Shown: in pieces, positions 1-64,000 of the stretch
How positions within the stretch are numbered: position 1 is the stretch's first letter
How the letters are laid out: each line of letters starts with the position of its first letter
Source: Gammaproteobacteria bacterium
GTDB lineage: Bacteria > Pseudomonadota > Gammaproteobacteria > UBA4575
Assembly (NCBI GenBank): GCA_965221955.1
Contig: CBDCTA010000029.1
Coordinates: forward strand, 256,001 to 320,000
Reading direction: 5' to 3'
Length of the DNA stretch: 64,000 nt
The notes under the pieces: generated by a model
The model's database searches: none
What the model was told of the DNA's origin: nothing
The model's input: only the letters and a program-made list of their open reading frames with translations
Program-made: the position numbers and the translations under genes

Positions 1-1
1 T

Positions 2-436
2 CTTTATTATGACCAAACTATAGAAGTATCCGCTATGCCCCATGAACATGGTGCATTTACTTATGTATCTTTTACCACTCATAGATACTCTCATGAATGC
101 ATATTCAAAATAACGAGCAAGTCAAAGCTACCAAAAATTCCAGAAACCAATAAGAACTTAAAAAAGCAAAAATTAAATTTAGAAGAATTTGAAAAAAAAT
201 TCATTGTGTATGCTAAACACAATGAATATTTAGTTGCGTTACTAACTACTGAGATATGTGAAGCGCTAATGGAGTTGGCTCAAAACTACAGCATAGAGGT
301 GCGCTATATAAAATTAAATGATGCATTTAGATTTGATCTGCATATTGATCGTGTACTTACTTCAAAGAATGAAACAGTTGAAGCAATTCAACTAACTCAA
401 CTTTTTATACAGCAAATGGATCGAATAAAACGTTAA
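2..436 (+). CDS. Hypothetical protein, 5'-truncated by the window edge
   Basis: The frame is open from position 2 through the ORF-track ATG at 35; no recognisable motif. Confidence 0.6.
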   Translation, partial: LYYDQTIEVSAMPHEHGAFTYVSFTTHRYSHECIFKITSKSKLPKIPETNKNLKKQKLNLEEFEKKFIVYAKHNEYLVALLTTEICEALMELAQNYSIEVRYIKLNDAFRFDLHIDRVLTSKNETVEAIQLTQLFIQQMDRIKR

Positions 437-440
437 ACGA

Positions 441-935
441 ATGCCCATATGTAAACAAAAAATTAATGCTTCTCAAGACAAAGTATTTAACTATTTAAGT
501 GAGCTTCAGAACGTGGTAGATCTATATAAAGATAGTGTTCCCATAATAACTATAAAAGACTTAGGTAGTGCCTGTTATGGAAAGAAATACCGATATGAAG
601 TAGAAAAGACCAAAGGTTCTCGCTATGAAAAACAAGCTTTTGAAGTAGAGATTACAAAATTTGAACCTTATAGAGATATTGCTTGGCTAGTTAATTTTGA
701 TCGTAGAACAAAGCTAAGTAGAAACACAACATATATTCCCACCATTGTACTTCTTAACTGTACATTAAAACCAAAAAGGGGCTATACCTTGGCATTGTTA
801 GAAGTGGAATTTGATATGAAATCGAGTTGGTGGATTAAATTACTCTTTTACACCATTATTCGTCTGTTTAAAAATAGAATATGTAAATTACTTATAGAGG
901 TTCGTAAAGATATAGAGCAGAAGAATGTTCATTAA
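441..935 (+). CDS. SRPBCC/START-like domain protein
   Basis: N-terminal INASQDKVFNYLSE and EITKFEPYRDIAW patterns are typical of the SRPBCC fold. Confidence 0.55.
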   Translation: MPICKQKINASQDKVFNYLSELQNVVDLYKDSVPIITIKDLGSACYGKKYRYEVEKTKGSRYEKQAFEVEITKFEPYRDIAWLVNFDRRTKLSRNTTYIPTIVLLNCTLKPKRGYTLALLEVEFDMKSSWWIKLLFYTIIRLFKNRICKLLIEVRKDIEQKNVH

Positions 936-951
936 ATTAAAATTAACAATC

Positions 952-1551
952 TTAGGCTGAAATTCCAGGCATCGGTATAAAATTTTGTAATTGTTTAATT
1001 CTAGCGATCCAATTTTGAAGATGCGGATAAGGTTCCAAGGAAATATTTCCCTCTTCCGCCAACGCAATGTAAGGGAAACACGCAATATCGGCAATTGTTA
1101 CCCTATTAAGGGCAAGCCAATTTTTATCTATTAAATGATTATCGATAATAGTAAGGATTGTTTTACTTTTCTCGTATGCTCTATCAATATCTATATCAAG
1201 ATTAAACTTAAAGTGTGCGCGTGCATCCATTGGGCCACGAGCGATTTCATTACATGCAGTAAATAACCATTGAATTACTTGAGCCATTTCATCAGGATCA
1301 TTGGGGAACCAGCTATCATTGCCATATTTTCGTGCTAAATAAACAAGAATCGCTTGAGAGTCACGTAATATAAGATCACCATCTTCAAGCGTAGGTATTT
1401 CGCCTAAAGGATTTTTTTTAAGATACTCAGGTGCTTTTTGTTCACGATTGGCGATGTCAATTGGCACGATCTCGTAATCAATCTCTAACATCGATAGAAG
1501 TAAACGAACTTTGTAGCAGTTCCCTGAAAATTCAACATCATATAGCTTCAT
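952..1551 (-). CDS. Glutathione S-transferase family protein
   Basis: SGNCYKVR, NPLGEIPTL, DSQAILVYLA and TIADIA motifs. Confidence 0.95.
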   Translation of the reverse strand: MKLYDVEFSGNCYKVRLLLSMLEIDYEIVPIDIANREQKAPEYLKKNPLGEIPTLEDGDLILRDSQAILVYLARKYGNDSWFPNDPDEMAQVIQWLFTACNEIARGPMDARAHFKFNLDIDIDRAYEKSKTILTIIDNHLIDKNWLALNRVTIADIACFPYIALAEEGNISLEPYPHLQNWIARIKQLQNFIPMPGISA

Positions 1552-1780
1552 TTTTCACCCAATCAGCGTTACTTGATTTCATTATAAAGGACGGTTTGTG
1601 ACAATTTGCATACTAATATGTATGGATGATCATAACTATAGAAACCCTTGATTTGATCCATAGCCATTAACTATTGGCGAGTATAAACTTCATTCAAGTA
1701 GCATAATGATGATCTTAATCAATAGAGAATAAAATGTTGTTGATACACTTTAACAACAAAGAACAAAAACGGAGGTCCCC

Positions 1781-2635
1781 GTGGCGAATCAAATACTCTA
1801 CTCTCCAGAAGAAGTAAAAAATTTACTTAATGATAAAAATACCATCATTGTCGATATCCGCGAAGAAGACGATTATAAAAAGGCGCACATTCCTGGATCA
1901 GTCAGTATTCCGGATGTTTTCTTTTATCTTGCTGAGACGACAGAGGAAGGCTTAAAAGAATTTCAAGATAAGTTTCAAAAATTATTTTCAGAGGCTGGAA
2001 TTACACATGATAAGAAAGTCATTATCTATGAAGATGCGTTAAATAATCGCTATGGTGGTTCTTGTCGTGGATACTGGTTTTTAACTTACTTGGGTCACCC
2101 CGATGCAGGAATACTAGATGGTGGATTTTCGGCCTGGAATAAAGCCGGTTATCCAGTGGATGACATAATTCCAACCCCTGAAGCGGCCAATTTTGAAGTT
2201 AAAACGAATGACGAAATAATTGCGACTAAAGATGATGTATTGGCAGCACTTAATAATCCAAACATTAAGATACTAGATAATCGTGACAAAGACGAATGGA
2301 TTGGGGAGAGCTCATCACCATATGGAAAAGACTTTGTGCCACGTAAAGGACGTTTGCAAGGCGCACGTTGGATTGAATGGTATAAGTTTATGGAGGGCAA
2401 AGCTGATCTGCCTTACTTTAAATCACCTGAAAAAATTCGCGCCATGTGTGCGGAGTATGGTTTGTATCCAGACGACGACATTATTATCTATTGTTTTAAA
2501 GGCGCACGCGTTTCCAATACGTTCATAGCCATGCACTTAGCGGGTTTCAAGCATTTACGTAACTATTTAGGCTCTTGGAATGAGTGGTCGAAGATTGATT
2601 CATTGCCAATCAATGCTGACGTGTATCCTGAATAG
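1781..2635 (+). CDS. Tandem-domain rhodanese/sulfurtransferase (SseA-like, cytoplasmic)
   Basis: AHIPGS, LDGGFSAW, active loop YCFKGAR, YLGSWNEW; GGAGG Shine-Dalgarno before the GTG start. Confidence 0.9.
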   Translation: MANQILYSPEEVKNLLNDKNTIIVDIREEDDYKKAHIPGSVSIPDVFFYLAETTEEGLKEFQDKFQKLFSEAGITHDKKVIIYEDALNNRYGGSCRGYWFLTYLGHPDAGILDGGFSAWNKAGYPVDDIIPTPEAANFEVKTNDEIIATKDDVLAALNNPNIKILDNRDKDEWIGESSSPYGKDFVPRKGRLQGARWIEWYKFMEGKADLPYFKSPEKIRAMCAEYGLYPDDDIIIYCFKGARVSNTFIAMHLAGFKHLRNYLGSWNEWSKIDSLPINADVYPE

Positions 2636-2782
2636 CTAGTACTAATCGAAACCAAACAAAAAATGCGGGGCTTATTTTTCTTCTTAATTGGTGTGCTAAT
2701 TATCTTTGGATGCTATCAACTCTTTCAATCTATGTAGTAGCATAAATGAATGTTACTTTTGTAAAGATCAACACTAGAAAAT

Positions 2783-5251
2783 CTAGTTGGGAAGAGGCAT
2801 GCGTTCCATTAAATAACAAAGGCAATCTTGCCGTATGACCATTTCATCCAAGGTTAACATGGCAGGCATCATGGAATGGTTGAGTTGAATTTTGTCTTCG
2901 AAGATATGAAATATTTCTTTTCCAATTTCATTATCATCATCATTATAGGCAAGTAACCGGGCCGAACTATTATTAACTCTTCCAAAGCTTGTATTAGCTG
3001 GCATCTCAGTAAAATTCATTTTATCTAATTCGTTTGTGAATAAAATATCTGCATCATCATCTGTGAAGCTAAAAGTAGCTTCTTCTGGTATTTTCACGCG
3101 TGCGAGTGTATGGAATAAATGAATATCTTGGGGTGCAATACGATGATTAGGTATATTTTTCATATGTAAAACAGCATCTACAAAATCGAGTGCATGCTGC
3201 GTTCCACCTTTAGTATTCGTTTTACCGCATTCTAAGGTCACAGAAGGACACAAGTCGCTAAATGCCATCGACTGCACACCCTTGGGTGTTAAAAAATAGA
3301 CTACTGTTGGCCCAAACAGTGCAGCCAAGTGCAAAAATGAGTTATCTAGTTTGTTGATGCAAGCATAGTGAGGGTTCAGGCCTGTATTATTATGTATATC
3401 AATACTTGCAAATAAATTCCTGTTCTTCATTTCATTAACTATTTCGTACATTACAGGCGCTTCTTGAGAATGTGGATAGTTCGTACCTGGCCAAACACGA
3501 TTGTAATCATGCTGTGTATCTAATAAACGCAATCCGTGACGTGCAGCTTGAGTGTTACCAAAAAATATCGATACAGATCTTGGTAGTCGAGTATTTTCAT
3601 ACTTTCGAAGTAATTCCTGTATTACATGGAAACCGGTTCTTTCATTGCCATGTAGTAATACGCTGATAAAAACAGTTTCAGGCCGCATCCCTTGTAAATG
3701 TAACAATGTTGGTTCTGGGAAAATGGTATAAAGTTCTTTCGCACGAATATCAAGCAACTCTTTTGGAAAGCTTTCGAGCTGCTTAAGCTCTAATGGTGTG
3801 GAGGGTTGATTAATGTGCACGGTATTGCGGTTAACTTCCCAAGAATGTACAGGTTGTTCCGTGCGTTGTAAGGTTTGATAAGCATGGGTAAGTTCAGTCA
3901 TATCGCAATTATGTGTAGCGACATACTTTCTTTGCCAACTGGCACCGGTCTGTTCATTCATTATGCGTGCTTCGATCACGTTCAGATAAGTGCTAATATC
4001 TTGCGAACAAATTTTTAAGTCTTTTAAACCCTCTTCGGCTTGAGTAAATAATTCGTCTAGTAGCAAAGATTTTAAATTCGCTGATTTTCCAAACCACTGT
4101 ATAGTGCTCTGTAAATCATTAGTTGCTGCGATATAAAAATTATTTTTTGTTTCTTCAAATGTAGGTAAAGCATGACCTTGTTTTAAGCGTTGCGCCCAAA
4201 ATTGTTGCAAGCCGTAAAAGAAGGCGGCATTCGCCATCATATCGATAAAAGTAGGGCCCGCTGCAATCGCACGGTGTTCAATACGAATATGAGCTTCTCC
4301 ACTTTCACTAAAACCAAGTAAAGGCCTGTTCCATCGCCATATGGTGCCATTGTGTAAACGTAAATGAGCCAGTTTTACATTGTTTTCATCAATTGTTGGA
4401 AGCAGAATATGAAAGTCTTTCAAGTTTTCATGAAAGCACTCCAATATAGATTCTTGTGCAAAACCACTACCAAAGCTCACTCTTTTAAATGGCGCATTTG
4501 GGTTATCTGTATCGATAGATTGCTCAAAAAGTGGAATTCTAGTTTCACTCCATACATTTTTTCCAAATGCAAAAGGTGAGTTCGCCGTAATAGCAACTAA
4601 AGGGGCGGATAAAATAGAAGAGGCGTTGTAATAATGATGTGCATCTTGTGCAGGTACTTTAGTATGAATTTGAAAAGAGGTGGTAGAGGCCTCTAGCATT
4701 ACATCATGACTATATAAATCGAGCAGTTCATTTCCTTGTATGTGTAAATGTACCGGCTTTTTTTTACGTCGATCCATAATTTCACTGTTCAGTGCACGAT
4801 AGCGGTTCATGTCAGACATTGAATGCTCATTCAAATCTGAAAGATTTAAAGTGGGCAATGTGCCAATGAGCAATAGCGAGGATGAAAGACTTAAACTATC
4901 TGCGATCTTTTCTGCTCGTTCCCATGTATTCAGTAAATCTTTATGAAAATCAGATAATACAGAACCCGATAATTTTCGAGGAGTGTTATTAAACTCAAGA
5001 TTAAATTTTGCTAATTCTGGCGTGGCTAATTCTGAGTCAAATCGATCTAGAAATTCTTTGTTAACGGGTGCGGGCTGAAGGGACTTATCTAATAACCAGC
5101 TTTCAATTTCGAAACCACCCATTAAGCCATCATTCGATAATGCGCCATCATTAAACCATGATGTAAGCAAAGTTGTTTCTTGCTCTAGAACTTGTCGAAA
5201 TTTATTGTAATCGTCTTCAGAGAAAAACGTTTTTTCAATTTCTTGGCCCAT
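2783..5251 (-). CDS. Fusion of an N-terminal GCS2/glutamate-cysteine-ligase-like domain and a C-terminal M14 succinylglutamate desuccinylase/aspartoacylase-like domain
   Basis: GFEIE, ANSPF, WRWNRP and RIEHR (GCS2-like); LHGNE, NRVW, DIHNN and VTLECG (M14). Confidence 0.85.
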   Translation of the reverse strand: MGQEIEKTFFSEDDYNKFRQVLEQETTLLTSWFNDGALSNDGLMGGFEIESWLLDKSLQPAPVNKEFLDRFDSELATPELAKFNLEFNNTPRKLSGSVLSDFHKDLLNTWERAEKIADSLSLSSSLLLIGTLPTLNLSDLNEHSMSDMNRYRALNSEIMDRRKKKPVHLHIQGNELLDLYSHDVMLEASTTSFQIHTKVPAQDAHHYYNASSILSAPLVAITANSPFAFGKNVWSETRIPLFEQSIDTDNPNAPFKRVSFGSGFAQESILECFHENLKDFHILLPTIDENNVKLAHLRLHNGTIWRWNRPLLGFSESGEAHIRIEHRAIAAGPTFIDMMANAAFFYGLQQFWAQRLKQGHALPTFEETKNNFYIAATNDLQSTIQWFGKSANLKSLLLDELFTQAEEGLKDLKICSQDISTYLNVIEARIMNEQTGASWQRKYVATHNCDMTELTHAYQTLQRTEQPVHSWEVNRNTVHINQPSTPLELKQLESFPKELLDIRAKELYTIFPEPTLLHLQGMRPETVFISVLLHGNERTGFHVIQELLRKYENTRLPRSVSIFFGNTQAARHGLRLLDTQHDYNRVWPGTNYPHSQEAPVMYEIVNEMKNRNLFASIDIHNNTGLNPHYACINKLDNSFLHLAALFGPTVVYFLTPKGVQSMAFSDLCPSVTLECGKTNTKGGTQHALDFVDAVLHMKNIPNHRIAPQDIHLFHTLARVKIPEEATFSFTDDDADILFTNELDKMNFTEMPANTSFGRVNNSSARLLAYNDDDNEIGKEIFHIFEDKIQLNHSMMPAMLTLDEMVIRQDCLCYLMERMPLPN

Positions 5252-5430
5252 GGATAAAATGCTAACAGATAGTATTTTTCACACTAAAAGAAAAATATTG
5301 TTTAGTAAAACAATATATAAAAAATTTGATCTGCATCAATTAAATTATGAGGTTATTCAAAGTTTTTGAAAGACGTAAAGTAGTTTAGCATCAATTTAAT
5401 CATGCAGTCTTTTACACTTAAAGCGATAAA

Positions 5431-6414
5431 TTAATTTGTGCCAGCTTCAATTTTTGTCCAATTAGAAGAGATTACTTTATCTGAAACTGAATCACTGTTT
5501 GTGTCTACATCAATGAATACCAGTTTACCTTGCAAAATTGAAACTTCAGCACTAGAGTTTTTACCAGTCAGAATAAGCAAGCCATTATCCGGAGAATCTA
5601 AATCTACAAAGTATTCATTTAATTCTAATAACTCTAACCCAGTAAAGGGTATGGAATTTGCAATAGCATTCACTACAGTATTTTCAAGTTTATTTATGAG
5701 CTTCAATGAATCAACAGTTAATGAATAATTTGAAGGCATAGTAGCCAAATTTATTGTTTGTGAAATATTAATATTAGACAGAGTATTTTTTGAACTGCTC
5801 TCGACAGTTAGCGTATCGCTAGTAATTATTGTTATTAGGGATACAAGTGTGGCATTAAACTGTAAGCTTATTTTGAGGTTACCGCTTATTTTAAAAGTTT
5901 TATTATTAGTGTTTACATCAAAAAGGTCAGCGTTGACGTCAAAATTAAATGTCCAATTTGTACCACTAGAATAAGTACCAATTAAGATACCATCCACATT
6001 GTTGATTGAAATTTCTAGCTTACCATTTGCAACTGTGTCTTTAATAGCGCAGTTTTTGTAATTCAGTACTAGATCATCTCCTTTGGAAACCGTGCTTGAG
6101 TTATCCAAATCTACAACACTGGCATAGAGAGAACCACTGTTATTATCGCAAGAATATATTGAGGTTGATGAGGTGTTAAGGTTATTTATGTATTGTGCTG
6201 ATTGGCTGCTAATATCCGCAACCATAAGTGTTTGAGTTAGTGTCTCGACTACATCGCTGGCAACTCTTTCTGCATTACTTACGACAATAATTATACCTTC
6301 TTCCTCGTCATCCTCATCGTCATCATCACTAAAGCTGCTGATAAACGAACACTTCCCACCAGTAAGCGATAATAATACTGCACACGCAAAAGCAAAAGCC
6401 TTGACCGTTTTCAT
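5431..6414 (-). CDS. Secreted/lipoprotein-like hypothetical protein with an acidic linker
   Basis: Signal-like MKTVKAFAFACAVLLSLTGGKC, a poly-D/E stretch and a Ser/Thr/Asn-rich body; start moved to the ATG at 6414. Confidence 0.7.
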   Translation of the reverse strand: MKTVKAFAFACAVLLSLTGGKCSFISSFSDDDDEDDEEEGIIIVVSNAERVASDVVETLTQTLMVADISSQSAQYINNLNTSSTSIYSCDNNSGSLYASVVDLDNSSTVSKGDDLVLNYKNCAIKDTVANGKLEISINNVDGILIGTYSSGTNWTFNFDVNADLFDVNTNNKTFKISGNLKISLQFNATLVSLITIITSDTLTVESSSKNTLSNINISQTINLATMPSNYSLTVDSLKLINKLENTVVNAIANSIPFTGLELLELNEYFVDLDSPDNGLLILTGKNSSAEVSILQGKLVFIDVDTNSDSVSDKVISSNWTKIEAGTN

Positions 6415-6859
6415 CTTGTCTACAATCCAATCCTTAACATGGGTATAGAGTTTTATCGAGAAGTGAAGTTCATGTGTGGATAACCACACCATTTGTAAAG
6501 TTACAATAGTGAATGAGTTCAAATAGGAAGTTATTGTCCTAAGTCAATTAGAACCTATAACAAATAAAGAATTAACGAATTAAGGATGAAATAGGATATA
6601 TATCTAGATGTTCAAATCAGTCAACTTTTAGAGTAACTTAGCTGTAGATTCGATTCATATCTGCGAAGTGTATTCCACACATCAATCGAACATCTAGCTA
6701 AAGAAATAGAGGAGATACCAATAAACATTATCTTATATATTAGTAGTTCTTAAATCTCACTAACCCAATGTTTAAATGAGTGATGTACAGATTCCATAAC
6801 TATGTAAACTATATGGCTATAATTATTATTTTCTCAGATCGGTCAATGGAGGATAAGTC

Positions 6860-7837
6860 GTGATTACTGTAAAAATTTTTCTAAAATACGTAATAGCATT
6901 TTTCTTATCTACACAGATTGTTTCAGCAGAAACACCAAAACCCCTTGTCGAGGTTGAATGGTTATCAAACAACCTAGATAAAGTAGCTATTCTTGATGTA
7001 AGAGCAGAAACAAAAAGTTTCACAAGTGCTCCTGTTTTTAAAAGTGATGAAAAAACTAAAAAGCAATATCTTGAACGTGTTGGTGGGCATATATCGAGCG
7101 CCAGAATAGTGCTTTACAAGAATGTGCGAGGCGAACATAAAATTAATAACAAGAAGATTAAATATATGTTGCCTAAAAAGGCTATTTTTGAGGCGCTTAT
7201 TCAAAAGGCAGGTATCAATAAAGATAGTTCTATTGTCATCACTACTAATGCTGAGAGTGATTTTGATTTAACTATGGCAACACGTATGTTCTGGCAACTT
7301 AAATACTATGGTCACGATGATGTTTCTATTTTAAATGGTGGAACAGCTCAATGGATAATAGATGGCCATCATGTTGAAACAAAGTCATCAAAAAATGCTT
7401 CTGGTAATTGGGAAGCAATCGATGAACGGAAAGATATTTATGCGACAAGTGAAGAAGTAGCAGCAGCGATAGATAATAAAGGTACTCAAGTTCTTGATAT
7501 TAGACCGTTAAATCAATATTTAGGTGTTCATAAAAGCTCTAAAACAACGGCTAAAGGCCACATTTCAACCGCAAAACTATATTCACTTGATCTCATTTCA
7601 AATAGAAAAATGCCAGTAAAATTTTCAACCACTGCCGAACTACAAGAAGTCGCAAAAGCGCTTGGTGTTCAAACTGATATTAGCTCAATTACATATTGTA
7701 ATAGTGGGCATATGGCCTCAGGTGGATGGTTCGTTTTGCATGAATTACTGGGTAATCAAAATGTAAAATTATATGATGGTTCAATGCACCAATGGACTGT
7801 AGAAAATAGGCCAGTGGTGAAAATGAAAATGGAATAA
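6860..7837 (+). CDS. Periplasmic tandem-domain rhodanese/sulfurtransferase
   Basis: Signal peptide, LNGGTAQW, YCNSGH active loop, LYDGSMHQW. Confidence 0.9.
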   Translation: MITVKIFLKYVIAFFLSTQIVSAETPKPLVEVEWLSNNLDKVAILDVRAETKSFTSAPVFKSDEKTKKQYLERVGGHISSARIVLYKNVRGEHKINNKKIKYMLPKKAIFEALIQKAGINKDSSIVITTNAESDFDLTMATRMFWQLKYYGHDDVSILNGGTAQWIIDGHHVETKSSKNASGNWEAIDERKDIYATSEEVAAAIDNKGTQVLDIRPLNQYLGVHKSSKTTAKGHISTAKLYSLDLISNRKMPVKFSTTAELQEVAKALGVQTDISSITYCNSGHMASGGWFVLHELLGNQNVKLYDGSMHQWTVENRPVVKMKME

Positions 7838-7854
7838 TAATTTAATTAATAATA

Positions 7855-9231
7855 ATGAAAAAATACGATGCCATTGTGATCGGTGCGGGGCAGGCCGGGC
7901 CTTCGCTTGCCGCAAAACTCGTTTCTGAAAATCTCAAAACTGCCATTATTGAACGCAAATTATTTGGTGGCACTTGTGTAAACACAGGCTGTATTCCTAC
8001 CAAAACATTAGTAGCGAGCGCGCGGGCTGCATACATGGCGCGACGTGGAGAAGACTTTGGTGTAGATATCTCGGGTGATATCAAAATGGACATGAAAAAA
8101 GTCAAAGCCCGAAAAGATGCAGTAGTGCAGCAATCCAATCAAGGCGTAACCGGTTGGATGAAAAACATGGATGGTTTAGATGTTTATGAAGGCCACGGAC
8201 AGCTTGAAAGTGAAAAAGTAGTGAGTGTAAATGGTGAGCAACTACAAGCCGATAAAATTTTTATCAATGTTGGAGCGCGTGCACGTGTGCCGGATATGCC
8301 AGGCTTAAATGAAATTGAATATTTCACAAACTCCAACATCATGAATGTTGATTTTCTGCCCGAACATCTCATCATTATTGGAGGTAGTTACATTGGCTTG
8401 GAGTTTGCTCAAATGTATCGCCGCTTTGGCAGTGATGTCACGGTAATTGAAATGTCGGAACGGCTGATACCAAGAGAAGACCAAGATGTTTCAGAAACGG
8501 TACAAGAAATTTTAGAAAATGAAGGCGTTAACATACGACTTGGCGCGGAATGCATCAGTTTTGCTAAGAAAAGTTCACAAATAGCTGTAACAGATAGCTG
8601 TAATAATGAAAAGCGAGAAGTTTTAGGTTCGCATGTGCTACTGGCAGTAGGTAGGCAAGCCAATACACATGATTTAGGTTTGGATAAAGCGGGAGTTAAA
8701 ACCAATCAATTTGGTATTATCAAAGTAGATGATGTTCTCGAAACTAACGTACCCGGAATTTGGGCGATTGGTGAATGCAATGGAAAAGGTGCGTTTACAC
8801 ACACATCGTATAACGACTATGAAATCGTGGCTGATAATTTGTTTGGTACCAAAACACGAACAGTAAGTGACCGCATTTTGTGTTACGGACTATTCATTGA
8901 TCCTCCATTAGGCCGTGTGGGCTTAACTGAACAACAAGTGCGAGATTCTGGCAAAAAAGCGTTGATTGGGAAGATGATGATGTCACGTATAGGGCGCGCC
9001 AAAGAGCGAGGCGAAATTCAAGGCTTTATGAAAGTGCTTATTGATGCTGAAACCGATGAAATTTTAGGAGCAAATATATTAGGTATTGGAGGTGATGAAA
9101 TCATTCACTTATTCATCGACATCATGTATGCGAAAAAGCCGTATCATGTCATCAAAAATGCAGTACATGTACATCCTACTGTGGCAGAACTGATTCCAAC
9201 CATGCTGCAAGATTTAAAAGAACTAAATTAG
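7855..9231 (+). CDS. Class I pyridine nucleotide-disulfide oxidoreductase (RclA/MerA-like, no C-terminal Cys pair)
   Basis: GAGQAG, GGTCVNTGCIPTK, GGSYIGLE and HPT motifs. Confidence 0.9.
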   Translation: MKKYDAIVIGAGQAGPSLAAKLVSENLKTAIIERKLFGGTCVNTGCIPTKTLVASARAAYMARRGEDFGVDISGDIKMDMKKVKARKDAVVQQSNQGVTGWMKNMDGLDVYEGHGQLESEKVVSVNGEQLQADKIFINVGARARVPDMPGLNEIEYFTNSNIMNVDFLPEHLIIIGGSYIGLEFAQMYRRFGSDVTVIEMSERLIPREDQDVSETVQEILENEGVNIRLGAECISFAKKSSQIAVTDSCNNEKREVLGSHVLLAVGRQANTHDLGLDKAGVKTNQFGIIKVDDVLETNVPGIWAIGECNGKGAFTHTSYNDYEIVADNLFGTKTRTVSDRILCYGLFIDPPLGRVGLTEQQVRDSGKKALIGKMMMSRIGRAKERGEIQGFMKVLIDAETDEILGANILGIGGDEIIHLFIDIMYAKKPYHVIKNAVHVHPTVAELIPTMLQDLKELN

Positions 9232-9251
9232 TCGTTAATTATTAAATATCA

Positions 9252-11162
9252 TTGAAGAACATTGTCGAATGTAGATTGATCCGCATTGGTGGCATGATAG
9301 TTTTGCTAGCCTGCAATTTCACTCTTGATGTACATGCTGAAGATTCAAATGTAGTCGAGGTTCGGTCCTATAGACTAACTCCGAAACTAAATAACATACC
9401 TGCAAATGTAACTGTAATTGATCGCGATGATATTGAGAATGATGCTGCTCAAAGTGTAGCTGATTTATTAATTAAGTATGGTTTGCGTGTTGAACAAGCC
9501 GCTGGACCGGGAAGTTTAAGCTCTATTTACTTGCGTGGAGCAGACCCAAATTTCACTCTGGTGCTGATTAATGGTGTAAAAGTAAATGATCCAACCAATA
9601 GTCGTGGTGGTTCGTTTGATTTTTCAAGTCTTGAAATAGAAACCATTGAGCGAATTGAAATTATTAGAGGACCTTTATCCTCAACATATGGATCTGATGC
9701 GCTCTCAGGAGTGATTAATGTCATAACAAAAGAACCTGAAGCGAATACGAATGCAACGGCTAGTTTAGTAAAAGGTGAGAATGGGCTTCACGCTGTATCT
9801 TCTACTTTTTCTAAACAAGCAGATCACTTTAATGTTAGTTTCACGGGTTCTTACAATGATTCTGGAACACAAGTTAGCGGTACAGAATTAGAACGTCGTA
9901 GTGGTGATGTAAAAGGAGCTTGGTATTTTACTGATGCCACGCATTTAAAATTTCATAGTCGTTATTACGATAGTGATGGTTCATCATTTCCAGAAGACAG
10001 TGGTGGTTCAGATTTTGCCGTGAACCGAAAAGTTGAAAAACGAGATATATTTGAATCAGTAAGCAACTTCGAACTTTTACACAGACTGAATAAACTTTTA
10101 GAACTCTCCTTTAAAGGCTCATTATTTCACCACGAAGAAGATATCACTTCACCAGGTGTTGCGCCGGGCATACGTGACCCATTTGGGATTCCAATTAATA
10201 GTAGTGATAGTAAGTTTACAAGATACGCATTTACTGCAAGTGGTTTAATTACGCCCACACGTAATGTCACCAGCGTGGTGGGAGTGGATGTTGAAATGGA
10301 AGAAGGGGAAACAAAAGGTTTGTTTGATTTCGGTTTTGCCCAAATGCCAACTGATTTTGATTTAGAGCGCACCATGTATTCCGTTTTTACAGAAATAGAA
10401 GCATTCATAGGGCCAATCTCTTTGCAGTCAGGGTTACGTGTTGATATGCCAGAAAAATTTAGTAATCGTGTGAGTCCAAATATTGGTCTGAATTACCAAC
10501 TTCCAAATTTAAATTCTAATTTACGAATGAATTTGGGCAAAGGTTTTAAATTGCCTAGTTTTTTTGCGCTTGGAAATCCAATTGTTGGCAATACAGAAAT
10601 TAAACCTGAAACTAGCGAAACGTTTGAGTTGGGAATAGACACAAATTTCTTAAATGATAAAGGGCAAGCAAATGTAACGTTCTTTACACAAGAATTCGAA
10701 AATATCGTCGATTTTGATGCAGGACCACCCCCAAGTTTAGTAAATCGAAGTAAAGTCAATGCAAAAGGAGTAGAGCTTGCATTCGCATTTTCTCCTATGA
10801 ATACATTGTCTAGCCGAATGTTTATCAATTATATCGACACAAATATAAAGGGTAGTGAAGAGGCGTTATTAAACCGTCCTGAATGGCAAGGTAGTTTTTC
10901 TTTACATTGGCAAGCAAAAGATAATATAAGTTATAGCGTAAATGCAGTTTATGTAGATGATCTAGAGGATAGTGCTATTCCAACTGGACCTGTCACACTT
11001 GGTGACTACACGCGAGTAGATGTTTCCGCAGTGTGGAATGCATATTCAAACTTAGACTTCGTGTTCGCAGTCGATAACCTATTTGATACAGATTATGAGG
11101 AAACGATAGGCAACACCGCAGCAGGTATTACGGGTAGAGTTCAAATTCGTGGGAAATTATAA
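9252..11162 (+). CDS. TonB-dependent outer-membrane receptor (BtuB-like size)
   Basis: Plug motif IERIEIIRGPLSSTYGSDALSGVINVIT; C-terminal DNLFD. Confidence 0.9.
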   Translation: MKNIVECRLIRIGGMIVLLACNFTLDVHAEDSNVVEVRSYRLTPKLNNIPANVTVIDRDDIENDAAQSVADLLIKYGLRVEQAAGPGSLSSIYLRGADPNFTLVLINGVKVNDPTNSRGGSFDFSSLEIETIERIEIIRGPLSSTYGSDALSGVINVITKEPEANTNATASLVKGENGLHAVSSTFSKQADHFNVSFTGSYNDSGTQVSGTELERRSGDVKGAWYFTDATHLKFHSRYYDSDGSSFPEDSGGSDFAVNRKVEKRDIFESVSNFELLHRLNKLLELSFKGSLFHHEEDITSPGVAPGIRDPFGIPINSSDSKFTRYAFTASGLITPTRNVTSVVGVDVEMEEGETKGLFDFGFAQMPTDFDLERTMYSVFTEIEAFIGPISLQSGLRVDMPEKFSNRVSPNIGLNYQLPNLNSNLRMNLGKGFKLPSFFALGNPIVGNTEIKPETSETFELGIDTNFLNDKGQANVTFFTQEFENIVDFDAGPPPSLVNRSKVNAKGVELAFAFSPMNTLSSRMFINYIDTNIKGSEEALLNRPEWQGSFSLHWQAKDNISYSVNAVYVDDLEDSAIPTGPVTLGDYTRVDVSAVWNAYSNLDFVFAVDNLFDTDYEETIGNTAAGITGRVQIRGKL

Positions 11163-11250
11163 AAAGTCTTAATTTAGGGAAGGTGCTTAGAATTTTATAA
11201 TAGTGAAATAATTCGACTATTTTTAATTCCTTATTATTTAATTAAGCGAG

Positions 11251-12141
11251 TTAATTCTTTACTTTACTGGGTGACTTCCCAATTTCACGTTTGAATGCTT
11301 TTGAAAAAGAAGCTTCGGTAGTGTACCCCGTACGTTGGGCGGCTTCTGCGATGGTAATATTGTCATCACGTAACCAGCGATACGCATTATGCATACGCCA
11401 CCGTTGCACGTAACCAAGTGGCGAAATACTAAGTAACTCTTTAAACCTTTTTGCAAAAGCAGATCGTGACATAAAAGCAATTTCAGCTAATGATTCTACG
11501 CTCCAATCTTTTTCTATATTACTATGGATGGCTTGTAGAACATTTGAAATACGTTGATCTTGAAGTGCTGCGGCTAAACCATCTTTTGAAAATCCTTTAT
11601 CAATATATTCACGAACCAATACCATAAAAATAACTTCTGTTAGGCGGTTCAAAGTTACTTCTGTTCCAGGTAATTCAGATTTAGATTCTGCAATCACCAC
11701 CTCAAGCACGGGTCTTAATTGTTCATCCCATGGCGTCTCGCGGCTATTCACCACAACATAATCAGGCAATAGATCAAACAGCACATTATTATTTACGTGT
11801 TCAAATTCTAAATGTCCACAAACTAAACCCGTGCCATCACTGCGTAAACCTTCTGAAAATGCACGCGAAGGAACAGAATTTAAAGCGATGGTTGTGTGGA
11901 TATCATTAGTGAGCTGATGCTCAGCGTCTCGAGGGAAAAGCACTAAATCGCCCGCCTTTAATAAACCCTCATGTCTTTTACCATGGTTAAGCAATAGTTC
12001 ACATTGCCCATGGGTGACGATATGGAAAGAGGCTTTTGCAGAACCAGAAGTGTCTACGCTCCAATTTCCACAATATTGCCCATTATGGAAAATTCTGGAC
12101 TGGATCCTAAAGGTGTTGAGTAAGTCGCTGAGTATATCCAT
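11251..12141 (-). CDS. AraC-family regulator with a cupin domain (RclR-like)
   Basis: MDILSDLL start, conserved Cys (YCGNW, LVCG), AraC HTH MSRSAFAKRF...FSKAFKR. Confidence 0.9.
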   Translation of the reverse strand: MDILSDLLNTFRIQSRIFHNGQYCGNWSVDTSGSAKASFHIVTHGQCELLLNHGKRHEGLLKAGDLVLFPRDAEHQLTNDIHTTIALNSVPSRAFSEGLRSDGTGLVCGHLEFEHVNNNVLFDLLPDYVVVNSRETPWDEQLRPVLEVVIAESKSELPGTEVTLNRLTEVIFMVLVREYIDKGFSKDGLAAALQDQRISNVLQAIHSNIEKDWSVESLAEIAFMSRSAFAKRFKELLSISPLGYVQRWRMHNAYRWLRDDNITIAEAAQRTGYTTEASFSKAFKREIGKSPSKVKN

Positions 12142-12186
12142 AGCAATTCAATACGATCAGACAAGTACATGAGAGTCCCGCACATT

Positions 12187-12207
12187 CTCGGATTAGGGGT
12201 ATCCGAG
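12187..12207. promoter_or_regulatory. Inverted repeat in the divergent araC/YHS promoter (candidate operator)
   Basis: CTCGGAT-N7-ATCCGAG. Confidence 0.35.
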
Positions 12208-12251
12208 TAATCTTCTCCCACTTTCAAAACACAGTGTATAGGAGAAATAAC

Positions 12252-12704
12252 ATGAAACTAAGTAACTTAATAATTCTTTTGTTGGCTATAGTCGGCCTTA
12301 CAGGTACTGTCCATGCAGCAAGTGATCAGAACAGTGTCCCTGCCGTTCAGGGCTATGATGTCGTGTCTTATCAAACGGCTAAAAAACCTATTCGTGGTAA
12401 TGGGCATTTTACAGCTGTTCACGAGGGGGCTACGTATCTTTTTTCAAGCAAAGAAAATTTGAATACGTTTAAAGCAAATCCTAATCGTTATGCACCTGCT
12501 TATGGCGGTTACTGCGCATATGGTGTTTCTGTAGGTAAAAAATTTGTTGGTGACCCAGAAGTATGGAGAGTGGTAGACAACAGATTATATTTAAATCTCG
12601 ATGCAAACATTCAGGATGAATGGTTCAAAGATGTGCCTGGTCGCATTAAGGCAGCAGATGAAAAATGGGAAGAAATTAAAGATAAAGACCCTGCCTCTCT
12701 TTAA
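12252..12704 (+). CDS. Secreted YHS-domain protein (Cys form)
   Basis: AGGAGA SD before the ATG at 12252; signal peptide; GYDVVSY, YAPAYGGYCAYG and LYLN motifs. Confidence 0.85.
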   Translation: MKLSNLIILLLAIVGLTGTVHAASDQNSVPAVQGYDVVSYQTAKKPIRGNGHFTAVHEGATYLFSSKENLNTFKANPNRYAPAYGGYCAYGVSVGKKFVGDPEVWRVVDNRLYLNLDANIQDEWFKDVPGRIKAADEKWEEIKDKDPASL

Positions 12705-12717
12705 TGCGTATTAATGA

Positions 12718-12748
12718 ATAACGAGTGGCAATAATAGCCACTCGTTAT
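12718..12748. terminator. Stem-loop between the convergent YHS and SDR genes
   Basis: ATAACGAGTGGC-N7-GCCACTCGTTAT perfect 12-bp stem. Confidence 0.6.
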
Positions 12749-12834
12749 AGTAATTTAATAATAAGTGCAATGGCCGAATTAAAAATGGTCTATTCTCAAT
12801 GTTTTTCTAATTGAAAAAGAATATTTATATAAAG

Positions 12835-13545
12835 TTAACTCTTCCCATAAACTGGTACGGCAGCACCCGTTACACCTTTCGCTTGTTCTGAACACAAGTG
12901 CAAAATTTCATTGGCTAAATCCGTGGTAGGTACCCACGTGCTGTAATCGGCATCGGGCATGTCGCTGCGATTTTGTGGGGTGTCAATGGTGCCTGGGAGA
13001 ATACAATTTACATTAATGTTATTCATTTTATGCTCAGCAGCTAAACTTTGGGTGAGCGTAATCACTGCCGCTTTTGAAACACAATACGGTGCCATTTTCG
13101 CTTTGCCTTCCACAGCTGCGCGTGCGGCAACGTTAACAATTTTGCCTTTTCGTTTTTCCAGCATATGCGGAATAACAGCACGGCACATGAGAAATACGCT
13201 TCTAGCATTTAAATTCAGCATGAAGTCCCAATCGGTTACTGGAGTTTCGTGAACTTTCGGGCCCATTTTGAAACCACCCGCAACATTGGCAAGGCAATCT
13301 ATTTGCCCAAAGCGTTCAACGATTGCTGAAACAGAATCGTTTACTGAGTTTACGTCCGTTAAGTCAGTCTCAAATAAGCCTACATTCTTGGCATGCTTCC
13401 AACGTGGGTGGGTAAGCTTAGTAAAGTCGACGTCTACAAGCGCAATATTGGAACCCGCACGAAAGAAAAGTTCTGCTGTTGTGGAACCAAGTGCGCCGGC
13501 TGCTCCTGTAACAACTACGACCTTATTATTGAAGTTGTAATTCAT
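12835..13545 (-). CDS. Short-chain dehydrogenase/reductase
   Basis: TGAAGALG, NVAGG, YCVSK and PGTIDT motifs. Confidence 0.95.
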   Translation of the reverse strand: MNYNFNNKVVVVTGAAGALGSTTAELFFRAGSNIALVDVDFTKLTHPRWKHAKNVGLFETDLTDVNSVNDSVSAIVERFGQIDCLANVAGGFKMGPKVHETPVTDWDFMLNLNARSVFLMCRAVIPHMLEKRKGKIVNVAARAAVEGKAKMAPYCVSKAAVITLTQSLAAEHKMNNINVNCILPGTIDTPQNRSDMPDADYSTWVPTTDLANEILHLCSEQAKGVTGAAVPVYGKS

Positions 13546-13569
13546 TTGAATTCCTCCAAAGAGACACCT

Positions 13570-13622
13570 GGTCGCTCTCGATATCCTATCTTCCGCGACA
13601 CTTGTACATCCATGTACATCGC
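13570..13622 (-). repeat. Twin GGA-loop hairpin module in the SDR leader
   Basis: Minus strand reads GATGTACATGGATGTACAAGTGTCGCGGAAGATAGGATATCGAGAGCGACC, near-identical to 27166-27215. Confidence 0.8.
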
Positions 13623-13756
13623 TGCACCAGTAATAACGACAACTTGGTTCTCAAAGTGGAATCTACTCATAATATAACTACCTCTGATAAGCATTCTATC
13701 AAAGGATGTAAAATTACTAAGATAAAGTTGACTATTGTTTAGTCAATTAAGAATTT

Positions 13757-15107
13757 TTATTTTGATAGGGTATTTGGAAAGTATCCGCTCCATGCAAACC
13801 AGTACGCTACGTGGCCAGGAAGACGAGAGAGTTTTTTATTATCCGGGCCAATGAGTTCATTTTCAGTTAGTTTCCACTCTTGATCGTTCGCTGTTAATTG
13901 TCCATTTTCTAAAAGTTTAAATTGCATGCCTTCAGAACGGTATGCGCGTACGGTTTCACTTTTCTTATCTCCGATTAACACAACAGAGACGATGCCTATT
14001 TTGTCATTGATAACCGTGGGTTTTTTGAAAAGCGAAAGGGGCCAGGCTTTATTGGCACCACTAATTCGTAAGCCAAATACTTTTTCTTTCTTCTTTAGCG
14101 ACTCATCGTTCACACTTGCTGGAAACATGAGTTCTTCACTAAAGAAGTATGCACCATAGGCCGCTCCTGGTGTGTAGTCTCGGTGAAAACCTGTGTCTTC
14201 AGATAATACTTTGGTATCAGGGTGTTGATTTACCCATTCTGCCCAGGTAGTTGTAACGAGTGGTAGCACTTCAAGTTCGATATCACTGGTAGCAAGTTTT
14301 CCTACTACAGGTTGACCATTGAATTGATTCCAGAGTGAATGAGTCTTTTGGTCATACATGAGTTTATTAGAGCGATATAAGAAACCTGAAGAGCCAAAAA
14401 TGATAGGTTTTTCTTCGGCATTGATTTGAGTTTTATACAATATGCCAGAACCACATAACGTGCAGTAAGTAAGTGAGACCGCTACGCCGCCTATGTTGTC
14501 ATTTAACATTTCATGCCAGTCCATAAAGCGATAAGGGTAGGCACGAGTGTCACCGTTTATTGAAATGCCAAACACCAGCTCTTTATCCGTGATGTACTTC
14601 GCTTCATTCGCAGGAATAAGTTTTGGATTAGTTAGTGCAGGGATGCCGTCTTTGCGTACACCACCCCAAGCAATTTCACCTAAACGGATGCGTCGTTCTA
14701 GGTTCGGATAGAAAAATACATCAAATTGCTTGTCGATACGATTGGTAAAGTATTTTAAGAAGAGTTCATCGTTCTCAAAAGGTTCGGTAGGGTTGTCTTG
14801 CATCCAAACCACCCAGTCAAACCAATGTTTACCGAGTTTCTTGTCCAGTAAGTTCTTTTAAGACGTGTTCAGTTTGAGAGGCGTCCTCAGGGAAGTAGCG
14901 TAAGGAGCGAATCAGTACCGGAACAATATCTGTTTTGCCGCGCTTTAGCATCCATTCGCGTGCCGCAGTGCGAATGTCTGTTGCACCAAATAAATCAATG
15001 GCGTATTCGTGAACTTTTTTTTCTTTTGCATAAACGCAAGTACTGCAACTAACGAAGAGGAGTATCAAAAAGTAAGTTAGTCGCAGCATTGCAGTACGAT
15101 TAATCAT
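13757..15107 (-). pseudogene. DUF3179-family protein split by a single-base frameshift near 14838
   Basis: Removing one A from CAA-GAAA-CTC joins ...LTGQE to LGKHWFDWVVWMQDNP; the downstream part has DGIPAL, YCTLCGS and YWFAW. Confidence 0.75.
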
Positions 15108-15123
15108 TAAAGTGCTTTTTAAA

Positions 15124-15876
15124 TTAAGGTTTTGTACCATTCAGTGTCCAATCATATTTTAGATATTTTATTTTATAGTTCCCTGCGCGTAGATCTTCCG
15201 CAATGGTTTTATCGTTTATATATTGTGCGATATATTCTTCAACACTGCCTGAATGTTTAACAAAATCTCTCTCAAACCAATCAAAAATTTTTGAGATGTA
15301 TGCAATTTTTGTCGCAGGGTCAAAATAATTTCTCATCGTGTCATTGATAAAAGCATATGCTGCATCCGTAAGTTGTTTATCTAGCATATCTGCATTAAAA
15401 ACACTTGGTCTTAATTTTGGACATGAGCTGGATGCACAATTTATCGCAAAATGAATTCTTGGCTCATCTAGAGGAATAATGACTTTATGTTCTAGGTCAT
15501 TTAAGCTGATATGCTTGCCCGCTAGTTCATATTTATCATTTTTGAAAAAGCGCTGTCTACTAAAAAAATTACTGGGTGAACCGCCTTCTAATATGCCTTT
15601 TATTACTAAAGCATTGTAAGCATTAATCCAATAGGCGACTTCTTGGATTTTGTTTTCAAAAGTTGGTTCGTTCTTAAGTGATTCTATGTAGATTTGAAAG
15701 CTTGGATTGTCTTTTATCGCTTTATAGTTCACTTCCCCATTGCGCACATTTCCTTTTAGTGCATCATTAAAGGGTTTATTAAATTCGGTATTTGCCCATC
15801 CAAAGTTGGCAAATAATAATAGTGCAAAAGTGATCAACATGATCACTATAATCCCGAAGTTATAGTGCTTCTGCAT
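15124..15876 (-). CDS. DUF547-domain secreted protein
   Basis: AYWINAYNA, EPRIHFAINCASSSCP, ISKIFDWF and YDWTLN motifs. Confidence 0.9.
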   Translation of the reverse strand: MQKHYNFGIIVIMLITFALLLFANFGWANTEFNKPFNDALKGNVRNGEVNYKAIKDNPSFQIYIESLKNEPTFENKIQEVAYWINAYNALVIKGILEGGSPSNFFSRQRFFKNDKYELAGKHISLNDLEHKVIIPLDEPRIHFAINCASSSCPKLRPSVFNADMLDKQLTDAAYAFINDTMRNYFDPATKIAYISKIFDWFERDFVKHSGSVEEYIAQYINDKTIAEDLRAGNYKIKYLKYDWTLNGTKP

Positions 15877-16300
15877 TTTGATACTCCCTATTTTTTTGAT
15901 TTTAGCTAAAGGTTTATTTATCTAATTTCAACTGCATCCAATAATGAGTTGTAGTAATCATCACATTTACCACAATCACCGTTATAGTCGATCCATTCAG
16001 GATATTCTTTACGGATCATTTCACGAAGATATAACTCTGCTACTAAATTTAGGTGTTTGTTTAAGGTTGCTTGTTTTTCAATTGGACTCATGTTCTTTCT
16101 CCATGCGGTAGTGCAGTTGGTTTTATCATTTGCACAACGCGTCTAAGACCCAGCAATATTAGTATTGTCATTATGAATAGTATGCGTACTAAGCTTGCTG
16201 TAATCTTATTTATAAGTTTCATTATGCTTTAGGTCTTAAAGAACGTCCTTGTTCAAGGTGTATTCCCTTATCGTTTTAAGACTTGTCATGTGTATGCCGT

Positions 16301-16534
16301 TTATGAACGACCATCATATGACTGCTTAAGTGAGCTGTTATCAGCTTTCCTTTCTTTTTTACTGTCAACTTTCACATTAAATGTATCCGTTGGTCCTTGT
16401 GCCTTGATCTCAGTAATTTCTACTTTTGTAGGTTTGATGTTGCTTTCATCTACTGAGTCAATACTTAAGCCAGATGCCCAGCTTGTTCCAGTTACAGCCA
16501 AAAGTGCTGCGATTAAGATTGCTTTTGTTTTCAT
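16301..16534 (-). CDS. Small secreted protein
   Basis: AAGGA SD; signal peptide MKTKAILIAALLAVTGTSWA. Confidence 0.75.
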   Translation of the reverse strand: MKTKAILIAALLAVTGTSWASGLSIDSVDESNIKPTKVEITEIKAQGPTDTFNVKVDSKKERKADNSSLKQSYDGRS

Positions 16535-16760
16535 GTCTATTTCCTTTTTTGTAAATTAGTAAATGGTTACGTACTAATAGACACGGTTTGAGAGCGTTCT
16601 ATTGCATCGAAAGGCTTTGATTTTCATGCAAAAAATCAATCGTCACGATGAATTTTTTGCATGTAAGATTTTGTGAACTGCGCCGGTCTTATGTTTTGGC
16701 ACGATATTGTATAGTTTGCAGAATACTGGTTGTTATTAACAATGAATAAAGAACGTACTC

Positions 16761-17240
16761 ATGTTGATAGGTGTTCTTACTAAATGTACTGCTAGACACA
16801 TAGTATTTTTATCTTTTTTTGTGTTTCTCTCTCCGAGCAGTGCGGATGAATTGGAATTGCATATAACTTCTTATCATTTCAATGAAGATAGTGACGATCA
16901 CTTAAATGAATTTAATATTGGCGCTGGATATAACTTCGAATATACATCTAAAATATTTGCAAGCTTCGGGGCATTTAATAATTCTTATGAAAAATTATCA
17001 ATCTATGCAGGCGTGAAGTGGATGCCACTAGAATACAAATTTATCAAAGCAGGTTTAGTAGGTGGCGTTGTTACTGGATACGACGAAGATACGGATGCCA
17101 ATGAAATTCAGCCGATTATTATTCCAGAAATTCAACTACATTATAAACAAGTTTTTATTGCTTCAAGATTTGCGCCAGATTTAGGTGACAACTCATCTTC
17201 AGCTATCACGTTTTCGATTGGGTATAAATTTCAAAATTAA
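16761..17240 (+). CDS. Small outer-membrane beta-barrel protein
   Basis: Signal peptide, SYHF..NEFNIGAG, FNNSY, GVVTGY, terminal IGYKF. Confidence 0.7.
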   Translation: MLIGVLTKCTARHIVFLSFFVFLSPSSADELELHITSYHFNEDSDDHLNEFNIGAGYNFEYTSKIFASFGAFNNSYEKLSIYAGVKWMPLEYKFIKAGLVGGVVTGYDEDTDANEIQPIIIPEIQLHYKQVFIASRFAPDLGDNSSSAITFSIGYKFQN

Positions 17241-17272
17241 AGTTAGTATTCGTAGATACTACTCTAATGTTG

Positions 17273-17399
17273 ATATTTTCGGGATACACCACTTCCCTGG
17301 CAGAAAAGTGCTCGTGCGTTTTAAGGTTATTAATTTAAGTTGAGAAAAATACCGCTCCGACATCCTGTCTCTCGCGGTATACACTACATCCCTGTAGAT
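17273..17399 (-). repeat. GGA-loop hairpin module downstream of the nrdB terminator
   Basis: Minus strand reads CTACAGGGATGTAG, GACAGGATGTC, TTTTCTGCCAGGGAA and GTGTATCCCGAAAATAT; these blocks are shared with 27156-27436. Confidence 0.75.
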
Positions 17400-17428
17400 A
17401 AAAAAAAGGGAGCAGAGGTTGCTCCCTT
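17400..17428 (-). terminator. Rho-independent terminator of nrdAB
   Basis: AAGGGAGCA-acctc-TGCTCCCTTTTTTTT on the minus strand. Confidence 0.85.
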
Positions 17429-17494
17429 AATATAACCACCATAAGTGGTGGCCCCATAACGCCGGTTTCTAAAACATGTTTATCTAGGCTTGAT

Positions 17495-18832
17495 CTACCA
17501 AGTTAAGGCGCCGCCTGTTTGATATTCGGTAACACGTGTTTCAAAGAAGTTCTTTTCTTTCTTGAGGTCTAAAATTTCAGACATCCAAGGGAAAGGGTTG
17601 TTAACGCTTTCATATTGTTGTGGTAAACCAATTTGTGAGAAGCGCCGGTTGGCAATGAACTTGAGATATTCTTCAAACATTGGCGCGTTTAAGCCAAGAA
17701 TGCCGCGTGGCATAGTGTCGTAGGCATATTGCGTTTCAAGATCTACACCACTCTTAATAAGTTCGATCATTTCTTGTTGAAATGCTTCGGTCCATAAGTG
17801 TGGGTTTTCAAGTTTGATTTGATTGATGACATCAATACCAAAGTTCATGTGCATGGATTCATCACGCAGAATGTATTGAAACTGTTCTGCAACACCAGTC
17901 ATTTTGTTACGACGGCCCATGGAAAGAATTTGCACAAAGCCTACATAGAAGAAGATGCCTTCAAACACGACATAGAATGCAATCAGGTCCCGAAGTAAAC
18001 GCTGATCGTCTTCTAATGTGCCGGTGTGGAAGTCTGGATCTCCTAAACTGTTGGTATAAGGTAATGCCCACTCGGCTTTTTTAGCTACTGAAGGTACTTC
18101 ACGGTACATATTGAATACCTCACCTTCATCTAAACCCAAAGATTGAATGCAATATTGATAGGCATGCGTATGTACAGCTTCTTCGAAAGCTTGGCGCAAT
18201 AAATACTGCCTGCATTCTGGGTTCGTAATGTGTTTGTAAACAGCTAACACTAAGTTATTTGCAACCAATGAGTCTGCAGTAGAAAAGAAACCTAGGTTGC
18301 GTTTAATTACTGTGCGTTCATCTTCGGTTAAACCTTCTGGGTTTTTCCACAGTGCAATATCTGCATTCATATTGATTTCTTGTGGCATCCAGTGGTTGGC
18401 GCAACCGTCTAAATATTTTTGCCAGGCCCATTCATATTTAAAAGGTACGAGTTGATTTAAGTCTGCACGGCAGTTGATGATTTTTTTATCATCTACTTGA
18501 ATGCGGCTTGCACCCATTTCGATGCTTTCTAAACCAGTCGCACCTTCGTGTCTTTTTTCGGTCTCCGTTTTAGCTTGAATCTGTTCTTGCGCTTGTTCTG
18601 CTTCAACTTCAGCTCTTAGCTTGTTGAGTGCTTCAGTTGCTTCAACGATTGCGGTGCTGCTAGGGTTTGCAACCACTTCATCGAAGCTGCGAGATTTTTG
18701 CGCATGTGTTTCTATATGTGCGGGCGCGGCACTTTCAGTATCTGGCCACTTCTGTTTCAGTAAATACATGCCGGTGCTGGCGGCACTGGTCATAGTGCGC
18801 GCATCGGCAATCGGATCTTCCCAGCTTTGCAT
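17495..18832 (-). CDS. nrdB: Ribonucleotide reductase class Ia beta subunit
   Basis: [22 protein letters not shown] and [11 protein letters not shown] motifs. Confidence 0.97.
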
Positions 18833-18864
18833 AATCCCTTTCTCCTCTTAATCTTTAGTGCCTG

Positions 18865-21744
18865 TTATTGGCAGGCTTCACAATCTGGATCCAAAATCGA
18901 ACAAGCTTTTGGTGCTTCATTGCCGTTACTTACGGCATTGAGTTTGCTTTCTCGACCTTGAACAGTACTTTTTTCTACATGTGTGGCACCCATGGAGCGT
19001 AAGTAGTAAGTGGTTTTTAAACCACGTACCCAAGCAAGCTTGTATAAGTTATCAAGCTTTTGTCCTGAAGGTTCTGACATGTATAAATTCAACGATTGCG
19101 CTTGATCGATCCATTTTTGTCGGCGTGAAGCGGCTTCAACTAACCAACGTGGATCTACTTCAAACGCAGTGGCATATAAACTTTTTAATTCTTCTGGAAT
19201 ACGGTCAATAGATTGCACACTACCGTCATAATATTTGAGGTCATTGGCCATGACTTCATCCCAGAGATTACGTTTCTTTAAATCAGCAATTAAATGTGGA
19301 TTGCTTACAGTGAACTCACCAGATAAATTCGATTTAACAAATAAGTTTTGGTAAGTAGGTTCAATGCTTTGTGTCACACCACAAATATTAGAAATGGTTG
19401 CGGTAGGTGCAATGGCCATCGTGTTGGAGTTGCGCATGCCCACAGTTTGTACGCGCTGGCGTAGGCTGTCCCAATCCATGGTCATGCTGCGGTCTTGTTT
19501 TAAATAATCACCACGACCTTTTTCAAGTAGCTCGATTGAATCGATAGGTAAAATACCTTGATCCCACAATGAACCTTTATAGGTTGCGTAGGTACCACGT
19601 TCTTCCGCTAAATCGGTTGAAGCTTGAATGGCAAAATAACTTACTGCTTCCATTGAACGATCGGCAAACTCGACCGCTTCTTGACTGCTATAAGTGATGT
19701 TTTGTTTATACAACGCATCTTGGAAACCCATCATGCCTAAGCCAACAGGACGATGACGTAAGTTAGAACGCTTGGCTTTGTCCACGCTGTAGTAATTGTA
19801 TTCAATCACATTGTCTAACATGCGCATGGCAGTAGAAATGGTTTGCTTGAGTTTTTGCAGATTCAAACCATTTTCATCAAGATGTGCAGCAAGGTTTACC
19901 GAACCTAAGTTACACACTGCAATTTCATCTTTAGTCGTGTTTAAAGTGATCTCGGTACACAAGTTTGAAGAATGCACCACGCCTGCGTGTTGTTGTGGTG
20001 AACGCAAGTTGCATGGATCTTTAAATGTGATCCAAGGGTGACCGGTTTCGTACAACATGCCGAGCATCTTGCGCCATAGGTCTACTGCTTGAATTTTTTT
20101 GAAGTTTTTAATTTCGCCATTATCTGCCATTTGTTCATAGGCTTGATAACGTGCTTCAAATTCTTTACCACTTAGTTCATGTAAGTCAGGGGTTTCGTGT
20201 GGTGAGAACAAGGTCCATTCTTTTTCTTCAATGACACGCTTCATGAATAAATCTGGTACCCAGTTTGCGGTGTTCATATCATGTGTGCGTCGACGATCAT
20301 CACCAGTGTTTTTGCGCAGGTCTAAAAACTCCTCAGTATCTAAGTGCCAAGTTTCTAGGTAAGCGCACATTGCGCCTTTGCGTTTGCCGCCTTGGTTCAC
20401 GGCAACTGCGGTGTCGTTAGCAACTTTAAGAAATGGTACGACACCTTGTGATTTACCATTGGTGCCTTTGATGTGTGCGCCCATAGAGCGAACAGGTGTC
20501 CAATCATTGCCGAGACCACCTGCAAACTTAGATAACATGGCGTCATCTTGAATAGCTTCAAAGATGCCATGTAAATCATCGGGCACAGTGGTTAAGTAAC
20601 ATGAAGACAGTTGTGGGCGTAAGGTGCCAGAATTAAACAAAGTGGGTGTCGAACTCATAAAATCAAACGAGGACAACAACTGATAAAACTCAATCGCACG
20701 TGCTTCGCGTTCTACTTCATTTAAAGCTAGTCCCATCGCTACACGCATGAAAAAGGCTTGTGGTAATTCAAACGGTGTACCTTCACTTTGAATAAAGTAA
20801 CGGTCATACAGAGTTTGCATGCCAAGATAAGTGAATTGGTGGTCGCGTTTAGGTTGTAATGCTTTACCTAATTTCTTTAGGTCATATTCACTGGCAAGTT
20901 TTGGGTCTAATAACTCTAGTGAAATCGCTTTGTGAATATAATTCTCAAAGTAATCCGCGTACTGATAGGCCATCTCTTTGAAAGTGGCTTCTGATGGCAC
21001 GCCGTATACAAAGGTAAGCGCTTGACGACGCAGTGTGTCGAGCAATAAACGCGCAGTTACATAGGTGTAATTCGGTTCTTGCTCGATCAATGTGCGCGCA
21101 CTCATCATTACCGCGGTACCGACTTCGTTTTCTGGGATGCCGTCGTATAAATTGCGCAGTGTTTCTTCGATGATGGGCTTAGCTTGAACATCTGCAGTAT
21201 CTACACACGCTTCTTCGATCATGCGTGCAAGACGTTCAACGTCGAGAGGTTTTAAACGACCCTCTTCATCTTTTACATTTAGGCTAGGCGTGTCACCTTC
21301 TTGTTGGTTCGCTTGTGCGGCTTGTTCAAGTTGTTCGCGCTCTTTATGGCGTTCTTCTCTATATAGAACATAGGCGCGTGCGATTTTATGGTGCTCACTG
21401 CGCATCAGTGCCAGTTCTACCTGATCTTGAATGTCTTCAATATGGAAGGTACCCCCTTGTGGACGACTGCGTGACAGCGCATAGAAGACCTTGTCGGTGA
21501 TTTCATCCACCATCTCGTGAATGCGGGAAGAAGCTGCGGCATGACCTCCTTCTACAGCTAGGAATGCCTTAGTAACCGCTACTTTAATTTTGTCACGGTC
21601 GAAACTGGTGACTTTGCCATTTCGACGGATTACACGGTATTGGCCGGGTGCTGTAGCTGCAATTTCTAGCTTTGTGGGTGCATTATTCTCATGTGTAGGA
21701 TTAGGGGCTTTTTCGTTGGCAATAGTAGTAAGTTCTGGCTGCAT
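18865..21744 (-). CDS. nrdA: Ribonucleotide reductase class Ia alpha subunit with two ATP-cone-like regions
   Basis: VIRRNG cone, TPTLFNSG, SNLCTEI, APTATIS, TTYYLR and C-terminal CEACQ. Confidence 0.97.
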   Translation of the reverse strand: MQPELTTIANEKAPNPTHENNAPTKLEIAATAPGQYRVIRRNGKVTSFDRDKIKVAVTKAFLAVEGGHAAASSRIHEMVDEITDKVFYALSRSRPQGGTFHIEDIQDQVELALMRSEHHKIARAYVLYREERHKEREQLEQAAQANQQEGDTPSLNVKDEEGRLKPLDVERLARMIEEACVDTADVQAKPIIEETLRNLYDGIPENEVGTAVMMSARTLIEQEPNYTYVTARLLLDTLRRQALTFVYGVPSEATFKEMAYQYADYFENYIHKAISLELLDPKLASEYDLKKLGKALQPKRDHQFTYLGMQTLYDRYFIQSEGTPFELPQAFFMRVAMGLALNEVEREARAIEFYQLLSSFDFMSSTPTLFNSGTLRPQLSSCYLTTVPDDLHGIFEAIQDDAMLSKFAGGLGNDWTPVRSMGAHIKGTNGKSQGVVPFLKVANDTAVAVNQGGKRKGAMCAYLETWHLDTEEFLDLRKNTGDDRRRTHDMNTANWVPDLFMKRVIEEKEWTLFSPHETPDLHELSGKEFEARYQAYEQMADNGEIKNFKKIQAVDLWRKMLGMLYETGHPWITFKDPCNLRSPQQHAGVVHSSNLCTEITLNTTKDEIAVCNLGSVNLAAHLDENGLNLQKLKQTISTAMRMLDNVIEYNYYSVDKAKRSNLRHRPVGLGMMGFQDALYKQNITYSSQEAVEFADRSMEAVSYFAIQASTDLAEERGTYATYKGSLWDQGILPIDSIELLEKGRGDYLKQDRSMTMDWDSLRQRVQTVGMRNSNTMAIAPTATISNICGVTQSIEPTYQNLFVKSNLSGEFTVSNPHLIADLKKRNLWDEVMANDLKYYDGSVQSIDRIPEELKSLYATAFEVDPRWLVEAASRRQKWIDQAQSLNLYMSEPSGQKLDNLYKLAWVRGLKTTYYLRSMGATHVEKSTVQGRESKLNAVSNGNEAPKACSILDPDCEACQ

Positions 21745-21860
21745 GTGCTCTCTCAGCTAAATATTATAAGTTGTTGTTTTTAAATCCCTTTTTCACGCAC
21801 TCCTTGAGGTATTGTTATTAGCTTCAGGTTGTACTGAAGTGGACTGCTGTGAACGGGAAT

Positions 21861-21933
21861 TACTATAAATTGGGGTGCGAAATCCGTCAAGCACAATATC
21901 TTGTGTGTATACTGCGGGAAATCCTGTGGATAA
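21861..21933 (-). promoter_or_regulatory. nrdA sigma70 promoter with two NrdR boxes and a DnaA box
   Basis: TTGACG (21890-21885), 17 nt, TATAGT (21867-21862); NrdR-like boxes at 21891-21906 (CACAATATCTTGTG) and 21861-21876; TTATCCACA at 21933-21925. Confidence 0.8.
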
Positions 21934-22317
21934 ACGGTTTGATATTACAAAATGGTTAAAAATATCCCAAACGTTTGTGGGGTTGGAAAAATGCAAGCTT
22001 TTTTTATGGATTCTGGCTTAAAATCTTTCGATCGATTGAATAGAAAAGTTTTATAAATTTTTTGATGAAAATTGATCGATTTCAGAAAAAATTGCCTTAA
22101 AACGACCGCTTATTTTTTTCGTGTAGATAAATTTTCTTACAGGGTTTTCTTGTGAGAAAAAATTCGTTTTTTTAGCTCCAAATTGCTTCAAATAAGATTA
22201 TTGAAGAATGTAATTACACATATGTTCGCGATTTAATCGTGGATGTAGAGATTAAGTAAAGTAATACGATGCAATTTCAAGCTGGTTCGACTAGCAAGGT
22301 ATTAAAAAGATAGATAT

Positions 22318-24126
22318 ATGCAATTTCACGCGCGTACCGAAGAACCGCATAAACAACGCACCGATTTTAAAAATCTGTTGCAGATGTTTCCTTATGTGTG
22401 GGCCTATCGTTGGCGTGTACTCATTGCATTGGCATGTTTAGTAATCGCCAAGATGGCGACTGTGGCAGTACCTTTGGTCTTAAAGCGCATTGTTGACTCC
22501 TTAGATATTGAAGCAAGTTTATTAATCTTACCGCTAGGCTTGTTGCTGGCCTATGGCGCCTTACGCTTGACCACCGCACTTTTTAATGAATTGCGAGATG
22601 TGTTATTTGCCAGGGTACGTTATCGCGCGATTCAGAAACTTTCTACTCGTGTATTAGAGCATTTGCATAACTTGCCTCTGCGCTTTCATTTAGAACGTCA
22701 AACCGGTTCGATAACCCGAGATTTAGAGCGTGGCACACAAAGCCTTTCTTCAATAATCAATTACATGGTGTTTATTATCGTACCAACTTTCGTTGAGTTG
22801 GGATTGGTTGCTGCAATTTTATTAGGCGCCTATGCCTTAAAATTTTCGGTTGTGACTTTGTTTACAGTGGTTGCTTATATTTCATTTACTTTGTTAGTGA
22901 CTAATTGGCGGATGAAGTATCGGCATGAAATGAATCGTTTAGATTCCCAAGCTAATTCAATTGCGGTGGATAGCTTATTGAATTATGAAACCGTGAAATA
23001 CTTTAATAACGAACGCTATGAACTATCGCGTTATGGTGAAACGCTTTCGCAATGGGAAAACGCAGCCGTTAAAAGTATTACCACCATGTCGATGCTAAAT
23101 TTTGGGCAAGCCGTAATCATCGCAATTGGTGTAACTATTATTATGATTTTTGCTGCGGAAGGCGTGACAACTGAAACGATGACACTCGGAGATCTTGTGT
23201 TAGTCAATGCGCTGATGCTGCAATTGTTTGTGCCTTTAAATACTTTAGGGATTGTGTATCGACAGATCACCTATTCACTTGCAGACATGGATATGTTGGT
23301 AAGACTGCTGAAGAAAGACACTGAAATTAAAGACGTAGAAGATGCTGAAACATTACAGGTGAGTGCAGCAAATATTGAATTTGAAAATGTTTGTTTTGCA
23401 TATAATCAAGATCGTGAAATTTTACGTGATGTTTCTCTTAGCATTCCGTCTGGTCATAAGGTAGCTGTAGTAGGGCCATCAGGCGCCGGTAAATCAACCA
23501 TCGCACGGCTGTTGTTTCGGTTTTACGACGTCACTTCAGGTACGGTACGTATCGATGGGCAAGACGTACGTGAATGCACCCAGCAAAGTTTGCATGAAAA
23601 TATTGCAGTAGTGCCACAAGACACAGTGCTTTTTAACGAAAGTATTTATTTTAATATTCAGTATGCAAAGCCGGGTGCGAGTAGGGAAGAAATTGAGCAA
23701 GCCGCAAAGTTGGCAAATATCCATGACTTTATTGAACAATTGCCACAGCAATATGAAACTATTGTCGGTGAGCGTGGTTTAAAGCTTTCGGGAGGCGAGA
23801 AGCAACGTATTGCCATTGCACGTGCAGTACTCAAAAACCCACGCATTTTAATCTTTGATGAGGCCACCTCGAGTTTGGATTCGCAATCTGAAAGTATGAT
23901 TTTGAACGCTATGAAAGAAGTTACTAAAGGGGTGACGACTTTAGTCATTGCGCATCGGCTTTCGACTATTGTGGATGCCGATAGTATTTATGTATTTGAT
24001 CACGGCCGTGTAGTGGAATCTGGGAATCACCGTGAATTACTTGCTCAACAAGGCATTTATGCCAACATGTGGGCCTTGCAACAAGAAGAGCGGGCCGCGG
24101 AGAAAGCTGCAGCGATCGAAGTTTAG
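22318..24126 (+). CDS. ATM1/AtmA-type ABC exporter (fused TMD and NBD)
   Basis: DSLLNYETVKYF, GPSGAGKS, LSGGEKQR, FDEATS. Confidence 0.92.
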   Translation: MQFHARTEEPHKQRTDFKNLLQMFPYVWAYRWRVLIALACLVIAKMATVAVPLVLKRIVDSLDIEASLLILPLGLLLAYGALRLTTALFNELRDVLFARVRYRAIQKLSTRVLEHLHNLPLRFHLERQTGSITRDLERGTQSLSSIINYMVFIIVPTFVELGLVAAILLGAYALKFSVVTLFTVVAYISFTLLVTNWRMKYRHEMNRLDSQANSIAVDSLLNYETVKYFNNERYELSRYGETLSQWENAAVKSITTMSMLNFGQAVIIAIGVTIIMIFAAEGVTTETMTLGDLVLVNALMLQLFVPLNTLGIVYRQITYSLADMDMLVRLLKKDTEIKDVEDAETLQVSAANIEFENVCFAYNQDREILRDVSLSIPSGHKVAVVGPSGAGKSTIARLLFRFYDVTSGTVRIDGQDVRECTQQSLHENIAVVPQDTVLFNESIYFNIQYAKPGASREEIEQAAKLANIHDFIEQLPQQYETIVGERGLKLSGGEKQRIAIARAVLKNPRILIFDEATSSLDSQSESMILNAMKEVTKGVTTLVIAHRLSTIVDADSIYVFDHGRVVESGNHRELLAQQGIYANMWALQQEERAAEKAAAIEV

Positions 24127-24538
24127 TGTAGATAAAAATTAGTAGTCGTATATATGTTCTACAACTAGGCCGCATTCTGCTATCTAGAGTAAGAATTCTT
24201 TTAGATCTTGTGCCTTAGTGAGAATTGCAACTCGGTTTTTGTTGGGATCGGAGACAAGTTTTTAGCTAAACAATTTCAACGGTTGCAGTTAAATAAGGGT
24301 TGGTGGTGTTCGCTTGTTACGTTGCCATATAAATAAGCCCATCACCTTGTTCGCAGGTGGTTTGCGCACCAAACTTAATTAACTTTGCATAGATGGCTTT
24401 AAATCTAAAGGTGAGCAAATTTACCAAGAAGGTGATCCTGCATTAAATGCGCTTATGCACTATAAGAAAGTTTAGCTATCTTATATAACCTTTACGGCAT
24501 CTTTTCTTTCCAGTAGCAGTTCGCTGTACAATAGTGTC

Positions 24539-24904
24539 ATGAGCAATTCTGAAGAATCTATAAAAGAGCAAATATTGCATGCTGATTTGGCAGACCATGG
24601 AGGTTGTGCCAATTCTGAGCCGTTTGCATTGCGAGTGATGGGTGACAGTATGGAACCTGAGTTTAAAGATGGTTGCATTATTATCATTGACTCTGCAGCA
24701 GTTGTAGAAAGTGGTAGCTATGTGCTGGCTATGGTGAATGAAGAATATATTTTTCGCCAATTCATTGCTGAGGATGATCGATATTATCTACGTGCACTTA
24801 AGGAGGGATATGAGGAGATACTTCTTGAAAGTAAGAATGCAGTGCGTGGGGTAATTGTTCAACGTGCAGGGACACGTCGCAAAGATCACAAACATTATAC
24901 TTAA
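24539..24904 (+). CDS. Stand-alone S24 (LexA/UmuD-like) peptidase-fold protein
   Basis: FALRVMGDSMEP motif; no HTH; the usual Lys position reads YIFRQF. Confidence 0.8.
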   Translation: MSNSEESIKEQILHADLADHGGCANSEPFALRVMGDSMEPEFKDGCIIIIDSAAVVESGSYVLAMVNEEYIFRQFIAEDDRYYLRALKEGYEEILLESKNAVRGVIVQRAGTRRKDHKHYT

Positions 24905-25070
24905 TAATATACATAACCTCTAGGATATGTGAGTATTATAATTGTAAGTAGTAGTTTTCTTCTATTTTAATTTTTTACAAAATCGAAACATACAACATAT
25001 TCGTTTGAGTGTTTAGGTGACTATATAGTTTATTTTTCAGAAAATTTAACCACAGTTAAGACGTAGACAC

Positions 25071-26507
25071 ATGGAAGCATTAAAGGGAAATATGTTGAAT
25101 AAAGAGCGAAGTAATTTCTATCTTTTTTTCCCTTTAGCTCTAATTTTCATATTTTATAGTTTTTCTTTTCTACCGCGCGTACAACAGAATGAAAATCTAG
25201 TTTATACGTTCTGGTGGATTAGTGCTCTGTTAGCCCTTTTTTACTTATTAGTTTTATATGGTGTTATAAAAAAGAAAATTGAACCGACGATAAAACTAGT
25301 GATTCGACCATCACATTATGTGCAAGCGATAGTTCAGCTTGGTGTGTATGGTTATTGGGGATGGGTGGTAAATCAAGTATATGTGCAAATGCCTCTTATT
25401 TTTGCGCAAATACTATTTCTATATATTTTAGGAGCACTTTTGTCTTGGGTGCGTGGGAAAGAATATCGTTTGGGTTTTGGTATTTTTCCCATAGTGTTCA
25501 GTACAAATTTATTTTTGTGGTTTAAAGACGATGTCTTTTTTCTACAGTTCTTAATGATAACTGCCGGTGCATTAGCGAAAGAGTTTATTACTTGGGATAA
25601 AGATGGGCGTCGCGCACATATATTTAATCCTTCAGCTTTTGGTCTATCAGTAGCGTCTATTCTATTAATTATTACTGGCAATACAGATATTAGCTGGGGT
25701 AAAGCTATTGCTGAAACTATAACCTATCCTGAAAATATTTATCTTTGGATATTTTTGTTAGGCCTAATAGTTCAATATTTATTTAAAGTGACATTAGTAA
25801 CTATTTCGGCTGCAATGACATTGTTTATTAGTGCGCTTATATATCACCAAACTACCGGGATATATTTTTTTATAACCTCTGATGTACCAGTTGCAGTATT
25901 TCTAGGATTGCATTTACTAGTAACAGACCCTTCTACTTCTCCACGAACTAATCTTGGTCGCATAATGTTTGGTGTGTTATATGGCGCAAGTGTAATGCTT
26001 TTATTTGATTTGCTCGGCAATTTTGGCGCACCAACTTTTTACGACAAATTGTTAGCTATTCCAATATTAAATCTATCAATTAAATTTCTAGATCGTATTG
26101 CTAATTCGATTAATCTATCATGGTTATGGCCGCGCTCATTACGGTTTAATCCAACGGGTAACCAACTTAATCTAATTCATATGGGAATTTGGGTTGTATT
26201 CTTTTTGAGTATTTTTTTCACACATGCGTTAGGTAAAAAGCATCCGGGACAGAACCCCATGTTTTGGCAAAATGCGTGTGATAAGAATTTGCACAAGGGC
26301 TGTTCTACTCTATATTACTTAGTGTCAAAAGAATGTAATAAGGGACAGGCGCTCATGTGTGCTAAGCAAGCATGGATGATAAAAAATGCAATAGGCGTAG
26401 AACGTGATGATAAAAAAGTCTATGAAGTTGCAAGCCGCGCTTGTGAACTCGGGCATGAAGAAATTTGTATTCGTATTGAGCGTGGAGAGTTTAACTATCA
26501 AAAATAG
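25071..26507 (+). CDS. Polytopic membrane protein, RnfD/NqrB/UnbU-like, with a C-terminal Cys-paired Sel1-like tail
   Basis: HIFNPSAFGL and VTDPSTSP motifs; tail ACDKNLHKGC...ACELGHEEIC. Confidence 0.6.
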   Translation: MEALKGNMLNKERSNFYLFFPLALIFIFYSFSFLPRVQQNENLVYTFWWISALLALFYLLVLYGVIKKKIEPTIKLVIRPSHYVQAIVQLGVYGYWGWVVNQVYVQMPLIFAQILFLYILGALLSWVRGKEYRLGFGIFPIVFSTNLFLWFKDDVFFLQFLMITAGALAKEFITWDKDGRRAHIFNPSAFGLSVASILLIITGNTDISWGKAIAETITYPENIYLWIFLLGLIVQYLFKVTLVTISAAMTLFISALIYHQTTGIYFFITSDVPVAVFLGLHLLVTDPSTSPRTNLGRIMFGVLYGASVMLLFDLLGNFGAPTFYDKLLAIPILNLSIKFLDRIANSINLSWLWPRSLRFNPTGNQLNLIHMGIWVVFFLSIFFTHALGKKHPGQNPMFWQNACDKNLHKGCSTLYYLVSKECNKGQALMCAKQAWMIKNAIGVERDDKKVYEVASRACELGHEEICIRIERGEFNYQK

Positions 26508-27044
26508 CGCCTATAAAATCGATTAGCTCAAGCTTTTAAACTAGATTCACAGAGTAATCGTTAGGTCTAGTCTTGAAGCTCGTCTAGCTCCGTTTGTCAT
26601 TTAATCTGCTACTTTCACCTTCTGTAATGAAGGCATCAATAATTTGAAATAATTTATTAACTTTTTGTGTATAGTCTGCGCCTCGTTGAAATGGTGTAAG
26701 ACTTGTATTTCTTTCTACATCCTTATCTATAGTAGATGCTCAATAATGAAACGTTGCCAGCACAATGAAAGTGCAATTCACTTTGAGCTAAAAACAGGTT
26801 GTTTGGTAACTGCTTGATAACTAAGAAGACAAATTTTGGCATAGCACTTGCTAAATAGAAATTGAACCCTACTTATATAGCAAAGAGCCTATAAAGATTT
26901 CGATGTTCTCGCATAGAAAAGATTCATATCGATAGCTTGAACTTAAAGTGTGTAGCCCCATCTAACCATACGCTTGGAATGCTAAAACGTAACTAGGATT
27001 GTATTGACTATTAACCCATAACTTAGAACTAGAGGAACTTAACC

Positions 27045-27155
27045 ATGACTGATACAGCAGAGAATGCCTTTGTGTATAACATATTATTACCAGACTTCTT
27101 GCTATTTGCGATTGCAATGACAGCAGCGTTTGGTTTAATGCTATTAATATTTTAA
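27045..27155 (+). CDS. Small single-pass membrane protein (36 aa), absent from the ORF track
   Basis: AGAGGA SD; MTDTAENAFVYNILLPDFLLFAIAMTAAFGLMLLIF*. Confidence 0.55.
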   Translation: MTDTAENAFVYNILLPDFLLFAIAMTAAFGLMLLIF

Positions 27156-27355
27156 CTACATGGACGATGTGCAGGATGCACAAGTGTCGCGGAAGACAGG
27201 ATGTCGGGAGCGACCGTAGTGTATCCCGAAAATATGCGACTGCATGGATGCAGGAGGTAGGGCAACGCAGGAGCAGTTGCTGAGAAACAAATTTCGAGAT
27301 AACTAATTTTTAAATCCCTAGTGTATTAAGCCCTGTTAAATAACAGGGCTTTTTT
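27156..27355 (+). ncRNA. CsrB/RsmY-like GGA-rich structured RNA or 3'UTR ending in a terminator
   Basis: Eight GGA motifs in about 120 nt, several in hairpin loops (GTGCAGGATGCAC, GACAGGATGTC, TGCATGGATGCA, GCAGGAGC). Confidence 0.5.
27328..27355 (+). terminator. Rho-independent terminator
   Basis: AAGCCCTGTTA-aa-TAACAGGGCTTTTTT. Confidence 0.85.
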
Positions 27356-27436
27356 ATGTACATGGACGTACTGTATGCTGACAACGCAGGATGCAGTTGT
27401 CAGTATTGCTAGTAGGAGCAATTTTCTGCCAGGAAT
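27356..27436 (+). repeat. Further GGA-loop hairpin module immediately after the terminator
   Basis: GTACATGGACGTAC-TGT-ATGCTGACAACGCAGGATGCAGTTGTCAGTAT...TTTTCTGCCAGGAA; same layout as 17273-17399. Confidence 0.7.
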
Positions 27437-27496
27437 ATACCGTATGCTGGGTTTGTTCAGTGCAAGCAAAATCTTTAAGAGAGGCAGGCTAGCTGT

Positions 27497-29173
27497 CTAG
27501 TTGTAGTCTTCGTAGAGTGAGACTAAAAAAGCGACTAGTGGCTCGATGTCTTTCGGCTTGATGTTGATATCTGCAATATCTTTATCTGGATTTCTAATTA
27601 AGCCTTGACGAGTATTAATAGAAACCGCTAGGTAAAAACTGACTACGGCATGCAAATCACTGATTTGTCCGTTATGCATATAGGGCGCTGAGTGGCCTAG
27701 GTTGCGCAGACTAGGTGTCTTAAATGTAGCAATGCTTCTTTCAAGAGTGTCGTCTCTTGAGGTGCAAATTTCATATCCATCGTGAATGCAAATCGCGTTG
27801 TAGATGCTTTCTTGTGCCAATGAGTAATCAGAATTGAACAATATACTCCATGCCCCTAGGTCAGTTGCCATGATGTTCGCTTGCGAAGGAACGCTACGAA
27901 AAATCCCTTTACGGTTGGGATGTTGTCGAGTTGCAGGTAAATAAAGCTCGGCTTGTTTCTCACGCTGTTTCACGTTTGGAATTTTTAGTTTATTAAATGT
28001 GTCTTGCCCATGTATGGCTTCGTATTCAACTTGTGTGATGCCTGTATTATGCAAACTAAAATCAGTGAAATGGGGGCCAGGATGGCAGGCAACACAGTTG
28101 CCTGCAGAAGTTTTATCTTTGCCAGGAGTTGAAAAGAATATATACATTCCAGCAAGTTGCTTCTCGCCAAATTCAAAAGGTTGCTCGTCGTGAAACTGGA
28201 ATTTTCCATCTTCCGTATTAGGATTTTTCGATACGAACGTTAGTTTGTTTTCTTGATGCAACTTATCGATACGAGCCATCAAATTAGCGCTGTATTCTTT
28301 ATGACTGTCTTTCTCATTTGGTGCAGTAGGTAAGTTGTTTAGCTTTAGGAATAAATCATAAGGTGAGATGATCGATTCATCTTGAGCAAAAACGAGGTCG
28401 TCGGTATAGATCGCTATAAGTTCAGCAGTAGTTGCAAATACTTTTTCACAATCTTCTTTATGAGGATTGATTCTTAAGTTTTCAGGAATTAGAAACTCAT
28501 TTTCAACCATTTTTCCATCAGTAGTTATACCCGAGAAGATTTCTGTATAGGAATATCCACCAAATTCTTCAGCGAGTTCACTTTTGCCATCGTCTTCTCG
28601 AATTACTTTGCAGATGTGTTCTATCGCAGTTTCTTCTTCACCAGGTAGCCATCCCATATTTCTACCAGTTAGTGTGCCGCGTACTAAATGATGCAAAGAA
28701 GAAAACTCACCATCAAAGTGCAACATGAAATTTTTTCTTGGCAGCGAAGCATCTACAAGTGCTGGGCTGTTTCTAACCGTAGTGAGTAAATTGTCATTAC
28801 GAGCTGGGATAGGGCTGCGTGAGGCAAAGTCAGAATAAGAACGCATACCAAGCTCATTTTGCTCTAAATGTTCATCGACAAGATGGCAGGCACGGCAATT
28901 AAAGCTTTGTCCTGCATAAGGACCATCTGTAAAGGGGATTTGATATGGGGGTAAGCTAAAAAAGCGTGCAGTTTTATTTAATGCGGGATCACCTTCTTTT
29001 AGAGGCATGTTTACATCTGTGTTTTTTCCAAGTTGTGCAGCAAAAAACTGAGATAAACGTGTTTCTAAAAATAAACGTTCCCCTAGCATAATATCCGCAG
29101 GATCCATTTCCTCAGCATGCAGAAAAAGAGGGATGATAGACAGAAGTATGGTGATTAGAAGTATTCTCATCAT
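27497..29173 (-). CDS. Dihaem cytochrome c peroxidase/MauG superfamily protein
   Basis: Signal peptide, LGERLF, CRACH, RNSPAL, CVACH, FKTPSLRN..PYMHNG. Confidence 0.85.
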   Translation of the reverse strand: MMRILLITILLSIIPLFLHAEEMDPADIMLGERLFLETRLSQFFAAQLGKNTDVNMPLKEGDPALNKTARFFSLPPYQIPFTDGPYAGQSFNCRACHLVDEHLEQNELGMRSYSDFASRSPIPARNDNLLTTVRNSPALVDASLPRKNFMLHFDGEFSSLHHLVRGTLTGRNMGWLPGEEETAIEHICKVIREDDGKSELAEEFGGYSYTEIFSGITTDGKMVENEFLIPENLRINPHKEDCEKVFATTAELIAIYTDDLVFAQDESIISPYDLFLKLNNLPTAPNEKDSHKEYSANLMARIDKLHQENKLTFVSKNPNTEDGKFQFHDEQPFEFGEKQLAGMYIFFSTPGKDKTSAGNCVACHPGPHFTDFSLHNTGITQVEYEAIHGQDTFNKLKIPNVKQREKQAELYLPATRQHPNRKGIFRSVPSQANIMATDLGAWSILFNSDYSLAQESIYNAICIHDGYEICTSRDDTLERSIATFKTPSLRNLGHSAPYMHNGQISDLHAVVSFYLAVSINTRQGLIRNPDKDIADINIKPKDIEPLVAFLVSLYEDYN

Positions 29174-29183
29174 CTTCTAAATA

Positions 29184-29201
29184 GTAATGATTATCATTTA
29201 T
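29184..29201. promoter_or_regulatory. Fur-box-like site just upstream of the dihaem protein
   Basis: GTAATGATTATCATTTAT compared with consensus GATAATGATAATCATTATC. Confidence 0.65.
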
Positions 29202-29245
29202 ATTTGAATATACTATTCGGCATAGTCTGTACCGAGTGATCAAAT

Positions 29246-29269
29246 AAAAGCCTCAATTTAGGGGCTTTT
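29246..29269. terminator. Terminator-like hairpin
   Basis: AAAAGCCTC-aattta-GGGGCTTTT. Confidence 0.6.
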
Positions 29270-29298
29270 GCTTAGGATAGAGGCCTATCTTATATGCA

Positions 29299-29907
29299 TT
29301 AATGTACAGCGGTCACAGGCTTTTCAACGGTTGGATACTTTAATTTAACTTCGTCGGTTAAGTTCTCAGCATCTGGATTTTTTATACCACGTTCGACATT
29401 GTAAAGATCGGTAAGCACTTTTCCAAATGGAATCTGGGTTCATGAGAGTGACTTCGGTTTTTACTTGTTTAGCCATATCTTCAAGTGATTCAAAATATTC
29501 GACATCGGGACGTATATATTGAAAATCTTGGTTGTCTTGGTTGTCTTGGTTGTCTTGGTTGTCTTGGTTGTCTTGGTTGTCTTGGTTGTCTTGGTTGTCT
29601 TGGTTGTCTTGGTTATCAAACACTGCTGTTATGAAAAGATACGGTTCATTAAAGAAAGGACGCTCGATTAAATGCAACAAATCAAGCTGAGCTTATTAAA
29701 AAGTGTGATCCTTGGTTGTAAATGTGCCTGATGGATTTATTTTTTCTTGTACGAATTCCAAAATAGCACATAGCCCGCAAACAATACGCATAGTAATGCG
29801 ATCAATGATAGTGCTTGATTCAAACTAAGCATGGGTAGGTTGATAATGATTACAGATAAAAAGATTACAAGCACCAATGCAATTCTGTTGCGTTGCCAAG
29901 GTCGCAT
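29299..29907 (-). pseudogene. Membrane-anchored hypothetical gene with two A-run frameshifts and an in-frame (DNQ)10 repeat
   Basis: Three successive frames: MRPWQRNR...WNSYKK / NKSIRHIY...PDSIWK / VLTDLYNVERG...AVH*. Confidence 0.55.
29525..29617. repeat. 9-bp tandem repeat (TCTTGGTTG), about 10 copies
   Basis: Directly visible; encodes DNQ repeats on the minus strand. Confidence 0.97.
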
Positions 29908-29918
29908 ATAGCAAATAC

Positions 29919-30383
29919 TTATCTGTGAGTAAATTGTGTTGGCTTGGTGTTAAAGCTTAAAAATTTTGCTACTAGCTCGGGATCAATAGTATCACCTTGG
30001 TGATCCACGAGTGGTAAATCAGCATCATTCCATCCCTTTAAACCTGTCTTAAGAGAAAAAATGTTTTTATAGCCCATTATGTCCATGGTGCTAGCTGCCA
30101 TTAAACTGCGTTTGCCAGAACCACAAATCACGACAATTTCCTTGTCTCGAGCGTTTACAAAATCAGGTGCAGTTTCTTTATTATCAAGGTCACAAACGAC
30201 TTCTAATATTCCACGAGGTATGTTCATAGAACCTTTTATATGCATCGCAGTAAATTCATCCGCCTCTCGTACATCGAGTAGCATGGGGAAAGTTGCTTGT
30301 TTTAGCTTTTCTTCAAGATCCCACGGCATCAGCTCTGCAATATTTTTTGCAATTTCATCAACTAGTTCTTGAAAGCTTTTCAT
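29919..30383 (-). CDS. Single-domain rhodanese
   Basis: LLDVRE, HIKGS, CGSGKRS and LKTGLKGW motifs. Confidence 0.9.
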   Translation of the reverse strand: MKSFQELVDEIAKNIAELMPWDLEEKLKQATFPMLLDVREADEFTAMHIKGSMNIPRGILEVVCDLDNKETAPDFVNARDKEIVVICGSGKRSLMAASTMDIMGYKNIFSLKTGLKGWNDADLPLVDHQGDTIDPELVAKFLSFNTKPTQFTHR

Positions 30384-30435
30384 TTCTTAATGGCGACTAG
30401 GTATGAATTAACCACTGTTAATTCATAAGAAGAGA

Positions 30436-31113
30436 TTAATTATCTGGAAAGGTTTTGTTTGCTCTAAGTCCTTGCTCAACTGCGATAACGGCCGCTTCAA
30501 CACGGGAGTGAATGTTTAATTTTCTTAGAATAGCTTTAACATGAAGTTTAACGGTGCCATCAGAGATACCTAGATTTCTGGCGATGACTTTGTTGCTTTG
30601 ACCTTCGGCTAACAAACTTAAAATCTCACGTTCTCTTGGGGTGAGATTATCGAGAGGGCTAGGTTCGGGTTCCAGTGGATCTTCACCTTTGACAACTTTG
30701 GCGAGTATCTGGGTCAAATTCGGTGCAACTACTGTTTCACCTTGAATGATTTCACGCAGTGCGGCTACAACATCATCTGGTTCCATGTCTTTTAATAAGT
30801 AACCTTTGGCGCCATTGCGCAGAGCTTCTACTAAATCGCGCTCATCACCACTGGTGGTTAACATCACGATGGGGGCTTCAAATTTAACCTGTTGGAATTG
30901 CTTGAGAACTTCGAGTCCACTCATGCCTGGCATGCGCATATCTAATAAAACAATATCGGGTCTGAGTTCTTGGGCAAGACGAATACCTTCGCGGCCATCT
31001 CCGACTGAAGCTACGACTTCAATACCATGGCGACCTAGCAGGCTTTGTAATCCATCACGAAATAAGGTGTGATCATCGATGACAACGATGCGTAATGCAG
31101 TTTCCATGCTCAT
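30436..31113 (-). CDS. NarL/FixJ-family response regulator
   Basis: DDH, LLDMRMP, LuxR HTH LTPREREIL...TVKLHV. Confidence 0.95.
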   Translation of the reverse strand: MSMETALRIVVIDDHTLFRDGLQSLLGRHGIEVVASVGDGREGIRLAQELRPDIVLLDMRMPGMSGLEVLKQFQQVKFEAPIVMLTTSGDERDLVEALRNGAKGYLLKDMEPDDVVAALREIIQGETVVAPNLTQILAKVVKGEDPLEPEPSPLDNLTPREREILSLLAEGQSNKVIARNLGISDGTVKLHVKAILRKLNIHSRVEAAVIAVEQGLRANKTFPDN

Positions 31114-32522
31114 ATCTCTTGGCTTATTTTCTCATTATTATTGATATTCTGCAGATTTGTATCTTGCAGGTCATTGGGGAAATAATCAAATTCTAGGCGT
31201 ACTTGTACGCCTTCCCCAGTATCCCCGTCGATGCTGAGTGTACCACCAATTCGGTTGGCACGGTCTTTCATGACGCTCAGTCCAACGTGCTCCCCAGCCG
31301 TATTTTTCTTCTGCCGTTCAGAGATGCCCATACCATCATCTTCAATTAATACGATGTAATGGCCTTTTTCATCGCCCTGCATCCACACCCTCACTACATT
31401 GGCTTCGCTGTGTTTGCGTACATTAGTGAGTGCTTCTTGGATAATGCGTAACACCTGTAGCTCAATTTGTGCGGGTAGTTTGGTGTCAGGCCATTCTTTT
31501 TGTAAATATACTTGTACGTCATCACAATCTTGTTTAAATCGCTCAACGGTTTGTTCTACAGATGCGATGAGACTGTGCTCACCTATGGGTACCCGAAAAT
31601 GAGCAATCAGTGCACGTAGCTCGGAGTGAGCTTCATCAATAGTCGTTTCTATACGTTCGAGTTCTTGCCAAGTAGCGGCTTCATCTCCTTGGTGTATAGT
31701 TTCATCCAATACACGTACTTGGTATTTAACACTGGCTAGCGTTTGCGCTAAAGAATCATGTAATTCATTAGCAAAACTCGTACGTTCTCGCACAATATTT
31801 AGTGCATTGGCTTCTTTATCTAAACGGGCTTTCTCTATTGCAATTCCAAGATGTGTGCCAATACTAGTGTATAGGTCTTGATATTCACTTTTATCCGCAA
31901 AGCGATCTTTGTCTATATATAAATTGTAAACACCTAAGATGTCTCCACGGTATTGCAGCGGTACGACAAGGATGGATAAATTTCTACCGTCGAAGTAACG
32001 ATCTAATATTTCTTGTGAACAAGGAATAATGCTTACGGGAATGGTTTGTTGTTGATTCGAATTTTTATCTTTAGGTAACTCAGGGTGTCGATTACTAAAC
32101 TCATTATTTAATCCAATTTCGGAGATAAGAGAGCAGGTGTTTTTATCAGATTTTAAATATACCGTTGCAGCATGGGCATTTGCCAATTCGGTCATGGTAT
32201 GCAAAAAGTGCGTAAGTAAAGTATGCACATCGCGTGTCATATTGATACTGGTAACGACATCATAAAGTGTTTCCAGTGATTTATTCTTATCTGCGATATG
32301 TTCAGTATGGCGTTGTAATTGTAATTCTGCTCCACGAGATAACGACTCCAGCATTTCTGCTACGAAATTGATATCTTGGCTTAACTCAGAAATTTCATCA
32401 TGATTTGAAATAGGGATGCGTGCAGAAAGTTCACCTGCGCGTATTTTTAGAATCCACTGACGTAATGAATTTAAAAAACTACTTAAGTCTTGCTTAGATA
32501 AACTATCGAGTTCGCTCTGCAT
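31110..32522 (-). CDS. Soluble NarX-like (HisKA_3) sensor kinase with HAMP-like and GAF regions
   Basis: ELHDSLAQ, QEALTNVRKH, DDGMG; no transmembrane segment. Confidence 0.88.
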   Translation of the reverse strand: MQSELDSLSKQDLSSFLNSLRQWILKIRAGELSARIPISNHDEISELSQDINFVAEMLESLSRGAELQLQRHTEHIADKNKSLETLYDVVTSINMTRDVHTLLTHFLHTMTELANAHAATVYLKSDKNTCSLISEIGLNNEFSNRHPELPKDKNSNQQQTIPVSIIPCSQEILDRYFDGRNLSILVVPLQYRGDILGVYNLYIDKDRFADKSEYQDLYTSIGTHLGIAIEKARLDKEANALNIVRERTSFANELHDSLAQTLASVKYQVRVLDETIHQGDEAATWQELERIETTIDEAHSELRALIAHFRVPIGEHSLIASVEQTVERFKQDCDDVQVYLQKEWPDTKLPAQIELQVLRIIQEALTNVRKHSEANVVRVWMQGDEKGHYIVLIEDDGMGISERQKKNTAGEHVGLSVMKDRANRIGGTLSIDGDTGEGVQVRLEFDYFPNDLQDTNLQNINNNEKISQEI

Positions 32523-32593
32523 GGGATTGTTATTATGTTATTTCATTATGAGCACTTTATTATACGCAATACGCATAACAAATAATGCTGAAG

Positions 32594-33394
32594 TCATTGC
32601 CAAATACTTTTTAGATATGCAGGACCCCCAAGCGACTCTGCTTGATTGGATATATGAGCAGCGCGTTGCTGCACATAGTTTGAGGGTTTTGAAGCATGCA
32701 TTTTGTGTGGGTTTGGTAGTACTGCTGCAAGAATACTAGCTTCATTTTGTGTGAGTTGCCCGGCAGATTTTTTGAAATGCGTATATGCTGCATTTTGTAC
32801 ACCAAAAATGTTTGGTCCGAATTCCGCCACATTTAAATAAACTTCTAAAATACGCCACTTGGGCCATAGCGTTTCGATCAGTAATGCGAAATAGGCTTCC
32901 AAACCTTTTCTAAATAGACTTTTTTTTGGCCAGAGAAAAACATTTTTTGCAACTTGTTGAGTAATCGTGCTTGCTCCACGTAAGGTTTTATTTTTTTTAT
33001 TTTCTTCAAATGCAGATTGAATAGCTTTAAGATCAAACCCATAGTGGTGTGGAAATTTCTGATCTTCTGCAGCAACTGCTGAAATTAATAAATTAGGCGA
33101 AATATTTTCTAACGATACCCAATTAATTTTATATGGAACAAAATCAGTTGCGAGTCTTTGTGTAACCATAAAACTTGTATAAGGTGGATTGATCCAGCGC
33201 ATTGTTAGTGTTGCAAGTAAAGTGATGCCAATAAAAATAAAAGCAAAATTTCTAATCCATTTAACGGCCCATTTAAATATCTGCTTAAAAGCCAACCATG
33301 GTGATGAGAAAATAATTTTCCAAGCGGCCGATTTTCTTTTTCGCCTGGTTCTTCTTTTGGGTTTTCTGCGTTCTGTAAAGATATGAAGGCTCAT
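32594..33394 (-). CDS. mtgA: Monofunctional peptidoglycan transglycosylase
   Basis: AAEDQKFPHHYGFD, RGASTITQQVAKN, ILEVYLN. Confidence 0.95.
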   Translation of the reverse strand: MSLHIFTERRKPKRRTRRKRKSAAWKIIFSSPWLAFKQIFKWAVKWIRNFAFIFIGITLLATLTMRWINPPYTSFMVTQRLATDFVPYKINWVSLENISPNLLISAVAAEDQKFPHHYGFDLKAIQSAFEENKKNKTLRGASTITQQVAKNVFLWPKKSLFRKGLEAYFALLIETLWPKWRILEVYLNVAEFGPNIFGVQNAAYTHFKKSAGQLTQNEASILAAVLPNPHKMHASKPSNYVQQRAAHISNQAESLGGPAYLKSIWQ

Positions 33395-33533
33395 GGGGCT
33401 AGAGAGATAGGAAATATGCTAAATGCCTATGTGGTACGATTCAGACTACAGTATATGTAGTTAAATAGGATTGAAAACAATGGATTAATGGTATTCTTGT
33501 GACCTAGTTTGGCTTTAGCGCTACTGGAGTCAG

Positions 33534-33542
33534 TGGTATAAT
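33534..33542 (+). promoter_or_regulatory. Extended -10 promoter element
   Basis: TGGTATAAT about 90 nt upstream of the sORF at 33634. Confidence 0.5.
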
Positions 33543-33633
33543 ACAGCACAGATAGGGTCTGCCAGAGAGGCGCAAATCCTAGAAATATTATATAGAGAAA
33601 CCCATATAAGAAATATTCATAGGAGTAAGAATA

Positions 33634-33723
33634 ATGAATGAATTTGTAAAAACGATGTTAGTTGTAGCTGTAATGGTGATTCCTTGCATCGTTCTTGCGG
33701 TAGCAATTATCGGCAAATTTTAG
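33634..33723 (+). CDS. Small membrane protein (29 aa), absent from the ORF track
   Basis: AGGAG SD; MNEFVKTMLVVAVMVIPCIVLAVAIIGKF*; followed by the hairpin TAGGCGCG...CGCGCCTA. Confidence 0.65.
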   Translation: MNEFVKTMLVVAVMVIPCIVLAVAIIGKF

Positions 33724-33832
33724 CCGTCGACCCAGTTCTGTACTAGGCGCGGTATTCTTTCGCGCCTAAGTCACAGATAATTATTCCTCTCAAAATTTTT
33801 CTCTCGACTTTATAAATATTACTGGTCTTATT

Positions 33833-34165
33833 TTGAATTATCAGGTTTTTCGGTTGGTTGCTGTGTGCATACTTAGTATGAGTATAGGCGCGTGCCTTTC
33901 ATTGCCGAAATCGAATGAAGAAGTTCAAGCAAAGTATAGTCATACTCAACTGAGCGCAGGAAAGCACTACTTAGCTTATAGCGGTGTACTCGAGATGACT
34001 TTAGAAATCGCTGCAGAAAAATGGCTGGCTAAAGCGGAGAAGTTATGTAAATCGCGTGAATTTGATTATGAATTTGATAAAGAGGAATTTCGCGGTAAAG
34101 ATTTCTCTGAAAATAAATACCCATATATCGAAGGGAAACTATTCTGTAATAAACCCAAGTCATAG
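33833..34165 (+). CDS. Putative lipoprotein
   Basis: Lipobox-like IGAC; paired Cys. Confidence 0.6.
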   Translation: MNYQVFRLVAVCILSMSIGACLSLPKSNEEVQAKYSHTQLSAGKHYLAYSGVLEMTLEIAAEKWLAKAEKLCKSREFDYEFDKEEFRGKDFSENKYPYIEGKLFCNKPKS

Positions 34166-34366
34166 TTTTTGATTTTTTATTCAATAAAGAAGTTACTGTT
34201 CTGTAACAATTTTCATAATATTTTAGTTCTTGCTAAATAAACTGATCTCCGACATAAGTAATTTATGGTCGAAACATCAGATATTTTGATTTACAATTAA
34301 TTGACACTTTTGAGTATGAGTGTCTGAGTTGGTAATAATAATTATTTAGAGAGTTGGAGTTGGGTA

Positions 34367-34723
34367 ATGGCTATTTGGTCGACGCGTTCGAGTAAAAAAG
34401 ATTCACTTAAGCGTTCGCAGGATAAAACTGCGGCAAAGCTAAAAGCTAATCCCTATCATTGTGTAGAAATCAAGATGTCATATAATGCTTGTGAAGCCGT
34501 ATTAAAGCTTCATGGAAAGCGTTTTCTATCTGCAGATGCGCCGATGTTGCCTGTTGCTGAATGTGATCAGTCTTGTAGATGTACCTTCAAGCACTATGAA
34601 GATCGTCGTCAAGATGAGCGCCGTGATGCGTTTAATTCTAGTGGTATACATTTCAGTGGAGAAAAAAATCGTCGCTTGGGAGGAGACCGGCGTCGAAGCA
34701 CAGTTCCACGTGCAGGTCTTTAA
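34367..34723 (+). CDS. Cys-rich hypothetical protein with a DRR/ERR-rich tail
   Basis: HCV..C...LPVAECDQSCRC, YEDRR; GGAG SD. Confidence 0.75.
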   Translation: MAIWSTRSSKKDSLKRSQDKTAAKLKANPYHCVEIKMSYNACEAVLKLHGKRFLSADAPMLPVAECDQSCRCTFKHYEDRRQDERRDAFNSSGIHFSGEKNRRLGGDRRRSTVPRAGL

Positions 34724-34729
34724 ATAGTT

Positions 34730-35461
34730 TTAACTATCTTCAGCCTCTAAGCTCGACAGCTTTTCTGTGTGATTATCCACATTCTGGTGGTTTGAAGTTT
34801 CGAAATTTTCATCTAACTCAATTTTATCGATATCAAAATCAATAGGCCGTAGATTTAAATCATTCGAGATCTCAGCAAATGCAGACTCAAAAGCAAGTAC
34901 CATGGCTTGATAAATAGCTTGCCCATAAATATCTTGCGTTTCACGCTTGTTGCGCAAAATCTCACCTTCCCGACCTTTACCTTCTGCAGTGAAGACACTT
35001 TCATAAATACGTTGTTTATCAGAATCGGTTAAAAATACTTCGATCTTGGTTTTTGTGATCGGTTGCATGCGACCTTTAACTACACGAATCGAATGATCTA
35101 ATTTATAGATGCGCGCATGTACATTGAGTAATGGTACATCAGTATGTTTACCATCATCTTGAAACCAACGAAATATACTTGCATGACCAGCTAGATTTAA
35201 CATCTCATCTTCTGGGAAGATGATTTTGTTTAAATTACGTTGATCCGCATTATCTGCTTCGGCTTTACCGCTTTTGCTACGCACTTCAGGGTAAAAATAT
35301 ACTTTTGCAAGATAAGGTTTAACCGCTGGCAGATCTTGCATTGCGGCAACGAGTTGATCGGCATCGGCATCTGCTTCATATTGCGTTGCGCATGCAGACA
35401 ATATGAGCAGTACAAATAATAATGTAGTTGTGTAGAGTTTATTGATATGGATGTGACACAT
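34730..35461 (-). CDS. Putative lipoprotein
   Basis: Lipobox LSAC; GAGGT SD before MCHIHI. Confidence 0.7.
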   Translation of the reverse strand: MCHIHINKLYTTTLLFVLLILSACATQYEADADADQLVAAMQDLPAVKPYLAKVYFYPEVRSKSGKAEADNADQRNLNKIIFPEDEMLNLAGHASIFRWFQDDGKHTDVPLLNVHARIYKLDHSIRVVKGRMQPITKTKIEVFLTDSDKQRIYESVFTAEGKGREGEILRNKRETQDIYGQAIYQAMVLAFESAFAEISNDLNLRPIDFDIDKIELDENFETSNHQNVDNHTEKLSSLEAEDS

Positions 35462-35604
35462 ACCCACCTCGCTTTCTTGAACCCCTGTAAATAAGAGTGT
35501 AACGAGATCACCTGCGAACACGTATATGCAAGTAGACCGTTAGTACGCTAGAAACTACGAACGGTCAGGAACTGACGTATGAGACTTGGATGTAGATACG
35601 GTAT

Positions 35605-36129
35605 TTATTTGTCTTGTTCGACAATAGCCTTAAGCTGATTTAAATTTTCTTGGAACATATTGCCAATTGAATATTTCATCAATAGCGCCAAATAGCCTCC
35701 AATAATAGGCATATTCATATCGCCATCAAGTGCCCAGCTCACACGTGTTCGCGTTGTAGAGCTGCTATCATATTGAATAGCGCTTTTACTTTTATACTTT
35801 CCGCCTTGAAAAAATAAGTCATATTCAATGCCTTTTTCCGGTGACCAGGAAGTAAAAGTAAGCGAGCCGCCACCATGTTTATCTTTCCAACTTTGGCTGG
35901 CGCCAATTCCTGTAGTTTTTTCACCAATTGTGATTTCAATTTCTGGGTCACTACCTCTCCAAACTGTCCAGGATTGCCAGGTACTTAAATCACCTACATA
36001 TTCGTGAATATGTGCAGGGGTGGAGGATATGGTTGCAGTTTTGTTAATTGTGAAACTTGTAGGTAAAAAATTCCCCACCACACCTAAAACGATGATCAGT
36101 AATAACAGAAGGCCGAGGAGTTTTTTCAT
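35605..36129 (-). CDS. SRPBCC/polyketide-cyclase-like protein
   Basis: N-terminal anchor, WQSWTVW, GIGASQSW. Confidence 0.8.
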   Translation of the reverse strand: MKKLLGLLLLLIIVLGVVGNFLPTSFTINKTATISSTPAHIHEYVGDLSTWQSWTVWRGSDPEIEITIGEKTTGIGASQSWKDKHGGGSLTFTSWSPEKGIEYDLFFQGGKYKSKSAIQYDSSSTTRTRVSWALDGDMNMPIIGGYLALLMKYSIGNMFQENLNQLKAIVEQDK

Positions 36130-36147
36130 AAGCTTTTGATAATTGTG

Positions 36148-36558
36148 TTATGCAGATTTATTTCTATAAATTAAAGCGACAATAATTCCTGCCAAAATTA
36201 ATTGAATGGTTACTCCTATACTCCAATTAATGATCATGCTCATAGGATAAGGTGCTACGGCATACATAATTAAGTGATTACCAATAAATATTATTGCAAC
36301 CAATAGACCATAGATAGCGCCTTCAGCAATGCCACCTCGTTTAAATGCTTTTGTAAACAAAGCAACAAAGCCTATAGCGATCACTATTTGTCCGATCATT
36401 ATCCAAATACCATGATTTTGCATATCCGCATCTGGTCGCCATAAATGCATAGTGCTTTTATATGCATCTGTCATGATCATGCCGTGGAATACGTAATCAA
36501 AAGCCATAATAAAAATAATGACTGCGATACAAGCGATAATAAATTTTTTTGCATTCAT
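36148..36558 (-). CDS. Small four-TM membrane protein (DUF1761-like)
   Basis: Four hydrophobic segments; GAGGAG SD. Confidence 0.7.
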   Translation of the reverse strand: MNAKKFIIACIAVIIFIMAFDYVFHGMIMTDAYKSTMHLWRPDADMQNHGIWIMIGQIVIAIGFVALFTKAFKRGGIAEGAIYGLLVAIIFIGNHLIMYAVAPYPMSMIINWSIGVTIQLILAGIIVALIYRNKSA

Positions 36559-36583
36559 GATGATCTCCTCACTTATAACTATT

Positions 36584-36910
36584 TTATGTTTCTGTTGGAG
36601 GCACGTAGCTGGGATCGTTTGGATTTAAAAAAACGAAATGAAATTGTTTAGGTTCTAATTCAATATAATCAAGCGTAGTACCATTTAATAATTCAAAACT
36701 AGAATCTGCAACTACAATTTCTACACCATTGGATTCAAATGCATGGTCTTTTTCTCTTCCGCTGCCAATATCATCGAAACCTAAACCGTAATGAAACGAA
36801 TCATCATCTTGACGTGTAGCCGCAATACGTAATGGGGTGTTTTCAAGTTTAGATTCTAGAGCAGCTTTTTTAATTTGTTCAGCTGCTGCCTCTGTTACTT
36901 CAATGGTCAT
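36584..36910 (-). CDS. dsrR: IscA-like DsrR (no cysteines)
   Basis: IEVTEAAA...FVFLNPN IscA fold without Cys; lies after dsrN. Confidence 0.85.
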   Translation of the reverse strand: MTIEVTEAAAEQIKKAALESKLENTPLRIAATRQDDDSFHYGLGFDDIGSGREKDHAFESNGVEIVVADSSFELLNGTTLDYIELEPKQFHFVFLNPNDPSYVPPTET

Positions 36911-36970
36911 GGAGCCTCACGTGTCCTTATTATTAGACTTTTATTTTTTTGAGTTCTAATTGTAGTACAT

Positions 36971-38344
36971 CTATTTGTTAGTTTTTACAAATTCTAGAAA
37001 GTTTGAAATCCATTGATTTTGTTGTGTATTCCGTTGGTGCGCATAGCAGGCTAATAGATTTTTATATTGAAATCCGTCATTTTGCCCATCTATTCCGTAG
37101 CCCCTGTTTACCTGGTATGCAAATTTAGAATCATTAAGTGGCTGGGCCAATTTTGAGTAATGAAATTCATGCCCAGGTAATTCGCCCATAGGTAGTTCAT
37201 TTTGTTCAACCTGGCTCCAGAGATGTTGAGCCGTTTTTTGTAATAAGGTGTAGCCACGACCGATAGGTTTTTCATGCATCTCGCAGTCGACTTTTATAAT
37301 GCCAACCATCTCAGCATGCTGTGTTTTATATTGAATAGATTTACATAAATACATTAAGCCGCCACATTCGGCATAACAGGGCATGCCCTTTTCTATGGCT
37401 GAATGGATTGCAGCTTTCATACTTGAATTACTTGCGAGTTCTTGCATGCGCTTTTCAGGAAAACCGCCACCGATAAATAACGCATCTGCTTCAGGTAAAG
37501 ACGTATCATTAAGTGTGTCAAAAGGGATGAGTAGTGCGCCGAGTTCTCGAAAAGTATCTAAATCATCTGCGTAGTAAAAGCCAAAAGCTTCATCTTTTGC
37601 GTATGCAATTTTTAATTCATAAGAAGCACTACGTTTTTCTTTTTTGTGGAGAGGAATAGGTTTAGCTGTATTTGCTATTTCAACAATCTTATTTAAGTTG
37701 ACTTGATCAGCAATGATTTTGGCAATGTGATTAATTTTATTGTCTGCTAATTGGTCTTCATTGCTGGGCATCAATCCCAAATAACGTTCGACTAATTCAA
37801 GCGCTTTATTGCGTTGCACCACACCTAGAATAGGAATATTTGTATAACGCTCTATCACGGTTTGCAGTTTAGCAGCATGACGGCCACCACCAACAAAATT
37901 TAGAATCACACCCGCAATGTTTACTTCAGGATCAAATTGTTGATAACCCAACAGTAAAGGTGCAACCCCGCGTATTGTACCGCGTGTATCTAAAACAAGA
38001 ATGACTGGAGCTCCAGTAAGCTTGGCTAAAGCTGCATTACTGTTGCTACCATCTGCAGCTAAGCCATCATGTAAACCTTTATTGCCTTCGATGACACTAA
38101 TATCCGCGTCTTGGCTGTGGTGACTCAGTGTAGTGAGAATTTCGGATTCACTTTGAGTCCAATAGTCTAGGTTATAGCAGTTACGTCGTGTGGCTTTTGC
38201 TAGCCACATCGGGTCGATGTAGTCAGGGCCTTTTTTGAATGCTTGAACCTTGTGCCCTTGTGAGCGTAAAGCGGCAGTGATGCCGATGCTTAAAACGGTT
38301 TTTCCAGAAGATTTATGTGCGGCGGAAAGGAGTATGTTAGACAC
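36971..38344 (-). CDS. dsrN: Sirohaem amidase (CbiA-like)
   Basis: AHKSSGKT, FKKGPDYIDP, AECGG, HEFHYS; position in the operon. Confidence 0.93.
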   Translation of the reverse strand: MSNILLSAAHKSSGKTVLSIGITAALRSQGHKVQAFKKGPDYIDPMWLAKATRRNCYNLDYWTQSESEILTTLSHHSQDADISVIEGNKGLHDGLAADGSNSNAALAKLTGAPVILVLDTRGTIRGVAPLLLGYQQFDPEVNIAGVILNFVGGGRHAAKLQTVIERYTNIPILGVVQRNKALELVERYLGLMPSNEDQLADNKINHIAKIIADQVNLNKIVEIANTAKPIPLHKKEKRSASYELKIAYAKDEAFGFYYADDLDTFRELGALLIPFDTLNDTSLPEADALFIGGGFPEKRMQELASNSSMKAAIHSAIEKGMPCYAECGGLMYLCKSIQYKTQHAEMVGIIKVDCEMHEKPIGRGYTLLQKTAQHLWSQVEQNELPMGELPGHEFHYSKLAQPLNDSKFAYQVNRGYGIDGQNDGFQYKNLLACYAHQRNTQQNQWISNFLEFVKTNK

Positions 38345-38380
38345 GCTGTATTTAAAGCACGTCTGTGCTACATGTTAGCT

Positions 38381-39592
38381 TTAAGCTTTCGCTGAATTAA
38401 GTTCTAAGGCTTGGTCTGAAAGACTCTCTGGTAAAAAGTCTAATACTGCAATAGCTACGGTAACAATCAACAGCGCGATACAGGTTCCACCAATGCCAAG
38501 TAAAATTTCCCAAACACTAGGCGAGTATTCAGCGACTACACCGTCAAAAAAGCTGCTACTGACTTCATAACCCGGGAACATGTCTAATGGATAGGCTTGT
38601 CCACCAATAATGATGACATATAGTTGCGCTAAACCGCCCACAATGACAAGTAGCGATGCAATTGTTAAACAATTACGGCACTGGCTCATGGGTTTAATAA
38701 ACACTAAGGCAAGAGGAATTAAACAACCCAAAATGATTTGTACACCCCAAAACAAATAAGTGTAGATACCACCGTTCATTAATATGAATGCTTCAATTCC
38801 ATGATGTTCGGTTGCATATAAATTTGTTAGATGTTGCGCAATTACAAAGTACAATACTGCGGCAATGAATATACCGAGCAACTTGCGTAGTTTATCCAGC
38901 ATGGCATCGCCTAAATTTCGATTCGTCCATGCATAACTCGCTTGCAGAACTAATATAAAAACCGCTAAACCAAATGAAAATGACATGATAATAAACATAG
39001 GTGCCATGATGGCTGCATCATAGGCTTGACGAGCCACGAGGAAACCAAAGATAGAACCGGTACCTGTAGTAAGGATCAGTCGCCAAATAAAGGCGAAAAA
39101 GCCTGCAGATTTAGTGAATTTGTTCATTTTGCGTTCCATCATCATCCATAAATAAATACCTGTGATAATGATGAAGCCGGTATATAAGAAAATATTCCAT
39201 GCAAAAATAGATTTAAAATTATAAACCGTCATTGCAACAATCAAGCGGTCAGGTCGACCTAGATCTAGAACTAAGATGGCTAAGCCTCCTGCTAATAAGG
39301 CAATCGCTAATAATGCCGACAGCCTCGCGAGAGGTTTGTAATCATACTTTCCAAACACAGACGAAATAGATGCTACGTTGAGTGCTCCTGAAGCTGCGAC
39401 GATTAAGAAAATCGCAATAACGTGTGGGAATCCCCAAACAATTTGATTACTCATGCCTGAAATATAGTGTCCTTCAACATCCATATGATGTGAAGACAAA
39501 TAACCCACTAATGCGGCAAGCCCTAATGCACCAAGCAAAATCCAATATTGAATGGATTTTGCATCGATTGAACTAAAGCGTGTTGTTTCCAT
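38381..39592 (-). CDS. dsrP: DsrP, NrfD-family membrane subunit
   Basis: DLGRPDRL; about ten TM segments; start moved to the ATG at 39592. Confidence 0.93.
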   Translation of the reverse strand: METTRFSSIDAKSIQYWILLGALGLAALVGYLSSHHMDVEGHYISGMSNQIVWGFPHVIAIFLIVAASGALNVASISSVFGKYDYKPLARLSALLAIALLAGGLAILVLDLGRPDRLIVAMTVYNFKSIFAWNIFLYTGFIIITGIYLWMMMERKMNKFTKSAGFFAFIWRLILTTGTGSIFGFLVARQAYDAAIMAPMFIIMSFSFGLAVFILVLQASYAWTNRNLGDAMLDKLRKLLGIFIAAVLYFVIAQHLTNLYATEHHGIEAFILMNGGIYTYLFWGVQIILGCLIPLALVFIKPMSQCRNCLTIASLLVIVGGLAQLYVIIIGGQAYPLDMFPGYEVSSSFFDGVVAEYSPSVWEILLGIGGTCIALLIVTVAIAVLDFLPESLSDQALELNSAKA

Positions 39593-39605
39593 AATTTTAA
39601 ATTTT

Positions 39606-40433
39606 TTATAAGCCTTGGTATCGAACACCGGTATTTAAATTCAAATCAGCGCGAATTTGTACGCCACCGTGTTTTTCTAATTGTTTTGAAATTTCACTAT
39701 TTGGGTCATTTAAGTCACCAAACAAAAGTGCCTTGTGGCCATCTTTATTACATGCTTCAGCACACGCTGTATTGTTATCACCACGATCAACTTTGTGCAC
39801 GCATAAAGTACAACTTTCTACACAACCTTTGCCTCGTGGTGCGTGCGGGAGTTGGTCGACTAATACCTCATGAATAAAAGATCGAGCTTTATATGGGCAC
39901 GCCATCATGCAATAACGGCAGCCAATACAAGTATGTGCATTGACTAAAACAATTCCATCAGCACGTTTAAAAGAAGCACCTGTTGGGCAAACATCAACAC
40001 AAGGAGGATGTTCGCAGTGTTGGCACATCATCGGCAGTGAGGTGACATGTCCGGTTTGTTTATCTTTAACGTTTAGCTTGCGTATCCACTGTGCATCGGT
40101 TGTAGGTCGACCTAAATCCCAAAGGCCATGCTCTTCATTACAGGCTGTCACGCATGCGTCGCAATTTTCCTGGCATAAATTTGTATTGATTAACATGCCC
40201 CAGCGCTGTTGACTGGTAACTGCTTCATCCACAGGCTTAGCGGATGCGGTTTGGTACAGCATGACTCCCGGCGCAATGGTTAATCCACCCACTGCAGTAG
40301 CACTGCGTAAAAAATCACGTTTGCTTTTATCAATTTTATGGTCTACTTCATGTTCTACCTCATAAGCAACATTGTCTGATGTAGTGTTGAGGACATTATC
40401 AATATTGGTATCAATGTCTAGTTTATAGCGCAT
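39606..40433 (-). CDS. dsrO: DsrO, periplasmic Fe-S protein
   Basis: Tat-like KRDFL, CQHCEHPPCVDVCP, CIGCRYCMMACP. Confidence 0.93.
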   Translation of the reverse strand: MRYKLDIDTNIDNVLNTTSDNVAYEVEHEVDHKIDKSKRDFLRSATAVGGLTIAPGVMLYQTASAKPVDEAVTSQQRWGMLINTNLCQENCDACVTACNEEHGLWDLGRPTTDAQWIRKLNVKDKQTGHVTSLPMMCQHCEHPPCVDVCPTGASFKRADGIVLVNAHTCIGCRYCMMACPYKARSFIHEVLVDQLPHAPRGKGCVESCTLCVHKVDRGDNNTACAEACNKDGHKALLFGDLNDPNSEISKQLEKHGGVQIRADLNLNTGVRYQGL

Positions 40434-40447
40434 GATGGTTCGTTACT

Positions 40448-40948
40448 TTATTGATGTTCTACATTACTAAATTGTAAGTAATGTTTTATTTTTTCTTCGT
40501 CTGATTGGCGGTCAACCGTTTGATTGGGATTCATTGCTTTGCGTATCGCTTCTTCAGGTCGATCAGCATGGCACTGGAAACAATCTATATTTACCGCAGC
40601 ATACTGGTGGCAGCTGGCACAAAAATGTGTTTCTTCTGAATAACGCGCATATTCACCTTGCTCGTTTGCAGTGATATGACATTCAATGCATTCGTTTAAG
40701 CTGTATTTTTTAGTACGAATACCTTCAATTACGGTCGCATCGCGATGGTCTAATACGAATTCGAAATGTTGTTTACGCATAATCTCGACCGGCTCAACAC
40801 ATAGTGTTTCTTCGCTGTAATTTGCTTTTGGAGCAGGAATGTCAGCATGATCACCATTGGCATATGCAATCGTGATCCCAATCGCACAGAATACGAGTGT
40901 GATTACTAGTAACAAGTAAACGAGGTATTTTTTTAAAAATTTTCTCAT
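40448..40948 (-). CDS. dsrJ: DsrJ, trihaem cytochrome c
   Basis: CIECH, CASCH, CFQCH. Confidence 0.93.
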   Translation of the reverse strand: MRKFLKKYLVYLLLVITLVFCAIGITIAYANGDHADIPAPKANYSEETLCVEPVEIMRKQHFEFVLDHRDATVIEGIRTKKYSLNECIECHITANEQGEYARYSEETHFCASCHQYAAVNIDCFQCHADRPEEAIRKAMNPNQTVDRQSDEEKIKHYLQFSNVEHQ

Positions 40949-40982
40949 CAGAAGAAATGCTAATAGACTTTAGTGGCCCTTA

Positions 40983-42935
40983 TTAATGACCAAGGGCCAT
41001 ATCGATGTACCCAGTCGGACATACATCTGCACAGATGTGACAACCTATACATTTGTTGTAGTTGGTATCCACATAACGTCCAGTTGTAGATTCATCCTTC
41101 TTAACGCGGAATACTGCGTCTTGTGGGCAGTACACTACGCAATTGTCGCATTCAAAGCACATGCCACAACTCATACAACGACCGGCTTCTTCTACTGCTT
41201 GTTCTTCTGTGAAGTTTTTCATGCGTTCTTCAAAGTGACCCAACACTTGTTCAGCATCTGGTCCATGTTCTTCACGTAATAAGCGAGGCGTATATGGGAA
41301 GTGGCCTAGGAATAATTCATCGTAAGAAATAATTTCCTGTTCAGCACGATCCTCAAAATTATGTACAGAGAATTTTGCTGAATCTGTGCCACGTGTTTCG
41401 CCTACATTATAGTTTTCAGGTTCAAGCCCTGATTCTTGTAATTTTTCTAATAAATCAAAATGATGTACATCTACTTTCGGACGCTTCTTAATTTCAGTTT
41501 TATTAAAGTAGTAATCAATACTTTCAGCAGCGATAGATGCTTGGCCAATTGCAGTGGTTAATAAGTGAGGGCGAATGATGTCACCACAAACAAAATGACC
41601 TTCACGTTCAGGTACAGCATAAAATTTATCGGCATCGATAAGCCCACGACCATTATCGAATTCTTCTAAACCTTCGAGATCACCACCTTGACCAATTGCA
41701 GAAACAATTAAGTCACATTCAATATCAAATTCTGTGCCTTCAACAGGTACCGGGCGATTATCTTCCATTTTGCATTCCGCCATGCGCAATGCAGTAGCGC
41801 GTCCATCTTCTCCAAGAACTACTTTGACTGGCATTACACCATCTTTAATGGTTACACCCTCACGCTGTGCATCATGTACTTCATGTTCTGCCGCAGTCAT
41901 TTCCGCTTTTGGGAACAAAGAGGTCAAAGTAACTTCAGCGCCCTCACGCGCAGCAGCGTAAGCCGCATCATGTGCCACATAACCGCCAATGACATGCTCT
42001 GGCGCCTCTTCTTTATTGAGTTTTCCAATTTTTCCGAGACGACGTGCAACGGATACTACGTCAATAGAAGTATCACCACCGCCTACACATACCACTCGAT
42101 CTGCGGTTACTTGTAAACGCCCAGTATTAAACGCCTCTAAGAATTTCACGCCCGATACACAGTTAGGTGCATCGCCCCCTTCTACCGGAAGACCGCGGCC
42201 AGACTGACAACCTAGCGCCCATAAAACTGCATCAAATTCTTTTTCGACATCAGCAACCGAAACATCTTTACCCACGCGCGTATTCATACGGGTTTCAATG
42301 TTGCCCATATCGAGAATGCGTTGAATTTCATGATTTAGAAAATCACGTGGCGTTCGATAGCCTGGAATACCGTAACGGAACATACCGCCTAACTCTTCAT
42401 GATCATCAAAAATAACACTGGCATGGCCCATACGACGTAACTGGTAAGCAGCTGCAAGCCCTGCGGGTCCACCGCCAATAATTGCAACCGTTTTGCCCGT
42501 TAATTTTTCAGGTGCTTCAAATTTAAAGCCTTGTTCAAAAGCTGTATCACCTATGTACTGTTCAACTGCATTAATTCCAACGAAGTCTTCTACGTGATTA
42601 CGATTGCAGCCATCTTGACATGGTGCAGGGCAAACACGGCCCATCATAGAAGGGAATGGATTGGCATCGGTTGAGCGTAAAAATGCATATTCTTGCATGC
42701 TCATACCTTCTTCTTGTGGTTTTTCAATGCCTCTAACAATTTGCAACCAGCCACGAATATCTTCACCTGAAGGACAGCTACCTTGGCAAGGAGGTGTACG
42801 ATGTACATAGGTCGGACATTTATGTGACGTGTCTTCATTAAAGATTTGGTCTCCAAAATTTCCCCAGGTGTGATCACCATCTTCAAACTTTCTGAACGTT
42901 AGTTTGTGGGTCATTTCTTCTTTAGAAGTTGCCAT
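40983..42935 (-). CDS. dsrL: DsrL, NAD(P)H-dependent Fe-S flavoprotein
   Basis: PPCQGSCP, GGGPAG, C-terminal ferredoxin CMSCGMCFECDNC/CIGCHICADVCP. Confidence 0.95.
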   Translation of the reverse strand: MATSKEEMTHKLTFRKFEDGDHTWGNFGDQIFNEDTSHKCPTYVHRTPPCQGSCPSGEDIRGWLQIVRGIEKPQEEGMSMQEYAFLRSTDANPFPSMMGRVCPAPCQDGCNRNHVEDFVGINAVEQYIGDTAFEQGFKFEAPEKLTGKTVAIIGGGPAGLAAAYQLRRMGHASVIFDDHEELGGMFRYGIPGYRTPRDFLNHEIQRILDMGNIETRMNTRVGKDVSVADVEKEFDAVLWALGCQSGRGLPVEGGDAPNCVSGVKFLEAFNTGRLQVTADRVVCVGGGDTSIDVVSVARRLGKIGKLNKEEAPEHVIGGYVAHDAAYAAAREGAEVTLTSLFPKAEMTAAEHEVHDAQREGVTIKDGVMPVKVVLGEDGRATALRMAECKMEDNRPVPVEGTEFDIECDLIVSAIGQGGDLEGLEEFDNGRGLIDADKFYAVPEREGHFVCGDIIRPHLLTTAIGQASIAAESIDYYFNKTEIKKRPKVDVHHFDLLEKLQESGLEPENYNVGETRGTDSAKFSVHNFEDRAEQEIISYDELFLGHFPYTPRLLREEHGPDAEQVLGHFEERMKNFTEEQAVEEAGRCMSCGMCFECDNCVVYCPQDAVFRVKKDESTTGRYVDTNYNKCIGCHICADVCPTGYIDMALGH

Positions 42936-42987
42936 AGTTAGCTCCTAGCTCTTATATATCTAAATAGTTCCAAATTAAAAATGCTCA

Positions 42988-44541
42988 TCAAGCTGCTTCA
43001 ACCTGATCTTCGTTATCTGTTGTGTCTTCCTCATCACCTTCTGATGCATTTTCAGGCTCAAGCACAATTGCGTTACTGACTAATTGGTGCAGACTGACAA
43101 TTTGATCCATACGGAAGTCGTAATAAGGAAATACTTTTGAAAACTGACTTTTACAAATGGCACAGATCGCTGCCATATGCGTTACGCCATAATCATCCAC
43201 TACATTTTTCAAAGCTTCCATGCGTGGCATTGCACCTTTAACACGTAATTCAATTAAATCATCCGTTAACAAACCACCGCCGCCGCCGCAACAATAAGTG
43301 CCTTCTTTAATGGCATAACTTGGCATGTCGACATAGTTGTTACACACCGCTTTAATAATTTCTCTTGGGATCTCGAACTGACCTCCAGGAACGTCTCCCA
43401 TGCGTGATGCGCGCGCAACGTTACAAGAATCATGATAAGTAACGACCATGTCGTCATTCTCAGATGGATCGAGTGTTAGTTTGCCTTCTTTAATTAAGCT
43501 ATGGGTCACTTCGCAAATATGCTGAGGCACAGGATAATTAGGGTCTAGAAAATCAAAAGGCCCGGCCAGTGTATTTAAGAATGAATAGGCTACTCGCCAA
43601 GCATGCCCACACTCACCGAATACAATTCTTTTAACACCTAATTCAATTGCAGCTTCACGAATACGTAGTGCAAGTTTTTGCATGTTTTCATAACTGCCGA
43701 TAAACATGCCAAAGTTAGCGGCTTCGCTTGCATATGAACTTAAGGTCCAAGAGATACCTGCTTGGTGGAATACTTTACCGTAACCAATTAAACCATCGAT
43801 GTGTGGCTCTGCAAAAAAATCTGCAGAAGGCGTAATGAGTAATACTTCGGCACCTTTTTCATCTACTGGGAAGCGAACTTTAACTCCTGTGTCTTCTTCT
43901 ACGTCTTCTTCTAATCCCTCTAAAGTATCGATCAATGCTGGTTCGGGTAAGCCCAAGTTGTTACCAATGGTTTGTGCTTTACCGATAATTTCATTGCAAT
44001 ATTTTTGTCCTTTACCAACCGCATCCATTACTTCACGTGCGGCCATGGAAATTTCTGCGGTATCAATGCCATATGGGCAGTAAACTGAACAACGACGACA
44101 CTGAGAACATTGATGAAAATAGCTATACCAGTCGTCTAATACTTCTTCGGTTAAATCTTCAGCACCAACGAGTTTTGGAAATAACTTTCCAGAAAGGGTG
44201 TAATAACGACGATAAACTTTTCTAAATAGATCTTGGCGTGCCACTGGCATGTTTTTAGGGTCTGTGGTGCCAAGGTAGTAGTGGCACTTATCGGTGCATG
44301 CGCCACACTTCACACAGGAATCTAGGAAAACTTGTAGTGAGCGATATTTATCTTTGAGCTCACCCATTTTATCGATCGCAACTTGTTGCCAGTTATCAAC
44401 CAGCTCACCTGGGAAACCTAGTTTTTCTTGAAACTCAGCTTTGGCAACATAGGGTTGACTGTGTTTCATCACACCTTCTTGTAGGCGTGGAATAACAGGA
44501 TATTCTTTAAGTTCGGGAGTATCGAATTCTGCAGCAGCCAT
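42988..44541 (-). CDS. dsrK: DsrK, HdrD-like subunit
   Basis: CVKCGACTDKC, CSQCRRCSVYCP, CCGGGGG. Confidence 0.96.
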   Translation of the reverse strand: MAAAEFDTPELKEYPVIPRLQEGVMKHSQPYVAKAEFQEKLGFPGELVDNWQQVAIDKMGELKDKYRSLQVFLDSCVKCGACTDKCHYYLGTTDPKNMPVARQDLFRKVYRRYYTLSGKLFPKLVGAEDLTEEVLDDWYSYFHQCSQCRRCSVYCPYGIDTAEISMAAREVMDAVGKGQKYCNEIIGKAQTIGNNLGLPEPALIDTLEGLEEDVEEDTGVKVRFPVDEKGAEVLLITPSADFFAEPHIDGLIGYGKVFHQAGISWTLSSYASEAANFGMFIGSYENMQKLALRIREAAIELGVKRIVFGECGHAWRVAYSFLNTLAGPFDFLDPNYPVPQHICEVTHSLIKEGKLTLDPSENDDMVVTYHDSCNVARASRMGDVPGGQFEIPREIIKAVCNNYVDMPSYAIKEGTYCCGGGGGLLTDDLIELRVKGAMPRMEALKNVVDDYGVTHMAAICAICKSQFSKVFPYYDFRMDQIVSLHQLVSNAIVLEPENASEGDEEDTTDNEDQVEAA

Positions 44542-44543
44542 GA

Positions 44544-45308
44544 TTAACTTGCCTTTGCTTTATTAGATTCAAGTTTAGCAGCCCAATCAGCGATGTGGCG
44601 TTGCTCGCGAGGATTGTCTACTTGATTACGAGTAGGGCTGAAAAATACACCTGGTGCATGCAATAATTTGCTGAATGGGAAAATAATCATAAGTGTGACC
44701 ACCAAGCCTAAATGCACTATTAAGATAATGTCATTAGGCATGTTTGTTAAACCTGCTTCAGAGGTCCAAGCAAACGTCATTAAACCGATTAGAAAAGATT
44801 TCAATGCAACGATATCGGTGTGTTCAACAAAGGTCATTAATGCTCCCGTTACACCGATAGCGATTAATAATAAAAGCATTAAGTGGTCAGAAGGTGAGGA
44901 GATATAACGCACGCGATCTACAAAAAGTCTACGTGCCCATAAACCCGCTAGACCTGCGAGCATCATAAATGCAGCGTATTTGCCAAACGGTTGTAAAAAG
45001 ACCACCCATCCCCATACAGGGTCTGTGAAATAGCGAAGGTGTCGGAGTAAAACTAAAAGTAAACCAAAATGGAACATCCAACCAAATAACCAAATCCATT
45101 TATTCGACTTAAACAAGCTTTCAAATACAGTAAGTTCTTTTACCATTCGGAAAGCAACTCCAGCGCGTGTTGTAGGAGCTGGTGTGGTTGGAATTTTTAA
45201 AGGTGCAGGGGTTTTTTTGTAGATCCAGACTTTACGCGCAACAAAAACAACTAATATAGCGGTGGCTATATAAAATAAAATTGCAAATGTTATGGTTAAT
45301 GTTGACAT
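44544..45308 (-). CDS. dsrM: DsrM, membrane cytochrome b
   Basis: WMFHFG, RHLRYF, PFSKLLH. Confidence 0.95.
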   Translation of the reverse strand: MSTLTITFAILFYIATAILVVFVARKVWIYKKTPAPLKIPTTPAPTTRAGVAFRMVKELTVFESLFKSNKWIWLFGWMFHFGLLLVLLRHLRYFTDPVWGWVVFLQPFGKYAAFMMLAGLAGLWARRLFVDRVRYISSPSDHLMLLLLIAIGVTGALMTFVEHTDIVALKSFLIGLMTFAWTSEAGLTNMPNDIILIVHLGLVVTLMIIFPFSKLLHAPGVFFSPTRNQVDNPREQRHIADWAAKLESNKAKAS

Positions 45309-45391
45309 GTATTTGTTTTAAATAAACATGTTATTACAAACATGTTTTAGATATGAGAAGTGGTATAAAACCACCTCTCACCATTCTCAAA

Positions 45392-45508
45392 GAATGTTTG
45401 ATTTGATTTGTAACGAGGCAAAAAACTTTTTGAATGCACAGTGTATGTATCAATACATGAGCAATTCAAAATATTTTTAAACGAAGTTACATGACAAATC
45501 AGGCATTC
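45392..45508 (+). mobile_element. ERIC-like MITE, copy A, between dsrC and dsrM
   Basis: TIR GAATGTTTGATTTG/CAAATCAGGCATTC; core AGGCAAAA...ATGAGCA...TTTTTAAACGAA. Confidence 0.65.
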
Positions 45509-45513
45509 AAACT

Positions 45514-45846
45514 CTATACGCAGCCTGTTGGTTTTGGTAACCCTGCATACTTACAAGCTTGCTTTGCTGGTCCATAAGGAAACAACTCATACAAATATTT
45601 ACTGTTACCTTTGTCTTTACCAAGCTTTTTGCCAATTGCTTTTGTAAGCACGCGTACCGCTGGTGCAATTTGATACTCTTCATAGTATTCGCGAAGGAAA
45701 TTAATCACTTCCCAATGGTTATCGCTTAATTCAGCACCGTCTGCTGCAGCCATTGCTTCAGCTAGGTCAGGTTGCCAATCATTAAGGTTCGCTAAGTAAC
45801 CTTCTTCATCAGTTTCAAAAGACTGACCGTTTACTTCTAAAGGCAT
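45514..45846 (-). CDS. dsrC: DsrC sulfur carrier
   Basis: C-terminal QACKYAGLPKPTGCV with both conserved Cys. Confidence 0.97.
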   Translation of the reverse strand: MPLEVNGQSFETDEEGYLANLNDWQPDLAEAMAAADGAELSDNHWEVINFLREYYEEYQIAPAVRVLTKAIGKKLGKDKGNSKYLYELFPYGPAKQACKYAGLPKPTGCV

Positions 45847-45883
45847 ATGACTCTCCTATTTACCTTACAAATAATAAAAATTA

Positions 45884-46192
45884 TTAAAGCCAAGACTGAA
45901 CAGTTTCATGTTCGGTCGTTAAATCTACAAAGCCGTCATAATCAATGACTTTAATACCATTGATTACATTGCCATCATTCAGGCCACGGGCTTTGATATC
46001 GGGGCCTAAGACATAAAAATTGATATCACTCATTGCACTAGCAACAGTGTCGGAATGTTTGGTGTTTTGCATTGCACCGATAACACCGTCTTCAAAAAGG
46101 AGTACAGAGCTGCCTTTAGAAGCTAGACGCAAGCAAGATTCTAAAGAGTTACGTTCAAATGGGGATTTATTGACTATATGTAAAGATGACAT
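45884..46192 (-). CDS. dsrH: DsrH
   Basis: LHIVNKSP, LFEDGV, ARG, QSWL. Confidence 0.95.
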   Translation of the reverse strand: MSSLHIVNKSPFERNSLESCLRLASKGSSVLLFEDGVIGAMQNTKHSDTVASAMSDINFYVLGPDIKARGLNDGNVINGIKVIDYDGFVDLTTEHETVQSWL

Positions 46193-46203
46193 TTTTGATT
46201 CCT

Positions 46204-46620
46204 TTAAAAACTCAATACAACATCTTGTTCGTCGATGATTTTTGAAAGTTCATCACGATCCACAACAAACAATGAATCCTTTTCAGCCCAGTCATCATCT
46301 TCGTCTTCATATTTTAAAGCTTGAAGATCATCAGTAGTTAAGCCGCGCTCTTCTAAAGATTCTTTCTCTACGTAAACTTTCTTAATATCGTAATCACCAA
46401 GAGCAGTATAGGTTTTAGAGAAATTCTTCATACCAATTGCATCGGTGTCTTGGTTTTTTGTTAGTTGGTATACACCATCGTCTGCAAATACTAAGCTGAT
46501 GTCTTGATCAAATGCTGCGGCAATGAGTACCACTTCTAAAGATTCTAGTGCGTAGATTGTGCCGTAAGGAGCCTTACGGTTCATATAACAAAACTTTTTG
46601 ACGATGCCTTCTTCTGACAT
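46204..46620 (-). CDS. dsrF: DsrF
   Basis: APYGTIYALESLE, DDGVYQL. Confidence 0.95.
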   Translation of the reverse strand: MSEEGIVKKFCYMNRKAPYGTIYALESLEVVLIAAAFDQDISLVFADDGVYQLTKNQDTDAIGMKNFSKTYTALGDYDIKKVYVEKESLEERGLTTDDLQALKYEDEDDDWAEKDSLFVVDRDELSKIIDEQDVVLSF

Positions 46621-46622
46621 TC

Positions 46623-47015
46623 TTAATCTCCAAAAGTGACTAGGCGATCCGCTTGGATGCCAGCTTCAATAAGTTGTCCTAAACCAGAAATCCGAAAGCC
46701 TTTGGTTAGGTTATTTGAGGTTTTACCATTACGCTTACTTTCGTCTTCATCCAACATGCCACGACGTTGTGCTGCAGCTACACAAACCACTAAGTCCAAG
46801 TCATGTTTTTCAGCTAGATCTGACCATTCTTTTGGAAGGTTGCGATCATCTTGAGGGGGTACCCCTAAGTCTGTGCCATTATTCACACCATCGTGATAGA
46901 AAAACACGCGAAATATTTCGTGGCCTTTCGCAAGTGCCGATTTTGTAAATTGCAGTGCCGAATCAGATGCTTGATGCGTATACGGTCCTTCGTTAATTAC
47001 GATTCCAAATTTCAC
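46623..47015 (-). CDS. dsrE: DsrE sulfurtransferase
   Basis: FFYHDGV, CVAAAQRRG, GLGQL. Confidence 0.96.
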   Translation of the reverse strand: MKFGIVINEGPYTHQASDSALQFTKSALAKGHEIFRVFFYHDGVNNGTDLGVPPQDDRNLPKEWSDLAEKHDLDLVVCVAAAQRRGMLDEDESKRNGKTSNNLTKGFRISGLGQLIEAGIQADRLVTFGD

Positions 47016-47032
47016 ATGAACTCCTAATCAAG

Positions 47033-48106
47033 TTAGAAGCGAATGTGGGTCGAAGCATTTAAGCTGCGACGTGCACCACGCCAGTTATCAATATGGAATT
47101 TAGTGAAAGGCAGTCCTGTTACTTCAAAGAAACGTGGCCAACCAATGCGCTCTACCCAATCATTAATACGCTCCCAATCTTTTGCGTCATCGCGATACGC
47201 ACGCAGGATGCGTTTAACAATGGCAGTTGCTTCAGGCCAACGTGGAGGATTATTTGGAATACCGGCAGCAACTAATTTTTGGAAAGTTGGTTTGCCGCGT
47301 GCATTGGAGTGATTACCACCTACCCAAACTGCAAGTTTTGTATGTTCAGCATCGTTAATTTGCATTGGTGGGCATGGTGGGAAACATGCACCACAGCAGA
47401 TGCATTTTTTCTCATCCACTTCTAGCGAAGGTTTGCCATTTACCATTGCTGGGCGAATCGCTGCAACAGGGCAACGTGCTACAACTGATGGTCGCTCACA
47501 AACATTGGATACTAAGTCGTGGTTAATCTTTGGTGGTTTAGTGTGTTGCACATTAATTGCAATATCACCTTGACCACCACAGTTAATTTGGCAACAAGAA
47601 GTCGTAATGTGTACACGGTTAGGCATGTTATTTTCTTTGAACTCATCTATAAGTTCATCCATCATTGCCTTAACAACACCCGATGCATCGGTACCAGGAA
47701 TATCACAGTGCAACCAACCTTGAGTATGCGAAATCATTGCCACTGAGTTTTTAGTTCCGCCTACCACAAAACCTTCAGACTCAAGTTTGTCAATTAGAGG
47801 TTGTACTTTAGCTTCATCCGCAACCATGTATTCAATGTTGCTACGAATGGTGAAGCGCACATAGCCATCTGCAAACTCATCACCAATGTCACATAAAGTG
47901 CGTAAGGTAAACACATCAAGAATACGTTGCGTACCTGCACGTACAGTCCAAATTTTATCGCCGTTATCGGCAACGTGTAGCAATACACCTGGGCGTGGGT
48001 GTTCGTGATAATCCCACATACCATAATTTTTTCGCATCAAAGGATGCATGTATTGAAATCCGTCTGGGCATCCTGATTCAATTGGTGGACGATGCTCTTG
48101 CGCCAT
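47033..48106 (-). CDS. dsrB: Reverse dissimilatory sulfite reductase beta subunit
   Basis: HTQGWLHCDIP, SCCQINCGG, CICCGAC. Confidence 0.98.
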   Translation of the reverse strand: MAQEHRPPIESGCPDGFQYMHPLMRKNYGMWDYHEHPRPGVLLHVADNGDKIWTVRAGTQRILDVFTLRTLCDIGDEFADGYVRFTIRSNIEYMVADEAKVQPLIDKLESEGFVVGGTKNSVAMISHTQGWLHCDIPGTDASGVVKAMMDELIDEFKENNMPNRVHITTSCCQINCGGQGDIAINVQHTKPPKINHDLVSNVCERPSVVARCPVAAIRPAMVNGKPSLEVDEKKCICCGACFPPCPPMQINDAEHTKLAVWVGGNHSNARGKPTFQKLVAAGIPNNPPRWPEATAIVKRILRAYRDDAKDWERINDWVERIGWPRFFEVTGLPFTKFHIDNWRGARRSLNASTHIRF

Positions 48107-48178
48107 TTATGTTCTCCTACGCTTAATTCTTATTTACTTTGAAGTTTTTACTTTGAAGTTAGATTTTGGTGTTTTTGA

Positions 48179-49438
48179 TTAACCAGCAGCAGCTTGTTCT
48201 GCTTTTTTCTGGAACCATTGCTCTGCTTCTTCATCCCAACCATCCATACGAACGTAAGAACTTTGTCGAGGTTCGTTGACCATATTTGGATCAACATCTA
48301 CATCAACACCTTCTAGGAAGTTGACTAAACCAATACGTTCAATCATTTCACCGCAGCGCTCATGTTCTAGACCGTTTTCTGCCCAGAAGTCGATGGTTTC
48401 TTCTGCAAGCTCTACAATCTTTTCATAGTCTTCTTCGGTTTCTAGTTTCATGAATGGAATTACAACCGTTCCCATCAAGTCACCAATTTTAAGGGTACGT
48501 TTACCACCCATAAGAATTGATACACCTTTGTCATCACCAGGAGACAATGCTTTCACCATAACGTTTAAGCAGTGCATGCAACGAACGCAATCTTTATTGT
48601 TTACATCTAAGGTGTCGTCATCTTTTAACGCTAATGCTTTCGTTGGGCAACGTGTAATTACATTATCAATTACATATTGACGACCTTTGCGCTCAACGAA
48701 TTTTTTCACTTCTTCTTGGTCAACTTTCATGTCATCACGCCAAGTACCAATAATGGCAAAGTCGGCACGTTCAATTGCGTTCATGCAATCATTCGGGCAA
48801 CCAGAAACTTTGAATTTAAATTTGTAAGGTAAGGCGGGGCGGTGAACATCATCAGTGAAGTTATTGAGAAGTGTGCGATGAATTTTCATTTCATCTGCAT
48901 TAGACATTTCACAGCGTGCAGCACCTACACAAGACATTCCTGTACGTACGCATGGTCCTGCACCCCCAAGATCCCATCCGTATTCGTTAATTTCGTCGAA
49001 AAAGTGTTGTGTGTTTTCTGTTGTCGCACCGATGAACATAATGTTACCGGTTTGACCGTGGAAAGTGACTAGGCCTGAACCATGTTTTTCCCAGCTATCG
49101 CCAAGTTGACGTAGCATATCTGTCGAGTAGTAATTGCCTGCAGGCGGTTGTACGCGCAGCGTGTGAAATTCTTTTGATTCTGGAAATGCTGCACCGACTT
49201 CTGAAAAGCGAGGAATGATTCCACTACCGTATCCAAATACAGAAACGGTTCCACCTTTCCAATACCCTTTGCGCGTCTCGTATGAATGTTCGAGCTGACC
49301 TAACAAAGAATTGGCTACACCTTGAATTCTTTCGTCAGGATGCTGGTCGCGCAGACGTTTAAAACCAGAAATGAAACTTGGCCATGGGCCTTTCTCTAGC
49401 TCATCAAGCATGGGGGTAGGATGATGCTTATCAGCCAT
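48179..49438 (-). CDS. dsrA: Reverse dissimilatory sulfite reductase alpha subunit
   Basis: TPMLDELEKGPWPSF, CVGAARCE, KFKFKVSGCPNDC. Confidence 0.98.
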   Translation of the reverse strand: MADKHHPTPMLDELEKGPWPSFISGFKRLRDQHPDERIQGVANSLLGQLEHSYETRKGYWKGGTVSVFGYGSGIIPRFSEVGAAFPESKEFHTLRVQPPAGNYYSTDMLRQLGDSWEKHGSGLVTFHGQTGNIMFIGATTENTQHFFDEINEYGWDLGGAGPCVRTGMSCVGAARCEMSNADEMKIHRTLLNNFTDDVHRPALPYKFKFKVSGCPNDCMNAIERADFAIIGTWRDDMKVDQEEVKKFVERKGRQYVIDNVITRCPTKALALKDDDTLDVNNKDCVRCMHCLNVMVKALSPGDDKGVSILMGGKRTLKIGDLMGTVVIPFMKLETEEDYEKIVELAEETIDFWAENGLEHERCGEMIERIGLVNFLEGVDVDVDPNMVNEPRQSSYVRMDGWDEEAEQWFQKKAEQAAAG

Positions 49439-49769
49439 AGTGGAATCTCCTAAAAATTGTTGTCAAAAAGTCGTTAATTTTGGAATTTGCTGAGCAAATC
49501 TAGGTCGACAGAAAACATATTCCGTTACATTCCAGAACCTAATAGAAAAGTCCTAAAAACATAATGTTAGAAGTGTAGAAGTAGGGCTAAAAAGGCTAAA
49601 TCCCTACCATTGGGTGCCGGCTTAAATACAACTTATCCCAATAGAGATACGATTTATTACAGTCATGAGATAAGTAATTTTAAGGGGTTTGCGAGTAGTC
49701 TAGATCCATGTTCATAACCAACAATAGAACCATGTGTTTACACCATTTTGCTGATATAGCTCATAAGAA

Positions 49770-50660
49770 ATGCAGCCCTATCCCATAAAAGAAAAGCATG
49801 CCTATGAGGCGTGGCGTGAGCAAAAATTAAATAATTATCCAAAGCAGGTGGATGAGTTAATTATTGAGCTAAATAACCCTATAAAATTAATGGATACTGA
49901 GATAAATGCATTAAAATCTATTTGTGCAAAATCCAATTTGGTCATCTACAAATGCATAACAGATGACGATCCAAAGCAAACTGTAATGTCTCTAGCTCAA
50001 CAATTAGGTTTGCAACAACTCGATGCAAACATTTGTGCGGACGAAGACCGCATTTCTGCTATACAAGTTTCTGATGAAAGCAATGCTTATTACATCCCTT
50101 ATACCAACAAGGCACTAAATTGGCATACCGATGGTTATTACAATTTACCTCAACAGCGCATACATGCTTTTTTAATGCATTGTGTGCGACCTGCAGGTTG
50201 TGGGGGTGAAAATACATATTTAGATCCTGAAATTGCATATATTTTATTACGAGATGAAAACTCAGAATATATTGCTGCACTGATGGATGAACAAGTGATG
50301 ACGATTCCGGCAAATGAACAAGATAAAAAAAATATTCGCCCTGAACAAAGTGGGCCAGTGTTTTACTTCGATGCGATGAATAATTTATGTATGCGTTACA
50401 CCGCGCGCAAACGCAATGTTGTTTGGAAGCAGGAAAAAAATGTGCAAAACGCTTTAGCTTGTTTGCAAGAGATTCTGCAGAACAATCCGTATTTGTTTCG
50501 TTATCGACTCAACGCAAAAGAAGGTGTGGTGTGTAATAACGTTTTACATTGTCGCACAGCATTTGAAGATGATGACCAAAGTAAACGTTTGCTGTATCGA
50601 GGGCGTTTTTATAATCGTGTTACGAATGGTGATGCGCTGCAAAAAGTGGTGAATCAATAA
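49770..50660 (+). CDS. TauD/TfdA-like Fe(II)/2OG dioxygenase
   Basis: LNWHTDG...NNVLHCRTAF facial triad; LLYRGRF. Confidence 0.85.
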   Translation: MQPYPIKEKHAYEAWREQKLNNYPKQVDELIIELNNPIKLMDTEINALKSICAKSNLVIYKCITDDDPKQTVMSLAQQLGLQQLDANICADEDRISAIQVSDESNAYYIPYTNKALNWHTDGYYNLPQQRIHAFLMHCVRPAGCGGENTYLDPEIAYILLRDENSEYIAALMDEQVMTIPANEQDKKNIRPEQSGPVFYFDAMNNLCMRYTARKRNVVWKQEKNVQNALACLQEILQNNPYLFRYRLNAKEGVVCNNVLHCRTAFEDDDQSKRLLYRGRFYNRVTNGDALQKVVNQ

Positions 50661-50857
50661 TGTTGTGGTTGAGTGAACTTCTCATGCAGCATCATGAGCT
50701 GAAGTCTTTTGAAGAATTAAAAGAAAAACTTTCTGAGCAAGTTTCACAAGGTGAAATGTTTTTTCGCATGGATGTGCGACCACCCTTTCAAGATACCCCA
50801 GAAAATTGGGAAGATATTTTAGAAGCTGTGTTTACTTCTGCAAATAAGGCTGAGTAA
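50660..50857 (+). CDS. Small conserved-looking protein (65 aa)
   Basis: TAATG overlap with the upstream stop; MDVRPPFQDTPENWED. Confidence 0.8.
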   Translation: MLWLSELLMQHHELKSFEELKEKLSEQVSQGEMFFRMDVRPPFQDTPENWEDILEAVFTSANKAE

Positions 50858-50863
50858 TTAAAA

Positions 50864-51553
50864 ATGTATTGGCAAGATCAAGAGGAAAAGAAGCAACAAT
50901 ATGTTGTTCCCGATGACGTTGTTGATTTGTCATTTAAAGTTCAGTGTAAGCAGCTTCCCTTGGATCACGCCTATGAATTATCACAAGCGATTCAACAAGT
51001 ATTGCCTTGGATGAAAGATGAAGCCCACGCTGGGATCCATTTAATACATGGTGCGGAGTCTGGAAACGGTTGGATGCGCCCTGAAGAACCGGATGCCATT
51101 TTAAGTTTGTCACGACGAACACGGTTCATGTTACGTATCCCAAAACATCGTATCGATGAGGCAATTAAACTTGTCGATCAAACCTTAAATGTAGCAGGTA
51201 ATGAGTTAACCTTGAGTACGCCTAACCAAAAATCACTTTCTGCATTAACCACTATATTTGCAAGATATGTCGTCACAGATGATGTTGAAGATGAAGAAGT
51301 ATTTTTAAATCAAACTGCAGAATTATTAAAAGAACAGGGCATAAAAGTTAAGAAAATGATGAGTGGTCGTGCGCATCTGTTACGTATGCCTGATGACGAT
51401 TTATTCACTCGTAGTCTGATGATTGATGGCTTAGAAGTGGAAGAATCTGTTTACTTGCAGCAACATGGGCTAGGCGCAGGCCGATTGTTTGGTTGTGGAT
51501 TGTTTCTACCTCATAAGGGGATAGATGCCGTGGGCGAAGCTCAGCAAAAATAG
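50864..51553 (+). CDS. cas6: Orphan Cas6-family (Cmx6/I-MYXAN-like) RAMP protein
   Basis: C-terminal G-rich loop LQQHGLGAGRLFGCGLF; N-terminal VDLSF..LPLDHAY; LSRRTRFMLRIP. Confidence 0.8.
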   Translation: MYWQDQEEKKQQYVVPDDVVDLSFKVQCKQLPLDHAYELSQAIQQVLPWMKDEAHAGIHLIHGAESGNGWMRPEEPDAILSLSRRTRFMLRIPKHRIDEAIKLVDQTLNVAGNELTLSTPNQKSLSALTTIFARYVVTDDVEDEEVFLNQTAELLKEQGIKVKKMMSGRAHLLRMPDDDLFTRSLMIDGLEVEESVYLQQHGLGAGRLFGCGLFLPHKGIDAVGEAQQK

Positions 51554-51667
51554 TTTTTTAGTGTTAGCAGATGAAAAATCTCCCTTTATGGGAATAAAAA
51601 TACTGTTTAGATTGAAATAACTTAAATGTTCGAACTATCGATATTTTTCAAAAACTAGGAGTGATAT

Positions 51668-51997
51668 ATGAGCTTGAGTGATATCGAAACTACACCGTCT
51701 GGGTTTTTAGTAAACATTGAAGATTGGAATGAAGATCTTGCCAATGAAATTGCCAAGGACGAAGGTGTGGAGCTGACTGAAAAGCATTGGGATGTAATCA
51801 ACTACCTGCGTGATGAATTTATTAATAATGCAGGCAATCAACCTAATACCCGCAACATGACTAAGGCTATGGCCAAAGCCTGGGGTGAGAAGAAAATTGA
51901 TGCCAAAGTTTTGTATGACCTTTTTCCTGGTGATCCAAGTAAGCAAGCAGGACGTATAGGTGGTTTACCAGAGAGCCGACGTAAAGGTGGTTATTAA
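51668..51997 (+). CDS. Cys-free DsrC/TusE-fold paralog (RspA-type)
   Basis: GFLVNIEDWNE, LTEKHWDVINYLR, LYDLFP; ends GLPESRRKGGY; no Cys. Confidence 0.88.
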   Translation: MSLSDIETTPSGFLVNIEDWNEDLANEIAKDEGVELTEKHWDVINYLRDEFINNAGNQPNTRNMTKAMAKAWGEKKIDAKVLYDLFPGDPSKQAGRIGGLPESRRKGGY

Positions 51998-52091
51998 TCT
52001 ATTTGCACACAATGGGCACCCAAAAGGGTATACAGACTGTTTTGCCTAAATCATTAAATTAATAATTACATTTGATTGAAAAGGATTCACT

Positions 52092-52295
52092 ATGAGTTCC
52101 AAGCAAGAAAAAATTGCAAGAATGCTTGAGATGCAAAAAAAGTTTATTGAACTTGAGCAAAGTGGGCAAGTAACTGCAGAAAGTTATTTTGTACCAGAGC
52201 CTGGTTCTGATCTTGATGGTTATAGAGAAGAATATATGAAACTTGCCATGGAAGTAGTTGATGAAGCACACGAAGATAAAGGCTCACATCGATAA
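52092..52295 (+). CDS. Small hypothetical protein (67 aa)
   Basis: AAGGA SD; last gene before the terminator. Confidence 0.8.
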   Translation: MSSKQEKIARMLEMQKKFIELEQSGQVTAESYFVPEPGSDLDGYREEYMKLAMEVVDEAHEDKGSHR

Positions 52296-52315
52296 ATATA
52301 GAAATTATCTCTACT

Positions 52316-52343
52316 AAAAAAGGCCGCTATAGCGGCCTTTTTT
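52316..52343. terminator. Bidirectional Rho-independent terminator
   Basis: AAAAAAGGCCGC-tata-GCGGCCTTTTTT. Confidence 0.9.
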
Positions 52344-52355
52344 ATTGCATCTAAT

Positions 52356-53027
52356 TTAAACTTCGCTCCACATACGTACCAAATTCACATACGTGTTATC
52401 AATTCGTTTTGTGTCTTCTGATTGAGGGTCTTTGCGTAGCATTTTTTCACGCGTTTTACTAAGTTGATAGAGTAAATCACGTTGTTCGTTACTACGGACT
52501 AAACTTTGAATCCAAGTAACCGCGACGAAACGCTCACCTTTGGTTACTTTGTTGACGCGGTGCCTTGTAGTAGCAGGGTATAGCACTGCATCACCTGCGT
52601 TGAATTTTATACTTTGTTCTCCGTAAGGTGTTTGTATAACAAGTTCTCCGCCATTATATTGGTCTGGTGAATTTAAAAAAATGGTCATTGCAAGATCAGA
52701 ACGGTATCGCTCATTCATCGCACCCATAACAGGGTCGTCAATATGTTCACCATATTCCATTCCAGTTTCATAACGCGCATAAAAAGGTGCAGCAATACGA
52801 TGGGGTAAAGCCGCTTGTTGATAATCTGGGTGTCGAACAACATTATTCATTACAATGCTATTTAGTGATGAAATAATATTTTCATCAGCCACTTCTTGAT
52901 TATTTTTAACCTGCTGAGCAGCCAAACCCGCAGAGAGCTTTCCTTCTCTAAATTTTGCATTTTTTAAAATTGCTTGAACATTTGATAATTCAGCATCACC
53001 AAGAATATGTTTAATATGCACTAACAT
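52356..53027 (-). CDS. PKHD-type (PiuC/YbiX-like) Fe(II)/2OG hydroxylase
   Basis: YGEHIDD, RSDL, YNGGEL, HRVNKVTKGER, WIQSLVR. Confidence 0.92.
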   Translation of the reverse strand: MLVHIKHILGDAELSNVQAILKNAKFREGKLSAGLAAQQVKNNQEVADENIISSLNSIVMNNVVRHPDYQQAALPHRIAAPFYARYETGMEYGEHIDDPVMGAMNERYRSDLAMTIFLNSPDQYNGGELVIQTPYGEQSIKFNAGDAVLYPATTRHRVNKVTKGERFVAVTWIQSLVRSNEQRDLLYQLSKTREKMLRKDPQSEDTKRIDNTYVNLVRMWSEV

Positions 53028-53085
53028 TTTTTGTTTTCTCGCTACACGTTATACTGGATTACAAATTATAGAGAATCGAAGACTG

Positions 53086-53409
53086 ATGATACTTAAAGTT
53101 ACGATAGATGAAAAAACATTTCCTCTAGAATTAGATGCAGATATGATTTCTAGTGGACAAGAAATGTTTGCAAAAATGGATGCTGACATGGATCAAGGTT
53201 GGCAAATGAGTCGCACCTGGGTAGAGGCACCGAATGATGCTCAGCGCTGTCAAATTGCAGCAGATAAGATGTTAACTGCCATTCAACAAGAGAAAACTGC
53301 GACAGTTGGACTGATGGCGGCGTATATCTTAAATAAATTACCTGGTATTCAGGCAGTGGATATTGATACCTCTGGGGATATGAACCTTACAGAATTGATA
53401 ATGAGCTAA
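53086..53409 (+). CDS. Hypothetical protein (107 aa)
   Basis: KMDADMDQGWQMSRTWV, QRCQIAADK; coding-like composition. Confidence 0.8.
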   Translation: MILKVTIDEKTFPLELDADMISSGQEMFAKMDADMDQGWQMSRTWVEAPNDAQRCQIAADKMLTAIQQEKTATVGLMAAYILNKLPGIQAVDIDTSGDMNLTELIMS

Positions 53410-53419
53410 AGACAATGGG

Positions 53420-53851
53420 CTAGAAATGTTTTGCCATTCTTAAATGTTTAATTTCTAAATCAGAATCTGCTTCACCTTCAATTTTGTAATTATTTTTTAA
53501 ATAAAAATCTACTGCGGTTTCTCTAGCAAGTAACCAGCATATTTTTGTGTTTTCTTTTTTGGCAATGGTTTCCAATTGTGCGAGCAGCTTGCTACCAATA
53601 CCTTGTCTTCTAAATGAATCTTCTACGGCCATGTAGCGAATCCGTGCAGTAAAATCTTTTTCGATTTGCAGGCGACCTACGGCAATAATTTTTTCACCAT
53701 TAAGCGCTGCAACATGAAAAGCAGTGCTTTCTAGTTCATCTTGTTCACTGCCGCGTTCAAGACCTAAGGGTTTTCGTAGTTGTTCCCAGCGAAATTTAAA
53801 GTATTCCTTAAACTCTTTTTCGGTTTGTGGTGCGCGGTAAGAAATGGTCAT
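53420..53851 (-). CDS. GNAT acetyltransferase
   Basis: RYMAV..FRRQGIGSKL, AVDFY. Confidence 0.92.
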   Translation of the reverse strand: MTISYRAPQTEKEFKEYFKFRWEQLRKPLGLERGSEQDELESTAFHVAALNGEKIIAVGRLQIEKDFTARIRYMAVEDSFRRQGIGSKLLAQLETIAKKENTKICWLLARETAVDFYLKNNYKIEGEADSDLEIKHLRMAKHF

Positions 53852-53873
53852 TGCGAGCGAAGAGAAGCAATCT
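53847..53873 (+). repeat. Half REP-like palindromic element overlapping the GNAT start codon
   Basis: GTCATTGCGAGCGAAGAGAAGCAATCT with an ATTGC/GCAAT stem. Confidence 0.45.
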
Positions 53874-53893
53874 AGTTAAAAGAGGCTAGGTGA

Positions 53894-54487
53894 TTAGGCA
53901 AATACAACCCAAGTAGTTGCAATATACTTCACACCTTCTTCAAGCGTTACACCGCGATGTTCATGTGTCCAAAAGGGAGGAAATAGAATTAATTTTCCAA
54001 GTTCAGGTTTAATTTTTATGTCTTGAAATAAAAACTCTGTTTCGCCGCCAGGACCTTGAACGTTATTCAAATACCAAATTGCGACAAGTTGGCGATGGCT
54101 AAAATCATGACTGCCACCATCAATATGCCAGTGATAGTGCTCACCTGGATTCGTGCGTTGCACGCCATAACCCATGTCTTTGAATGGTCCTTTAAAAAAA
54201 GGGTAGCTTTCCCGAAATTCTAAAATAGCTCGGCCTAAAGACTGGAATAATTCTTTATCCACATCTTTCCAATGCGCTTTGCCACTGACTACAAGGTCGG
54301 TAGATTTTTTTATGCTGTCATCTTCATTGGCCAGTTGGCCTATACGACCTTTGTATTGTCCTTCTTTATCTTGTTCGAATCGAGTAATTACACTTTCACA
54401 AAATTCTTTATCAAGTGCATTTTGTTTTTCAAATACAAAACTATTCGCTTTGACCTCTTGGATGGTCTGTAAGGGTTTGTTTGGCAT
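53894..54487 (-). CDS. 2OG-Fe(II) oxygenase (prolyl-hydroxylase-like)
   Basis: YHWHIDG, WYLN, GGETEF, HEHRG, KYIATTW. Confidence 0.9.
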   Translation of the reverse strand: MPNKPLQTIQEVKANSFVFEKQNALDKEFCESVITRFEQDKEGQYKGRIGQLANEDDSIKKSTDLVVSGKAHWKDVDKELFQSLGRAILEFRESYPFFKGPFKDMGYGVQRTNPGEHYHWHIDGGSHDFSHRQLVAIWYLNNVQGPGGETEFLFQDIKIKPELGKLILFPPFWTHEHRGVTLEEGVKYIATTWVVFA

Positions 54488-54489
54488 GC

Positions 54490-55533
54490 TTATAATGTAT
54501 TTTTTTGAACAAGATGTTCGAGTTTTTCTAAATCAAGCTCTTTATTAGTTTGATAATACGCTAACATTTCTTTCGCAAGCCTTGACCAGTGTTGTACCCC
54601 TTGAGCGACTAATGCTTTCATGGGTTTAATATCATCCATATCTACCCATGCTTGATAAGCTTCTTGAAAGCTGGGAAACAATTCTTTTCGCATCGCAACG
54701 AGGTTTGCTGAGTAGAAATGCAATGATGCTGGATTATAGTTTTCAATTAAGCCGGGCAGTGTAGATAGACAATCTGCTAGTAAATCTTTCACCGCTCTTG
54801 CCATAAATTCTGCGCGAGAGCGCGGTAAGTTCACAATCATTTCGCGCCAATCATTTCCTAATTCTTTTGTGGCAATGAATTCACCAATCTCATGCAGGGT
54901 AACGGCTTCGAGTTCGTTATCTGTCATTTGATCAAGCGCTTGATCGACGTCATTCTCAAAATCATAAAATGATAATGCTCGTGACATGGCGTTTTCATAT
55001 CTGTGCCATTGCCATTCGGTAAACTTTTCCCAAAGATAACGACGTAAGGCTTCGCGGCGAATAAAAACGTTTTTACCTTGTGTCATGGCAGGGGGTGCGG
55101 TTAAGTCGCGTGCACATTCATCTGCAGACACATACATAGTGAAGTCGCTATACACTTCTTTTTCTTCTAATTTGGCTAAAAAAAAGTGCGGAGCAGAGCG
55201 AACGCCAATGCCGCCACTATAGACATAACCTTTAGGGGCTAAAACTTTATTGATATTTTCAGTATCAAACGGATCATACTCTTTGCCATCAATTTTTAGA
55301 GGTATAAACATTTTATCCTCTAACGTCTCCCATAAACTTTCACGTTCTTGTACCCAATTACCAACATCTTCTTTGGGTAAAACATCGTTATAAGAAAACC
55401 CATTTTCCCAGCGATAGTATTCACGCATTTTGAGCAAATACACACATAAGGTGTAATTCGCTGCGTGATGTGCATCAGAGATATCGCAGTTCTTTTGCAC
55501 GATCTCGCAAAGAGGGTGAGTCGTCTTTTGCAT
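54490..55533 (-). CDS. Sfum_1244-like conserved protein
   Basis: VQKNCDISDA, YTLCVYLLKMREYYRWE, LHEIGE, RAVKDLLADC; family name from recall. Confidence 0.65.
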   Translation of the reverse strand: MQKTTHPLCEIVQKNCDISDAHHAANYTLCVYLLKMREYYRWENGFSYNDVLPKEDVGNWVQERESLWETLEDKMFIPLKIDGKEYDPFDTENINKVLAPKGYVYSGGIGVRSAPHFFLAKLEEKEVYSDFTMYVSADECARDLTAPPAMTQGKNVFIRREALRRYLWEKFTEWQWHRYENAMSRALSFYDFENDVDQALDQMTDNELEAVTLHEIGEFIATKELGNDWREMIVNLPRSRAEFMARAVKDLLADCLSTLPGLIENYNPASLHFYSANLVAMRKELFPSFQEAYQAWVDMDDIKPMKALVAQGVQHWSRLAKEMLAYYQTNKELDLEKLEHLVQKNTL

Positions 55534-55656
55534 AAGCCTATTATACGAGGTCTATGTTAGGATCTAAAAATAAACACTATTATCATTATTAAATAAGGGT
55601 TAAATGGCGAGATTAAAAACCAATGGAATCTATGGAGTGCATATTAAAGGTCCAAT

Positions 55657-56268
55657 ATGGCTAGGTTAAAGACTAAATGGAACCAAAAGGATAGAAAACG
55701 CAAACCCGAAGAAATTGCAGGTGTGATTGGTTTCAATTTATGGGTATTAGCAGGTGAGTCTTGTTTATATCTAGAGAATGAGGGTTTTGAAACGGCCTCT
55801 CGATTCCAACGCTTAGATGTCATTGCAGAATTTGTTGCATTCGGTGCCCACGTTGCTGATCGAATGGTATTCGATGAAATGACTGCGGCGGAACGTGAGA
55901 TTTTTATTAATGCGTTGGGCCAACATCTGGCGGATACCATGCAAAGTAATCGCGCAGACGTAAAAGAAGGCGAATACCGTACTGATTTTATTAATTTACT
56001 CAACGAGAGAATGAGTGAATATTCAGAGTGTTCCTATACACATGAAGATGGACCCAGTTTTTCCATGCGACGTTTAGCTGGCAATCATGTGCAAGAAGTA
56101 ATGGGTGAAAAAGATAGTAAATGGATTCCGGACTATGTAATTGATTCCGAAATTCCAAAAATGCTACTCGCACTAAAACGCGTATTCAAAGGTCAATGCA
56201 CATCTTTAAATGAAGCTGACTTTGCACCACCACCAATACCAGAAAGTGGTGTATGGGGCGAGGAGTGA
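55657..56268 (+). CDS. Hypothetical protein (203 aa)
   Basis: Long ORF with coding-like composition. Confidence 0.85.
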   Translation: MARLKTKWNQKDRKRKPEEIAGVIGFNLWVLAGESCLYLENEGFETASRFQRLDVIAEFVAFGAHVADRMVFDEMTAAEREIFINALGQHLADTMQSNRADVKEGEYRTDFINLLNERMSEYSECSYTHEDGPSFSMRRLAGNHVQEVMGEKDSKWIPDYVIDSEIPKMLLALKRVFKGQCTSLNEADFAPPPIPESGVWGEE

Positions 56269-56348
56269 TTGTACTTGTGCACAATCACTCCTCGGCCCTG
56301 GGGCGTAAGCGCAGGGATGCGCGAATATGATGTCCATCAGGGATGATG
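56256..56348 (+). repeat. Long hairpin over the stop codon followed by twin GGA-loop hairpins
   Basis: GAGGAGTGATTGT-N8-ACAATCACTCCTC, then GCGCAGGGATGCGC and CATCAGGGATGATG. Confidence 0.7.
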
Positions 56349-56415
56349 CAACAGATTAAAGTTAGGTTGGTTTAAAATGAAGAACACGTTGGGAAATTCA
56401 AATCAGATTATTAAT

Positions 56416-56443
56416 ATGACCGCTAACGACGCAAAGCGGACAT
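56416..56443 (+). repeat. 28-nt hairpin direct repeat, left copy
   Basis: ATGACCGCTAACGACGCAAAGCGGACAT. Confidence 0.6.
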
Positions 56444-56473
56444 CTTAATATTTTTAATTAGTCCAGTTCAACT

Positions 56474-56863
56474 ATGCAAATACCATTCATAGCTAGTGCG
56501 TCACTGATTATTTTAATTCTGACTCAAGCAGTATTAGTGCCTTTATTGATGAAGAATTTGAATAATGAGGAGAAGCAAAAATATGAGCAATCGCACAAAC
56601 TGTATTTGAATATCACGGAAGTAATTTTAGCGTTTGGTATTATATTTGCCTATATTTTTATTCAAAATAGCAACTTAGTATATTTACTAGGCTTACTTCT
56701 TTTGGCGATAACTTTTTATGAATCATTTAGCAGTAGTGCAAAAGTTAGAGTCTTAGACATAAATGAGGATGCAAAAAGAATTGTATTAATTAAAAATACT
56801 ATATACGTAATATTTGCAATAATCTTTGTTGGCTCGCTTGTATATCAACAGAGTTTGAGATGA
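56474..56863 (+). CDS. Very AT-rich four-TM hypothetical membrane protein
   Basis: Four hydrophobic segments; the stop lies inside the right repeat. Confidence 0.7.
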   Translation: MQIPFIASASLIILILTQAVLVPLLMKNLNNEEKQKYEQSHKLYLNITEVILAFGIIFAYIFIQNSNLVYLLGLLLLAITFYESFSSSAKVRVLDINEDAKRIVLIKNTIYVIFAIIFVGSLVYQQSLR

Positions 56864-56887
56864 CCGCTATTAGCCGATAGTGGAAAT
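56860..56887 (+). repeat. 28-nt hairpin direct repeat, right copy
   Basis: ATGACCGCTATTAGCCGATAGTGGAAAT; 19/28 identical to the left copy. Confidence 0.6.
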
Positions 56888-56956
56888 CAAGATCAATTAA
56901 CTTAAATCCGAAACAACATCCATGTTGCAACTCATAATCACCACCCTTGCGCTCAT

Positions 56957-57679
56957 TCAAATCTCCAAAGAAACAAATGTTCCATGCGCTCGATGAAAGC
57001 GCAGCGTTAAAAATTCAAGTCCGTAACGCCATTCATTATCCATTTGATAAAGATTCATTACTCTAGCCACTGAAAAAAGTTCATTGCTGGTAATTTTTAT
57101 TACTTGATTTTCATCTAGTTGAGCGGCGGTAATTAATTGCATTCCATTTAAAGATACATCTTTCGTTTTTCCAGAAAAGGATTCAGTGTGTGGCCAGGAT
57201 GTATAAAATCGCAACGGCCATTCTTTATTAATACGTTGAATGGTGCGTTTACCACAAATTTCTACAGTTTGTTTGGCTGCAGGGAATAGTGGGCTTTCGC
57301 ATTTTGGGCATACATCATCAGGCTCAATGTTGTTTCCCATGTAATGAGGTTGATTACAGAAAGTGCAATTTTCCTCACTGCTTTCTTGGTAGAACTGGTT
57401 AGTTTGTTTGGGTGGTTCAGTCTGTTTTGTTTTGTGTGCAGGTTTTGGTTTTTCGGTTTCTAGGCTAATTTTTAATCGAGCATCGTACTCAGCGCGTTTA
57501 GTAGGGTTGGTGAGCACGTTATAGGCTTCATTTACTTCTGTAGCATTTTGATGACTGCCGCCAAGATCCGGATGCATTTTGAGTTTTTGCATCATGGTTC
57601 GATAGCTCGACCGAATAACTTCCAGGGGAGCATCTGCCTGAACGTGAAGGATTTGGTAATAGGTTTTTTGATTCTTCAT
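56957..57679 (-). CDS. J-domain, zinc-ribbon and PilZ-like protein
   Basis: YYQIL..HPD; CTFC..CPKC; KRTIQR and DVSLNG. Confidence 0.8.
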   Translation of the reverse strand: MKNQKTYYQILHVQADAPLEVIRSSYRTMMQKLKMHPDLGGSHQNATEVNEAYNVLTNPTKRAEYDARLKISLETEKPKPAHKTKQTEPPKQTNQFYQESSEENCTFCNQPHYMGNNIEPDDVCPKCESPLFPAAKQTVEICGKRTIQRINKEWPLRFYTSWPHTESFSGKTKDVSLNGMQLITAAQLDENQVIKITSNELFSVARVMNLYQMDNEWRYGLEFLTLRFHRAHGTFVSLEI

Positions 57680-57977
57680 GATCGCACTTTAAAAAGGCTT
57701 AATGTAGCCTACGCATTGAGATTCTGTTTGAGTATCGGCGATCTAGCTGGTTACTTTAGTAATCTACACAAGTATCAATGAGTTAAAGATCTTGGTTGCT
57801 ATATTTGTAGGAGTTTTGTAGAAGTTGATAACGGTCTGAATTGGTAATTTTGTCGCGACCATGTATCTGATATCAGTAATGAACTATGTAGACAAGCTCG
57901 GCTAAAAATGAGCGGCCAGATGTGTGGTCTGGCCACAGATGGAGTCACAGATAAGAAAATATCTGATTGGCTAATGT

Positions 57978-58208
57978 CTATGAGTATTGTTTTTTAATTA
58001 GGTAATAAAATGTAGCTCCTGCCTTTGATGTCTCAATAAGTTTGTTTCCGGTTTCTTCGCAATAAGTCTCAAAGTATTCAGTTGAACTTGAGTCCGCGGA
58101 AACTTTAAGAGTTTGGCCAGGATAAAGTTTTCCTACAAGCTTTCGTATGCGAGCTATTTGACGAGGAATTTCTAAGTTCCTTACATCTAGTTTAATTTCA
58201 GTATTCAT
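57978..58208 (-). CDS. TusA-fold protein lacking the CPxP cysteine
   Basis: LDVRNLEIPRQ (canonical LDxRGLxCPxP), GQTLKV, YCEETGNKL, FYYLIKK. Confidence 0.75.
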   Translation of the reverse strand: MNTEIKLDVRNLEIPRQIARIRKLVGKLYPGQTLKVSADSSSTEYFETYCEETGNKLIETSKAGATFYYLIKKQYS

Positions 58209-58444
58209 AATAAAAAAATCTTTCTTAATAATTATGTTTAATATAGAAGTTTGTTGGTTAAGAACTGTAATGAAAATTTAGCTCGATGAATATTAGATTT
58301 TTCTTAGGATATGTATAACGAATTGCTTATGCTAAAGCTTTTCTCTATTGGTCCTATAAGTAAATGCAAACACTGAAAAATAAAGTATTGATTATCTACA
58401 GTCATTTTTTTTTAATGAGTGCACTAATCTAAGAATCTAATTCA

Positions 58445-59344
58445 ATGAGTTACACACTGCGTCAAATTCAGATCTTTCGTCATGTAGGTAAACAGCTAAG
58501 TTTTACTAAAGCAGCTGAAGAGCTTTTTTTATCTCAACCTGCTGTATCAGGACAAATTAAACAATTAGAAAAGGAAGTAGGCCTTCCTTTGTATGAGCAA
58601 CTGGGGAGGAAGATATTTTTAACTGAAGCTGGGAAGCAAATGTATGAGTTTTCTACTGAAATACAATCTTTATTGAAAGAATTTGATAAAAAAATAAATG
58701 ATCTAAAAGGAGTTGAAGGAGGGTTGTTAAAAATTTCGATTGCTTCTACTGTAAATTATTTTGCAGCACAACTTTTATCAGAGTTTTGTAAATATCATAC
58801 AGAAGTTCACATACATCTAGATGTTACAAATCGTGCTACTTTGCTTTCACAGCTAGAAAACAATGAAACAGATTTAGTATTAATGGGTTCAGTGCCAGAT
58901 GATTTAGATGTGGTAGTGGAACCGTTTATGGATAATCCTTTAGTAATTATTGCGCCGCCTAATCACCCGTTTGTGGGTGAGGAAGAAATTCCTTTACGGA
59001 ACTTAAAGAATGACAAGTTGCTTATGAGGGAGGTTGGTTCAGGTACAAGATTGGCAATGGAGCAATTTTTTCTTGAAAAGAAAAATTTTAAGTTAATTAG
59101 TACAATTGAAATGAATAGCAATGAAGCGATTAAAAAAAGTGTTGAGGCTGGTTTAGGTTTAGGAATTGTTTCGGAGCATACGATCAAACTAGAAAAAGAA
59201 GCAGGGAAGCTTAAGGTGCTGAATGTAAGGCGCTTCCCAATCATGAGAAAGTGGAATATCGTTCATCGAAAAGGTAAGCGCCTTTCGGTTTCAGCTGAAT
59301 TATTTAAAAATTATATTTTAGATAAGAGTGCTAAGTATGTTTGA
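58445..59344 (+). CDS. LysR-family regulator (CbbR/CmpR-like)
   Basis: YTLRQ..SFTKAAEELFLSQPAVS, REVGSGTR, SNEAIK. Confidence 0.92.
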   Translation: MSYTLRQIQIFRHVGKQLSFTKAAEELFLSQPAVSGQIKQLEKEVGLPLYEQLGRKIFLTEAGKQMYEFSTEIQSLLKEFDKKINDLKGVEGGLLKISIASTVNYFAAQLLSEFCKYHTEVHIHLDVTNRATLLSQLENNETDLVLMGSVPDDLDVVVEPFMDNPLVIIAPPNHPFVGEEEIPLRNLKNDKLLMREVGSGTRLAMEQFFLEKKNFKLISTIEMNSNEAIKKSVEAGLGLGIVSEHTIKLEKEAGKLKVLNVRRFPIMRKWNIVHRKGKRLSVSAELFKNYILDKSAKYV

Positions 59345-59347
59345 GGA

Positions 59348-59542
59348 TTATTTTTTCCAATTATCAAAATTACTATCATTTTTTTCTTGACCATCTTCAT
59401 AACCTGCTGTGTAGGCATCCGTAACGCGCTGTTCTTCGCGCTCTGGGTGACCTAAGTAGCCGCCTTGCCAGCCTAATACGTATTCGGGGTCTACGTTTGC
59501 AGATTCCATTTTTGTGATTGCGTCTCTATATGTTTGGTCCAT
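59348..59542 (-). CDS. Small protein resembling the Alvin_2107 family (sulfur-globule oxidation)
   Basis: YVLGWQGGYLGHPEREEQRVTDAYTAGYEDG; AGGAG SD; family name from recall. Confidence 0.6.
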   Translation of the reverse strand: MDQTYRDAITKMESANVDPEYVLGWQGGYLGHPEREEQRVTDAYTAGYEDGQEKNDSNFDNWKK

Positions 59543-59568
59543 TGTTGTCTCCTTATATAAATCTTGAA

Positions 59569-60705
59569 TTAATGTAATGTATTTTTTTGAAAGTGTTTAT
59601 AGGCTTTTCCCGAGTCGATGACTGCGCTCACTTTTTCAGAAGAAGCTTGTAAATCTTTTTCTATACCCATGTGTGTAAGCATGATGGCAGATGAATAAAT
59701 TAAACTATCTCGTGCTGGTCCTTGTTTGCCCTGCAAAGCTGCAATTCCAACTTTTGCTGCTTCTGTTGCAAGTTGGTCGGTATCAATCTTTGCGGCCGTC
59801 TCATCCCCAATAGATTTTGCTGCACCCAGTTCTGGTAATGGTACTGCGCGAACATCTTGCTGAATATCGACTTGATCTGGGTGAATCTCAACTTCAGTGA
59901 GTTCACCTTTTTCTAAATACTGAAAATATTTTGATTCTTGTTTTAAAGAAGGAATAACACCTCCTTCAACGCCACGCACTAACACTGCAGAATTAAAACC
60001 CGATAACTTTGCGAGGTGTTCATAAACAGGTGGGTAAGGTTTATGCACATAACCTGTCATCAAAGTTGTACTTTTTTTGCCTCGCACCGGACCTATTAAA
60101 ACTTCCACGGTAGTAATTACTGGGCGTTTTACAATTTGTGTGCGTAAAGGAATTAAATTATGCAACTCTGGACAAATTGTTTTTTGATCGAGGTAAGCCC
60201 AGGCAACTTCAGCATTATTGATTTGTGCGAGTGCTTGTTGCATATCAAAATCAACGTTAATACCTGCTGCACGTAACACTTTTCGGTGTGTAGCCCCGTA
60301 CTTAGGTCCAACCGCTTCTGCGCCATGCGATACAGATGGCAAGCCACATGCTGCGAGTACTGCAGGTATAAAGGGTGAAACAGGTAAACCACGTGTGTAA
60401 CCATCATAGGGGTCGGCCACGTCAATCACATGATCAACATCTGCTGTAACGATATTAGAAGCATCAATGATCGCTTGTAAGCAGCCACCGTTTTCGTCCA
60501 ACGTTTCACGCTTCATGCGTAAAGCTATTAAAAAGATACCTGCTTGCACAGGATCAGCTGAGCCATCCAATATATGGCGCATGGCATCTCGTGCTTCTTC
60601 AAATGAGATGTCTTTACTATATTCCGGTCCAGTTGCTACACGTTGAATATAAGAACGCATGGCAAGCTTGGCATCAGGATTGATTTCTTGTGTTGCGGCT
60701 GACAT
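59569..60705 (-). CDS. TrpD/YbiB-like (glycosyltransferase family 3 fold) protein
   Basis: AGIFLIALRMKRET, DPYDGY, HGAEAVGPK, GYVHKPY, RGVEG; lacks the TrpD GTGGD motif. Confidence 0.75.
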   Translation of the reverse strand: MSAATQEINPDAKLAMRSYIQRVATGPEYSKDISFEEARDAMRHILDGSADPVQAGIFLIALRMKRETLDENGGCLQAIIDASNIVTADVDHVIDVADPYDGYTRGLPVSPFIPAVLAACGLPSVSHGAEAVGPKYGATHRKVLRAAGINVDFDMQQALAQINNAEVAWAYLDQKTICPELHNLIPLRTQIVKRPVITTVEVLIGPVRGKKSTTLMTGYVHKPYPPVYEHLAKLSGFNSAVLVRGVEGGVIPSLKQESKYFQYLEKGELTEVEIHPDQVDIQQDVRAVPLPELGAAKSIGDETAAKIDTDQLATEAAKVGIAALQGKQGPARDSLIYSSAIMLTHMGIEKDLQASSEKVSAVIDSGKAYKHFQKNTLH

Positions 60706-60916
60706 GAATTGAATAATGCCACTTTAGAAATGGCCTGGCAGGATACAAAAGGTGGTATTTCACTCTATATATCCCTATCGAGAGGATAATTTTCAAGGTA
60801 TTCCTGATAAATCCTTACTTGCACTGGATATATTTAGGGTTATTCCTACTCATTTAATGTTTCGCGTATCATCTTTACCATTAAATAACCCTCAATAATT
60901 GAAGTTTGGAGACCCT

Positions 60917-61360
60917 ATGTCTGCACAAGATGAAATGGATTTTAATAGCGGCATGATGGCGTTTGAGGCCAAACATTTTTCTCGTGCCATGCAGATTCTT
61001 TCTCCTCTTGCGGAAAAAGGAAATACAGAAGCGATGCACCGCTGTGCCATCATGTATCAAAATGGACTGGGAGTTGCCGTGAATAAAGAAGCTGCATTTA
61101 TGTGGATGGAAAAAGCAGCTGAACTTGGGCATGAGCTTGCACAACATGGTTTAGGGTTTATGTATATGGAAGGAGATTGTACGGATCAAAATGGCGAGCT
61201 CGCAGTGAAATGGTTTACCGCTGCTGCAGAACAAGGTTTGCAAGGTTCGCAAACGACACTAGGCATGATGTATGAGCAAGGTACTGCAGGAATTGAGAAA
61301 GACCCTGAAAAAGCTAAACAGTGGTATGCCAAAGCTGGCTTTTCACCAGAAGAAATCTAA
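60917..61360 (+). CDS. Sel1-repeat protein
   Basis: Repeats AEKGNTEAM, AQHGLGFMY, SQTTLGMMY; GGAG SD before MSAQDE. Confidence 0.9.
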   Translation: MSAQDEMDFNSGMMAFEAKHFSRAMQILSPLAEKGNTEAMHRCAIMYQNGLGVAVNKEAAFMWMEKAAELGHELAQHGLGFMYMEGDCTDQNGELAVKWFTAAAEQGLQGSQTTLGMMYEQGTAGIEKDPEKAKQWYAKAGFSPEEI

Positions 61361-61484
61361 GGAAACTCTGATTTATCCTGATATGTCGTTAAAATGAGTT
61401 TTCAAAATGCTCATGTATTTATAAATGCAATCCGCTTTTTCAAATTCATTTTGCCTAATCTCAAATTAATTCAGAGCTCCCTTA
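61358..61484 (-). mobile_element. ERIC-like MITE, copy B
   Basis: TIR TAAGGAAACTCTGA/TCAGAGCTCCCTTA; core CGTTAAAA...ATGCTCAT...TCCGCT...TTTTGCCT. Confidence 0.7.
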
Positions 61485-61515
61485 AACAAACGGAAAGAAT
61501 AAATTATAAATAATT

Positions 61516-62565
61516 ATGCGCCCTGCACATCTATTAACAGTTTTAGAAAAAGAATTTCATGGCGCTGCTTCTGGGCACCATACACCTGTTATGTTATGGG
61601 GTCCTCCAGGTGTTGGAAAGTCGCAGATGGTTTCACAGGTTGCGGAGAAGAATAATGTTGAAGTGATTGATATTCGTCTGTCGCAAATGGAGCCGAGTGA
61701 TTTACGCGGGATTCCTTTTCGCGAAAACGGTTCAGTAGAGTGGGCTGTGCCTGCCATGCTTCCTAATGAAGAACGTCATGGTAAAAGTGGAATACTTTTT
61801 TTAGATGAAATTACTTCCGCTGCACCGAGTGTGTCTGCTGCGGCATATCAGCTTATTCTTGATCGTCGACTTGGACAATATACTGTACCAAATGGATGGG
61901 CCATTTTTGCTGCAGGTAATCGTCAAGGGGATCGCGGTGTTACTTATACGATGCCAGCACCACTTGCGAATCGTTTTTCTCACTTTGAAGTGGATTTAAA
62001 TTTAGATGACTGGGTGGCTTGGGCATACGCAAATGATATTGATGAAAGAATTATTGCGTTTTTACGTTTTCGCCCAGATTTATTATTTGATTTTGATCCC
62101 GCACATAATCCTGTAGCATTTCCTTCACCGCGTTCCTGGGAGTTTGCGCATCGTGCGTTACAAAAATTTTCTGAACGACCAGATTTATTGGTTGGTGCAT
62201 TACAAGCCTGTGTGGGACCAGCGGCTGGTGTTGAGTTAAATGCATTTATTGCAAATCTTGATCAAATGCCAGATCTTGAAGCCATTGTGCGTGGCGAAGA
62301 TATTGCCGCACCGCAAGAAATCGATTTGCAGTATGCAGTTGCTTCTGCATTAGTAGGTCATGCAATTCGTGCCAAAAAAGAAAGTAAGTCTGGAGAAGTC
62401 CAAGGCAATATTTTGAATTACGCAAATAAATTCCCGCAACGTGAAATGGGTGTGATGATGGTATCCGATATGCATCGTGCGATTGGCGAAGACTTATTTG
62501 CTTTGCCAGAGTTTGCTATATGGGCGGATAAGATTGCCGATATTATGATTTTTCAGAGCGGGTAA
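61516..62565 (+). CDS. MoxR-like AAA+ ATPase
   Basis: GPPGVGKS, LFLDEI, AAGNR, LANRF, PSPRSWE. Confidence 0.92.
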   Translation: MRPAHLLTVLEKEFHGAASGHHTPVMLWGPPGVGKSQMVSQVAEKNNVEVIDIRLSQMEPSDLRGIPFRENGSVEWAVPAMLPNEERHGKSGILFLDEITSAAPSVSAAAYQLILDRRLGQYTVPNGWAIFAAGNRQGDRGVTYTMPAPLANRFSHFEVDLNLDDWVAWAYANDIDERIIAFLRFRPDLLFDFDPAHNPVAFPSPRSWEFAHRALQKFSERPDLLVGALQACVGPAAGVELNAFIANLDQMPDLEAIVRGEDIAAPQEIDLQYAVASALVGHAIRAKKESKSGEVQGNILNYANKFPQREMGVMMVSDMHRAIGEDLFALPEFAIWADKIADIMIFQSG

Positions 62566-62679
62566 CCCTAATTTATCCCGACATTTCGTTAAAAAAATGT
62601 TCAAAGATGCTCATTTACTAGTATGTAAACTCCGCTCTTTAAACATTTTTTGCCTCATTTCGTAATAAATTAGAGCCAC
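62562..62679 (-). mobile_element. ERIC-like MITE, copy C
   Basis: TIR GTAACCCTAATTTAT/ATAAATTAGAGCCAC; core ATGCTCATTTAC...GTAAACTCCGCT. Confidence 0.7.
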
Positions 62680-62729
62680 TTTAAGCTCTCGCAGAATTTA
62701 TAAATGAATCTAAGTTTTTCACTTTCAAA

Positions 62730-63983
62730 TTGAATATAGTTGCAGTGACTGATTCTGAAATTCAAAACAAACTTGCCGCTGCTAGGACACGGTTAATTTT
62801 AGACAAACCTTTTTTAGGGGCACTTGTGTTGCGCCTTCCTCTCGTTGCTGCAGATCCGCAATGGTGTAAAGCTGCAGCAACCGATGCCAAAAAACTTTAT
62901 TACAATCAGGACTACATCAACGCACTAGATATTCAACAAACTCAGTTTGTTTTAGCTAAACAAGCATTACATTGTGCGCTTTCGCATTTCGCGCGTCGAC
63001 AGCATCGTATCAAACATCGTTGGGATTTAGCCTGTGATTATGCAGTGAACCCTTTGCTCATTGAAGATGGATTAAAAGCACCACCTGAAACATTGGTAGA
63101 TGATGGTTACCAAGGGATGACTGCTGAAGAAATTTATCACTATATTGGTGACCTTGATAATGAGGATTCTGAATTAGATAAACAAGAAGAAGAAAATAAT
63201 AAAGATGATGGAGACTCACAAGATTCTTCGATCAATTCAAATCAGCAAATAGAGCCTTCTTCTATCTCGAACTCTTCAGATGAAAGTCAAAATTCAGAAG
63301 AAGAAAATGAACAAGAATTGGCACAGCAGCCAGCTGAACTTACTCCACAAGAACAAGAAGAGTTATCGATTCAATGGCAGCAACGTCTAGCGGGTGCCGC
63401 GCAACAAGCCATGCAAGCTGGGAAGATGGGTGGCGCTATGCAACGCATGGTGAACTTTATGTTACAACCTAGGTTGCCATGGCGAATGTTATTGGCTCGT
63501 TACATGACTGCGAGTGCACGAGATGATTACAGTTACTCTAGACCTTCTTCGCGTCGGGGAGATCCTGCAATTTTTCCAAGTTTGCGCAGTGCTCAAATTA
63601 ATATTGCGGTTGGAATTGATACAAGTGGTTCTGTGGATGATAAAGAAATGAGTGAATTTCTTTCAGAAGTCAATGCAATAAAAGGCAACATGCGAGCTAG
63701 GATCACATTATTGCCTTGTGATGCTGAGTTAGCTGAAGGTGCACCTTGGATATTTGAACCTTGGGAAGAAATTAATTTGCCCGATTCACTAAAAGGTGGA
63801 GGTGGTACCAATTTTTGCCCCGTGTTTGAATGGTTAGATTTACAAGATCAAAATCCAGATTTGTTGGTTTATTTCACCGACTGCAAAGGAAGATTTCCTG
63901 AAGTCATTCCTAGTTACCCTGTGATTTGGTTGGTTAAAGGTAAAGATGAGATTCCTTGGGGCCAAAGAGTACAGCTAAACTAG
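62730..63983 (+). CDS. DUF2201-type protein: peptidase-like N-domain, acidic linker and VWA domain
   Basis: AATDAK, LAKQALHC, ACDYAVN, IDTSGS MIDAS, GGGGTNF, YFTD. Confidence 0.88.
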   Translation: MNIVAVTDSEIQNKLAAARTRLILDKPFLGALVLRLPLVAADPQWCKAAATDAKKLYYNQDYINALDIQQTQFVLAKQALHCALSHFARRQHRIKHRWDLACDYAVNPLLIEDGLKAPPETLVDDGYQGMTAEEIYHYIGDLDNEDSELDKQEEENNKDDGDSQDSSINSNQQIEPSSISNSSDESQNSEEENEQELAQQPAELTPQEQEELSIQWQQRLAGAAQQAMQAGKMGGAMQRMVNFMLQPRLPWRMLLARYMTASARDDYSYSRPSSRRGDPAIFPSLRSAQINIAVGIDTSGSVDDKEMSEFLSEVNAIKGNMRARITLLPCDAELAEGAPWIFEPWEEINLPDSLKGGGGTNFCPVFEWLDLQDQNPDLLVYFTDCKGRFPEVIPSYPVIWLVKGKDEIPWGQRVQLN

Positions 63984-64000
63984 TATGCAATTATCTAGTG

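What the first reader, a model, noticed from the sequence alone, without database searches (positions are those of the whole stretch)
49770..52343. Domesticated CRISPR-less Cas6 in an operon sharing the dsrA promoter region
Seen: a full-length Cas6-like protein with an intact G-rich loop and DHxY motif, tightly coupled (1-nt overlap, 6-nt gap) behind a TauD-like dioxygenase and a 65-aa protein. A Cys-free DsrC paralog, a 67-aa protein and one terminator follow. There is no array or other cas gene in 64 kb, and no mobility gene nearby. Known: Cas6 proteins bind and cut specific RNA hairpins. Inference: an exapted RNA-processing or RNA-binding regulator of sulfur oxidation, possibly O2-gated by the dioxygenase. 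I recall similar neighbourhoods in other rDsr bacteria but cannot verify this here. This is the best candidate for an undescribed system.
Basis: partly seen in the sequence, partly recalled or inferred. Interest (0 to 1): 0.9.

Follow-up and report, generated by a model that had tools for sequence, protein, structure and literature searches.

The report
Cas6 relative dedicated to sulfur oxidation
A protein of the CRISPR RNA-cutting Cas6 family has left CRISPR behind and become a fixed, single-copy companion of the sulfur-oxidising dsr genes in one large class of bacteria, though what it does there is still unknown.

Summary
Window 50864-51553 encodes a 229-aa Cas6/Cmx6-family protein (PF09559, E 3.5e-61). 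A confident model (pLDDT 93.9) best matches a type I-B Cas6 (TM 0.75-0.81). It sits in TauD-like / 65-aa / Cas6 / Cys-free DsrC-like / 67-aa / terminator, divergent from dsrA. The assembly (96.6% complete) shows no Cas1, Cas2, Cas5, DevR or CRISPR array.

The dsr link is conserved. In an even sample of 401 genomes of the class, 118 have both Cas6 and dsrA, 7 Cas6 only, 6 dsrA only, 270 neither. The gene is nearly always single copy, also in 1.1-Mb genomes. In 32 of 40 loci it lies 2.1-3.5 kb from a divergent dsrA. In the family, 23 of 24 genomes have it; 4 have Cas1. A branch of 1.98 changes per site separates this clade from array-linked cyanobacterial Cas6.

The mechanism is open. The D-H motif, two arginines and the G-rich loop are kept, but the clade is acidic (median pI 6.2 against 9.5). 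Outside the class, 0 of 57 dsrA genomes have it. My best guess is a specific RNA binder or cutter acting on dsr-regulon transcripts (about 0.4). The main rival is a protein-level partner of the Dsr machinery (about 0.3). My searches found no paper describing it.

The parts
48179..49438 (-). dsrA, first gene of the dsrABEFHCMK... operon, divergent from the Cas6 operon
   Evidence: TIGR02064 E 3.5e-190, 632 bits against a cut-off of 392.85. ORF.
49572..49701 (.). Conserved non-coding block in the dsrA-TauD spacer. It has -10-like hexamers at both ends (49572-49577 read on the minus strand for dsrA, 49696-49701 on the plus strand for TauD). Between them lie a box at 49601-49616 and the palindrome at 49634-49649.
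   Evidence: Alignment of 17 family loci with 78% mean column identity and long invariant runs. Sequence read. The promoter reading is inference from the hexamers.
49634..49649 (.). Palindromic element TATCCC-N4-GAGATA (consensus TATCCC-N4-GGGATA), a candidate operator of the divergent dsrA / TauD promoters
   Evidence: A match lies in 30 of 33 dsrA-TauD spacers from genomes of GC 0.38-0.68. Its density is 2.79 per kb against 0.168 per kb in coding sequence of the same loci. It is one of only 2 sites with at most 1 mismatch in the whole genome.
49770..50660 (+). TauD-family Fe(II)/2-oxoglutarate dioxygenase-like gene, first gene of the operon
   Evidence: PF02668 E 9e-19. WHTDG and VLHCR motifs are visible in the translation. 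Present next to Cas6 in 33 of 40 class loci. Also found divergent from dsrA in other classes.
50660..50857 (+). 65-aa conserved acidic protein of no known family (p65), overlapping the TauD stop by 1 nt
   Evidence: No Pfam or NCBIfam match. Conserved in 35 of 40 class loci. Alignment A4 has 56 rows and 62% mean identity. Unrelated to DsrC by profile comparison (probability 0.3%).
50864..51553 (+). Cas6/Cmx6-family RAMP protein of the dsr-linked, CRISPR-independent clade
   Evidence: PF09559 E 3.5e-61 and TIGR02807 143.9 bits. AlphaFold2 pLDDT 93.9, pTM 0.89. Foldseek top match 8fcj_B, E 5.5e-16, TM 0.75/0.79. phmmer to 8fcj_B E 2.3e-11. Tree.
51668..51997 (+). Cys-free DsrC/TusE-family protein with a nearly invariant C-terminus GLPESRRKGGY
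   Evidence: PF04358 E 2.4e-33. No cysteine in the translation. Alignment A2 of 56 rows. Downstream of Cas6 in 33 of 40 class loci.
52017..52037 (+). Conserved motif CACCCAAAAGGGTATACAGAC between the DsrC-like gene and p67. It resembles the right half of the spacer palindrome and may be an operator or an RNA element.
   Evidence: 27 distinct instances in loci that have p67, after dropping one false match. Loci without p67 show a terminator-type hairpin there instead (read by eye). No significant fold in this genome (z +1.13).
52092..52295 (+). 67-aa conserved protein of no known family (p67)
   Evidence: No family match. 39 distinct homologues in A3, 36 of them exactly 67 aa (41 counted, 37 of 67 aa), with 60% mean identity. 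Present in 14 of 40 class loci.
52315..52344 (.). Bidirectional intrinsic terminator (A-run, GGCCGC stem, U-run) between p67 and the convergent PKHD hydroxylase gene
   Evidence: Fold -20.5 kcal/mol, z -4.70, 0 of 200 shuffles as stable.
52356..53027 (-). PKHD-type Fe(II)/2OG hydroxylase, a frequent neighbour of the cluster
   Evidence: NF003974 E 3.9e-72. Within the locus in 23 of 40 class loci.

Best explanation
The 229-aa protein is a true Cas6/Cmx6-family RAMP protein that no longer belongs to a CRISPR system. It represents a deep, vertically inherited, single-copy clade that travels with the reverse dissimilatory sulfite reductase (rDsr) genes of sulfur-oxidising Gammaproteobacteria. It is expressed from an operon (TauD-like dioxygenase, p65, Cas6, Cys-free DsrC-like protein, p67) that shares a conserved divergent control region with dsrA. 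That much is shown, and I put it at about 0.9. The mechanism is inferred, and I put it at about 0.4. On that reading the protein still uses the Cas6 nucleic-acid site (D34-H35, R91, R134, G-rich loop 202-214) to recognise one specific small RNA hairpin in transcripts of the dsr regulon. By binding or cutting there it would set the relative amounts or stability of those messages. Its lost overall positive charge would then reflect that it no longer has to hold a crRNA inside a Cascade complex. The conserved CCC-N4-GGG-ATA elements of the locus are the only candidate sites seen. The evidence leans to their being DNA operators for another factor, most likely the DsrC-like protein.
For: Family and fold.
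No CRISPR partner in the genome.
In the window's taxonomic family, 23 of 24 other genomes carry one copy, and the one miss is 61% complete. Only 4 of those 24 have Cas1. Closed or near-closed genomes G001, G010, G014, G019 and G022 have Cas6 and no Cas1.
Class sample of 401 genomes: Cas6 in 125, dsrA in 124, both in 118, Cas6 only in 7, dsrA only in 6, neither in 270.
Four dsrA-only genomes were examined. In three the contig ends within about 1.5 kb upstream of dsrA (L112, L114, L115). The fourth (L113) has 3.3 kb of upstream sequence without the cluster.
In 40 class loci a divergent dsrA lies 2.1-3.5 kb away in 32, TauD is present in 33, p65 in 35 and the DsrC-like gene in 33. The cluster is intact in a 1.1-Mb genome (L103).
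Tree: the dsr-type clade of 66 rows is separated by a branch of 1.98 changes per site, SH-aLRT 100. On the other side are 17 CRISPR-type rows (15 cyanobacterial-type search hits plus plasmid loci L064 and L065) together with L036.
Site retention: F24, D34, H35 (94% in the dsr-type set, 79% in the CRISPR-type set), R91, R134, Q199, G202, G204, G210, C211, G212, F214 and P216 are conserved in both clades. The residues conserved only in the dsr clade are rich in basic ones: H59, R72, R85 (100%), K164, R183, H217, K218.
CRISPR repeats next to CRISPR-type relatives form a 3-4 bp G/C mini-hairpin with a 4-nt loop and a tail. The locus motif has the same general shape.
Against: The dsr-type proteins are acidic: median pI 6.19 and net charge -3 (n 259). 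Cyanobacterial CRISPR-type proteins have pI 9.47 and net charge +8 (n 117).
K206 and R208 of the G-rich loop are not kept.
No RNA element was shown. The motif regions do not fold better than shuffles in this genome (z +1.13, -0.95, +0.27, +0.18), and Rfam gives nothing.
The palindrome in the dsrA-TauD spacer appears to lie between two divergent -10 boxes, so it may not be transcribed. It is conserved as sequence rather than by compensatory change. That fits a DNA operator better than a Cas6 RNA site.
rDsr works without this protein in other classes: 0 of 57 dsrA genomes have it. There TauD-p65 is followed by siroheme synthase CysG in the three of five fetched loci whose downstream gene I scanned. 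This hints at a maturation role rather than an RNA role for the module.
No expression data could be had.
Confidence: 0.45

Rival explanations
1. The Cas6 fold has been re-used at the protein level. On this reading the acidic dsr-type protein is a partner, chaperone, scaffold or allosteric effector of the rDsr machinery and does not act on RNA. Candidate partners are DsrAB, the Cys-free DsrC-like protein with its basic RRKGGY tail, or the TauD-p65 module.
For: There is a charge shift of about 11 units away from RNA-binding relatives.
New conserved aromatic and other residues and an insertion are specific to the clade: W3, W49, the N68-G69-W70-x-R72-P73 stretch (G69 itself is conserved in both clades) and E144.
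The adjacency to a DsrC-family protein whose C-terminal arm is nearly invariant is constant.
In other classes the TauD-p65 module pairs with siroheme synthase, which points to cofactor or enzyme maturation.
There is a precedent. DsrD has a winged-helix DNA-binding fold but is an allosteric activator of DsrAB and binds DNA only non-specifically (passages read in PMC8794893).
Against: The residues that Cas6 proteins use for RNA stay conserved at 87-99% across a very old clade: D34, H35, R91, R134 and the G-rich loop. Such conservation is hard to explain if the site were idle. No partner has been identified.
Confidence: 0.3
2. The Cas6-like protein is itself the factor that recognises the conserved TATCCC-N4-GGGATA element. 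It would bind it as an extruded DNA hairpin or as RNA from a long leader, and so control the divergent dsrA and TauD promoters and p67.
For: The element can form a 6-7 bp hairpin with a 4-nt loop, a typical Cas6 substrate shape. It lies in 30 of 33 spacers next to the cas6 operon. A related motif lies upstream of p67. It is also found upstream of dsrA where the cas6 cluster is elsewhere in the genome (L110).
Against: The element is also present upstream of dsrA in 4 genomes where no Cas6 was found (L112, L113, L115 and partly L114), although 3 of those contigs break there. RAMP proteins are not known, to my recollection, to bind double-stranded operators. The DsrC family has a helix-turn-helix-like motif, and I recall a report of DsrC binding dsr promoter DNA (Grimm et al. 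2010; I saw it only as a reference-list entry). That makes the neighbouring DsrC-like protein the simpler candidate. SUP05-like genomes have Cas6 but no such element upstream of dsrA (L108, L109).
Confidence: 0.1
3. It is an ordinary CRISPR Cas6 that serves an array elsewhere in the genome or on an unassembled replicon.
For: NCBIfam's equivalog model names it type I-MYXAN Cas6/Cmx6. The assembly is 96.64% complete and repeats are often not assembled.
Against: There is no Cas1, Cas2, Cas5, DevR or array in the assembly. Closed relatives carry Cas6 without Cas1. The gene tracks dsrA rather than cas genes. It is separated from array-linked relatives by a branch of 1.98 changes per site. Where Cas1 exists in relatives it lies far from cas6 (G017 and G023).
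Confidence: 0.02

Closest known systems
CRISPR-linked Cas6/Cmx6 of type I-B / I-MYXAN systems (PF09559, TIGR02807; solved as chain B of the type I-B CAST Cascade, PDB 8FCJ)
   Same: Same Pfam family and same double ferredoxin-like RAMP fold (TM 0.75-0.81). The two share F24, D34, H35, R91, R134 and the G-rich loop QxxGxGxxxxxGCGxFxP, and are of similar length.
   Different: Identity is only about 26%. The two are separated by a branch of 1.98 changes per site. The dsr-type is acidic rather than basic. It carries a clade-specific N-terminal W3 and a W70-x-R72-P73 insertion after the shared G69. It has no cas3-cas8-cas7-cas5-cas1-cas2 neighbours or array, which the cyanobacterial relatives do have. 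It is linked to dsrA instead.
DsrD of sulfate and sulfite reducers (winged-helix protein, allosteric activator of DsrAB)
   Same: A small protein with a nucleic-acid-binding fold, encoded with dsrAB, whose presence marks one physiological type of Dsr metabolism (passages read in PMC8794893). It is a model for how a nucleic-acid-binding fold can end up acting on the enzyme itself.
   Different: The fold and family are unrelated, and DsrD belongs to reductive rather than oxidative Dsr systems. No interaction of the Cas6-like protein with DsrAB has been shown.
DsrC/TusE/RspA family members without the C-terminal cysteines (the neighbour gene)
   Same: The neighbour matches PF04358 and TIGR03342 and lacks both redox cysteines. 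The family name DsrC/TusE/RspA and the conserved-cysteine criterion are from passages read in PMC8477390.
   Different: This subgroup has its own nearly invariant tail GLPESRRKGGY and a fixed position after the Cas6 gene. Whether it equals the RspA group described in the literature was not tested.

Membership tests
Cas6 / Cmx6 protein family (PF09559, TIGR02807) | Sequence match above the curated family thresholds | tested here: met
   PF09559 scores 207 bits against 26.7. TIGR02807 scores 143.9 bits against 98.85.
Cas6 / Cmx6 protein family (PF09559, TIGR02807) | RAMP fold: two ferredoxin-like (RRM) domains | tested here: met
   The AlphaFold2 model has pLDDT 93.9. Of the 33 Foldseek rows printed with E up to 0.001 (ranks 1-42, with gaps), all but rank 42 (2hmf_A) are Cas6, Cas6e/Cse3 or Cascade entries. 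The top match is 8fcj_B at E 5.5e-16.
Cas6 / Cmx6 protein family (PF09559, TIGR02807) | C-terminal glycine-rich loop | tested here: met
   GLGAGRLFGCGLF at residues 202-214. G202, G204, G210, G212 and F214 are 92-97% conserved in 218 dsr-type sequences.
Cas6 / Cmx6 protein family (PF09559, TIGR02807) | Catalytic residues for metal-independent RNA cleavage (a histidine in most Cas6 proteins; recalled knowledge) | tested here: inconclusive
   H35 is 94% conserved in the dsr-type set and 79% in the CRISPR-type set, after a conserved D34. The solved I-B CAST Cas6 has N at that place in the phmmer alignment. Catalysis cannot be judged from sequence.
Cas6 / Cmx6 protein family (PF09559, TIGR02807) | Endoribonuclease activity on a repeat hairpin | not testable with these tools
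   This needs a nuclease assay with purified protein.
Type I-MYXAN / I-B CRISPR-Cas system (as a functional system) | Neighbouring cas3, cas8, cas7, cas5, cas1 and cas2 genes and a CRISPR array | tested here: not met
   None in the window or the assembly. The cyanobacterial relatives do have them.
DsrC proper (sulfur-trafficking substrate of DsrAB), for the neighbour at 51668-51997 | Two conserved C-terminal cysteines in the flexible arm (criterion from passages read in PMC8477390) | tested here: not met
   There is no cysteine in the 109-aa protein, and its tail is GLPESRRKGGY. The real dsrC, at 45514-45846, scores 169 bits on TIGR03342.
TauD / TfdA Fe(II)/2-oxoglutarate dioxygenases, for the gene at 49770-50660 | Pfam match and the His-x-Asp...His iron triad (triad recalled from knowledge of the family) | tested here: met
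   PF02668 scores 68.8 bits against 27. WHTDG and VLHCR are visible in the translation. The substrate is unknown: the best NCBIfam rows (trimethyllysine and gamma-butyrobetaine dioxygenases) are far below their cut-offs.

The most novel reading that the evidence does not exclude
A Cas6 endoribonuclease was domesticated early in gammaproteobacterial sulfur oxidisers as a housekeeping, site-specific RNA-processing or RNA-binding factor. On this reading it is a near-obligatory part of the rDsr pathway and is kept even in 1.1-Mb symbiont-sized genomes. It would tune dsr-regulon messages together with a Cys-free DsrC-like DNA-binding regulator that reads the conserved TATCCC-N4-GGGATA operator. This would be a clear case of a CRISPR RAMP nuclease recruited into the control of core energy metabolism.
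Probability: 0.35. Interest if true: 0.9.

Novelty: new variant of a known kind. Interest (0 to 1): 0.78.

Why it matters
If the reading is right, three things follow.

1. One Cas6 lineage has a second life outside immunity. In the protein collection searched, this lineage looks larger than its CRISPR-linked sister. The dsr-type query gave 2532 clusters at E up to 1e-3, and the Nostoc query gave 172 at E up to 1e-5. The thresholds differ and both searches are candidate-limited. NCBI's equivalog model passes these genes above its cut-off (143.9 against 98.85 bits), and 11 of the 120 listed relatives carry the name 'type I-MYXAN CRISPR-associated protein'. That naming inflates CRISPR counts in sulfur oxidisers.

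2. The rDsr pathway of Gammaproteobacteria has an unstudied, nearly universal accessory module: TauD-like, p65, Cas6, DsrC-like and p67, with two further 2OG oxygenases and DUF6866 often nearby. It also has a conserved operator. Both give direct handles on the open question of how dsr genes are controlled or matured.

3. The co-occurrence is sharp enough (118 both, 13 discordant, 270 neither) to serve as a genomic marker.

Tried and rejected
RNA target search. Rfam at gathering thresholds found nothing in the window. Folds of the three spacers that carry motifs were no better than shuffles. Hairpins in the dsrC-dsrM spacer look like ordinary, sequence-variable terminators. A motif between cas6 and the DsrC-like gene in close relatives was not found in the 37 loci with that spacer that were scanned (0 of 37 by my regex). 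That regex also misses the window's own copy.

Complex prediction. One four-chain job was run with p65, the DsrC-like protein and p67, and Cas6 as the scored partner. The verdict was 'no answer', score 0.00 against a mark of 0.32. This is no evidence either way.

Expression. No RNA holder was listed for window 49300-52400. The 4 holders come from one study and are kept as contigs.

p65 as a DsrC fragment. The protein atlas names its cluster 'sulfur relay protein DsrC family', but a profile comparison with the DsrC-like alignment gives probability 0.3%. Rejected.

Fused Cas6 in other classes. The 481-485-aa gene after TauD-p65 is siroheme synthase CysG, not a divergent Cas6.

Wider regulon. Only 2 sites with at most 1 mismatch to the palindrome exist in the genome. 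One is the dsr site and the other lies inside a 627-aa open frame.

Literature. None returned a paper describing a dsr-linked Cas6. Passages on 'Cas6' in PMC10952691, PMC5728499 and PMC5944118 concern ordinary CRISPR lists. The library omits most subscription journals, and supplements were closed, so gene tables of transcriptome or proteome papers on sulfur oxidisers could mention these genes without my seeing it.


Full report
WHAT IS THERE. On the plus strand the window carries five tightly packed genes:
- a TauD-family dioxygenase-like gene (49770-50660; PF02668, E 9e-19);
- a 65-aa ORF (50660-50857; 1-nt overlap with TauD; no family);
- a 229-aa Cas6-family gene (50864-51553; 6-nt gap; PF09559, E 3.5e-61; TIGR02807, 143.9 bits against a cut-off of 98.85);
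- a 109-aa DsrC/TusE-family gene without any cysteine (51668-51997; PF04358, E 2.4e-33);
- a 67-aa ORF (52092-52295; no family).

A bidirectional terminator follows at about 52315-52344 (z -4.7). The operon is divergent from dsrA (48179-49438; TIGR02064, E 3.5e-190). dsrA heads dsrB, three small ORFs in the positions of dsrE, dsrF and dsrH (named by position; not scanned against a family library), and then dsrC, dsrM and dsrK.

IT IS A REAL CAS6 BY SEQUENCE AND FOLD. An AlphaFold2 model built on 113 relatives has pLDDT 93.9 and pTM 0.89. Foldseek against the PDB puts the Cas6 chain of the type I-B CAST Cascade first (8fcj_B, E 5.5e-16, TM 0.75/0.79). Pyrococcus, Thermus and E. coli Cas6 or Cas6e structures follow. 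The same chain is the only significant sequence match in the PDB (E 2.3e-11).

IT IS NOT PART OF A CRISPR SYSTEM. The assembly has 2.69 Mb in 29 contigs and is 96.64% complete.
- PF09559 hits once.
- Cas1, Cas2, DevR/Cas7 and Cas5 have no hit.
- My two repeat finders found no array. The second finds the Nostoc plasmid arrays used as a control.
- In the window's own taxonomic family, 23 of 24 other genomes have one copy of the gene, and the one miss is 61% complete. Only 4 of those 24 have Cas1.
- One- or two-contig genomes G001, G010, G014, G019 and G022 have Cas6 and no Cas1.

THE DSR LINK IS CONSERVED AND SHARP. I searched an even sample of 401 genomes of the class.
- PF09559 is in 125 genomes and dsrA (E up to 1e-60) in 124.
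- 118 have both, 7 have Cas6 only, 6 have dsrA only, and 270 have neither.
- 123 of the 125 positive genomes have a single match.

These genomes are related, so no p-value is given, but the pattern spans very many of the roughly 240 family codes sampled and GC contents of 0.37-0.68.

Some of the discordant genomes look like assembly breaks. Of four dsrA-only genomes examined, three have a contig end within about 1.5 kb upstream of dsrA, one of them with a TauD fragment at the end. The fourth (L113) has 3.3 kb of upstream sequence without the cluster. One Cas6-only genome, G331, is marked unpublished. Its copy has pI 10, shares 27% identity and groups with the CRISPR-type proteins.

I picked 40 class loci for having enough flank, so they are not a random draw. 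Among them:
- a divergent dsrA lies 2.1-3.5 kb away in 32;
- TauD is present in 33, p65 in 35 and the DsrC-like gene in 33;
- p67 is present in 14, the PKHD hydroxylase in 23, DUF6866 in 19 and a second 2OG oxygenase in 18.

Many genomes carry an extra gene of about 240 aa, of no family, between p65 and Cas6. The whole arrangement survives in a 1.1-Mb genome (L103). In a SUP05-like family and in Candidatus Thioglobus records the gene sits elsewhere. In one of those two SUP05-like loci (L104) the neighbours were scanned and are rnc-era-recO-pdxJ, divergent from cas6; the second locus (L105) has ORFs of matching sizes. These genomes still have dsrA.

A SEPARATE CLADE. A maximum-likelihood tree of 84 proteins places all 66 dsr-type rows on one side of a branch of 1.98 changes per site (SH-aLRT 100). 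These rows include the copies in other contexts and 13 representatives of unknown context. On the other side are the 17 CRISPR-type rows (15 cyanobacterial-type search hits and the plasmid loci L064 and L065) and L036. The root was set on the CRISPR-type rows and was not inferred. The CRISPR context of the outgroup was checked in three plasmid records. In each, cas6 is followed by cas3, cas8 or cmx8, cas7, cas5, cas1 and cas2. Arrays were found in the two Nostoc records and none in the stretch searched upstream of cas6 in the Gloeothece record. Identity between the two groups is about 26%.

WHAT THE SEQUENCE SAYS ABOUT MECHANISM. Both groups keep F24, D34, H35, R91, R134, Q199 and the glycine-rich loop G202, G204, G210, C211, G212, F214, P216. 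To my recollection they form the parts of Cas6 that hold and cut RNA. The dsr-type adds its own conserved residues, many of them basic (H59, R72, R85, K164, R183, H217, K218), plus three tryptophans (W3, W49, W70).

Against simple inheritance of RNA binding, the dsr-type is acidic overall. Its median pI is 6.19 and net charge -3 (n 259). The CRISPR-type has median pI 9.47 and net charge +8 (n 117). The dsr-type has also lost K206 and R208 of the loop.

I therefore rate 'specific RNA binder or cutter on dsr-regulon transcripts' at about 0.4 and 'protein-level partner of the Dsr machinery' at about 0.3. The second reading has a precedent in DsrD. That winged-helix protein was long taken for a regulator, but it binds DNA only non-specifically and activates DsrAB allosterically (passages read in PMC8794893).

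A CONSERVED CONTROL ELEMENT. The dsrA-TauD spacer holds a palindrome, TATCCC-N4-GGGATA, in 30 of 33 loci. Its density is 2.79 per kb against 0.168 per kb in coding sequence of the same loci. In the window it is TATCCCAATAGAGATA at 49634-49649, with a second conserved box at 49601-49616.

In the window's family the whole 130-bp block is conserved as sequence. It ends on each side in a -10-like hexamer pointing outward, which places the boxes between two divergent promoters. That is an inference, but it favours a DNA operator.

A related motif (CCC-N3-5-GGRATAYRG) lies just after the DsrC-like stop and 55-85 nt before p67, in loci that have p67. There are 27 distinct instances, and the window copy is at 52017-52037. 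A -10-like box, often of the extended TGn type, usually follows about 20 nt downstream (read by eye).

The element also stands upstream of dsrA in a genome where the cas6 cluster is elsewhere (L110).

The simplest reader of this element is the neighbouring Cys-free DsrC-like protein. I recall that DsrC has a helix-turn-helix-like motif and was reported to bind dsr promoter DNA (Grimm et al. 2010), but I saw that paper only as a reference-list entry. A Cas6 reading of the hairpin-shaped element is kept as a minor rival. CRISPR repeats beside the CRISPR-type relatives are mini-hairpins of a similar shape (ATGCC-AGTA-GGCG plus tail).

LIMITS OF THE LINK. In a phylum-wide sample of 401 genomes, PF09559 occurs in 5 and dsrA in 62. 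All 5 dsrA genomes of the window's class have Cas6. None of the 57 dsrA genomes of other classes does. In 6 of the 7 other-class dsrA loci looked at, a TauD-like gene is still divergent from dsrA. p65 was seen in 2 of them and in 4 of the 5 extended loci. The next gene in three of five extended loci is siroheme synthase CysG. So the TauD-like gene, usually with p65, is the older dsr companion, and Cas6 with the DsrC-like protein is a class-specific addition. rDsr as such does not need Cas6.

NOVELTY. NCBI's equivalog model passes these proteins above its cut-off, and 11 of the 120 listed relatives carry the name 'type I-MYXAN CRISPR-associated protein Cas6/Cmx6'. Nine full-text searches found no paper that describes a dsr-linked Cas6. 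The three candidate papers I opened mention cas6 only in ordinary CRISPR inventories. The library lacks most subscription journals, and supplements were closed, so I cannot exclude a mention in a gene table. I file this as a new variant of a known kind: a member of the Cas6 family by every testable structural criterion, but not a member of any CRISPR-Cas system.

NOT DONE OR WITHOUT RESULT. The complex prediction gave no answer.

Noticed in passing
window 49572-49701 (palindrome 49634-49649, second box 49601-49616); same place in L067-L098: A conserved palindrome, TATCCC-N4-GGGATA, and a second box sit in the dsrA-TauD spacer. The palindrome is found in 30 of 33 loci across GC 0.38-0.68. Outward-pointing -10-like hexamers lie at the ends of the conserved block. 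This is a candidate operator of the dsr genes that I found in no paper searched.
   Followed up: partly
window 51668-51997; alignment A2: The Cys-free DsrC-like protein ends in a nearly invariant GLPESRRKGGY in 55 homologues from many families. The arm that in DsrC carries the redox cysteines is thus kept but chemically different. It could be a substrate of the neighbouring dioxygenase, which is speculation.
   Followed up: partly
L117-L122 and L124-L128 (genomes of other classes of the phylum): A TauD-like gene is divergent from dsrA there as well, in 6 of 7 loci looked at, with p65 seen in 2 of those 7 and in 4 of the 5 extended loci. These genomes have no PF09559 hit. In three of five extended loci the next gene is siroheme synthase CysG, which hints that the TauD-p65 module relates to DsrAB cofactor supply or maturation.
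   Followed up: partly
window 52356-56268: A wider conserved neighbourhood lies here: a PKHD-type hydroxylase, a 107-aa ORF, a GNAT, a second 2OG-Fe(II) oxygenase (53894-54487), DUF6866 / Sfum_1244 family (54490-55533) and a 203-aa ORF. Several recur next to the cluster in distant genomes, so three Fe(II)/2OG oxygenases lie within 6 kb of dsrA. In some genomes a TauE/SafE sulfite-exporter-like gene and a TrpD-like gene join them.
   Followed up: partly
L070, L074, L081-L085, L088, L092, L094-L096, L098 (between p65 and cas6): Many genomes carry an extra gene of about 235-270 aa, with no Pfam match, inserted between p65 and Cas6. It is absent from this window.
   Followed up: no
L104, L105 (SUP05-like family), L077: Where the dsr-type Cas6 is not beside dsr it sits next to RNA-metabolism genes. 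In L104 it is divergent from rnc (RNase III)-era-recO-pdxJ (scanned against Pfam). In L105 the neighbouring ORFs have matching sizes but were not scanned. In L077 it lies directly after a SpoU-type rRNA methyltransferase. This is a weak hint towards RNA, and it could be chance.
   Followed up: no
protein database searches: The NCBIfam equivalog TIGR02807 scores the dsr-type protein above its cut-off, so annotation pipelines name these genes as type I-MYXAN CRISPR proteins. In the collection searched, the dsr-type query found many more clusters (2532) than the Nostoc CRISPR-type query (172). The thresholds differ.
   Followed up: partly
window 45309-45513 (dsrC-dsrM spacer, minus strand): This 205-nt spacer after dsrC has several strong hairpins (-62.8 kcal/mol for the whole spacer). 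Relatives have shorter spacers with different but equally strong hairpins. It is probably a partial terminator or stabiliser that raises dsrC message over the downstream genes.
   Followed up: no
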